A DNA stretch of 64,000 bases, from positions 5,766,001-5,830,000 of the forward strand of contig OZ024751.1 of NCBI GenBank assembly GCA_964016885.1, given 5' to 3'. The DNA comes from Eledone cirrhosa (taxonomy: Eukaryota). Both the position numbers and the translations under genes were made by a program. The notes under the pieces are model-generated. The model did not search any database. It was not told where the DNA came from and saw only the letters and a program-made list of their open reading frames with translations. This document shows positions 1-64,000 of this stretch, piece by piece (position 1 is the first letter of the stretch; each line of letters starts with the position of its first letter).

Positions 1-539
1 TAGAAAACTTAAAGTTAAACAGTTTAACGTTTTAAAGTTGATATATCTAATAGTTCTGAGTTGATCTGTAATTTAAAGGTACTATGTGGCGGTTAAAACA
101 CCGGCCGCGCTCAAGGCCCCCGGGGCGAATTAAACCACTCCGAGTAGTTTCATTTACCGAAAGAAGGGGAAATTTATTTTTCCAAGCACTCCAGGTAGGC
201 TCATGCGCCAGGGGGCTGGTCGCGCCGCCATTAAAACCCACCCAACAGTCCGACAGAAAGTTGGAACTTTAAAATATTGCTTAAATTTATAGGATGAAGT
301 TGAAAGAATTCAGAATAACATTATAAAATTAAAGAGTAAGACGATTGAGAATTGAACAAACAGTAAACTGAAAATTAAACATTTAAAAAAAAACTTCTAT
401 TAGGTTTTTGGTTGCGGGGTTTAATTAAAGAGAGTCTTTTATGAAGAAACGTTAATTGTATTATGTAGATCTATAATTTATCCTAGTGGGATGTAGAGTA
501 CGGGATATAGTCGTGTAATATTTATTTTTGTTCTCAAGG

Positions 540-1007
540 GAGACATTCTAGTGTCGTGTGCTAATGGGTACAAGTGAGCAAAAGTCCCAATAGGAGGAGT
601 AGAAATACATGGATACATAGAAGTGGAATACGTGGAAGAGCACATTGATAAAGCAAAGGTATAAATATATAAGCATTTCAATATATAGATATAAATATGT
701 AAATAAACCAAGAGTGGTGTTGGAGTAAGATGGAGAGTTCAAGACACAGGAGAAATACAATATAGTTCAGGTTGCAGTATTTATGTTCCCAGGGGGAGAT
801 ATTCCAGTGTCGTGTGCTAAGGGTATACGCGAGTAAAAGTCCGAATAAGGGAAGTAAAAAGTACAGGGATGTATAGAGGTAGAATACGTGGAAAAGCATT
901 TATACAGCAAATAAAGATATAAAGATATAAATAAACAAACAAGAGTCGTTGTCTAGTAAATGGAGAGTTCAAGACACAGGAGAAATACAATATAGTTCAA
1001 GTTGCAG
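540..1007. repeat. Diverged tandem duplication, about 255-bp unit
   Basis: agtgtcgtgtgctaa at ~550 and ~806; tggagagttcaagacacaggagaaatacaatatagttca at 731 and 961. Confidence 0.85.
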
Positions 1008-1179
1008 TCAGATAATGCATATAGATGTGGAAATGGAATCAGTGTGTGTTCGAGTCTGGGAATTCAGTGTGAGTTATACATACCCAGAAGTATAGGGTTG
1101 CGAATTTAGTTAATACAGTGCAGTCCTCGATTTTAAGCCCCATGGATTTTATCAATTACATTCACGTATTATATTTCGA

Positions 1180-1237
1180 ATACCTGATGATATCACCGGA
1201 TTCATACGGAACCCGGTCATTGAAATGATCATAGTAT
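1180..1237 (+). ncRNA. Type I hammerhead ribozyme
   Basis: atac-CTGATGA-(accgg...ccggt)-GAAA-tgatca-TA-gtat; stem I atac/gtat; palindromic stem III atgatcat. Confidence 0.8.
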
Positions 1238-1305
1238 AATAAACTTTTCAAGGATTTACACAAATCCAGCCTCCTGTCATTTCATTATAATATTATATAT
1301 ATATT

Positions 1306-1359
1306 CATTCTGAGGATTGAAAGCAAAATCTTTTGCTTTTAAGTAACCACTGGTAAATG
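1306..1359 (+). ncRNA. Hammerhead ribozyme with one core mutation (GAAA>GTAA)
   Basis: catt-CTGAGGA-ttgaaagcaaaa/ttttgcttttaa stem-GTAA-cc act gg-TA-aatg. Confidence 0.55.
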
Positions 1360-1470
1360 GAATAATTGCCTTATGTTGTTTATTACATAACTATTAAGCT
1401 CTGTTACCTACATAGAGCACTTCTTTTTTCCTGGACTTTTCCGACGTAATTACTTCACATATATATATAT

Positions 1471-1534
<64 letters not shown>

Positions 1535-1570
1535 GCGTGTACTTGTGTGTGGCTATACACATCTTTACAA

Positions 1571-1621
<51 letters not shown>

Positions 1622-1671
1622 CGTGTGTTAGTGTGTAGATATACACATGTTTACAAGTGTACATATATATA

Positions 1672-1737
<66 letters not shown>

Positions 1738-2149
1738 TATGTGTTTGTTCGTGAATGTGTGCTTTTATCTTTCGGCATATCTCTATGTGTACGTACACAC
1801 ATATATATATATATATATATACGTGCAAGCAAATAAACGAAATAAATTAATTATATGTGTTTGAAAATCGTGAGAGAATATTAATGTAGGCGTCTCTCTC
1901 GTTTTTGAACCAATATACTTCACTGTGAAAAATTGAAGTTTCAAGCGTATATATACTTTCCATAATATACCTGCACACACACCACAAAGAGATTTTATTC
2001 TGATATATTTCAGAAATCTATTATCACTGACAAAATATTGAGAACTCAATATGTGATGTGACATCATTTGAAATATTAAATAAGTATTATAAGAAATCGT
2101 AGCCACGATACTGGATATACACTGTTACAAACTTCATTATATACCGACT

Positions 2150-2316
2150 TACTGGCATAAAACTACTACAAAATGAAGAGACAGTTAGAGCTCCAGTATG
2201 GGTGCAGTCCTAATACTGAACCCATTAAAAGAATAAAGAATAAATGAATTTACATGTATATATATATATATATATACATATATATATACATGTAAATTCA
2301 ATTATTCTTTATTCTT

Positions 2317-2367
<51 letters not shown>

Positions 2368-2421
2368 AATTCATTTATTCTTTATTCTTTTAATGGGTTC
2401 GGTATTAGGACTGCACCCATG
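2150..2421. mobile_element. OR-like SINE 3' tail with an inverted copy folded across (TA)n
   Basis: atgggtgcagtcctaatactgaacccattaaaagaataaagaataaatgaatttacatgta (2198-2258) and its reverse complement at 2360-2420. Confidence 0.6.
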
Positions 2422-2453
2422 GTGGATATATATATATATCATTTATATATATC

Positions 2454-2833
<380 letters not shown>

Positions 2834-2887
2834 ATATATAAATGTAAGAAATATATTACGTTAACGGTTGAAATAGCAGGAAGAGGG

Positions 2888-2923
2888 TCTTAACGTTTCG
2901 GACGCTAGTCCTTCATCAGAAGA
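2888..2923 (-). ncRNA. Minimal type I hammerhead ribozyme in a PLE 3' end fragment (2850-3070)
   Basis: Reverse complement: tctt-CTGATGA-a-ggac tagc gtcc-GAAA-cg-TT-aaga. Related copies at 33957-33992 and ~58590-58630. Confidence 0.75.
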
Positions 2924-3074
2924 AAGAATGAGAAATAAGATAGATTCAGGAGACGGGTGGGTTGGAACTAGAAAAAATGTCTTTATATAAACATTACAGG
3001 TCTATTCATGTTGACATCTCTCGGAAAACTGTTGGTCCTGGCGTTTTCTGTATGATTTATTTTTTGACTTCATC

Positions 3075-3252
3075 GGGGGTAACCACAGTAAGTAAGGTAC
3101 TCAATACATTAGTAGAGTGTAAACATCAAATTTAATGTGGAACGGGTTTCTACAGGACTAGAGCTATTTCATTCGAAATAAATCATAAGGTTGTTTTATT
3201 TCAAATGAAAGAGCTCTAGTCCCGTAGAAGCCATTTCTATATTAAATTTGAT
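3075..3252. mobile_element. PLE-terminus family fragment with ~60-bp-arm fold-back
   Basis: aaccacagtaagtaaggtactcaatacat shared with 8011 and 39741; 3125-3185 is inverted at 3196-3251. Confidence 0.65.
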
Positions 3253-4446
3253 ATATATACATACATGTATACACACACACACACACACACACAAATACAC
3301 ACACATACACAAACACATACACACACATACACACACACATATATATAAATGCATATATACATATATTATGTATGTGTCTGAGTGTGTGTGTAGGTGTGTA
3401 TGGGAACATACATGCAGATTAATCTGTTAATTTGTTTCTGAACTTACGGTGTTTATTTCCATTACCTCTCTGCCAGGATATGTGCTCTTGTCGTTTCAAT
3501 TCACTGATTTACATATTTATTTTATTTATTTGCATCCTTTATTTACTTGTTATTCATTTATTTATTTATATTTATCTATTTGTACATTAGTTATTCTCTC
3601 ATATAGATTTTGCTATAAAGTTCTTTTTTTTCCGAATGCCCTCAGTGATGCAATGGGTAATGTATTAAAAAAAAACAACCAAAACCAAAAACAAAATATG
3701 AAGTAAACTTCTTTACTCCCGAGCAATCTAATCTAGCTATAAATGTTTGTAGCCTCTCACATGGGAGATATTCTGTGATAGTCTGCAAGGAATTGGTAAT
3801 TTGATGATGCACACTGCCACCTGCAGACATAGATGGGCAATTCTGTGAAATGGGATCAAACAACACACTTTTCAATGGAATTCAATTATATTTGTTGCGA
3901 TATATTCGCCATTAGACATTAGGAAAGGTTGATTTCATGATTACTTTACATAGTGTCTTGTTTTATTGATGTTTTAGATGTTTTAGCTATGTTGTTACTG
4001 TGCTGGCTGTTGATATGTTGCAAGCATTAACATCTATACTAATGGATTTAACTTTCAAAAATCGCCTCTGATCTTCTCTTCTCTCGTATTATTTAAGTAA
4101 AGTAGATATATGTGCAACGTTGTTCATAGCGATGAGGCACATTTTGAACGTTTAAACGTTCTCTCTGTTTGTTATTTACAAGTCACTCAAAATATATAAC
4201 GCTATTACTACATTTATTTCAATATATTTTATTATATTTTATTGATTTTGTGAAATTATATTATTAGTTATATGGTATTTTGAAACATGCTGACATTTCT
4301 TACAAAACCTAATTTTCCTAAAAATTATTGTTGGATAAACCAGTATTTATGTATGTATGCATATATTTATATTCACAAAAAACATACATCCTATGACATA
4401 TGAATACACACACACTAACAAATACACACACACATACACACACGCA

Positions 4447-4611
<165 letters not shown>

Positions 4612-6195
4612 TTATGCATGTATGTGTGTATATTTTGAGGGAGAGGGAAGTAGTGTTTAAGTGTGTGTGTTTAGAGGACCAGTAATATCAAATCCAATTT
4701 GGAAGCTAACTTGTGAAATGGTCTAATAAATGGCAGAAGACATGTCCTGAACGAGATATTCTTCTAACATTAACATTTTACAATATAGTGCATCAAAGAT
4801 AACCATTGAATTCTAAATATATGCACCGTCTGTACTTCATTTGCATAATTTGACACGCTTTCTATGTGACTGATTTTTTAAATTTTCTATTGAATATAAG
4901 TTTTCCTATTACTATGATAACAAAATTACGTTATGAAATATAAAGCTTGATGTTAGTTAACCCCACCTTAGATAAGATAAGCAGGCCTATGCGGAAAACC
5001 ACTTCAGTCATTGCCATTCTGTCTTTTATTTATTAGAATCTCTTCAATATTGGCGCATGAATTAAATGGAATTTTAGCCGTTATTTATTTAGAGATTTTG
5101 TATTCAATGGTGGCATCTTTATATAAGTTCATATAGAGAAACTATTGGTAAGATGCTTTTAACTGAAAAATACATTAGTTATATATACTATTCATCTTGC
5201 ATCTTCTAAATGTAAGCTCAATGTAATTGATGCTATAAATATTTAAAACAGTCCAAGTCTTTAAAGGCACGTAGTAGTAGTAATAGTTTGAATGTTGCAT
5301 TATTATGTAATGTATAAAAGTGTAACGTACAACCATTATGATATATATGATACAGTGAGACATTTAAAAGAAAAGATTGCTTTAAATATTGAACTGATCA
5401 ATTCAAATGCAGTTTAAAGAGTGTGATTCTAAATCTACATTCACACCTAAATTTTACTTCTATTACGTAATATGATGATAATAATAAGGATTCTGCTACT
5501 GTTACTACTCAGGATGATGGCAATGATGATGATGGAGATTATAAAGCCAACTACAGCAGTGATGGTGACGAGGATAATGATGTACATACATATAGTGAAG
5601 TGTTAAACACATGCGAACCATATTCTATCTTTGACAGTGACGCCAGTATATAGCATGCATGTAACTTTATTACACAATATACTTATAACAGTGTTAAACA
5701 TCTTAAAGGATTTCACCATCAAAGCACAGTGAAACAATAAATCACTGATGCCAACATGTCGCATGAAATCTTTGCAACAGATTTTGAGAAATGTTAACTG
5801 TATCACGTTGAATCAGGTGATGGAGTGAAATGAAAGTCTGACAGGCCATAATTACCTGTGTTAAGCAAGAAACCATGTCAGTAAAACGATATCGTCGTAT
5901 ACATTGAATTAGTTCTCGTCGAATTCTTAGCTCTACTATACATATAATGTGGCGATTGGATGGCATATTCACTATGTGTCAAACTGAATACATTGTGGTT
6001 TATGACTACATCCCTTTATGTTCCAATTTCAAGCCCACTCCTTAAATCTAATTATCCTTTTATCCGTTCACATACCGATAAGATACGTACCAATCGGCAA
6101 AGTAAGGCAAGAGGTACCTGTAGACTAGTATACTAAAAAAGGTGATATATCACACATGGCTGCAGTCTAACAACAGAAACCAGTAAAACAATAAT

Positions 6196-6288
6196 TGTTT
6201 CTTCTTTTGACACAAGGCCAGCAATTATTCCAGTACATTACTGGTACTTTATTGTATCGACCCTGTAAGGATGAAAGGCAAAGTAAAA
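6196..6288 (-). mobile_element. 5'-truncated OK-like SINE with 15-bp TSD
   Basis: SINE 3' half; TSD cagtaaaacaataat at 6181-6195 and 6289-6303. Confidence 0.85.
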
Positions 6289-6569
6289 CAGTAAAACAAT
6301 AATGTTATATAATGTACGAAATGACCGAATCCAATACTACATCCTCTGTAATATAGGTGAAGTACAATAGCCAGAATAATTGCATCAAATGTCAAGTTTT
6401 TAAAGCTTTACAGTTACGTCTATAGTGAGAGAAGATTGGTTTGCTCTCAGACCAATATATTCATGAATATGGGCATTGTACTTTGGTACGGTATAGTCGC
6501 ATATCTCCAGATAGAGTTGTCGGGGAGCCGTATTGACATACGGCATTTCTTCTGAATTTTAAGCCTGGC

Positions 6570-6760
6570 GGAGCCCATTCCTCTTCCGGCCTGAGTACAG
6601 CGGATTTCTTCCGGAGAGAGGAAGAATCGACCCCAGTACTAGACTGGGACATGAAAGGCAACGTTGACCTCGGAGGAATTTGAACTCACAGAGCAGTGAG
6701 CCGGAACGAATATCATAAATCATCCGACGTTGTAACGACTCTACACATTCGGCGCTCTGC
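6570..6760 (-). mobile_element. Diverged OK-like tRNA-derived SINE
   Basis: Reverse complement contains the B-box gagttcaaattcc followed by cgaggtcaacgttgcctttcat. Confidence 0.6.
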
Positions 6761-7220
6761 ATAGTACTTTAAGAACCTTTATTTGAACCAAGCTTTAGGT
6801 CATACTTATATTCATTCTACATTAAATGTAGCCATTCTGCCGATAATTTATCCGAGCGTCTAGAGTGTCAGTAGGATATCTTACAGTATATTATTCGTGT
6901 CATTGCTTTACATTCTTACTTCAAATCAAGCCGAGCTCAACTTGATTTACATGTTTTTGTGAACGTGATCTTTATTTTCAACGTCTATGTTCATCTTTAT
7001 TTTTCCCTCACTCTATTTCTCTCTTTGTGGCTGGAAGAAATCATCAGTTTTCTGACGATGGAAGAGATGGACTTCGCCATATATCTAAGATGTGATGTTT
7101 GATAAGGTGTCGAGGAATTAAGGAAACATATACATTAACGATATACAGCTAATATCATAACCAGACTTCTAAGGTTGTCATCAAGTGTTAGGTGGACTGG
7201 TCATTTAATTGTCTAATGTT

Positions 7221-7407
7221 ATTGATTGGCAGTATCGGTAGAGGGTCGGACGACATGCTTTGACGCATAGAGTTACGTCCCTTGCCATTCTGAGTTCAAA
7301 TCCCGGCGAGGTTAACTTTGCCTTTCATCCTTACGGGGTCGATAAAATAAAGTACCAGTAATACACTGGGTAATTGCTGGCCTTGTGACAAAATTAGAAA
7401 CAGTTAT
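7221..7407 (+). mobile_element. OK-like tRNA-derived SINE, full length
   Basis: A-box-like tggcagtatcggtag, B-box gagttcaaatccc, body gcctttcatccttacggggtcgataaaataaagtacc, tail gaaacagttat. Confidence 0.9.
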
Positions 7408-7950
7408 CTTCAAAATTGATAGAATAGTTTACATAGGTGCTACGTATATACTAGCTCAAGTGAGATGGAAAGCAAGTCAGCTAATATGTTCGTATTGAAG
7501 CTGATATTAGTATTCAAAGGTGTAGGTATCAAACAGTCATATAAGACAAACACCAATTTGTAAATATCATGTGGATGATTTCAATGTATGTATTATTGAA
7601 TATAAATTAAGATGGAAATGTATAATATTGACTCTTTTCGTAGAAAATTGTGAGGTCAGTCGCAGCATTCATAGCAACTGTATTTCTTAGTAACGGGTTA
7701 AATGTTTAGCGACATAGGATTCGATGAGGTAATTTAGAGAAATGGCGCTCGAATTTATAAATATTACAGATGAATTAATTGCCAGTAAAGATTGGAACAT
7801 TGCACTGTATTTCACACATTTTTTATTCTTGGTAAAAGTACGCTTAAGCAAACACACGCGTTTCAACGACCACTGGCACTTATACACACATGCATGTATA
7901 TATGTGTGAGTGTATGCATGTGTATGTGTATATGTACATTAACAACACAT

Positions 7951-7985
<35 letters not shown>

Positions 7986-8078
7986 CGTTATTCCGGGTTG
8001 AATCGGAGGTAACCACAGTAAGTAAGGTACTCAATACATAGCAGAGTATAACAGTTTTAATATAGAAGAGATTCTACA

Positions 8079-8115
8079 GGACTAGAACTGTTTCATTCAT
8101 TAGAAATCATCAGGA

Positions 8116-8117
<2 letters not shown>
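8079..8117 (-). ncRNA. Hammerhead-like core in a PLE terminus fragment
   Basis: Reverse complement CTGATGA-t ttc taat gaa t-GAAA-cagt; stem I not evident. Confidence 0.4.
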
Positions 8118-8187
<70 letters not shown>

Positions 8188-8217
8188 GTGTGTGTGTATG
8201 CATATTATAGAGATATA

Positions 8218-8295
8218 CAGGATGTCCCAAAAATGTATACATACTTTGATTACCAGTACAGGTAATATTTATTAGAATAGAATTTTGGAGACACC

Positions 8296-8298
<3 letters not shown>
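8218..8298. mobile_element. Very short Tc1/mariner-type MITE
   Basis: caggatgtcccaaaa ... ttttggagacaccct imperfect TIRs in a TA context. Confidence 0.45.
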
Positions 8299-8326
<28 letters not shown>

Positions 8327-9321
8327 CTTACATACATCCACACACGTGTATACACACACACACACAAACAACAGGCACACATATATACATATATACATGT
8401 ATGTACAAAAAAAGAAAGGTATAGTCAACACTCCATAAGCACACTGATACATATGTGTGTATATCGTTTGTGTGTGTGTTTACGCATGCACATTTGTGTA
8501 CGTATGTATGTGAGTAATATACTCATATTTGTCTCTTAAAGGAAGTTTAGCCATAATAAAAATGCACTGATCCCAGTTTAAATAAAGACTTTTTTTCAAC
8601 AGTATTTCACATATACCAAATAAACAGTGTTTAAGTTATAATTGAAATGATTTAAAAAAAAGAATTTCTGGTTCGATAAGTGCAGACAATTCCTTGTATT
8701 TCATAGGTCATATTACTCCTCTTTGTAGAATATATCATGATTTGAATCAATTTTAAATAAAGCTTAATACCACATCCTATTGATTTTGTTCGAATGCAGA
8801 GAGATTTAAATGCTATAAAAAGTATTTCCACGTTTAGATCTATTTTTCTTCACTTGCATTTATATCCATTTATTCTCCGTATAATATGGTATCTTTCATG
8901 CAAATTATTGTCTTTTGCATTCCAGAGAATGTTGTAGATCAAAATTACTTTACAAGTAATTGGTATTTCATTGGATAGAGGAGGACAGGTTTTAAAGGAA
9001 TTCAGATATATAAAAATATATCTGGAACTAAAGAATTAAATTTCAATATATTTTACATCATGAAATATGCACAAATTGCATTACTGGAAATGGTTTAAGA
9101 TTTAGCTAGGAACAGAATTGAAATATTCCTACAAAACAAAGGAAACTGTACACACAGACATGCGCTCAAGCGCGCACACATATACACACACATATATGTT
9201 CCCACATCTGTATATATGTGTAATTACAGATTCGCGCCACCCCCATACATGCATATATATATATACATACACACACACATACATACTTACACACACACAC
9301 AAACAAACAAACACACACACA

Positions 9322-9378
<57 letters not shown>

Positions 9379-9561
9379 TATAAAGTATGTCCATAGAATC
9401 ATTTGATAATATATATACACCATTTCCTCTATATATATATATTCTTTTTCAGTGCAAAATTAACTAGAGTGTTCTATGGAATTGAAGAAGTTGGAACCGT
9501 AAACTATTTTTTTTATAAATGAAGAACCCCCCCCCCAATTAAATTAACGTACGTATATCCA

Positions 9562-9700
<139 letters not shown>

Positions 9701-10347
9701 GAACACATATATATCATATATTTATCATATATATATATATACAATATTCATATATATATATATATATATTTACTTATGTGTATATATATGTGTGTGCGTG
9801 TGATAGTGTATATGTGGGTGGGTGTGGGTGTTAGTGTGTACTTGTATGTGTGAGTATGTGTGTACATGTATGTATATTTTATAGCTTCATTCAACTCATG
9901 TCGACTATAAGAAACCTGCCCTCCATTTAACAATGTATTCTAAGCTGAAATAGCAATTACTGCGTAAAGTAATTTTGATCTACAACATTTCTAGAATACA
10001 AACTACCACAATTTACATGAGAGATAGAATATTAACCACAGAATAAATAAACATATGCTAGTCAGGAAAATGGAACAACTAAAGGTGAAAATTCCTTTTT
10101 AGAAAATTTAAATCTCGGCAACGGACAGAAATCAATAAGAGATGATATGAAGCATTAATGTTTTTTTTTTAAAAAGCAAATATATATTTTGTATTGTACT
10201 GCACTATATTTTCCACCCATCCATCAGTCCGTCCTTCCATCTAGTTATCTATTCATGCATCTATTTATACATCCAACTATCCATATATTCATCCAATCAT
10301 ACATAGATGGATAGATAGATAGATACATACATAAATACTTCAATACG

Positions 10348-10481
<134 letters not shown>

Positions 10482-10566
10482 CGGATTACATCGAGTTCTT
10501 CATACAGCTTGGACCCTGCCATCAATTGACAATTGATGGATTTATCTGTGTGTGTGTGTGTGTGTG

Positions 10567-10642
<76 letters not shown>

Positions 10643-10859
10643 TATATATATTTATATATATATATATATATATATATAAGCAAACAATCGGTGTTTCCCC
10701 CTTTACGGGATCTTCTGAAACAAAAAAAAATCAATCTGTGAACGCTGAAGTAAATATTTCGAAAAACGTTGCAACCGAAGGAAAACACGAAGACGATACT
10801 TTGGTTCGTGGAAACGTTCCCTGGCAATGAACGGAAAAAAGCGAAGATAATACGTCATT

Positions 10860-11605
10860 ATTTGAAGAAGTGTTAAAGTGATGGAGGAGTAGTAATTATT
10901 GATGTCGAATTGGATGAAACAGCAATGTTCCTTGTTGCATATGCCGTTGAACCAATCAATCACCGCGAAAGAATTGTTCCACAGTGCAAGAGGGGCCAAG
11001 CTTCTAACTTCAGGTATAATTCTATCTAAAATCCTTTTACTAAGTCTACCTAAATCGGACTTCATAGGGTTAATAAGCCGAATAGAGGGGTTGTTGGCGA
11101 AATTGGGTTTGTGGTCCTTCAGGGTAAAGTGCGTCGAAATTAGGGACCAGAGGTTCAACCGATCCAGTTTGTTGTAATAAGATGTGATTTAAAACCCAGC
11201 ATTGTTGATATCATTAATGACATTCCGATTAGTTTTACGGCAATCCTTAGTTACAGCATTATGTAGCAGTTGATGGTAAGTACTGCACTCCACTCGATAT
11301 AGATTGCCAGTTTTGTCGGAGTGGGCGTGCACGGCGTTAGAATCCTTAATAGAACGAATTCTATTCTTTAGGTCCTGCTGGAAGAATTGCTTCTATTCCG
11401 AAATTCGATACTCCGTATGAGTTCCAAGATATCATTTTCGAAGGGTAGCAATGCTGGGTTACTCGGAGGGTTATTGTAAATAAAAGGCACGCCAACGCAA
11501 CCTTTTAATGAACGAGTCTGTTTTCTGTATCAGGAGATTTAGCTATGTCTTCCTGCTTGGTACGGGTATATTCTTTGTAAAAATATTCAGATGTTGTTTC
11601 TGCAT
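10860..11605 (-). pseudogene. Naiad-like PLE reverse transcriptase, N-terminal part (disrupted)
   Basis: Starts MQKQHLNIFTKNIPVPS...FIKRLRWRAFY; later TLKDHKPNFANNPSIRLINPMKSDLG...VIDWF...FIQFDINNYYSSI. Contains stops and frameshifts. Confidence 0.8.
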
Positions 11606-11814
11606 GATGAATAGAAATCAATAGAGTGCTCAACCAAAGGAGCCAAATAGTAATAATAAATTTCAAGACTAAAATCCAAAGAGGGCTCGATGAGGATAAA
11701 TATATATCAAATATATAAGAACCGTAGAGCAAATATTTATTAAAATACCAGATTAAAGTTTAAGCAAAGAATCGCTGCTTTCATCCTTAACGGGATCTTC
11801 TGAAACTAACAAAG

Positions 11815-12160
11815 TCAATGTGTGAACGCAGAAGTAAATATTTAAAAAACGTTGCAACCAAGGAAGACAGGAAGACGATACTTTGGTTCGTGGAAACGTT
11901 CCCTGGCAAAGAACGGAAAAAAGCGAAGATAATACGTCATTATTTGGAGCAGGTAAGAACAATTACACGCAAAGACAAAACCACGTTTATGGTATAAATG
12001 AAGTCGTAGACTAATATTCATTTAGGTGGTTCGTGGAGACGTTCCCTGGCAATGAACGGACAAAAGCGAAGATAACACGTCGTTATGTGCAGCGAGAAAA
12101 CAATACACGCAAAGACATAACCACGTTTAAGGAGTAAACGAAGTCGTGGATTAAAATTCT
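11815..12160. repeat. Repeated ~140-bp unit in the Naiad-like 3' UTR
   Basis: ggttcgtggaaacgttccctggcaa...gcgaagataa at 10803, 11885 and 12028. Confidence 0.8.
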
Positions 12161-12849
12161 ATTTCGGAAAAAGATGATTCTCGGCCTCAGAGTTAAGAGT
12201 AATGTAAATAAATTACAGAGGTTATTGAAATCAACAATAATTAAATATATACATGCATCCATATACGTACATACACATGCATACGCGAAAATACGTGCAC
12301 AAAAACACGCGCACACATAAAAAAAACCTGCGCAACGCCTCTACCCGCACACATACGAACGTATACACCAAATACACATAAAGAAAAGATATATGTGTGT
12401 GTGTATGCGTGTATACATATAATTATATAAACGTATATACATATACACACATAAATACGCATATATCGTGCGCACACACATACCTACAAGTAAATATACA
12501 TATGTTCGCTAAACGCACGTCAACCAAAACACAGAGTACACACCCTACATACGTGCAAACCCGCATACACACACAAACTCAAAATACACGTATACATATA
12601 ACCATATACACATGCACCAGTATATATAATATAATATATACACCTATCACGAATACAAGCAAATATACGTACGATAAAGTATACGTACCTTCACAAAACA
12701 TACGGGTAATATATACTTACCTATACAAATAAGTAATGTTATAAACATAAAATATACTTAGCTACCACATCAAGACGTAAAATATCCGTGTATTGTTCGT
12801 ACTATCCGTTAGGGTATAATGTGCGGCTGTAATACAGGAAGGTTTTATG

Positions 12850-13469
12850 CAATATATGTTTACAAGCCGAAATTGCCTCAGATTCTTTTTAAGATGTGGT
12901 CATTGTCGTAGAGAATTTCCAGGGCTTCAGCGGCGCAGAGGTCGCAAGGTCTTTTATTTCCGTTATACGATTTAGCCTTGGCTAGGAAATCCCAGTGTAA
13001 CCTATATTGGGTGTGGTTCTCTTTTAGACTCCAGATATAAGCTGAAAGTGACGTCTTATTCCTTCTTAAATGGATAAGAAAAGGATGGGTATGCATCTAA
13101 AGCCGCTACTTGAATCTATTGGCGGTTAACCCTGTAGGCCCTACGGGACGTGGGTGTTTCAACCTTACATTTGTAGACTATCTTATTGGAGAGGCATTTC
13201 CCGGATAGGGGGCAGTCAACCCGATTCCTACAATTACAGTTAGTACCGGCTACAGGGTTGCACGTGTTCCTACGACTAGGTAATTTAGCTAAATTTGAAG
13301 TTGTGATGTTTTGTGCAAGGTTAGGAGTCGTAGAGTAAGACATTTTAATGGTATTTCTATTCAACATATTATTATATTTATGTGGTAAGGGGAAATGCTT
13401 CTTAATAAGGGGGAGAAAGATCTTAGATAATGGTGTGGCCACCTCCATATTATATGGTGGGTTATACCA
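12850..13469 (-). pseudogene. Naiad-like PLE linker, Cys-rich motif and GIY-YIG endonuclease (disrupted)
   Basis: WYNPPY...NRNTIKMSYS...CNCRNRVDCPLSGKCL..IVYKCKV; TSLSAYIWSLKE...CDLCAAE...SEAISACKH. Confidence 0.8.
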
Positions 13470-13976
13470 TATATACATACATACATGCATACATACATAT
13501 ATACATAAATACATACATTTATACATACATACGTACTGACATGCATATAGACTACACGTATGCGCTTGTATTTGTGTGTGTTTGTGCACGCGAGCATGTG
13601 TGTAACTATATATTTGTGGGCAGACTGTTTGAGGTTATTGTATGGCGTCAGGGCAAAATGGCAGCTAATTATATAATTATATAATATTGGATGTGCTGAA
13701 GGAGGGAGAAGGTTACATTTTAAATACATTCATTAACATTATGTTATGTGATTTTCAGAGTGATAGACGGGAAAGAGAGAGAGATTAAGGTAGCAGTTCA
13801 CAATGGAAATAACTTAACGCTATTGCGGGATAATTTTTCTCTTTTGTTCTCACTCAGCCTGAAGATATAGAAATGTTCTCGATCACTCCTAAAATCCACG
13901 GAGGGGGACTTTCTAGAGGCAAATCCTATTGTCATTCGTAACCGAAATTGCCTTTATATATATATATATATATAAA

Positions 13977-14127
<151 letters not shown>

Positions 14128-14248
14128 TAATATAAATTAAAATAATCTGTCATTTTAATAAATATTTGGTCTACGGTTCTTATATATTTGATATATATTT
14201 ATCCTTACCGAGCCCTCTTTGGAATGTAGTCTTCAAATTTATTATTAT

Positions 14249-14296
<48 letters not shown>

Positions 14297-14452
14297 AATA
14301 TATGTTGGTTGTTTACCAACACCTCAGTATGCAGTATGATTCCAGTTCCTCAGAAGAATAACAACACTACCAGGTGCTGGACATATCGATGTATTGACCG
14401 AGTAAAACACAATTCAACAACATGTGTACCTGTCTTTCCCACACCAATTCGG

Positions 14453-14507
14453 ACTGCCTGAAGAGGTCACACCAAATTATGGTTGTCACCGAAATATATA
14501 TAGCAGT
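14453..14507 (+). ncRNA. Type I hammerhead ribozyme in a PLE-terminus family (14335-14570)
   Basis: actgc-CTGAAGA-ggtcacacc/ggttgtcacc-GAAA-tatata-TA-gcagt. Confidence 0.85.
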
Positions 14508-14568
14508 ATATCTATAATTTATAATAAACGAAGCCAAATTTTACATATTTGACTTAATCATCTTATCT

Positions 14569-14603
<35 letters not shown>

Positions 14604-14704
14604 ATGTGTATATATATATCACTGGCCACGTGATGACTCTTAGCCATATTTTAATTCATTTCTGACGGTGATCACTGTAGACATTTTAGTCCAAACTTGA
14701 GGAC

Positions 14705-14788
14705 TCTCTTGATGAGCTCGTAGCCTCATGGATAATTCCATGATCGGATATATCCACAACGAACGAGCGAAACTGTTGACAGTCGGGA
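14705..14788 (+). ncRNA. Type I hammerhead with GUC site and extended stem II (C3>U)
   Basis: tctc-TTGATGA-gctcgt...acgagc-GAAA-ctgt tg acag-TC-ggga; inner hairpin tcatgga/tccatga. Confidence 0.65.
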
Positions 14789-15030
14789 CTAGTAGAATTT
14801 TGGTAGAGTTTATACTCCGTTTAGTTAATTTCTAAGGGCTAAAAGGAATGACTAGATAAATTTTATCTGACTTCCTCGCGGAAAATAGTCTGCATCATTT
14901 GTCTATTATTTCTTCATAGTTACATTTTAAACTTATAGCCGTGGTTAATTGATTATTTATATGGTTGATTTCTGCGGACTAGGGAGAGGAAATACTGTGT
15001 ATATTTTATCTAATAATTCTTCAAACTTGC

Positions 15031-15066
<36 letters not shown>

Positions 15067-15989
15067 TTTTGGCTTAATATTACTCAGGATATTGTCTGTT
15101 GAGCTAATTTATTGAGAAGCACATAATTCAAATATATATATATATATCGAAACTGCACACCAGCAAGGTGGCTGAGGAAGAAAAGTTCTTAACTTTTTGC
15201 TCGTCTTCTGTAGCTGTTTGCATTTCATGCTGATGCTCTATTTATATATACAACACTATGCGCTACCATTCCGCAACCATAAACTGATATACCTCTATTT
15301 GTACGAGTTCATCTCCCCATTTCCCGTGCCTCTCTTATGACTCTCCCTGTTTTCACTCTCTCCTTTTATCTTTCACTCTCTCCTTTTATCTCCCGTTATC
15401 ATTCACTCGCCTTCTTTCCCCCTTTTTCCCAATCCCTCTTTTATATCTAATTTTGATAGATAGCAGAATGTCTTTTCTTAACCTCCACAACCTAAGCACA
15501 TTCCTTTGACGAAACTCTAAATCTTTGAAATGAAATATTTTTTACGGTTAAGAATGTGCAAATTCTACAAGCTAATCAAGTGTCTATTTATTTCTTCTCG
15601 AATTTATATTTTGAAAAGATAGATAAATGTTCAATAAAATAAAATAATACAATAGAGTACTAGTTTAATGAAATAATCGCTGGCCGAATTCTTTCATATA
15701 TTGACTTGAATTCCAGATAGCTGCCGTTTTTGAATTTATTTCCCTGCAATAAGAGTTTAAACTATGTCATTTTAGATTTGAAGGTTTTAAATAACTGATA
15801 AAGTATGAGAAGGAATTTACAAGTTGTAGACGAAATTTATTTTGTTCTATTTTAATAAACAGAAAAATCAGCGGCCGAAATGGGATTCATCTGATGAGTG
15901 ATTGGAGTAACGTTACTCGATAAAGTGTGTAGCTCAGAGAGATCAGGGAGTGAATCAATGTAGAGCCACTACTTCTTCGAATTGAGAGA

Positions 15990-16341
15990 TTACAGTTCCG
16001 ATACTATGGGCATGTGGTCAGAATGTCTCAGGGAAGAATCGCCGGACAAATTTTACGGGCAAAACCAAGAGGTAGGAGACCCAGGTGCAGACCCCCCAGC
16101 AAGATGGTTCGACAACATCCATGAGATTGCTGGTCACGCTTTGGGATCTAGTTGGATCAGTTGGAGATGGTTGCTTCTGATAGGACCTGCTCGAGCGAGT
16201 GTTCGAGGGTTCTGCACACATGACCCTCAAGAATAAGTGGGCAAAGAAGAAGAAGAAGAAGAAGAAGAAGAAGAAGAAGAAGAAGAAGAAGAAGAAGAAG
16301 AAGAAGAAGAAGAAGAAGAAGAAGAAGAAGAAGAAGAAGAA
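15990..16341 (+). mobile_element. RTE-like LINE 3' fragment with (GAA)n tail
   Basis: Peptide ...PPARWFDNIHEIAG resembles the RTE C-terminal GRP..RW.D motif; followed by about 32 GAA units at 16244-16341. Confidence 0.55.
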
Positions 16342-17189
16342 TCAGCAAGAGGCAAATATAATTGCAATTGGCTTAGGTACCTAATTAGGTATATGTTAGA
16401 TAAAAAATTGTTCTATTTCAATAAATAGTTATGTGGGAATAATTGTCGCTACATCGTAGTAATATCTCCAGCATTGATTTCATGATTGAATAAAATGAAT
16501 ATTATAATACCAATGATTGGAATTGATCACTATTATTACACTCTAATGTCAATATCCGATGGAAGATTTCAATGATATGTACCTGTTCAGAAGAGGAAGC
16601 CTTAAATTATGTATTAAATTAGAGAAATTAAGAGATGAAGCAATTAGGTGAAAATTAGAAAATCATTAAGAAAAATAATGAATGCATGTAATGCATTTAA
16701 TTAAGAAGATTAATTAAACTGGTAATCCATCAAGAAGGACATTGATCACACCCGGAATATATAATGAGTCACATATTGTTAGAACTGACTAGTACTTCAT
16801 TATATCATTATTAAAAACTTATAACGGCTTGGGCTAATTAAAATACCTATCAGTTATATCTGCAGACTAATATGTGTACAACCACACACACACATATACA
16901 TACACATACACATAAACACACATTCATAACATACCCACGCGTAATTACATATGCATTCACGTATCTATCATATTTCTCTCCTCCTCCCCCCTCGCTCTCC
17001 CTCATCCCCTCCCCCTCCCCCTCTCTCTCTCTATATATATATTAACATAAACATATACATATACGCATAAATATGTATGCATATGTGTATGGTTGTATAC
17101 ACACACATATACATATACTATATCTGTATATATATATATATTTACATTATATATATATTATATACATATTAAATGTATATATATCTATT

Positions 17190-17232
<43 letters not shown>

Positions 17233-17714
17233 TTATTAAAATAACAGATTAAAGTTTAAGCAAAGAATCGCTGCTTTCAATTAACGGGATCTTCTGAAAC
17301 TATATATTACTATATATTTATCTATATATAGAACGGTCATTTATATTCAATAGAATTTACATAAGCAGGGGGTATATTAATGTATAAAGCATGTGGTTTC
17401 TGAAACACTTCCGCTTGGTTTCATGCGAATTATTGAGAATCTTCATCCGTTTCAATACTAATCACCATCTTTCTGTATTATCGTAGAACGTTCAGATGTT
17501 CAAGCGACCATTTCTGGATGTATTTGTGAAGACATCATTAAAAGGAGATACAAACAAACCGCATTTACAGACATGCACACACAGAGATAGTTCATGGATA
17601 CATAATACACTCATACATAACACATACACATGCATACGCCCCCCCCCCCCCTCACACACACATATATATAGACGTTTAAATTGATTAAATGAATAAAAAA
17701 TAAATCTATTGGTG

Positions 17715-17778
<64 letters not shown>

Positions 17779-18097
17779 GTACACGACCAATATATATATA
17801 AATAAAATTATATATATATATATATATATATGTAGATAAATCTACCAAGAGTTTACGGTAGTGTCCAATCCGTATGAAGAACTCAATGTAATTCTGAAGA
17901 CGGCATATATATGAGTTGGTATGTATATTTAATTTTGATAGTTTGAATAATTTTGTATAATTTTGTACATAGATCTGTTAAATATACATGCCAATTCTAA
18001 CACATATATATCCCAGAAACGATCGTTAAATAATGAACTTTTTTTGTTTAATATAAGGAACTGTTTCATTGTTTTATTCATTATTTTTTAAATATTT

Positions 18098-18109
<12 letters not shown>

Positions 18110-18131
<22 letters not shown>

Positions 18132-18290
18132 CTTATATGTATATATCAATAATTATTTCTACTTTTGGCACAAGGACAGCAATTATCCCAGTGTATTACT
18201 GGTATTTTATTACACTGGGATAATTGCTGGCCTTGTGCCAAAAGGAGAAACAATTATAGATATATACATATAAGTACATACATATATATA
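18110..18290. mobile_element. Fold-back of an OK-like SINE 3' tail plus flank
   Basis: ttttggcacaaggacagcaattatcccagtgta / tacactgggataattgctggccttgtgccaaaag are inverted; the flank tatgtatgtacttatatgtatatatc is also inverted. Confidence 0.8.
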
Positions 18291-19015
18291 TAATTTTATT
18301 TATATATATATCGGTGGTGTACGTATATATATATATATATATGAGAGATGACCCCTTAGCCTTTGTCAAGGCAGAATTCTAGGAGAAAGAAACTCTGATA
18401 TAACATCTGCAACCCTGATGGTATCCAATGATGTTGACATGTTCTTCTTTTTGGTAAATATCATCTTGGTTAAGAGAGTGGGACTGGTTTTGTGCAGTGC
18501 CTTTGCTCACTATAAAAGCTTCACGGCACAGGCATTGCTTTATATCTGGAGATCTCTCTGCACTTGTCGTCACATGGTACCATGGGCCCAGCACTATGTG
18601 TCAATAATTGTCACAAGTGTAGTGTTTGTACCAGAGTTTTCAAGTCGGTGGCTGGACTAAAAAGTCACACTCGTTCAGCGCATCGGTATGGGTTCTCATA
18701 CATGGATATAAAGTAGTGGCCGTACTCGAAAACGAGTTGGCAGCCACCATATATATATATTACAAGGTATCTATTTTTGAAGTTCTAGTTAACTTTATTT
18801 AGTTACCTACCTAGCTATGTGTGCTTACACACTTGTAAAAATTATCTCCTGTGATTATTCATATTTATTTATATGTTAATCAATTTCGAGTTGTTATATA
18901 TATATATATATATATATATATACTTTTATATATACTTTTATATATATACGCATGCATATATATATGCATGTATATATATATGCATGTATATAAAATCTGA
19001 TAGTTGCTGAAAGAC

Positions 19016-19072
<57 letters not shown>

Positions 19073-19326
19073 GTGAGAGAGAGAGCGAGAGAGAGAGAGA
19101 GACAGAATGAGGGAGAGAGAGAGAGAGGGGAGAGAGAGAAAGAGAGAGAGAGAGAGGTAGAGAGCGAGAGAGAGCAGAAACATAGTTTAGCATTATCTCA
19201 TTTTGATATCCAAATGCCATTAGAGAGAGGTGCCTTGTTACCGTTTTATTAACATTATAGTGCCGTGGTCAGAAAATTAATTTGTTTGAGTTGACACACA
19301 GAGAGACAGACAAACACACACTCACA

Positions 19327-19393
<67 letters not shown>

Positions 19394-19725
19394 ACACACA
19401 CATATACTGAAAATATCGAATAATGTACACCATTTCACCAGTATCACATAAATAATTACTGGTCCACCCACACACACACACATACACATTCTCACACACA
19501 CACACACACGTGTATGCGCACACACGCACATATATACACACACACATACACACGCGTACATAACATACAAAGAGACATACACACACACACAGACACACAC
19601 ACACACACACACTTCTCCGTATAAGACAAGAGCTGAAAAATATCTTTTAGCATGTTAAAATATCACCCACACACTTACAGACACATTCCTACTGACCATC
19701 CCTCTACCACGAATTACTCTGCTAT

Positions 19726-19761
<36 letters not shown>

Positions 19762-20480
19762 TTGTCTTAATAGGCATTTGAACTGTCAACAGGCTGCGGT
19801 TCGCACACACATCCCTGCTGACCATTATCACAACAACGAACCTCTTTACTACTACTACTACACACACACACACACATATTTGTTTTGAAAGACTTATTTT
19901 TCAGTGACTTCTCAATCAGCCGACACAAACCTACATTTAGCGCAAAATCAATTTTTAAAATTCACATGACCTCTACCGACCAATCAAAATTGTTTTGACC
20001 ACAATAATTTTTGCAACACGAATTGGCGCAAAACTTATTTTAATACCGCTTGAGCCACTTTTTTAACATAAAAGGTAGAATTTCCAAAACTAATCAGATT
20101 AGAGCAAACATCAGGGACGCTCTATCTCAAAATTATTTTTGAAAAGCATTAGAAATGCGCAACCGGTAAAACTTAAAACCAAAACTGAATACTAAACAAT
20201 ACTATTACTAATTCTCACTTATTCCTAATTAAACTATTTTTCACTTTGAACAATTTGTCAGCATTTTCTTTTCCGTTTACCAATATATCATAACTTGTGT
20301 GTTACACCTCTATTCTTATATATATATATATGGGCTTTTTGCCAATATGAGTCTGTGAGTATTGATTTATTATTTTCTAGATCGTACAGGCAGACCTTAT
20401 GTTGTTGAATTAAGATTTTTCACTCTAGCGATCTTATTAGTCAATTGCAACTAAAACATGTAAATGTTCATCAAATATTA

Positions 20481-20539
<59 letters not shown>

Positions 20540-20545
<6 letters not shown>

Positions 20546-20752
20546 AATATAAATTACCGAGAATCGTATTTCGGGGTTTGGAAATCAGCGAAAAACAACT
20601 TCCGAGATGTGTGGCAAGCACTCAATAGATTCTAACGAACCAGAGCTACAACATACGTTAAAAGGCCAAACACACTGAGACGATGGTTAAACCATTATCC
20701 TCAGCCATAGAAACGACCAAGTAATTCGGGTCAAACAAATAAAAAAAATGAT
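20540..20752 (+). repeat. Unclassified dispersed repeat, likely a PLE terminus
   Basis: Reverse-complement copy at 52715-52912; both copies abut (TA)n. Confidence 0.75.
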
Positions 20753-20970
20753 TGAAACATTTACCCGGACCCCTGGATGGTTGGTAAAAATCCAGCATTT
20801 GGGTTTCTGCAACTCCTAAATCAAGTACTGTCCGCTTAGACTAATAATTTTAGGCTTCTGGTAAGATGATTGAACAAGGAAGTCACTTTCTCAACAGGCT
20901 TTTAGTTCAAGTGCCAGGCCAAGGATTGACCGTTACCAATACCCACGTGGGGTTCGACAAGGGAGGCAAC

Positions 20971-21016
<46 letters not shown>

Positions 21017-21083
21017 GGGGACGAGGCTGCGTGGATACCGATAACGAGTAATATCTATCTCTTGTCTGTGTTCCCTTTTCTAA

Positions 21084-21151
<68 letters not shown>

Positions 21152-21210
21152 ACATAATTACAAAACGAGGAGATTTCGTTTACATATGAAAAATATATTT
21201 TGCGTATCGA

Positions 21211-21300
21211 CCTGTTATGCGCATTTCGCAGAGGATTGGCTCAACGTGACCCATAGGAGTTTTGGACCCGACTCCAGTATCGATCTGTTACTCAGACTGG
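21211..21300 (-). ncRNA. Degenerate hammerhead (core CTGAGTA) with long stem II insert
   Basis: Reverse complement ccagt-CTGAGTA-acag...ctgc-GAAA-tgcgca-TA-acagg. Confidence 0.45.
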
Positions 21301-21835
21301 TGATGCGACAAAAAATATATTTTTCTTGTGATATGTGGGCCGAGAAGGTATATATATATATATATAGGCATCGGGCCAATTATTTGTGTGAGGCCGTATG
21401 TGTGTATTTTGGTGTGATCGGTGGGGCAGAAATGCGGGTGTGTATTTTCCGATATTCATGTGACTGTTTGCGTGAGTGCGCGAAAAATTAAGTAGTCGTG
21501 TGTGTGTGTGTTGCTTTGGGGTAAACAGGAAACTGGGCTCTGTGTGGTGTGTCACGCTTGGACGACCCGTTATTAGTTTATCGTGTCAGTAAAATTAATG
21601 TTTTTGTCAAAGAATTAAGAAAAAGGGGATTGCCTGGTTGTAGATAATATTGATAGGATGAAATAATTCTAAGATGTAGAAATTCGACAGACATAAACAG
21701 GCAGGCATAGACGTACAGACGGGCACAGAATTGTATATATCCATACATACACCCAGGTACAGGAGCCCGCGCGTGCACATAAGTGTGTATACACACACAC
21801 ATATATATACCTACACACTCTCACACACATACATG

Positions 21836-21885
<50 letters not shown>

Positions 21886-21894
21886 AATATATAA

Positions 21895-21957
<63 letters not shown>

Positions 21958-22395
21958 AATATATACTCTGCCTGAGCATACATTGCTTAATAGGGTACAA
22001 CCACAGTATTTCACCGTACTACCTGCACTATATATATTATATACAAAAGTTAGTACAGCATAATCGAAGCTCTGGCTGCAGCTAAGCTAACGAATGCAAT
22101 CGGGATGTCACTAAGCACTCAATAAGGTATATTACCTTAGAGTTATAACATTACGTTTAGCAGCTTTGCAAATTGAAGACATCGCCGTTAAGCGAGCCGC
22201 AGTGACCAAAGCAACGAAAAAAACTGATTTATTCAAATATGACAAACCTGGACCATCGCGTTGATATTATATATCTCCGCTAGGTTTATACATATATATA
22301 TATATATGTAGGAGGTGAGTTTTATTGTAGTATAATATGTTGATTTAAAACTGAACTATCCACAAGTGTTTTTTAACCTTCATATCATGTCCTCC

Positions 22396-22466
22396 TGTTT
22401 TATCTGATGAAAACACAAATATTATTGCATGATGATATTTGTTTTTTAAATGCGTATAATAAAATA
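22396..22466 (+). ncRNA. Degenerate hammerhead, same family as 31427
   Basis: tgttttat-CTGATGA-aaac acaaatatt...gatatttgt ttt-TAAA-tgcgta-TA-ataaaata. Confidence 0.55.
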
Positions 22467-22498
22467 CATGGAACTCTTTTAACCATCTTTTGTTCTTA

Positions 22499-22600
<102 letters not shown>

Positions 22601-22663
22601 ATATGCATATATATTGTTATACTTGGGTAGGGACATATTGTTGTAATAATATTGCCAGAAATA

Positions 22664-22846
22664 ATTGTTTCCTCTTTTGGCACAAGGCCAGCAATTAGCC
22701 AGTGTATTACTGGTACTTTATTTTATTGACCCTGTAAGGATGAAAGGCAAACTTAACCTCGGCACGATTTTAACTCAGAATTGCAAGGGCCGTGACTCTA
22801 TGCCTCAAAGCATGGCGTCTGACCATCTACCGATACTTCAATCCAC
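22664..22846 (-). mobile_element. OK-like SINE with TSD
   Basis: Full SINE body; TSD tgccagaaata at 22653-22663 and 22847-22857. Confidence 0.9.
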
Positions 22847-23106
22847 TGCCAGAAATATTAACAAAACACACTCACTGTTTGGTAGGTTTTCGTTTCTGTA
22901 TCTTTTATATCTCCACAGTTAATTCAATGTTTATCATTGACTGACCAACGTTAAAAAATACAGATACAAATGCATATATATAGTCTAACAAAATCCTTTC
23001 GTTGCACATCTGCAACATCAACAGTGGTACTATAATGTTTCTCCTGTTGTATTGTATGTCTACGCTATTTTTACTTCATCTGCTTATTTGTTTATTTATT
23101 TTTGTC

Positions 23107-23254
<148 letters not shown>

Positions 23255-23633
23255 GAGAGAGAGAGAGAGAGAGAGAGGGGCGGGGGGGGGGGATGAGGAA
23301 GAGGAAAATGTAATTGGCTTAGGTATCTAATTAGAAATAAGTTGGATAATTCCTGTATACTCATATTTCTATGGCTGCAGAATATCTGAATGTTTACAGA
23401 CCGGTTGATTGCACAACCACGCTGTCCTGCGATATCATTAATGAATTGAAAAATTAGAGAATCACTTCTGGGAATATATCGTTAGTGATGTGCGTGAAAA
23501 TCAGTAACAACCTACCTCACTCATTAAATTCTCTTCTAAATATGAAAATAGCATTTTAATACTACTATCAATGTCCGAGAACATAGGGAGCTGAATAACA
23601 TAATCTTTGCCAAAAACACCATCCTATAATCAC

Positions 23634-23714
<81 letters not shown>

Positions 23715-23891
23715 CTTGTTGTATCCCAACAAATTAAATATAACTTCCACTTATATATATATATTTAGTATATGTTGGTTGTTTACCGACACCTCAGAAT
23801 GCAGATTGGAGCACTCGACGATGTACGCAGGTTGGTTTGGTTACTACGGAGTAATGTAAAATAAAGTAATTAAATCAAATATTTAAGATGT

Positions 23892-23946
23892 ACTGCTATA
23901 TATATTTCGGTGACAGCCATCATTGGCTGTGACCTCTTCAGGCAGT
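23892..23946 (-). ncRNA. Type I hammerhead ribozyme in a PLE terminus (23765-24065)
   Basis: Reverse complement actgc-CTGAAGA-ggtcacagcca atga tggctgtcacc-GAAA-tatata-TA-gcagt. Confidence 0.85.
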
Positions 23947-24836
23947 TCGAATTGATGTGGTAGAGACAGGTATACGTGTTGTCAAACTGTTTCATACCGT
24001 CACTACTCCGATATGTCCAGCTCTTGGTTGGGTCGTTATTCCTTTGAGGAACTGGAATCATATGAATTCGAACAAACGAATTCTGGCATCATAAGACACT
24101 CTCTCCTCCCATTGGTCAGTCAAAAGTATATAGACATTTTTTTCTGAGGCAAGACAATCTGTTGTGGTTGTTTTGTTATGTACAGCTGACCTCCTCTCTT
24201 CTGTTTATTGGTGTTAGGGGGTCAGCTGGCAAGTCAGCCTTAGTTCTACTGCTGCTGTCTTTAGAAGAATGAGTGTGTGTGGGTTGGCATCAATTCTACC
24301 CCCCTTTCACGTGGTTGGTGGTGGCAAACAGATAATGGTAAAAAATAAGATAAAATAAATAATAGAATAATAAGATACGATACAATAAAATGAAGAAGTA
24401 AAAAAAATAAATAAATGAATAAAATAGAATAAAATGCGTGTTTGTTATAGCAAATATCAAATATCAAAGAAGAATAAAGTACGTGTGTGTTATAGCCAAT
24501 ATTAAAGTTTGAAAGATTTGGAAAATATTGACTGAAGAATAAAGGCTATATGTCAGAATTGGGAAATGCAAAGGATTACGATCTTTACACTATCATGGGG
24601 TGGTGCGTTTTAAGAGCAAATGAGGTAAGAGTGGAATGTAAAACACCATAACCTGAGTGTCAAAATCCGGAAATGCAGAGGACTACAGTTTTTAATTCGG
24701 CATAGAGTACATATGCGTGTATGTCAACCCACATCGTTGCAAGCCCACACGCACCAACACGGGCCCAGGTGCATCCCATATTCACACACACGGATTATGC
24801 ACACACACAAACAACCATATATATATGTATATATAT

Positions 24837-24916
<80 letters not shown>

Positions 24917-24944
24917 ACTTTATTTTATATATATATATATATAG

Positions 24945-25057
24945 CAAAGGAAATGTGGTAAGGAACCAGATGGACCTTAACGCACCAAAGTACTCAATAC
25001 TTAGGGTAGTCCAGAATTAGCAGTCGAAAAGCTCTGCCGTCGGGGTCATACTTGTTC
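24945..25057 (+). repeat. Dispersed repeat, second copy at 63655-63848
   Basis: tgtggtaaggaaccagatggacc...tactcaatacttagggtagt is shared; both copies are flanked by (TA)n. Confidence 0.75.
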
Positions 25058-25232
25058 TATATATATATATTTGAATTATGTGCTTCTCAATAAATTAGCT
25101 TAATAAACAGTATCCAGAGCAATATTAAGCCAAAAGTTGAAGATATATGTATGTATATATATGCAAGAAATACCACAAACCCTCCATCCCAATTCTACTT
25201 TTGAAAAGCACAATTATTTCACCTTAGCGGAT

Positions 25233-25272
25233 CCGAGCTGAGGATCCGCTAAGGTGAAACAATTATTCTCGG
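25233..25272 (+). ncRNA. Minimal type I hammerhead with a short upstream inverted copy
   Basis: ccgag-CTGAGGA-tcc gctaa ggt-GAAA-caatta-TT-ctcgg; 25211-25233 is the reverse complement of 25243-25265. Confidence 0.7.
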
Positions 25273-25329
25273 TATGGTGAACTGACTGTTGTGTAACCAC
25301 TTCTCTCTCTCTATATATATATAAATATC

Positions 25330-26336
25330 AAGTACTCTGGTGAGTAATGGTCTAACCAGTTACTTACTGTATCCATCTTGATTTATACATACAACCGCTA
25401 TATTGGCTCCCACTTTGAAGGATACGCTCTTGCAATCCAGGAACAGGAGATTAGCACGAAATACCTGATTCACAAAAGAGATAGAGATGCAGGCAAAACA
25501 CCTAGATGTGATAACAAGTGCAGACTCTGCAGAACTAACATCGAGGATATCACCCATGTCATCAGCAGCTGTCCAAAGATGTCATCGCGGTACTATCTAT
25601 CTATGAGGCACGATGTAGTGGCCAAGAAACTGTATGATGCAGTTCGTAAAAAAGATAGCCCCGATAATAAACACATTAAAAGCTACAGCAATGTGCAAGA
25701 TACATAATATGATACATAATATGAAAGAGTACTAGTGGAATGTTCCAGTAAAAACCCCAATACAATGCAGGCATAATAGACCAGATATTATGATATGGGA
25801 CAGGGAGAAGAAAGCATGCAGAGTAGTGGAAATTAGCTGCCCAGCAGATGCCAATATAATATCAAAGATTAGTGAAAAGGAGAACATTTATGCAGAACAG
25901 ATGAGAAATCTGCAGATACTCCACCCTGATTACACCTTCAGATTTATGCCTGCGATTATTGGGGCCCTGGGATATGTTAGTAACTGCCTCAATACAAATC
26001 TTGAGAAGCTACGCTTCACAGGAACAGAAATAACACAACGAGTTAGGAAATTACAAGGACAATCCATTAATGGAACAGTAAAAATATGTAAAACATTCCA
26101 AATATTTAGCATCTAATAACTGCATATACACGTATACAGATGCAAAGCATAAACACATGCACACATACAACTCAAAACATCCACATCCACACATACAATA
26201 ACATCCATATCTACACATGAATGCATACATACATATCTACCTAGTTGATGTTGTGTAAATTCCAATGAATTGTGTCTGTTAGAAACCGACTCTCTCTCTA
26301 TTGGTAAAACTTTGTGAAATTATAAAACCAGAAGAA
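25330..26336 (+). mobile_element. R4/Dong-type non-LTR retrotransposon 3' part (CCHC knuckle plus REL endonuclease), disrupted
   Basis: AIQEQEISTKY...CRLC...EDITHVISSC...RHD; HNRPDIMIWD...VVEISCPAD...K (PD-(D/E)xK); IIGALG. Stop at 26116, then 3' UTR. Confidence 0.85.
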
Positions 26337-26685
26337 CATACATACATACATACATATACACACAGATATACAGACACACACATTTGCTTCTTCAAGATCC
26401 CACATCTCAGCGAGGAAACCACCAACGTCATACACAGAGCGATCAGAAGAGAGGGCCTCAATATCAAACTAGCTCTCTCTGGACCTTCCCTGCGAATATG
26501 CCTCTCCACAAGACAACCCCTCACCCAACGAGGATGATGGATGTACCCTAGCCAATTGCCCTATCCGCAACACTAATTGTTGCCTACGTCAGTGGTCGCC
26601 AACCTTTCTAAAACCGAGGAACCCTCTAAATATTTTGAATTCTTCACGGAACCTATACAATACAAAACTTTTCAAAAAAAAAAAA

Positions 26686-26865
26686 TTGTTTCCACTTTAG
26701 GCACAAGGCCAGCAATTACCCAGTGCATTACTGGTACTTTATTTTATCGACCCCGTAAGGATGAAAAGCAAAGTCAACCTCGGCGGGATTTGAACTCAGA
26801 TCGTAACGGGACGTAACTATGCTGGAAAACATGGCGTCCGACCTTCTACCGATACTGCCAATCCA
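26686..26865 (-). mobile_element. OK-like SINE nested in the hAT
   Basis: Full SINE body in an A-rich target. Confidence 0.9.
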
Positions 26866-26932
26866 CAAAAAATAATGAAGTATTTATTTATTTTAGTGTT
26901 TCATGCGTGTGTATGTAATCAAACACAATTAA

Positions 26933-28827
26933 CTAGTGGCTTTTCTGCTGCTGCGCCTCATCAGTGAGTTTAGAAAATCGAGGTTCAACACTAGTTAATG
27001 CCAGTCTCATACACTCGTCAATTGCTGACAGTTTATTCATCTTCTTTGTGCAGATTTTTACCAACTGCGAAAACCCTTCGCACAAGTAGCTAGATGGGAA
27101 TAAATTCAAATATTTCAATGCAAGTTGGCTGATTTCATTAAACTACCCAATCAAGAATAAGTCGATCCATAGATTTTTTTTTTTGCTTTCGAATATCACT
27201 TTCAGGTCTTCGTTTGAATTCAAATCCATCAACTGATGTAAGCATTGTGCAAGTAGTAAATTTTTACAATTTCCAGCGTCATTTTCTGACACTAACTGCT
27301 CGATCTCGGTGAACGGGTTTTTTATCCATAAATGTCCGCTAACAATATCTTTTTCCATCAAGTCAAAATAATCTGAAAAACTTGTGGAAAGCACATTTAA
27401 ATGAGAAAGAATAATCTTCTTTAGATTGCTGGAGTCAAAATCTTCTCTCTTTTTAAGCTCTATTTCAAGGTTTGAAAGTAATGAGTAATTGTCCGATTCA
27501 ATTCTTTTTATAAAGATGTTTAATTTTGATTGAAAATATGTAATAAAATTGATTGAAGTAAAAATATCTGCATTGTTACCCTGAAGACACTTAGTTAGTT
27601 TGTTCAGTTCACCAAAAATGTCTACTAAATAAGCGAGTTGCACATTCCATTCATTGGTTTCTAATACACTTGCTCTTTCATCATTCTGTTTTTTTAGAAA
27701 AACTATTATTTCTTCTCTCAGTTCAAAAACTCTCTTCATAGCATCCCCAAAAGACAGCCAACGCACATCATTGATCAATAACAATCTATTATAATTACTT
27801 CCAGAAGATTCCCATATAGATTCAAACATTCTAGAATTTTTTGCTCTTGCATGGATCAAATTGATAATGTTGACAATGTCTTTCAGCTGGTCATTTAATA
27901 TTTGAGCATCTCTGGCTTTGAATTTTTTTGAACACAAAACCTCTCAATGAATCATACAATGATTTGAAATACAATTTGGGGTCTGTTCTTTAATTTTTGC
28001 AATCAAACCAGAATTTTTACCAGTCATTGCAGCTGCTCCATCTGTTGTTATTGAAGTCAACTTGCTCCAAGATACACCATTTTTTTAAAAATACTCTTCA
28101 ATTTTATTGAATATATCCTGACCTTAGTTGTGATGTCTAATACCAGACAAAACAAATACTCTTCTACTAATTCTTTTTTATCAAGGTCTACAAACCGTAC
28201 ATAGCAAATTAATTGAGCCTTGTTATTAATATCCGTAGTTTCGTCCACTTGCAGACCAAAACATGTGCTTTTCTTTAGTGCAGTTAGTATCTGATTTTCT
28301 ATATCAGAAGAAATATCAATTATCCTTCTTTTCCCGGTATTTGCTGACAATGGTAACTGGCTTAATTTTTCTTTGTCCTTAATACTGCAGCTTTCCAAGA
28401 GATTCTCTGTAGCAATTTTTATACTTGGCAGAATTAACTGTTCTCCTAATGTAAATGGTTTCTTGTTTTTACCAATCAAATGTAAAATTTCAAAAGATGT
28501 TCTTGTGAAAGCTTTATTTCTATCTGACTTTTTACAAAACAAATCATACATATTAGCTTGTGATTTTGTGATGTTGTTTTTCAGCGAAGTAAAGTATTCC
28601 AGTGACTTGCTTTTATCATTGGTGTGATTAGTATCAAGGTGTCTTTTAAGCTTTGCAGGATTTAAACAGCTATTTGATAGAACTTTTTAACATAGCAAAC
28701 ACATGGGATGATCTGGTGTATCTTTTTTAATGTCAGCTTTTTGAAATCCACATCTAACATAATCATCACACCACTGTCTAACCTTACTGCTGGTATCTAA
28801 CTTCAGCTTCTTTGCAGTAGACATCAT
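26933..28827 (-). pseudogene. Buster-type hAT transposase (stops and frameshifts)
   Basis: BED-like CLLC...PAKLKRHLDTNH; KKPFTLGEQLILP; LQVDETTD; TTDGAAAMTG; VRWLS; LAYLVDIF; FPSSYLCEGFS; C-terminal QQQKSH*. Confidence 0.92.
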
Positions 28828-29295
28828 ATCAAGCTTATTTATCTACAGTTAATATTTTTAATATGACATTAATAAACAAGAGAAATTAATTTTTTCTTAT
28901 TACAAAAAGTACTTAAATTAACTTTAATTTTAGATATTTGGAAAAACTTAACTAGTTAAAAAAGAATTTTAATTTAAAAAAATTGAAATTTCTCCATTTT
29001 AGAATGGCAAACATATTATTTAAAGTCTTATAATAATATTAAAATATTAGGGGTTACTGAAAAAGGTGCAAATTTATAAACAACTAGAAGACATTTTTTT
29101 CAGAGTCCAGCACTTCCTGCATATACTACTTTAGGGTCGTATTAAATATTATTGGTAATGTAAATATATTTAAATATCCGCCATACTAAAAGGTGCAAAA
29201 AATGCAAATCAGCTGATAGTGTAGAAGATGTGACGATGGTATTGGAAATTAATTCAGATATCTTCTATCTATTTTGACTCAAAGTTAGATATAAT

Positions 29296-29389
29296 TGTTT
29301 CTACTTTAGGCACAAGGCCAGCAATTATCCAGTGCATTACTGGTACTTTATTTTATCGACCCCGTAAGGATGAAAGGCAAAGTCAACCT
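29296..29389 (-). mobile_element. 5'-truncated OK-like SINE with 17-bp TSD
   Basis: TSD tcaaagttagatataat at 29279-29295 and 29390-29406. Confidence 0.9.
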
Positions 29390-31038
29390 TCAAAGTTAGA
29401 TATAATATAAGAAGGCTTTAGGCTGCGTTAAACATATATTAGATTGGAACAAATAAAGTTTAGTCAAATGTTTGTGGACATATATATTTAATGTATAAAG
29501 TAATTTCTCAATTGTGAATGCAGATGTCATCAAATGAATACATAATTGTGTGGCAAAGTGTATAGTGTATGCATGGAATACAAAATTACCTTTGTTAGTA
29601 GTCGAAACTTTACAAGCGTTGTATTTTCTGTGCAAAGTACAACATAATGTAACGTGTTCTTATTTAGAATTGTTTATGGAACTGGATGCATGTTGAAAAC
29701 GACTAGTAAGCGAGTTCACTCTGTGAGGAAACTTTAGGCGACTTTAAAGCTTTTATGAGGACAGCAAATTAAAACGTGTTCTCTATTGAAAACATTCTAC
29801 TGAACTTACGTTGTGAGAACAGCGAACTGACCCTGTCTCTCGGCTGAAAGACCGCGCTGAACTGAAGTTTTCAGTTTAAAGTTATGCTGTTATCGACCAA
29901 CATTTACTTGTTCGTGATTGGTTAATTTCTAAGTTCAATTAGTGTATTACCAGTAGTAGTCAAATTCTCGGAATTCAGAAAACTTTGTCTTTCCAGGAAT
30001 TGATGTGAAATTGAAAGTATTCAATTTTCACGAATCTCAGAACAGTGTTTTTCTGCTAATTCAAGTGAGAAACTGAAAGTAGTGTTTTCCACGAATTGGA
30101 GTGAAGAACCTGTGTACACTACAATAGTACTCGTTCATTTATACATTTTCTTTGCACCTTTTTCAGAAAACCCAAAATATTAATGGTAATGTAAATATTT
30201 ATTTTTTTAAGGAACCAGGAGTTTGTTTTACGGAACCCTAAGATTCCGCGGAACCCATGTTGGCGACCACTGGCCTACGTATCTACGTAGTATACAGGCT
30301 GGTATGTAACAGGTGCAATCTATTTTACATAAGCAGAACTATTCGACCGTTACATCTCTATATCAAAGAGTATCTTAACACCAACTCCGCTTCCTTCCGT
30401 AAATACATCAAATGTGGAAACCGGGACAACATTACCACCACAATCTTAGCTACCTAACGCAGTATAGGCACGTTGAGAATTAAGGAAGTCCTCTTAATCA
30501 AGCAATTAAAACCTAGGATCAATAATCGAATGGAAAGAAGTGCACCAGAATGGCTTATTTAAAAGCGTGTATTCCAACATCCCAGCGGCCAGTATCATTC
30601 TTTCTTTCAAATTAAATCTATGTTCTCACTAGGCAAACACACTTCGTCTCACACACACATATACATATATTGCACACATATTTTCCCCGTTTTATTATAT
30701 ACATATTCGCACACAACATAAACTTATATTCATGCACACACATACAAACATTCACGCACACACATTCATACATCATACATATACCATATATTTCACAACG
30801 TTCGAAATTTTAACGTCTTTTTATTTCATTTAACTTAAACCTGCTCTCAAAACAACAAAGTCTATCCGATCTATTTTTTAAGTCTCTCATAGCGTTACTC
30901 CCTTGATAATGGGTTTTTAAATCTGAAAATATTTGGCGTCCTTAAATTTGCTAAGGTAAGATTCTTTTGTTATCTTGGCAATTTAACGTTCTTCCCAACG
31001 CATTGTTTTGCTTTTCAAAATTTAAATTTGTGTTTCCT

Positions 31039-31131
<93 letters not shown>

Positions 31132-31261
31132 GTGAGGTTTTTTTACAAAATGGAAAATAACCGATGTGTCCTACACGAGTGGATGTATAAAGAAAAAAAG
31201 ATGAAATCGAAAATGCAACTGGAGTCTTATTTAAAAATATATATATATATTCATTTGGTTC

Positions 31262-31297
31262 CTTTACCGGTTTCGCAGTTCTTCTGCTTTTCAAAAG
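31262..31297 (-). ncRNA. Minimal hammerhead, U3-A8 core variant
   Basis: Reverse complement ctt-TTGAAAA-gcag aagaa ctgc-GAAA-ccgg-TA-aag; identical at 41912-41947. Confidence 0.65.
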
Positions 31298-31426
31298 TGG
31301 AGTTGAGATGGAGTGTCTGTGGTTTTTCTAACATCTGGTGTGAGAAATAATAGCACTTGTTTACAGGAAAGTAGACTTAGCACTTTCCTGTAAACAAGTG
31401 ATATTATGCCTCATACCATGTTACCT

Positions 31427-31496
31427 TATTTTATCTGATGAGACCACAATGTTTGTCCCAGGAAGATTTTGTATTCGAAATGCGCATAATAAAATA
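31427..31496 (+). ncRNA. Type I hammerhead ribozyme
   Basis: tattttat-CTGATGA-ga..acaa...ttgt.ttc-GAAA-tgcgca-TA-ataaaata (8-bp stem I); preceded by a hairpin at 31335-31420. Confidence 0.75.
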
Positions 31497-31534
31497 TATG
31501 GAACTATTTTACCCATCTTTTAATTTCTTCTTTA

Positions 31535-31629
<95 letters not shown>

Positions 31630-31999
31630 GCAGAGAGAGAAAGTGAGAGAGAGAGTATTACATAGATCGAATGCCATATGCAGTTGTATTTAGGTTTATT
31701 TTTATCTCCATGATACATATTCCGCTGAGATCCATGGCTAGATAGTGTTCACTCTACCAATTCCGATAGCCCGAGTTCGTCAGATAGTATAACAAATTTT
31801 AAAACAACTTTCAAAACTTAAAATCATTAATAAATCTCACAAAATAATTTAAAAAAGTTATAATTAGAATTATATTTCAGAATATTATAACCGAAAACAA
31901 GATGTAAACATAGTTTAAAATAAAATAGATGAAAATAACATAGATATATTCCAAATAGTATCGTTATATGTTAATAAAATGAAGTATATAATGTAGTTG

Positions 32000-32177
32000 T
32001 TGGGTTGGCAGTATCGGTAGAGGGTCGGATGCCATGTTTTGACGCATAGAGATACGGTCCTTGCCATTCTAATTTCAAATCCCGCCGAGGTTAACTTTGC
32101 CTTTCATCCTTACGGGGTCAATAAAATAAGGTACCAGTAATGCACTGGGAGAATTGCCAAAAGTAGAAACAGTTATT
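32000..32177 (+). mobile_element. OK-like SINE
   Basis: ttggcagtatcggtagagggtcgg...gcctttcatccttacggggtc...gaaacagttatt. Confidence 0.9.
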
Positions 32178-32718
32178 TAGTTAAGGTTTAACTGGGCTAA
32201 ATGTGCTAAATGTGTGAGAGTCCTTCTCTATCGCTAGTTCCATATTCAATTACAACTCAACGGATTGCATCCAGATTGCATCCTAGGTGATTCATGCAGT
32301 CGATGAGTGGGACTCCACTCTGAAATATGGTCTTATAAATGGTAGGGGTGCAGTAGGAATGTTCCCCGCAGCTTACACTATACAGCAGTGAAACTGACCG
32401 AGATCTCAGGGCCAACTTATCTAACCGGTAAGAAGTTATTAGGGAGTTGTGTAAACAATTACAAATTGTAGTTTACCCTGGGTCAGCCTACATCGCTGTC
32501 TCCGCTTACCCAGTCATCGACTTATATATACATATGAGTAAAAATATAGGATCGACCGCTTGCTCGGCGGTTTCGTCTACATTTACTCATATACCCTCTC
32601 TGAACATCATACCCTGTATCAAGTATTTCTTTGATTTGTCGCTTTCACTGTCCCTGTACTGCAGTCTATCGATACCTATCAATCTATCTACACACATATA
32701 TATATGTGCATATATATA

Positions 32719-32755
<37 letters not shown>

Positions 32756-32783
32756 TGAAAAATGGCGTGGTGCGTTGTTGCGA

Positions 32784-32844
<61 letters not shown>

Positions 32845-33138
32845 TGTGTGTGTGTGTGCGTCTGTGTATATATATATATATATATATTTGTGTGTGTGCG
32901 TGTCTGTGTGAGTATATATTTGAATATATGTGCGTGTGTGCGTGAATTAGATAGTGAGAGTTGCTATGGAATTTGCTGACATGCTACACCTATCAACAGT
33001 ATCTCAAACCAATGGCTACTCTTTTCCCAAAGCTATGCCGCATCGGATAATATAGTTCCTAGATACAGTATCAAGAAATTACACACACACACACAACACA
33101 CGCACACACATATATATATATATACACTACTCACAAAC

Positions 33139-33169
<31 letters not shown>

Positions 33170-33894
33170 CACAAACTAAATTGATAGTGTTAGAGCAACT
33201 TTTAACAAAGGTGTACTATGTCAAAGTGCAAATGACCAACAGTAAACGCCATATTGAAGTATCTAGTTCCTACGCCATAGACATTTATATTTACTTTATT
33301 AACCAACATAGATCAGATATGAATGACCCACGTTGAATACACATGTGAGACAAATATAAACTACAGTAACATGGCAACAGTAACATAGAAAATGTAATAT
33401 ACCCACAGCAACATAGCAACAGTAACATAGCTACAGTAATATACCCACAGCAAAATATCCACACCAACATACCCACAGCTACGGATTATTTTATACACGT
33501 CTCGGACTACAAACGTTACACAATGAACTATTTCAAAGTAGCTTGTGCTGCAAGGCGATATGATAAATATTTTAATGTCTTTACAAAGTTTACGTCCATC
33601 GTAATTCTTTTCTTTATTTAATAACATTGCATCTATGTAATGTTGCGGAAACAGATGTCTTCAGTGCTATAGGAATCTGTAATGGGCAGACGTGTCATTA
33701 CAGACACAGTAATTAGGTCGGAAATCAAATTAAATGTAACTTCCTTCGTAATTTCACAAAGATTAAGAAACAGAATTGAATACATTCTGTTAAATAAGCA
33801 TTATGGTAATATGGATTATAAACACACATACACACACGCATATATATATTTATATATATATGTATGTATGTAAAAGTTAAACACAAATAACAAC

Positions 33895-34140
33895 ACAATC
33901 GGTACAGTATATGGAAGGTATATATTAGGTTAACGCTTGATATAGAAGGAAGAGGGTCTTAACGTTTCGGACGTTAGTCCTTCATCACAAGGAAGAATGA
34001 GAAATAAATAGATTAAGAGGACGGGCGCGATGGAATTGGAAAAAATGTCTTTAGATAAAAATAATAGGACCATTCATGTTGACATCTCTTGCAAAACTGT
34101 TTGTGCTGGTGTTTTGTGTATGATTTGTTTTTTAGAAAAT
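33895..34140 (-). mobile_element. PLE 3' terminus with mutated hammerhead (33957-33992)
   Basis: Homologous to 2850-3070 and 58470-58690; core reads GTGATGA. Confidence 0.7.
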
Positions 34141-34257
34141 TGGATTATGGCGCGCGTCTACCTGAAAAGGAAAAAGAAACGTTTTGTAAAAAGGGCTATA
34201 CTTGAGCACGTGCGTAAGCATGAGTTTGTGTGTGTGTGTGGGGTGTGTGTGTGTGTG

Positions 34258-34300
<43 letters not shown>

Positions 34301-34355
34301 CGTGCGTGTGTGTGTGTGTGTGTGTGTGTGTTATTATAGGTCCGTACGAAAATAT

Positions 34356-34800
34356 TTAGAAATATCTCGGTGGGGCAGTTGCACGCAGAAACGATAGGAC
34401 GGCTAGGATTATTTTGTTTGTGTATTTTGGGGAGGAAGTAGGTGGTGGGTGTGCGAGGACGCGTACAATAAGGTTGGTGGCTGTGGGGGTAGGAGAGAGG
34501 AGGAGAGAGGAGGAGATGAGCTCGTGGATGGTGGAGGACACGAGTTGTTGGTAGCCTGGAGTGGGGTCGGAGGATAAAGGACGGTAAAAAAGGGTATTGT
34601 GAAGCTGGCGGGGAGGCTCAGCCCTATGGAGGTCTTCGCTCCAAACCACCACAGCGCCACCTTTGCCAGCGAGTTTGATGACAATATCATCGCGACACCG
34701 ATGGTTGCGAAGAGCGGAGAGCTCAGTTCGCGTGATGTTAGAGCGACGAGAATGCTGGTGGAAACGGAACCGATTCACAGTACGCCGGCAAGTATCGACA
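34356..34800 (-). pseudogene. Penelope-type RT N-terminal fragment
   Basis: SNITRTELSALR...DIVIKLAGKGGAVVVW (DKG motif region); another frame reads YFLPKIHKQNNPSRPIVSACNCPTE. Confidence 0.85.
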
Positions 34801-35017
34801 AAGGAGTCGAGGGTATATGTTTATATGCTTCAAATTCTAAATTTGTTGAGCTGCATGTATTGTAAATGGTATACCGCACCTCTTTCTAGCGGATGCGACG
34901 TCCTGTCATATTCATACCTGCCGTCACTGTTAAAGAATTAATTCTAACAACGAGCTTTTGGATTGACTACTTCTCGGAACATGACAGGTATAAAGTTATT
35001 TTGTATTTTATTGGATA

Positions 35018-35951
35018 CTAGCAGTAAAGCCCGGCGTTGCTCGGGTCGCTCAGTAGCTGTGTTAAAGTTACAATGTTAAGTTTCTTTCTTGGCTTAAAAA
35101 CTGTAGTGCCTACTGTGCAGACTTGCATGTGGTGTTTTTGATTAATATTCCCTCAACCAACAATATGCCTTATGAAGTTAAGAAAACATAACGATAACCC
35201 TAATGTTATAACAAAAGAGGATGCTGGGGATAGAAACTGCACTGGTTATTTATTAACAAAGATCGAAAATGTAAACACTGCAACGCAGAGAAAAACATTA
35301 GCGTAACCAAATTATCAGTTATGTCTGTCTGCACGCCTATATCACCTCTCTGCACGACTGTCTGTCTGCACGCCTATATCACCTCTCTGCACGACTGTCT
35401 GTCTGCACGCCTATATCACCTCTCTGCACAACTGTCTGTCTGCACGCCTATATCACATCTCTGCACGACTGTCTGTCTGCACGCCTATATCACCTCTCTG
35501 CACGACTGTCTGTCTGCACGCCTAACGACGAAATATTTGCTTGTTTTACGTAGTCTTTAAATAGACTTGTTTTCAAGTAAAAATATTGTTTTAAAATGCT
35601 TTTAAATGGAAATGAAGCAAAACGGAAGCTTAGTGTTCGAACTGATGAATTTTGCAGGTCAATATTTTGCTGGCTCGACAACTGTTAAAGCCAGCGTAAT
35701 TTTTTACGTAAGACGCTCAATGTAAACAGAACAAAGGGAAATAACTGATCACTTACGCTCAAAAATCGATACATTATATTCGATTTCGTCACATAGGGTG
35801 GGTCAATTTGAAATTTTTTTTTTCCGATATCTTCGCTAGGGCTCAATGTACAAGTATAGCAATTTCGGTGCAATTCCGTGAGAGATTCTAAGAGGAGATG
35901 TGTGCCAAAAGTCGATAGACAGACAGACAACCACAGTTTTATATATATAGA
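35018..35951 (-). mobile_element. Non-autonomous Helitron
   Basis: Minus strand begins TCtatatata followed by (CTGT)n, and ends with hairpin cccgagcaacgccggg then CTAG. Inserted in AT without TSD. Confidence 0.75.
35322..35524. repeat. 37-bp minisatellite, five full copies plus a partial one
   Basis: Unit tgtctgtctgcacgcctatatcacctctctgcacgac, head-to-tail without spacers. Confidence 0.95.
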
Positions 35952-36568
35952 TTACAAACAAGACGTTTTTTCCTCTGACGATTAGTTCTGTCTGTTGGAG
36001 ATGAAAGTTGATAATTGGTAATCAGTAATCGATTAATTAGATCGATTTTTAATCTGGTTCTAGGATCTATGAAACAGCGCTGTCGGGAATTTATTAATTC
36101 GTCCACCTTAATGTATATAATGTTTCCTAAATATGATATGCTTTTTAAAAATATGTACAAACTACTACATGATGCTCTAATTGATATATGGCTATATACA
36201 TATATATTTTTAAATTTTGAATTATATATATATTAAAGATCTATTCTTTCACTCTCTATCCTTCTCTGGAACAAATCAACTGTATTCCAACCTGGAGAGG
36301 GATGAACTCCGCCATGTTTCAAATATCCACTAGAAACGCCATAGGAGAAACAGGACTATATATAAAAAAGTAATATATATATATATATATTTAGATATGT
36401 TGGTTCACCACTGGATACAACTGGTCATTCCATATGGTCAACCTCGATGGAGAGCACTCGACGTAATTCAACTCACCCGTCTTCGTTTGCGTTGTTGGTG
36501 CGAGTACGGAGTTAATTATTATGAAATAACAGGAGACTGGACTGGTGTAATTCCTTAAAAGGTTTATT

Positions 36569-36626
36569 ATACTATAATCATTTCAATGACCTGGCTCAGT
36601 GTGAATCCGGTGATATCATCAGGTAT
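36569..36626 (-). ncRNA. Type I hammerhead (left arm of A)
   Basis: Reverse complement atac-CTGATGA-tatcaccgg...caggtcatt-GAAA-tgatta-TA-gtat. Confidence 0.75.
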
Positions 36627-38370
36627 TCGAAATATAATAAAGGAATATAATGGACAAAATCCATGGTGCTGAAAATCAGACATATGAGGGCGGCCGACCA
36701 TTTAGCAGCCCGACAACCGCCCTCGAGTGATTATTATTAAGTCCGCTTATCTCCTTGTGTTGGAGGAGCGTAGGCTTATAGTGCACTACTACCATCCTGT
36801 CAAAGATAGAGGCCAGCGGTGAGATCAGGTTACATTCAAGCTGGTCATGACTGCTAGAAAGTGCCGCGAAAAATATTTTTTCAAAAAAAGGTAATTCCTT
36901 AACAAAGCTATATATATGTGGCGCCAGCACAGTATATTGTATGGTCAGAAATTACGATTAGCAATTAGAAACGTTAAATTTGTGTTTAGAGTTAAAAGAT
37001 GCCATTTAAGATGAAATTAGAAAAGTTACCACCCTAGGTATGACTGCATTTTATTTATGCATTTTACTTATGTTGTTATTTATGTTATATATGTTTTTAT
37101 TTATTCGCTTCAACCCCCACCCCATATACCTATCCTTGTACTCATTAGCGCACGACCCTAGAATATTACTCTCTGTACCCTTATATGTGTTTATCTTTAA
37201 TCACTCCCCCTACCCACTCAAGATTCACACTACATATAACCCGGACTAACTGGGGACTAAATATAATCTATTGACACATTTCATCAGGTTTTGCAACTCT
37301 TAAACTTCACATCACGGGTGTGAATAACTAATAATCGTTTGGTACACGCGATGATCCGAAGGATATGGCGGCTTTCCCGAGAGCACGCCAGGCGCTCGGG
37401 TCGATCAGCCTTCCTAGAGTATATTCGGTAAACGAATATACTCGGAACAACTGTTCCGCACTGGGGCTCTGTCAGACTTGGAATCCGCCATGTAACCGGG
37501 TATTGACCGCCAAACAGTACCTTTAAATTCCAGGCTTAATCATAACTTTTAACTTTATCATGCCTCCTTCTACTAGTACTCAACTAAATTCCCCAACATT
37601 GTGAATAACAAGTAATCGCTAGGTATATACGATAGCCAGCTGACGGTGGTGGACTTCCCGCTAGCACACCCGGCGCTTAAAACAGTTAACATTCCTGGAG
37701 TGCTTGGAAAAATAAATTTCCCTTTCTTTCGCAAGACGAAAATACTCGGAACGGTTGAGACGCCGTTGGGCCCCGGGCTGGCCGGGGGTCTGCAACGTCA
37801 CTGGTTAATGTCCGCTAAGCATGGGCTTAATCTTTACTCTATATTCCACCCTGAAACTCTATCGTGACTATATACACTTATACTTTTTCTTAAAAGCCTC
37901 CTTCTGTAAATTCTTTAACTTAATCTCGCAACCTTAAACCTAAATCTTACTTTTCTAATTTCTTCTTAAAAGGCATCTTTTAACTCTAAACACAAATTTA
38001 ACGTTTCTAATTGCTAATCGTAATTTTTTACCATACAATATACTGTCCTGACGCCATTATATAGCTTTGTTAATGAAATATCTTGTTAAGGAAATACCTG
38101 AGTGCTAGAAGTGCCGCGAAAGATATTTTTCGCGGCACTTTCTAGCACTAATGACCAGCTTGAATGTAACCTGATCTCACTGCTGGCCTCAGTATTTGAC
38201 AGGATGGTAGTAAGCCTACGCTCCTCCACCACAAGGACATAAGTAGACTTAATAATCATCACTTAAGGGCGATTGACCGGGCTGGTGGCTGCTAAATGGT
38301 CGGCCGCCCTCATGTCTCTGATTTTCAGCACCATGGATTTAGTCTATTATATTCCTTTGTAATATTTCGA

Positions 38371-38428
38371 ATACCTGATGATGTCACCGGATTCATACTG
38401 AACCCGGTCATTGAAATGATCATAGTAT
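38371..38428 (+). ncRNA. Type I hammerhead (right arm of A)
   Basis: atac-CTGATGA-tgtcaccgg...ccggtcatt-GAAA-tgatca-TA-gtat. Confidence 0.8.
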
Positions 38429-40945
38429 AATAAAGCTTTTAAGGAATTACACCAGTCAAGCCTCCTGTTATTTTATAATATATATATATGTATATATATA
38501 TTGCTCTTTTAAACTTTTACCCGTTCCAGCCATCCGGCTGAAGCCAGAATGGGGCACCACCCCTATATGTATATAATGTCACGAATCCTCGAACAATCCT
38601 ATATGTTTATGAATATACGGGAGAAAAGACCCGTTCATTGCGCTTCGGCTCCTCCAAAACATCCGCTCAATTATAACAAAATCACAAATTCCATCAAATT
38701 TTTTGCTTATTTTCAAAATGCTTTACAATCCTAGAGAATTTTCTTTTTATTCGGCATATGATAACGAACGTTGAAAGGTGTAAAGTTGATTAGAGGTATT
38801 GTACTTTATAGGACAGTATTCAATACAGCAATATAAGCTTTCAGAAAATGTTTACAGTCTTTTCTAGAATGTAAATTATAGGAAATTCTAATCGATATCC
38901 TTTAGATTACGTAGAGTAGAAAATATACCTTTGAAATAAGTAATATTGAACTAAATAACATGAAATCACAGCGAAAATCTAACTCATGTACACAAAATAT
39001 TTCCGCATGGAGAGCAAACGAATTATAAAAGCGTATAACACCTTCCTGAAGGACACATTAATTTTACATCAGTAAATATTATGGATGTAGCTACATCATT
39101 ATATCTTGCTGGTATAACCAATTCATATTTGAAGATACTTTTCTCAATGATATATCTATAAAGGAAACACGTTTGAAAATAACCTTTCGAGGAACAAGAA
39201 TATATTGCTTTATGGGTATACTTATTTTAAATTATAAAGTTTTGCTATAGGTACGATATATAATAACTACAATGAATAATGAGAATCTACATGGAGTGTA
39301 ATGTTACAATTTTACCTGAGTGACATAAGATCAAGATTCCTTCATTACTCACATTATTACTCTCTGACATATCTGTACATGCATTGTCCCTTTTGGTACA
39401 CCGCAGTTAGTTTCTTATTGATGTCTTTACATATAGCTTATTAAAAGATTCACTGATTTTGGAATGGTGGACGGACTTTCTAATAATTCAATATACAATG
39501 GTGGCATCTTTGTAATTTTAATATATAATGACCAGATTCCTATAGACAGCACACTTGTATGTTTGGTCCTTTTTTAATATTTCGTAATTCTACTACACAC
39601 ACACATTCATAGACACATACAGACACTGAAATACACATACACACATATGTATATATGTTTGTTCACGTGTGTGTATCTGATGTGATAATATGTATATATA
39701 TATATATATATATATATGAGTCCCGCGTTGAATTGGGGCTAACCACAGTAAGTAAAATATTTAATACATTATAATAGAGTGTAAAAATCAAATTTAATAT
39801 AGAAATATTACAGCTGGGTATAGGGTCGTGTGTTTTTGTTTACCTCGGGTGTCATGTAGGTTTTCTTCTTGTCATTTTGTTTTCAAAATGGCGGGAGGGG
39901 CGCGAAACATATTTATCATTGCGATCGAGCCCGTAACATGGAGAATTCTGATGTTCTTGGCCCTAGGTCCACCTCCCTACTCAGCACCGTCGACACGGAG
40001 TTGACTAGCCGCAGGTGTGAGACTCGCCAGTTGGAATGGCTCAATCAACGCGTCCCCCTCGCCATCCTCGGGGAAACGCCTTCTCTATGCAAAGAAGCTA
40101 TCTGACGATTCGAAATTTTTTGATGATTTCCATTGTATATAAAAGAATGCACAATATTGTCTAATCGGATGAAATTGCAGTAATGGCAATATTAAGGGTT
40201 GAGCAGGCTTAGTTTAGTGCTTTGCTGGGAGCTTGCCCTTTTGCTAACTTTGTAAAATTTATTTCACCACTCTCTCTCATACACAAGTTACTTGATAAAA
40301 GTAACACGATTAGAGGGATTTTCTTGCTGATCACTCCACCTGTTATAATTAGCTTTTGAATCACCTTTAAATCCCGTTACACAATTAAATAACGAACGAA
40401 ACTTTCGTAGATGAAACCCTATAGAAATTATGTCTGAAAATTAACCATGACTTTATAGACTTCACTCGAACAAACTCGATTAAATATTTTGTCTATCAAA
40501 GCTGACATTGGACTATCAACAACATCGCTGTACGTATTACCACCATTAAATTAAAGATAAATGGTTAATTGGGAATAGAGATACTGTAACAAATATCTGG
40601 GAATGTGAAAGAACATATTATGCTATTATGTATGTAATTAGTATATCATTAGAGGAATTATATTCAACAAATGCTGACGATATAACAAAAAAATAATGTA
40701 ATTGTATTTTTAAGAAAGCTTATTAGATCATTATACAACAATAAATTGCGTTAATTTTTCACCTTTTATATTCCTAATGATATCAGATCAGATTATTGCA
40801 CCGAATAAAGGCGTTTATTTTCACAAGAATTCTGAAGAAATAAAACGAGTATAAGCATATATAACATTTTTCACAATTATATTTCAACACATAAAAGCAA
40901 ATATATGTACACACACACACACACTCACACACACACACACACACG

Positions 40946-41028
<83 letters not shown>

Positions 41029-41199
41029 GTGTATGTATATTAATATATATATGTATATATACACACACATATATATATACATATATATATATACATACGC
41101 ATATATATATATTTACATATTTACATACACACACATATATAATTATGTATATATATATATACACATATATATGTATATACACACACACACATATATGTT

Positions 41200-41231
<32 letters not shown>

Positions 41232-41712
41232 CACATACATATATATATTTATATGCGTAGATATCAAGTTGTATGTGTCACAGACATAATATGACAATAT
41301 TCTATGGACTTTTCAAATATATACAATTAAAATCCATTTATATTTAATGTATATATTTACGATGTGTGATTTATAATTGGTTATTCACAGTTATTAATGT
41401 CTTCTTCCATGTTCTATCTATTTATATATAAGCTATTAGAATTTGACAGTAACTATTGACAATAGTGTCTTCCTTGAATTAATGTGACTTACGTTAGTGT
41501 CATAATAAAACATAATGAAAAAATAATAATAGCGCAAAATTAATTATTATTTTTGTAATTTTAATTGCTATTTTATCTTGAGTATGCTGAAAACCATGAT
41601 ACTATAAATAGTGAGTGTGATTAAGATGCTAATAATGATTAGGATTGTTACGATGTTGGAATAATAACTACAAAAGATAAGAGTGTATATGAATGACACA
41701 GTCATGCATTAT

Positions 41713-41772
<60 letters not shown>

Positions 41773-41779
<7 letters not shown>

Positions 41780-42475
41780 TGTGAGGTTTTTTTTACAAGA
41801 TGAAAAATAACCGAGGTGTCCTACTAGAGTGAAAGTATAAAGAAAAAAAGATGAAATCCAAAATGCAACTGGGTTCTTATTTAAAAAAATATATATATAC
41901 TTATTTGGTTCCTTTACCGGTTTCGCAGTTCTTCTGCTTTTCAAAAGTAGAGTTGCCTGTGGTTTTTCTCACATCTGGTTGGTCTTTGAATGTTACTTGT
42001 TTTATATGGAAAAAAGTGGCTCAAAACGCCAGGTTTTTAGAGAAGTAATTTGATTCATTGGTCAATAAGTATAATAAATTTCGCACCAGTTCGCGTTATC
42101 AAGTTCTTCAAAGAAGGGCGGGGGGGGGGGGGGGGGGGCAGGTTGTTTTTTATATATGTGTGTTTGAGTTTCTTTTTACTTAAAAAAGGGGCTCACGAAG
42201 GCTTTTTTTTAAAAAATGAAATTTGATTGGTTATAAATGAAATTATGGCTGTCACGTGAACAAGTTCATTAAATTTCGCGCCCGTATTTGGGAATTTATT
42301 TTGTAGCCTTTTAGAGAATTTTATGACAATAAAAAAAGTGGCTCACGAAGGCTTTTTTTTAAAAATGGAATTTGATTGGTTATAAATGAAATTATGACTG
42401 TCGCGTGAGCAAGTTCATTAAATTTCGTATTTGGGAATTTATTTTGTAGCCTTTTAGAGAATTTTATGACAAGCA
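41773..42475 (-). mobile_element. PLE-like 3' terminus with U3-A8 HHR (41912-41947) and ~148-bp tandem duplication (42181-42470)
   Basis: 41773-41980 matches 31124-31340; ggctcacgaaggctttttttt...gagaattttatgacaa occurs twice; related to 19975-20065. Confidence 0.7.
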
Positions 42476-42907
42476 AAAGAATGGTCAAGAGAAATGGGAT
42501 GGGAGAATTGTTCTGGTTCTGTGAATATGGCTAGTTCGCTGGGGTGTCAGAGTTCAGATTTTCTATTGAAATAAAGAAAGTAGAAATATGTATGTTTATT
42601 TGTGTGTTTGTGTGTGCGTGTTTGTGTGTGTGTGTCTGTATAGGCAGATGATTCTATTGGTAGGTATGGGGGAGGGAGTTGTGTGTATGTGTATATTGTG
42701 TGTATGTGTATATGTGTATATGTGTGTGTGTGTGTGTGGGGGAGTATGTTAAGATGGAGAGAATATATACTTTGTGTGTGTGTGTGTAGGAAAGTGATTA
42801 TATTAGTAGAAATGGGGGAGGGAGTTGTGTGTGTGTGGGGGGGGGGGGTTATGTGTATGGGTGTTATGTGTGTGTCGGAGTATGGTTAGCATGTTAAGAT
42901 GAAGAGA

Positions 42908-42951
<44 letters not shown>

Positions 42952-42954
<3 letters not shown>

Positions 42955-43215
42955 GGCGCATGACTTAGTGGTTAAAGCATTGGGCTTGCAATCGAAAGGT
43001 TGTGAGTTCAATTCTCGGACCGGGTGATGTGTTGATTCCTTGAGCAAGACATTTTATTTCACGTTGCTCCAGATTATTCAGGTGTAGAAATGAGTACCGG
43101 CCTGCCCCCTCAGCCAATGGGATGGCGTTATCTTATGGCTAAAACAGCACGACGTGCTGTCACCAGCGGCGCCGATTGGCGCCCGACAGACTGGTCGGTC
43201 AAGGTGATAATGGTG
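42952..43215 (+). mobile_element. OR-like tRNA-derived SINE with CORE-like domain
   Basis: A-box tgacttagtggtt, B-box gagttcaattc, then tccttgagcaagacattttatttcacgttgctcca. Confidence 0.8.
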
Positions 43216-43378
43216 ATATATATATATATATATATACTAGACCAGAAAAATGAGCAAGCTCCAAAGAAACACAGAATGTTATAATAAACCTTCAAAAGTG
43301 TGGGACTAGAGCTGTTGCTCAAAACTATTGTAATCATTATCTATCGTACACACTGTGGCATCCTTTTATAAAAAAGTG

Positions 43379-43538
43379 ACTCATAACCAACTCAAGACGA
43401 CACGATAATTATTTTAGCTAATGTCCAATATCTCATATTAGATGTTTAGTAATGATTAATACGAAATGCACTTAAACTGAATTCTATATTATAAATTCAC
43501 ATAAATAATTATCGTGTCGTCTTGAGTTCGTTATGAGT
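43379..43538. mobile_element. Short MITE-like inverted repeat (35-bp arms, one mismatch)
   Basis: actcataaccaactcaagacgacacgataattatt / aataattatcgtgtcgtcttgagttcgttatgagt. Confidence 0.7.
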
Positions 43539-44356
43539 ATCTATTTTTTTAACGCAATGCTTGTAATAACTCTAGTTAAACATGATATATATTAATAATA
43601 TAAATTATCGTTGTAATGTAATTAGATTATATAATCGTTATTTTATAAATGATCTTATAAATATTATTGTAAGATGTTTACAAATATTTTCAGACTGTTA
43701 ATATAAACAACTACACAAAACAATCAATATTAAATAAATATATGTTACATAATAATTGTTATAGTTGAATTAAGAAAAATTAAATATTACATACAAAATA
43801 GTCTAACATATTAATAAAATAATAATCTAACATAATAATAATAAAATAATCTAACATCAAACGAACAATAATATGGAAAATATACAAGTAAATATGATAC
43901 AACTAATATTATAAGCATGTTATAACGAACTGAAAAAAAAATAGTTAATATAAATTAAAAAATGATATATAAATTTACAATATAACTTACCAAAAATGAG
44001 AAAAATATTTTGATGATAAACGACGAAATACAGGAGGAAGATTAGAAACCGAAATGATAAATAAACGTGCAAACAAAGTGGCGGATGCTTTTGAGCAACA
44101 ATTACTCTCATTGGTTGATTAGCCAATAAGACGATCAAATTAGCCAATAAGACGATACATTACAAAAGATGTTTGGCAAGGATCACCACGGTCAGCGAAA
44201 CCCCTTGAATGTTTTATTCACAAGCTACGCATATATGTCAGACAAGCAGACTTACAACATTATATTGTCAGTCTCTGTGTGTCTAACATGTATATATATA
44301 TATATAAGCATGTATGTATACGTATATATATGTAAGTATATATATATGTATGTATG

Positions 44357-44424
<68 letters not shown>

Positions 44425-44453
44425 TGTATATATATATATATATATACATATAT

Positions 44454-45052
<599 letters not shown>

Positions 45053-45246
45053 AGGGTGTTAAAGTTTGCTTGAAGCATTGTGAAATATGTAAAATATGTA
45101 GTTTAAAAAGCCACAACAATGCAGATGGGAAATCTCGAGGTAAGAAGTTAGTGAGAAATAGGAGAAAAGTGAAAAATGAGAGAAACGGAAACAAAACAAA
45201 GGTAGAAGGATTACCGTAGTGGAGATTTAATCCCAATATTTCGTCA

Positions 45247-45323
<77 letters not shown>

Positions 45324-46320
45324 AATGTTAGACAAGGTTCAATGAATAAATCAAATAATGAAATTCACAATAGATTGGAAGCACTCAACCGTTATGGTTT
45401 TCCAGAGTTATTAATATTAATTCAAAATATTAACAAAATATATATTATTGTGATCAAGTAATTTTATTATACATATTTCAGAGGTACTGAGTTAAGTTCA
45501 ACAGTACGTCCTCATCAGATAAAATAAGATGATGCATGACATACCCTGACATAGTAGATGGTTAAGATTCAGTCATGGTAGTGAGTAATATATGACAAAA
45601 CTCAATATTTATATACCTTAATATTGAGAACATGAGAAAAATATATAATACATACAATAGAGAGGGTGCGTGTGAGACAGCTTTAAAAATACATGGCATC
45701 AATATAAAAATTATGTTATAAAATTTAAATTACTGAAGAAAGAGGAAATAAAGGAAAGCAAAGAGGAAGAAATAGCTGGTGGATAATATAGTTAGTAGGG
45801 GCCTCGAAAGACAAAAGAGAGTTGATTACAGAGAGAGAGAGAGAGACAAAGAGGAATAATTTACGTTCAAGTTATTAGACAATTATCCATATATACAATA
45901 TATATCTAAACTTATTTGGTTGACCGTTAATATTCAAAATATTTAATTTAAGTTAGTTCAGAGTAATGAATAATATTTTAGGTTTTAAAGGTTAATAGGT
46001 ATCTGTATTAATATTAAAGTATACTATCAAGTTTAATTTCTAAATCCAAATTTTATGAAATTAAGTTTAAAGGATTTACAAACACGAGAAAGGAAACATA
46101 ATGTTTTTACAACCTTACAACTTTACCAAAATTATTTATAATATTGACAACAGTTTATATAATATAATTTAGAAAATAATTACAGTTATAATTTTTAAAG
46201 AATTTATGATTAACAATTTGAGTGCTTAAAGGATCAACAGGCCTTATAATTAAACTTAAATAGTTCCGAATTTTAAATTACATATATGTGTTAATCAAAA
46301 AATTATACAAAGATTATATT

Positions 46321-46956
46321 AAGGCTTTAGATAATTCCTTCCCTAGTCAACATAAATACCGTTCCATATTTAATAGACACACAATTAAGCTTTCTTATTC
46401 TACAACTATGAATATGGCCCAAAACATCGCTAAACTAAATAGTAGAATTCTAAACCCAAATCAGCATAATGCTGTTAATAATAGTGTTAATATAAATAAT
46501 AATAAATCGAAATGTAATTGTAGAAATAAAACAGATTGCTCTCTGCAAAATAATTGTCTGGATAGAATTTGGTGTATAAATGCACCGTAAAAACAAATAA
46601 CAACACATACAACCACATAGGGGCACACTTCTTCGACATTTAAATCGAGATTTGCGAATCACAAATGCTCGTTTTCGAATTTTAATAGGAAGTCTTCGAC
46701 TTCTTTATCACAACTCATATGGTCATTAAAAGACAACAATTTAAAATACTCGATTTTTTGGACGAAGCTTTATAATAGTAAAATCAACTCGAACTCGTCT
46801 ATATCAACTAACTGAAACCTCTACACAAAGGAGACCCTATTAATAATGACTAATTATGAAAACTTAATTAACAAAAAAAGTGACTTATTCTCAAACTGCC
46901 TTCATAAAGCTTTGTCTACATTCCCAGCCTCGCAAAAAGTCAGGAAAAAACACTAA
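46321..46956 (+). pseudogene. Naiad-like linker plus GIY-YIG endonuclease (disrupted)
   Basis: FPSQHKYRSIFNRHTIKLSYS...CNCRNKTDCSLQNNCL; VYKCTV; FKSRFANHKCSF...TSLSQLIWSLKD...N*NLYTKE...NKKSDLFSNCLH. Confidence 0.85.
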
Positions 46957-47433
46957 ACAAACAGTCTTTAATTTTTTGACTATTGGACCTAAAACGTTAT
47001 AACAGTTTATAAAACTTTAATAATACTTTATTTTCTAATCATTTATGATAGAATTAATGTCAGAATGAAGGATCCTGTTCAGGTATATAAACATATTATT
47101 TGGTAACTTGTTCTCTTGATAAATATGCAAACCTTTGGATTAATTTAAATATTTATAATTTAGACTCGGATCTTTTTTTTTGTCTTTGTTTTAATTATAT
47201 AATTTGGATATTTAACTTGTAAGATTACCGGTTATAATTGAACCGTAGATCATTCATGCATTTATATATTTTACTCATTTTGGGTATGTTCTGGGACTCA
47301 GAAAGTTAGATTTGCACTTATATATTTTATATATATCTAGGTATAAATATTACAAACCATACTAGTCGACAAATATTGGTTTCTCTCTCCACTGAACTAG
47401 AGGTAAATCTACAATTATAGCATTACTAATAAT

Positions 47434-47613
47434 TGTTTCTACTTTAGGCACAAGGCCAGCAATTATCCAGTGCATTACTGGTACTTTATTTTATCGACCC
47501 CGTAAGGATGAAAGGCAAAGTCAACCTCGGCGGGATTTGAACTCAGATCGTAAAGGGACGTAAAGCATGGAAAGCATGGCGTCCGACCCTCTACCGATAC
47601 TGCCAATCCATAA
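47434..47613 (-). mobile_element. OK-like SINE with 13-bp TSD
   Basis: TSD cattactaataat at 47421-47433 and 47614-47626. Confidence 0.9.
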
Positions 47614-49005
47614 CATTACTAATAATGTTTGTAATTATTTATTTATTAAATGTATATCGTTTCATTAATACCTATAATACTCCCTCTATATAGGTGTACA
47701 AATATGTTTATCTAGTGTAATAACATGCTCGTAGTTACATTTATAAATAATTTAAATACTCAAATGACTCTCTATTGTTATAAATGTTAGATATTCCCTG
47801 CATGTTCGAAATTATATAATGATTATTACTTAATTTAATATAATTTAATCTATTTTTAATTAAATTTAGATTACCTTCGGCGTTTTCAAGTCTTTAGCTC
47901 CTCTTTCTATCACATTCACTCGACACATTATCTTTTGTCTACTATATATTAAAACCCTCTTACATTTTAAACTATATTTTTATGTTTCGCAAACAATTCA
48001 TTATTTTTCATTTTTTTATTTTTATTTTGTATCTAGCCCTTATCCTTAGGACTCATGTAGTTTTGACTTATATATCTATAGTATATATCAACTAAATGAT
48101 CCTTTTACAATAATTGATCTAAAGCATTAACTTTTAACAATATTTTCAGTAACTTATTTACTATATGGTATTATTGTATTATGTTATATATATTTGAAAG
48201 GTATCACCTTAAGTCTTTAGACAATATAATCTTTGTATATTTTTTTGATTAACACATATATGTAATTTAAAATTCGGAACTATTTAAGTTTAATTATAAG
48301 GCCTGTTGATCCTTTAGGCACTCAAATTGTTAATCATAAATTCTTTAAAATTTATAACTGTAATTATTTTCTAAATTATATTATATAAACTGTTGTCAAT
48401 ATTATAAATAATTTTGGTAAAGTTGTAAGGTTGTAAAAACAATATGATTTCTATCTCGTTTTGTAAATCCTTTAAACTTGATCTCATGAAATTTGTTTTT
48501 AGAAATTAAACTCGATAGTATACTTTAATATTAATACAGATACCTATTAACCTTTAAAATCTAAAATATTATTCATTACTCTGAACTAACTTAAATTACA
48601 TATTTTGAATATTAACGGTCAACCAAATAAGTTTAGATATATATTGTATATATGGATAATTGTCTAATAACTTGAACGTAAATTATTCCTCTTTGTCTCT
48701 CTCTCTCTGTAATCAACTCTCTTTTGTCTTTCGACGCCCCTACTAACTATATTATCCCATCAGCTGTTTCTTCCTCTTTGCTTTCCTTTCTTTCCTCTTT
48801 CTTCAGTAATTTAAATTTTATAACAGTTATATTGATGCCATGTATTTTTTAAGTCTCACACGCACCCTCTCTATTGTATGTATTATATATTTTTCTCATG
48901 TTCTCAATATTAAGGTATATAAATATTGAGTTTTGTCATATATTACTCACTACCATGACTGAATCTTAACCATCTACTATGTCAGGGTATGTTATGCATC
49001 ATCTT

Positions 49006-49070
49006 ATTTTATCTGATGAGGACGTACTGTTGAACTTAACTCAGTACCTCTGAAATATGTATAATAAAAT
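49006..49070 (+). ncRNA. Type I hammerhead (3' end of element C)
   Basis: attttat-CTGATGA-ggac gtactg...cagtac ctct-GAAA-tatgta-TA-ataaaat. Confidence 0.8.
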
Positions 49071-49179
49071 ATACTTCATCACAATAATATATATTTTGTT
49101 AATATTGTGAATATATATATAGTTTAGCTTTGAACTATCTCTGTTATTGTATTAAATATATATATATATATAAATGAGT

Positions 49180-49249
<70 letters not shown>

Positions 49250-50289
49250 CACACACACACCCACACATACACAGACTTATATATATATATATATATATAA
49301 ATATATAAATACTTCTGTTCATGAGTTCTGTTTATGTGGATATTTGATGCATAAATATGCGTGTTGATTACAAAATATATGCTCATTACATACGTGTGTG
49401 TATATATATATATATGCGTGAGTATGTGTATATGTATATGTGCGTATGTGTGTCTGTGAGTGTATGTGCGTATGAATACACTTGGGCATTCAGTAAGTCA
49501 TTATTTATACATTTATGCAATGACTACGATTTATTCTATTCTTATACAGTAAAAGAAAAATGAGAAAAAGTTCATGAGTGTATATTCTCAGAAAACAAAA
49601 TATTGTGCATAATTATAATTTTTCAGTTGTGTTGAGTATTCCCGTAAGGTTATTTTAACATGGACGTCTCTTCAATCCACCATTTGTTTTTAACGTCCAT
49701 GTATTTTGAAAAAAAAAAATGTATGGATAATTGTTTGAGAAAATATTCGATGAATATTAATAAGGTAGACATATAAAATATAAAAGGTATTTGCGCCTAC
49801 TAAGTTTTCTGAAAGTATTTTATTTTACTATATATGTACTTTTATCTTTGTATGGTTATACAAAAAAAATATATAATTGTTTTAGATGGCGAGACGTTAG
49901 AGAAATGTATTATAATTTTGCATTAGTAGAATTGATTTGAAAGTATTATGTATGGAGGTAGAAGTATTAGTAGTTGATAGAGGGAGAGGTGAAGAGGAAG
50001 AGTGATGGCGAGAGCGAGAGGGAGAGAGAGAGGGGGGGGGAGAGAAATAAAGTAAAAAGCAATATATATTTCTATATTAGGTTCTATACATTTTTCTCTT
50101 CTTCCTAGAATTTCAACACCTCACGGTATTTCATGATGTTTTTGCGTTGTTTTCTGAAGAGATTTTCAGTTGTATATTATCTTTAAGATATGCAAGCAAT
50201 TAATAATGCATATACATTCAATATAACTACTCTATTATATACGTGTGATATTGATGGATGGGAGCAAGCGTACTCAATTCCGAAGTAGA

Positions 50290-50372
50290 GTATAAATATT
50301 CTTTCTTATGGTTGGGTGATGAGTGCTATTACTCCGGTTTTTCAATTGAGCACTCACAGAATCATCAGATAC
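50290..50372 (-). ncRNA. Hammerhead-like motif with large stem II insert
   Basis: Reverse complement gtat-CTGATGA-tt..(tgagtgct/agcactca)..aa-GAAA-gaatat-TT-atac. Confidence 0.5.
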
Positions 50373-50391
50373 ATATATTGTGTTAACAGTA

Positions 50392-50513
<122 letters not shown>

Positions 50514-50891
50514 CACAGTTGCGCCTGCGCAAAGCTATGGATGTGTATTGGGGGTCACAAGGGAACAGAAAACGTCTTCAAGAACATCATCTTTGTCCAT
50601 TCCCTTGTCGTTTCAAATAGGATTGCCTCAGGAACGTAACATTATGTAAGAAGGTGTCCGAATGAGGGCATGGCACTGAGTACGAGGAATCACGTGGTCA
50701 CTGTCGTTATTGAAGTATGTATCACGGCCTCATGAATACAGTATTTTAACATCTGAAACTACTTCGCATTTTCTTATTCTAAATATACTCCGTCATTGCT
50801 ATGTGGAAAAAGTATGTTGAGTAATTGAATTGAATTGCATTTATCGTAAGAATTTAGCTCCTAAAGTTTGAGCGCTTTATGGTGTAACCGA

Positions 50892-52700
<1,809 letters not shown>

Positions 52701-52911
52701 ATATATATAATCACATTTTTTTATTTGTTTGACCCGAATTACTTGGTCGTTTCTATGGCTGTGCGGATAATGGTTTAACAATCGTCTCAATGTGTTTGGC
52801 CTTTTAACGTATGTTGTAGAGAATTCATTGAGCGCTTGCCACACATCTCGGAAGTTACTTTTCGCTAATTCCCAATAGCCGAAATACGATTCTCGCTAAT
52901 TTATATTTGTT

Positions 52912-52986
<75 letters not shown>

Positions 52987-54071
52987 TGGTCATATATGTA
53001 TATATATATATATGACCAGCGTGTATATTGTTTTATTTTAATATCTCTATGTGTGCATTGATTGTGTATAGTTATTCTTTTAATATCCAATTGAGTTCTT
53101 ATACACGTAGTTAATACCCAACAGGTTTAAATGACCAGCGTGTATATTGTTTTATTTTAAGGTGACCTCCCTTTACCCTCTTGGGGACAGCGTGTATTTT
53201 ATCTTTGAGAGGACTGCTGGATTTTCTAATCTACCAGTCTCTTCTTAGTGCTGAGGGAGACCATCACTAATCTATTAATGTCGATATAATTCTTATATCG
53301 ATATTATTTGGGCATCCACTGATGAATTTATAAGAGCCCGCTTGTGTATAAAACTATGGATTATATACAAGTTTCTCCATAACCTGGAAATTATTTATCT
53401 CAAATTGTAGAAATCTTATAACGAAACGGCCGTCTGGAAGGAAAGATATATTTATTTAATAATGTCTCATATAAAATAATACAACCAACTATCCACGAAA
53501 TACTGATTAGTTAGCACCCCAAACACTAAATTAGGAAAATACTTAGATATACATTGAGGTGCCGTTCCACTGCATTAGAATAACAGATAAGTAAATTTTA
53601 TTAATTAGGAATTTAATTAGTATAAACTTCTATATGCTTTGCTCTTTAGCCAACTGTTAGACTGGCATACTCACTTTCACTCTACAACATTCCTTGATTC
53701 TCATATGCTGATTTTACCCCCATTAGAGATATTTATAAAGAATTCCCTCTCAACGCATGACCGGGCTGGCAACCACATGTCAGAATGTCATCTTACTCCT
53801 GTTCTACTAGCCATTTCAGCCTCTCTTTTCCTGCCGCTATGAACGAATTTAACCATGTACGTGCCATATCAAAATCTTTGACAGACAAGAAAACAACAAT
53901 TTTTAGGATTGCTTGATTTGATACGTCTACTCTGTTTTGATTGCATGCCCATATATGGGCTGTACCCCTTGATAAGTTCAGCTAGGTGCCCGCCGTCCTA
54001 ATACTACGGGTTTAGTTCGGATCTAGCTGTCTTGGCGGCCGGAGCTCAGCAGTCGGGATCCTGACACTTTT

Positions 54072-54128
<57 letters not shown>

Positions 54129-55084
54129 GAAAATTAATTTTTTAATATGTCTACTATTTTTACCTTTTGACATTAATTTATTAATTTTTTTTAATACTTC
54201 TGACATTATTTTCCTAATGATACCCCTCTAAATATATTTGTTTAGATGTAGATTGATAATCTTTAATTGATATTCTGAAAATTTATCCTCTTTACGATAA
54301 ATGCACATTACGTGTTTCCTCTCCATTTGATCTTCAAACTTTCACACATCTTTCGACTAAAATAATTAATCCAACGCGAAATAATATATAATTTTCTCTA
54401 TATATTTTCTGAGTAAAGCATTCATCAAATTTAACGGTTAACAAACAACATTGGAGTTATCTTTCCCTTTTCAATCGTGCAAACATAAACATGATATTAT
54501 AATATAATAGGCGCGATAAATTATATAATTTCGCTAAATTAACAATATTCTGAAAACATTTTCAATGTTGGAACAAAATATTCAAATCTACAAATTGTTC
54601 TCATCTTACAACTTGAACCACCTGTTTTTCATGTAAAATGCAAAATCAACTTCCTTCGTAACTCATATTAGAAATGTAAACAACTAATAATTGTAAATTA
54701 TTTCTATTTCTATAATACTTATACATGCACAATTATTAATCTATATAGATATTTATATACTTATAACCTATTGTAATGTAATAAGATAAAATATACTTAC
54801 AACCATACTTCTTCATATAATCTAATTGATTATATATACAATATTATAACTCATAATATAACTAAATAAATTTAAATTCTGGAATCATATTCCACCACTC
54901 CCCCAAATTGTTACTTCCTTTTAAATTAACGTAAATACAAGCTCTTCTTCCTTTTTCTTCTTCCTACTCATACATACATTTAAATTCTGCATAGCGTCTA
55001 AAATAACGTTTTTTCAGCCCTATACCTCAACCTTATTTGCATACTCATCTTAATAATTTAAAATATCTGACTTTTATTCTCTTT

Positions 55085-55459
55085 TCCTTCACTATCCAAG
55101 GAAAACTTGAACCGTTAAGGTATCTTTTCTTGGTTATGTCAAAATTTACAAAACAAACTTTGTATTTTATCTGATGAAAGTGTACCAAAGTTTTGGTACC
55201 CTTGAAGTATATATAATAGAATAATTGTTTCTACTTTAGGCACAAGGCCAGCAATTACCCAGTGCATTACTGGTATTTATTTGATCGACCCAGTAAGGAT
55301 GAAAGGCAAAGTCAACCTCGGTGGGATTTGAACTCAGATCGTAAAGGGACGTAACTATGTTGGAAAGCATGGCGTCCGACCCTCTACCGATACTGCCAAT
55401 CCACCCTATATATAATAGAATAATATGCTTTTACAATATTGTTTCCATTTATTTAATAT

Positions 55460-55465
<6 letters not shown>
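55085..55465 (+). mobile_element. B/D-family terminus with HHR (55163-55223, GAAA>GAAG) interrupted by a SINE
   Basis: tattttat-CTGATGA-aagtgtaccaaagttttggtaccctt-GAAG-tatata-TA-atagaata. Confidence 0.8.
55226..55406 (-). mobile_element. OK-like SINE with 18-bp TSD
   Basis: TSD tatatataatagaataat at 55208-55225 and 55407-55424. Confidence 0.92.
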
Positions 55466-55508
<43 letters not shown>

Positions 55509-55856
55509 TATATAAATGGAAAAAATGAAACGAAATTTCATTTCTCACTCTTAGTACGGCTGTTACTTAAATATAAGTATGTATACGTACATACATATAT
55601 GTATACAGACGTACAGTAGTATGTATATATATACATACATGCACACATTTATATATATGTACGTATGGGTTTACCGAACATTTATTATAATGCTCGGTTT
55701 GTTTGTAAACAAACAGCCCGAATTAAGCCGTACAGTGTTTAGCAACGATCGTTGCTCTTTTGTTCAACACTGACAAAGGAACGATGTACTAGTTTCAAGC
55801 TTATTAGCTATCGTCAGGATCGTATACACACACATACACATATATATATATATATA

Positions 55857-57218
<1,362 letters not shown>

Positions 57219-57229
57219 AATATATATAT

Positions 57230-57274
<45 letters not shown>

Positions 57275-57395
57275 GTAATAATATATATATCAGAATTTAA
57301 ACCGACTTTAAATAAGTAAGACAATTATTGCGCAGATTACTCGATACTCGGTTAGTAGAGAGTTACTACATAGAGTTGGGGCTCGTCTCTCTCTC

Positions 57396-57435
<40 letters not shown>

Positions 57436-57598
57436 AAAGGTTTGCGACCCCGACAGCTGAGATCCTGTAGTTTTCAACAGTTAGATTCGAACAATATATA
57501 TATATACTAGGTGTAATACAAATTTAACTTATATAATTGACATGTATATTTACAGCTGCAAAATGCATTTATATTATTTCCCAGGCGTTAGTTATAAT

Positions 57599-57781
57599 TG
57601 TTTCTACAGTTGGTATAAGGCCAGCAATTTCCCAGTACATTACTGGTACTTTATTTTATCGACCCCGTAAGGATGAAAGGCAAAGTTAACCTCGGTGGGA
57701 TTTGAACTCAGTCTGTAAAGGGACGTAACTATGCTAGAAAGCATGGCGTCCGACCCTCTACACATACTGCCAATCAACCAC
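57599..57781 (-). mobile_element. OK-like SINE with 13-bp TSD
   Basis: TSD cgttagttataat at 57586-57598 and 57782-57794. Confidence 0.9.
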
Positions 57782-58684
57782 CGTTAGTTATAATGAAATT
57801 ATACTAAATGTTAATTGTATGATTCTGTTAAGATTATTATTTTGTTTCATCAACTCCTCCTTTATCGGATCTTATTGAAATAATAATTGTACATCTCTCA
57901 GAGGATCGGTTGTTACAATGTTGCGTTGAAATTTTGAGAGCTCTTTAGAATATTATTTGAAGACTAAATAATACCATCATGGAGTGACGTAAATTCACAA
58001 ATTTATCCCGTGTCTCTCGTGTAGTGTTGTTGAAACATGCTTATTGTTTCAAAGATACACACCCGAGCATTATCACTCTAAAATGGTTTCTTTTAAACAT
58101 TAAAATGGTTCTTGATGACATTTTCATTCACAAGGCTGCAATATTTGGATATTACATTTGCCCGAAATTTAATAAAATCGAAGAGCTACAAGTCCCCAAA
58201 GGTTAATTTAAAAGCAAGATGAATGGTCAGCCTCTCTTTCTATCTCCCAGGCGTTATATATATACGTATGTACACAGCATAGTCTCAGCCTTTCGACGAC
58301 TGGAACACACACTCCACTTTTCCCTTCACAGCACTGTATACACACACAGACACACACAGACACGCACATGCATACGAACACGCACAAGTATAGTTCTTTT
58401 TACAAAACGTTCTTTTTTTCCATTTCAGGTAGACGTGCTACATCATCCAATTTTCGAAAAAATAAATCCTACACAAAACGCCAGCATCAACATTTTGCAA
58501 AAGATGTCAACATGAATGGTCCTATTATTTTTATCTAAAGACATTTTTTCCAATTCCAACCCGCACGTCCCTTCAATCTATCTTATTTTTTATTCATCCA
58601 AAAGACTAGCGTCCGAAACGTGAAAACCCTCTTCCTGGTATTTCAAGATTTAACCTAATATATATTCCTTCCATATACTGTACC

Positions 58685-58736
<52 letters not shown>

Positions 58737-58739
58737 CTA

Positions 58740-58982
58740 GGGCGGGTAAAATCCCCGAGATCCATGGTCTTTGTCCCCCATTATCACTGCCATGTCCTGC
58801 GTCTAGTGTCTGTCCTTAGGACTAGTGTCTGTCCTTAGGACATCAACATATCTTAATCTCGGTCTTCCTCTTCCAGTGTGTCCATGCAGGGGCTCCCACG
58901 GGAACACTGATTGCAGTGTCAACTCTGGATGTCAGTGATCATGACCAGCTAACCTCAGTCTCCTGTGTGCCACTCTCGAGCT

Positions 58983-58985
<3 letters not shown>
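58740..58985 (-). pseudogene. RTE-clade LINE C-terminal fragment
   Basis: Reverse complement RRLRLAGH..HPEL...WEP..GHTGRGRPRLRYVDVLRTDT. Confidence 0.7.
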
Positions 58986-59022
<37 letters not shown>

Positions 59023-59353
59023 GTATGTGTGTGTGTGTTGTATGTATCTGTGCGTGTGCCTGGCGAATTATGGTGTGTTTACGAATATATATTAAAAAGC
59101 CTTTCAGTTATGAATTTTGGAAGCTGATGGATAGCGCCACCAGGTGGATTCCAGCACAAGCAGCAGCGGGAATCCTCCTGAAAGGTGACTGTTTTTGACA
59201 ATGGTCGTTATTAAGGCCACGTTCCATCTCTCCGCTCTCTGCTGGAATCCAATATCGTCGAAAACATAGTTTTGTTGCGTATACATATGGAGTAGTCGGC
59301 CGGCTTGGTCTGAAAATAGAACGAAAGCGTTCGCTCCGACATATCGACAATTC

Positions 59354-59397
<44 letters not shown>

Positions 59398-59404
59398 AAT
59401 TTCA

Positions 59405-60840
59405 GTAGGTTTGTCCCCAAAGTAAGGGTTGGCATTTTCCTATGTACTGCGTGATAAAGTGGCACCCCGTTACTGTATATAAGCGTATTCGTTATGACCT
59501 TGGCTACACGTGCATACATCTTTCAACACAATCGATTGAGTCAGTTGTGAGTTAATGCTGTTTATGTGCAGACGTGTTTATAACCGCTGGTACTTTTACG
59601 ATGCCAATGCAGGAAATATTGAACAGCGGTACGTGATCAAAATGTGTGAGAAACAACAAATCTCCTACATAAACACTTAACTCTTTCACACAATCCAATG
59701 GAAATGACTCTATCGTGAAGTAAGGTTTTTATGTGGTACAACGCTTTCATAGAGGGCGGAGATTTCGCTGAGAACAAGCCATGTTCTAGAAGGACAATCT
59801 GTTGATCAAATGAAAAAAAATGGACAAGTGGTGCTAGCGGTGATAGCGAAAGATCAGTGATTAAGTGTTAAGACGATTACAGAAGAAACGGTCTTCGATA
59901 TAAATGCAGTTCACAGAATTTTAACAGACCATTGGACCATGAGAAATATTTGTGCAGAACTAGTGCCCAAACCATTGTCAATAGGTCAAAAAGCTAACCG
60001 GTTGGAAATTTGTAAGGATTTGCTAGAAAGACTTGAAATTGAGCCAAATTTTTTGGATAAAATAATAGTTGTTTCTACTTTTGGCACAAGGCCAGCAATT
60101 ATCCCAGTGCATTGCTCGTACTTTATTTTCTCGACCCCATAAGGATAAAAGGCAAAGTTAACTTCGCAGGGATTTGAACTTGAATTAATAACAGGAGACA
60201 AATTGTTGGTGTTTGACTATGATCCAGAAACAAAAAGTCAGAGTGATAAGTGACACACGAAATATTCTCCCCGCCCGGAGAAAGCACGCATGAGCAGATC
60301 CAGGTTGAAAATGATGAATATCTTTTACTTCGACAGCATTATGTTATTGTTCTCAAAAATTCTTACCTCCAGGACAAACAGTTAATCACACGTTCTACAA
60401 AGATATCTTGGAACGACTTCGAAAACAAGACCCGTGTGTCCGAAGGCACATTGAAAGGGATTAGATTCTGTTCTACGCTAGCTCGCATGCTCACACATCA
60501 TTTTCAATTAGAGAGTTTCTGGTGAAGAAAAACATTCCCATCTCATCATATCCTCGCGAACACCCAGATCTAGGGATGTGAGATTTCTAGTTCGTCCGTC
60601 AGTTGAAATCAAATTTGAAGTGTCATAATATTAGAACTTGGGAAAACATACAAAACATTGTAACCGACAAGTTAAGGACACTAAGAGAAAATGACTTCTG
60701 GTACAGCTACGATCAATGGAGAAAACGTTGGTGTCGATTCCGACGGGTCGTATTTTGAAGGAGATGACTTGTAATTTCATGTACATCTAATTTATATTTA
60801 AATAAAACTTCAGTATTCTTACTTTTGGGACAAACTTCTT
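59405..60840 (+). mobile_element. Decayed mariner transposon
   Basis: TIR gtttgtccccaaagtaag / cttacttttgggacaaac; remnants IEQRYVIK, ELVPKPLS (WVP-like), FLDKII|ITGD..VFDYDPETKSQS, HPDL, GSYFE. Confidence 0.85.
60066..60180 (-). mobile_element. 5'-truncated OK-like SINE inside the mariner
   Basis: SINE 3' body; splits the II-TGD motif with an aataa-type duplication. Confidence 0.85.
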
Positions 60841-61774
60841 ATCTACACATATTTACAATTTAGTAGCATTCGTTACCAATTATATTTAATTGAGAATTGT
60901 TTGAATACTTTATGCAGCATACCCATGCATGTGTTTATATATCCTTGAAACTAGCGATGAAACATCTGTGTTGTTACTAAGCTTGTATTTTTTATACTAA
61001 TATTACATGCTTTATGTAGAAATATATTTTTTTTAAAAATATCATTGATCGACTTGTTTACAGCTGACAAACGTTTCAGATGCCTTCTAAAGATTTGAAT
61101 ATACTTTAAAGAAAAAGTGAAAATAATTGATTTCGATTGAAGCGGCAAAATATGGGGGATCTAAAGCGAAAGGTAAACTGTTGTAACATATCTTCAGCGT
61201 CGACATTAATAGCCTCACGGACTAGAATTTTAAACTAAGAAATAAATTTGACGCACCAATTTTGTATTTTCATAATCAGTTTCTTTTATGTTGAAGCTGC
61301 CACGTTAATCTCCCTATGAGATTAACCCACGAGAGAATTTCTTTTTAATATTGAAGTTATTCCATCAGTTACGCAAATGGTGTCTTCACAAATATATTTC
61401 TCTCTCTATCAACTTTTGCTTAGTGCCAATAAAAAAATTAATCAATATTCTCGGAGTCTATGAATTCTCGGTCAAATATTATAATGTGTTCAGCTTTAGC
61501 TATTTAACTATGTGACGACCTAAACAGAAGTAACGATCGCTAGAATACATTTCTATATGTTCGATAGAGACAAATGCTATTTACAAACGTTTCGATTTCT
61601 TTAGTATAAAAAACAGAAGTATCTATACACTTTATTAGTAACAAGAAGTTTTCATTTAAATATTTCAGACGCTGGGACTACGAAGATAGGAAACACAACC
61701 TAATGTTTGTGTAGGTTTATAGATGAACATATCACTTGTATTCCTCTGATTCATTGCCTTATAACCCTATTTAA

Positions 61775-62245
61775 TACTCCCGGGTCTGAAATAATCGTCT
61801 CCCAACCGCTCATTAAATTTTGCAAATCTATCTCCGGTGAAATTTTATTTTAAGTGGTAGCATTCCTGCGACAATTAATTTTCTTTATACATTAAAAACA
61901 CATTATACATGACAAAAAGTACATTACTAGACATTTATAAAATAAATAGGATGGGTTGGAGGTCTCAATATGTAAACTAAACAACTAATGCTGGGTTTGT
62001 TTAAATCAACGGAGACAACCTAGAATAATTACCGGTTTTCCAAGCTCCTGTTTATTACAACACGCCACCTATCCCCCTCCTTATTTCAACTGCCCGCGCT
62101 TATCCCAACATTCCAGCTTATTACAACATCCTGCTTGCTGTAACCACCCGCTTATTCCAATAGCCCCGCATTTTTCATCCCCTGCTTCCCCCCCCCCCCC
62201 AGCTTATAAACCCCCCCTCCCCCGAGTCTTTGGGACCTGAGAATG
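61775..62245. mobile_element. Possible MITE with subterminal cttatt(a/c)caac repeats
   Basis: Imperfect ends tactcccgggtc / gacctgagaat; recurrent ttatt.caac motif at 62053-62160. Confidence 0.35.
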
Positions 62246-62884
62246 ATTGAAAATACAAACGTTAGACGTATATAATTCTTCTCAGGCAAGTTAGCCCCCC
62301 AAAACCTTCATGTTTACCAGGGAACGTTTATCTTTAATACATTGATTTATATATAGACACAACAAACCTCTGACATCAGACCTAGTACGATATATTTCCT
62401 TCCCCATTCCTTCACAATCCCATATTCATCAACAAACCTCCCAATAAAAATAGAATGAACATAATAAAATTGTGGTTAAAGCATCACAGCTTTCTTCCAT
62501 ATAAATTACTTTTTTCTAACCAATTCTTTAAAATATGATTTCACCAATTTTTTTTTCACAATTATAATTGAAAAAAATAGCTCATTTGTTATTTAATGTG
62601 CTTCGTTTCTAGAACAAAAAAGTAAAGTAATTTAAATTTAAATTTAACATTTTTTTTTTATGTGGCAAAGGGGAATATGAGACACGCACATATTTTAAGT
62701 AGTGTAAATAGTATAACGCTATGAAAAATACTTTTATAATGAAAGCTCAACCATAGACAGATAACAAATTCATGTGAAAATCGATGTTTATTCTTTAGAG
62801 CCATACGATAAATAGTCCAACATGTTTTAAGGTACTACACATTAGAAAGTGTTTACGTATAAGGACTTTGTAATTACAATAAAG

Positions 62885-62919
<35 letters not shown>

Positions 62920-62924
<5 letters not shown>

Positions 62925-63520
62925 CAATACGGACTAGAAGCAATAGGATTCTGGCTAGAGAAATATCCCAACGAGATACCTGGCAGAATAGAAAAAATCT
63001 TCATCACCGCGGGATTAAAATTTATCTTACAGAACAACTTTTTTGATTTCGATGGCAGTACTTACTAAGCAAATATCGGGGACTGCGATGGGTACAAAAG
63101 CCGCTCCAACTTATGCCAACTTAGTCATGGCATACTTAGAAGTCCAGATATATGAACAGTCCAAATCAAAATACGGATTGAACTTCCAGAAATATTTATC
63201 AGAGAATTGGAAACGCTACTTGGATGATTGTCTCATTCTTTGGTCCCACACACTCGACCAACTGAATGATTTCAAAAACTTAATAAACGGCATCAATAAC
63301 CACATCCAATTCACAATGGAATACAACCAAGATCAACTCCCATTTCTGGACATCTTAATCTTAAAAAAAGACACAAATATTGAAATTGACATACACTACA
63401 AACCAACAATTTCCAAACAATACCTGTTATTCACCTCCAACCATCCAAAGCACACGAATACGAACATTCCTTTTAACCTAGCAAAAAGAATTTGCACAAA
63501 TGTCTCCAATTATGAAACGC
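62920..63520 (+). pseudogene. Penelope-type RT core/thumb fragment
   Basis: GTAMGTKAAPTYANLVM, WKRYLDD, FTME...LPFLDI, YKPT, HPKH...NIPFNLAKRI; bounded by (TA)n at both ends. Confidence 0.9.
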
Positions 63521-63584
63521 CTATATCAGTAAAATGGAGAGATGCCTATATCAGTAAAAATGATACACATACATATATATCATT

Positions 63585-63654
<70 letters not shown>

Positions 63655-64000
63655 CAAAGGAATTGTGGTAAGGAACCAGATGGACCATAACGCACCAGAG
63701 TACTCAATACTTAGGGTAGTAGAGTGGGAAATAGGAAAAAGTATGACCCCGATGGCTAATTCTGGACAGAAATAGCCGTCCAGAAATAGCCGTCCAGAAA
63801 TAGCCGTCGAAACGGCTTGAGCTCTGCCATCGGGTTCATACTTTTTCCTATATATATATATATACGGACACACATAGAGGCGTATAAATACGGTTCATAC
63901 TGAAGGGTACACTTAATACGTAGTAAATGCACAGAAACTATTTAAAGACATTTAAAAACACTTTTAAAAAACCCTTAAAAAACCCTTTAAAAAACCCTTA

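What the first reader, a model, noticed from the sequence alone, without database searches (positions are those of the whole stretch)
37360..37810. Repeated GC-rich structured-RNA-like module inside fold-back family A
Seen: three diverged copies at 37365-37492, ~37626-37810 and the reverse complement of 75-235. Each keeps a stem ttcc-tr-gagtr...tactc-ggaa with a 2-nt bulge, capped by ttcg-[gtaaa or caaga]-cgaa/tgaa. Two copies insert an extra hairpin (ggaaa ataaa tttcc) into this stem. Copy 1 is closed by atggcgg/ccgccat and has a cccgag...ctcggg hairpin; the copy at 75-235 has tggcgg...ccgcca. G-U pairs favour the + strand of A. Pairing that survives loop changes and indels suggests selection on RNA structure (inference). 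I do not recognise the motif; it could be an RT-recruitment or packaging signal, or an unknown ribozyme carried as cargo.
Basis: partly seen in the sequence, partly recalled or inferred. Interest (0 to 1): 0.75.

Follow-up and report, generated by a model that had tools for sequence, protein, structure and literature searches.

The report
Conserved Y-capped RNA in Penelope passenger
This stretch is a roughly 190-base segment, carried one to three times by a very abundant non-coding jumping repeat, whose 60-base centre has changed about as little as the repeat's self-cutting RNA motif region; it is predicted to fold as a long hairpin with a Y-shaped tip and likely acts as a protein-binding signal on the repeat's RNA, but no function has been tested.

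Summary
The three copies are real. They belong to a ~2.1-kb ORF-less, Penelope-type non-autonomous retroelement (minimal hammerhead, 5'-truncated inverted arms, two fixed 3' ends, TA-repeat targets), with at least 1,293 module cores genome-wide. From 277 modules I resolved 14 subfamilies in 7 lineages; all keep module type M1, and modules were re-duplicated independently. The 60-nt core is under constraint (7% divergence versus 33% in spacer, 3% in the hammerhead), its unpaired columns vary more than paired ones (p=0.036), and lineage changes keep pairs somewhat more often than neutral ones (p=0.02-0.06). True covariation in the core is absent and the flanking rod could be a decayed fold-back. 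No Rfam, literature or metagenome match; no coding partner found; no sharp cleavage site. Best reading: a cis-acting, protein-binding RNA domain of the element's transcript (about 50%); a DNA promoter is the main rival. The scan noted other hammerhead/Penelope repeats in this genome, but not this module.

The parts
37026..38480 (+). Forward arm of family A: 5'-truncated copy of a ~2.1-kb non-coding Penelope-type unit, ending at the shorter of two fixed 3' ends, followed by TA repeats
36390..37026 (-). Inverted, 5'-truncated arm of the same element, ending at the longer 3' end next to TA repeats
37364..37492 (+). Module M1 (subfamily S57), predicted rod; this copy has privately lost hairpin a
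37411..37447 (+). Damaged M1 core (TTCC, 2-nt bulge, GAGT stem, hairpin b only)
37633..37813 (+). Module M2 (subfamily S13), predicted rod of about 180 nt
37692..37751 (+). Intact M2 core: predicted three-way junction with hairpin a (37706-37721, loop AATAAA) and hairpin b (37727-37741)
38265..38311 (+). Separate 12-14 bp hairpin just upstream of the hammerhead, kept in 7 of 7 lineages with two-sided pair changes
38371..38428 (+). Minimal type I hammerhead motif (CTGATGA at 38375, GAAA at 38413, palindromic TGATCA, predicted cut after 38424); cleavage untested
   Evidence: features as in PMC4209133
36569..36626 (-). Hammerhead motif of the inverted arm
85..245 (-). Module M1 of sister lineage B (subfamily S32); core 197-138
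1..1124 (-). Lineage B element carrying that module; it runs on beyond the window start
1129..1304 (+). Short opposed arm of the lineage B insertion with hammerhead motif at 1184

Best explanation
The module is a conserved, repeatedly duplicated internal domain of an ORF-less Penelope-type retroelement; it is predicted to fold as a long irregular hairpin with a Y-shaped tip and likely works at the RNA level as a protein-binding signal that would help the element's transcript survive, leave the nucleus or load into the partner's reverse-transcription complex. Shown: element anatomy, copy number, one to three modules per unit, M1 kept in all 7 lineages, core constraint in master lineages, neutral decay after insertion. 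Inferred: transcription of tandem units on the hammerhead strand; folding of the core into a three-way junction; recognition of its invariant unpaired bases by a protein; mobilisation in trans by an unidentified Penelope-like reverse transcriptase/endonuclease that starts copying at the two fixed 3' ends downstream of the hammerhead and copies through the module. Selection would act only on the few master copies that make offspring.
For: Core divergence among 7 M1 lineages is 0.073 against 0.254 in the rod and 0.332 in flanks; over the same lineages the hammerhead is 0.029, the post-hammerhead region 0.09 and upstream spacer 0.33. Singleton mutations in individual copies hit core and flank alike (0.015-0.017 vs 0.017). 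In the core, 10 of 34 paired columns vary among 14 subfamilies against 15 of 26 unpaired (p=0.036), while neutral copies mutate paired columns at least as often (0.019 vs 0.015); the inner helices GAGU/ACUC, GGAA/UUCC and UCG/YGA are unbroken in all 14, with two G-U changes. Subfamily-private changes keep pairing in 16 of 35 cases versus 103 of 391 neutral singletons (p=0.018; about 0.06 by my estimate after counting two double changes once), and are GC-balanced (29:24) where copies drift to AT (420:157, p=0.007). 12 of 14 subfamily majorities fold alone into rod plus Y. Lineage B lost M2 and duplicated M1; lineage D duplicated M2. A neighbouring hairpin on the same strand shows real compensatory changes, so RNA structure is selected in this element.
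Against: Essentially no covariation in the core; pairs with two-sided change 11 observed vs 9.6 shuffled (114 of 500 shuffles as high). The core alone is not more stable than shuffles (z -1.7 to +0.3). My energy-retention test between subfamilies (mean percentile 0.20) was cancelled by a neutral copy-to-copy control (0.21). A random perfect hairpin decays to the observed rod stability after 0.3 substitutions per site (z -2.4). Rod register shifts between subfamilies. Strand signal weak. Most modules were found through core patterns, which can inflate core conservation, although partner modules were picked up passively with up to 5 mismatches in 24 and 5 of 5 hammerhead-anchored loci long enough to reach the zone held module sequence. 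Other parts of the unit are also duplicated, so duplication need not mean benefit. Subfamilies are related, so the p-values overstate independence. No module in coding PLEs sampled.
Confidence: 0.5

Rival explanations
1. The core is a DNA-level internal promoter or enhancer of the tandem unit; its apparent pairing reflects inverted repeats of transcription-factor sites, and duplication raises transcription.
For: Penelope of Drosophila virilis has an internal promoter and tissue-specific elements in its pseudo-LTR (PMC2377424 passages; PMC6765202 passages). Conservation is of sequence, without covariation; the core is not unusually stable; strand asymmetry is weak.
Against: Variation falls preferentially on predicted loops and linkers, and stem changes in the inner helices are G-U on the hammerhead strand; lineage changes keep pairs more often than neutral ones. 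I recognised no promoter motif by eye (recalled motifs, not a tool test).
Confidence: 0.2
2. The rod is the fossil of an old fold-back junction, which these elements make constantly, drifting neutrally; the core looks conserved through ascertainment and sequence exchange between modules.
For: Synthetic perfect hairpins decay to the same stability; energy-retention test fails its control; inversion junctions inside modules are common; a hybrid M1/M2 core occurs.
Against: M1 and M2 cores stay distinct (0.216) while each is conserved across lineages (0.073, 0.113); conservation is confined to 60 nt and approaches that of the hammerhead region; master lineages hold GC content while copies lose it.
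Confidence: 0.13
3. M1 presents or masks a poly(A) signal: the six-base loop of hairpin a is AAUAAA, and the structure would decide whether a tandem transcript ends in the next unit.
For: Of 176 M1-type loops scored, 127 are AATAAA, 10 AATTAAA and 7 AGTAAA; ATTAAA and AGTAAA are common functional variants (recalled). M1 is the type never lost.
Against: M2 loops are mostly AATTAA, AATTGA or AATCGA yet the rest of the core stays conserved; an active signal would cut the RNA upstream of the copying start; the loop is simply A-rich.
Confidence: 0.1
4. The module is a new self-cleaving ribozyme.
For: Eleven invariant unpaired bases in a compact junction; this genome carries unusual ribozyme variants according to unchecked earlier notes.
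Against: 61 5' break points inside 377 module places are spread evenly, none used more than three times; many copies run through both modules; no Rfam match; no covarying pseudoknot in a scan of all column pairs; the element already has a hammerhead motif.
Confidence: 0.05

Closest known systems
Penelope-like elements, EN+ clades (Craig et al. 2021, PMC8557442, passages and supplement searches; Frangieh et al. 2024, PMC11167929, parts 1-2 of 4 read)
   Same: Partial tandems, 5'-truncated inverted arm, two fixed 3' ends, minimal hammerhead, TA-repeat targets.
   Different: No ORF; the two 3' ends lie about 145 nt apart rather than 30-40; no duplicated structured internal domain was mentioned in the passages read.
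Non-autonomous PLEs such as MRC1 of Chlamydomonas (PMC8557442, passage)
   Same: ORF-less, head-to-tail pseudo-LTR copies.
   Different: Different kingdom; MRC1-type elements match an autonomous family at the 3' end, whereas no partner was found here.
Metazoan non-LTR retrozymes (Cervera and de la Pena 2020, PMC7229834, passages)
   Same: Non-coding tandem unit with a type I hammerhead.
   Different: Unit is about 2.1 kb, not about 300 nt; hammerhead is the minimal PLE type; mostly truncated two-armed insertions; circular RNA not shown.
SINE central domains: CORE, V, Deu/Nin, Ceph, Meta (Nishihara et al. 2016, PMC4824008, passages)
   Same: A ~60-nt conserved internal domain of unknown function in a non-autonomous retroelement, proposed to aid transcription or RNA stability.
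   Different: Host element is PLE-type, has no tRNA head, carries the domain in 1-3 copies; known only from this genome; sequence comparison with those domains not done.
Telomerase RNA CR4/5 three-way junction (Logeswaran et al., PMC8480181, passages)
   Same: Three-way junction with a short 5-nt-loop hairpin on the 3' side; PLE reverse transcriptases are sister to telomerase.
   Different: No UU in the loop, no template, pseudoknot or H/ACA seen; protostome telomerase RNAs lack P6.1.
Retroviral and retrotransposon RNA export or localisation elements (RRE, CTE, RTE, I-factor ILS; recalled, no call)
   Same: Long irregular stem with a branched or looped tip acting in cis on the mobile RNA.
   Different: No sequence match in Rfam; function here untested.

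Membership tests
Penelope-like element (non-autonomous) | Partial-tandem, head-to-tail units | tested here: met
   Read-through from 3' end into 5' start in L013, L014, L015, L018, L034, L041 and others
Penelope-like element (non-autonomous) | 5'-truncated inverted arm at the 5' end | tested here: met
   Window and most of 30 loci
Penelope-like element (non-autonomous) | Two fixed 3' ends (tail) | tested here: met
   Of 151 hammerheads, TA runs start at 90-119 nt (54) or 230-269 nt (49) after the motif; spacing longer than the usual 30-40 nt
Penelope-like element (non-autonomous) | Minimal type I hammerhead with palindromic helix III, long helix II, short helix I | tested here: met
   Sequence against PMC4209133; extra bases before GAAA make the helix II closure non-canonical; cleavage not tested
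Penelope-like element (non-autonomous) | 3' end shared with a coding PLE partner | tested here: inconclusive
   None in 40 hammerhead-anchored loci, 30 GIY-YIG loci (1.5 kb flanks) or 28 Hydra-type loci; genome holds far more PLE families than sampled
Non-LTR retrozyme | Short (about 200-400 nt) monomer with canonical hammerhead | tested here: not met
   Unit about 2.1 kb, minimal hammerhead
Non-LTR retrozyme | Expressed as circular RNA | not testable with these tools
   No RNA run was listed
Any Rfam family | Covariance-model match | tested here: not met
   0 at gathering in the window; no hit on a module at E<=10 in 4 loci
Telomerase CR4/5 | P6.1 hairpin with conserved UU loop, inside an RNA with template, pseudoknot and H/ACA | tested here: not met
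   Loops GUAAA, CUAGA, CUGGA, CUAGG; PMC8480181; other domains looked for by eye only
Self-cleaving ribozyme | Site-specific cleavage | not testable with these tools
   Indirect only: no sharp 5' break point
tRNA-derived SINE | tRNA-related head | tested here: not met
   ARAGORN 0 genes in 6 loci; no Rfam tRNA hit; a very decayed head would be missed
SINE central domain superfamilies | Sequence similarity to CORE, V, Deu, Ceph or Meta domains | not tested
   Domain sequences not available as searchable records
Decayed coding region | ORF or protein similarity over the module | tested here: not met
   No ORF of 90 aa or more over 37000-38480; PLE protein fragments do not match the unit

The most novel reading that the evidence does not exclude
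A new class of cis-acting RNA domain, a Y-tipped rod, that ORF-less Penelope passengers need and amplify in order to capture the partner's telomerase-like reverse transcriptase or a host export factor: the PLE counterpart of SINE central domains and a functional analogue of the telomerase activating junction.
Probability: 0.22. Interest if true: 0.72.

Novelty: new variant of a known kind. Interest (0 to 1): 0.45.

Why it matters
How Penelope-like elements choose, protect and export their RNA is almost unknown; one element has been reconstituted in vitro. A non-coding passenger that has run through at least 7 lineages keeps only what it needs in cis, so its conserved islands (hammerhead, post-hammerhead start region, pre-hammerhead hairpin and this core) are a ready list of candidate signals. 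A 60-nt core with natural variants, natural deletions and natural dosage changes makes the question directly testable. If it is a promoter or a fossil, the finding is an ordinary new repeat family.

Tried and rejected
Rfam at gathering and E<=10: nothing on the module. Core pattern in IMG/VR and JGI metagenome contigs: 0 and 0. Full-text search for three core words: 0 papers; the core and hammerhead words are absent from the supplement of PMC8557442 (line breaks could hide a match). Topic searches listed no description of such a module; Repbase/Dfam could not be checked. Sequencing runs: no RNA holder listed, so no reads were laid. Coding partner: PLE ORFs joined to module-bearing copies at L083, L061 and L215 belong to other families with their own 3' regions and are single chimeric or nested junctions; Pfam found no family in three PLE fragments. 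ADAR ratchet (A-to-G excess making the rod G-rich): not seen, A>G 12/1462 vs T>C 19/2501 in paired rod sites of copies, 9 vs 9 at lineage level. Energy-retention test: rejected after its control. Rod pairs defined on one subfamily and scored on seven others (83 of 112 vs 72 expected): not counted as strong, rows are dependent and two-sided changes pair no more often than chance by my count (5 of 9). First paired/unpaired count had two rows out of register and was redone. Resemblances considered from memory and dropped for lack of the required pairing or motifs: HDV/CPEB3, twister sister, SECIS, 5S rRNA box C, SRP, purine riboswitch. Branch-by-branch polarity of substitutions remains open.

Full report
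Setting. The window is AT- and microsatellite-rich animal DNA from a 3.0-Gb assembly; an octopus-like cephalopod is my inference from Hydra-type PLE proteins that resemble, by eye, Hydra-1_Obim in the supplement of PMC8557442 and from earlier unchecked notes.

Observation. Core patterns match 1,000, 455 and 1,293 places genome-wide with zero reversed-control hits; these are exact-match lower bounds. Several details were artefacts of single decayed copies: copy 1 lacks hairpin a through a private loss, the CAAGA loop of copy 2 is not the subfamily state, and the closing stems of copies 1 and 3 are not homologous.

The host element. Family A is a ~2.1-kb unit without an ORF. It occurs as head-to-tail read-throughs, 5'-truncated forward arms and inverted arms, ends at two fixed places about 105 and 250 nt after a minimal type I hammerhead motif, and sits in TA repeats. 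These are the features listed for Penelope-like elements (PMC8557442 passages; PMC4209133 passages; PMC11167929 parts 1-2). The hammerhead word matches 4,796 places. The copy at 75-235 belongs to sister lineage B. No coding partner was found: 40 hammerhead-anchored loci, 30 GIY-YIG loci and 28 Hydra-type loci showed no shared 3' end and no module in a coding element; three ORF-module junctions are one-off chimeras.

The module family. From 277 module copies, 219 fell in 14 clusters of 4 or more and 58 in smaller clusters were left out of subfamily statistics. They form two types, M1 and M2, in 7 lineages. Module chains upstream of a hammerhead were M1-M2 (58), M1 (28), M1-M1 (22), M2 alone (20, probably truncated or cut by the locus edge), M2-M1-M2 (4) and M1-M1-M1 (1). 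Every lineage has M1; the two B lineages lost M2 and duplicated M1. Of 40 loci chosen by the hammerhead alone, 35 ended within 526 nt of it and the 5 that reached the zone, in either arm, held module sequence.

Predicted fold. 12 of 14 subfamily majorities fold alone into a 170-190-nt irregular rod tipped by a three-way junction: UUCC/GGAA, a 2-nt bulge, GAGUG/YACUC, hairpin a (5 bp, 6-nt loop) and hairpin b (3-5 bp, 5-nt loop). z-scores against 40 shuffles run from -0.9 to -5.9 on the hammerhead strand and are better on that strand in 11 of 14.

Evidence for constraint. Among the 7 M1 lineages the core diverges by 0.073, the rod by 0.254 and flanks by 0.332; M2-M2 values are 0.113, 0.25, 0.21 and M1-M2 0.216, 0.446, 0.453. 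For scale, the hammerhead diverges by 0.029, the post-hammerhead region by 0.09 and the upstream spacer by 0.33. Individual copies mutate core and flank at the same rate, so the constraint acts on master copies, not on host loci. Within the core 10 of 34 paired and 15 of 26 unpaired columns vary (p=0.036), against equal or higher paired rates in neutral copies; inner helices are never broken. Subfamily-private changes at confidently paired columns, with the structure predicted without that subfamily, keep the pair in 16 of 35 cases against 103 of 391 neutral singletons (p=0.018, weaker after removing double counts), and lineages hold GC content while copies drift to AT (p=0.007).

Evidence against a strong structural claim. 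RNAalifold on 42 representatives (3 per subfamily, chosen as closest to the majority) keeps only the 12 core pairs, one with a two-sided change. On a 36-pair structure written from these sequences, 83.5% of cells pair, but pairs with two-sided change are 11 against 9.6 in shuffles. The core alone is no more stable than its shuffles, and synthetic perfect hairpins decay to the rod's stability after 0.3 substitutions per site. The energy-retention test looked positive but a neutral copy-to-copy control gave the same value. G-U versus A-C is 21:16 at unbiased pairs. Subfamilies are related, and the core was the search anchor for most loci.

Mechanism. I commit, at about 50%, to an RNA-level protein-binding signal on the unit-length transcript. 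The direct priming and probably the main RT-binding region is more likely the hammerhead and the following 100-250 nt, by analogy with Poseidon of Anolis (PMC11167929), so the module would more likely serve stability, export or loading, as proposed for SINE central domains (PMC4824008 passages). A DNA promoter (20%; PMC2377424 passages), a fossil fold-back (13%), a poly(A)-signal hairpin (10%; loop counts) and a new ribozyme (5%; evenly spread break points) are the rivals.

Comparison and novelty. No Rfam family, tRNA, viral or metagenomic record or paper text (topic searches) matches. It is not CR4/5 (PMC8480181 passages) and not a short retrozyme (PMC7229834 passages). Repbase, Dfam and bioRxiv supplements could not be seen and may hold this repeat. 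Verdict: a real, undescribed conserved domain in a new non-autonomous Penelope-type family; structure plausible but unproven, function open.

Noticed in passing
window 38265-38311 (+) and mirror near 36690-36735 (-): A 12-14 bp GC-rich hairpin about 65-110 nt upstream of the hammerhead is kept in 7 of 7 lineages with two-sided changes (A-U/G-C, C-G/U-A); better covariation than the module itself.
   Followed up: partly
window 38101-38149: A small internal fold-back private to this copy, made from element sequence.
   Followed up: no
window 37411-37462: Copy 1 carries several private changes that each create a perfect local hairpin, suggesting template-switch correction of quasi-palindromes.
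   Followed up: partly
L083:2013 and L215 (772 nt upstream of hammerhead): Lineage B copies truncated inside the module and joined in sense to two different coding PLE families: possible template jumps that could point to the mobilising enzyme; single cases.
   Followed up: partly
window 36470-36480 (-), tail of family A: A GTGAGT splice-donor-like word in the lineage A tail, not kept in lineage B.
   Followed up: no
window 14458, 23941, 31435, 44552, 44733, 45518, 49013, 51212, 52599, 2919: Hammerhead-like cores of several other repeat families, some in large fold-backs such as 45472-49059.
   Followed up: no
window 10703-11188, 13116-13634, 34356-34820, 46264-46590, 63019-63654: Fragments of coding Penelope-like elements of more than one clade; Pfam gave no family for the two window fragments scanned.
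   Followed up: partly
window 27143-28686 (-) and 25348-26116 (+): ORF pieces that look by eye like a hAT-type transposase and a non-LTR restriction-like endonuclease region.
   Followed up: no
window 523-642 / 778-898 and 37135-37164: A second duplicated segment in the 5' part of the unit shares a 30-nt conserved word between lineages A and B.
   Followed up: no
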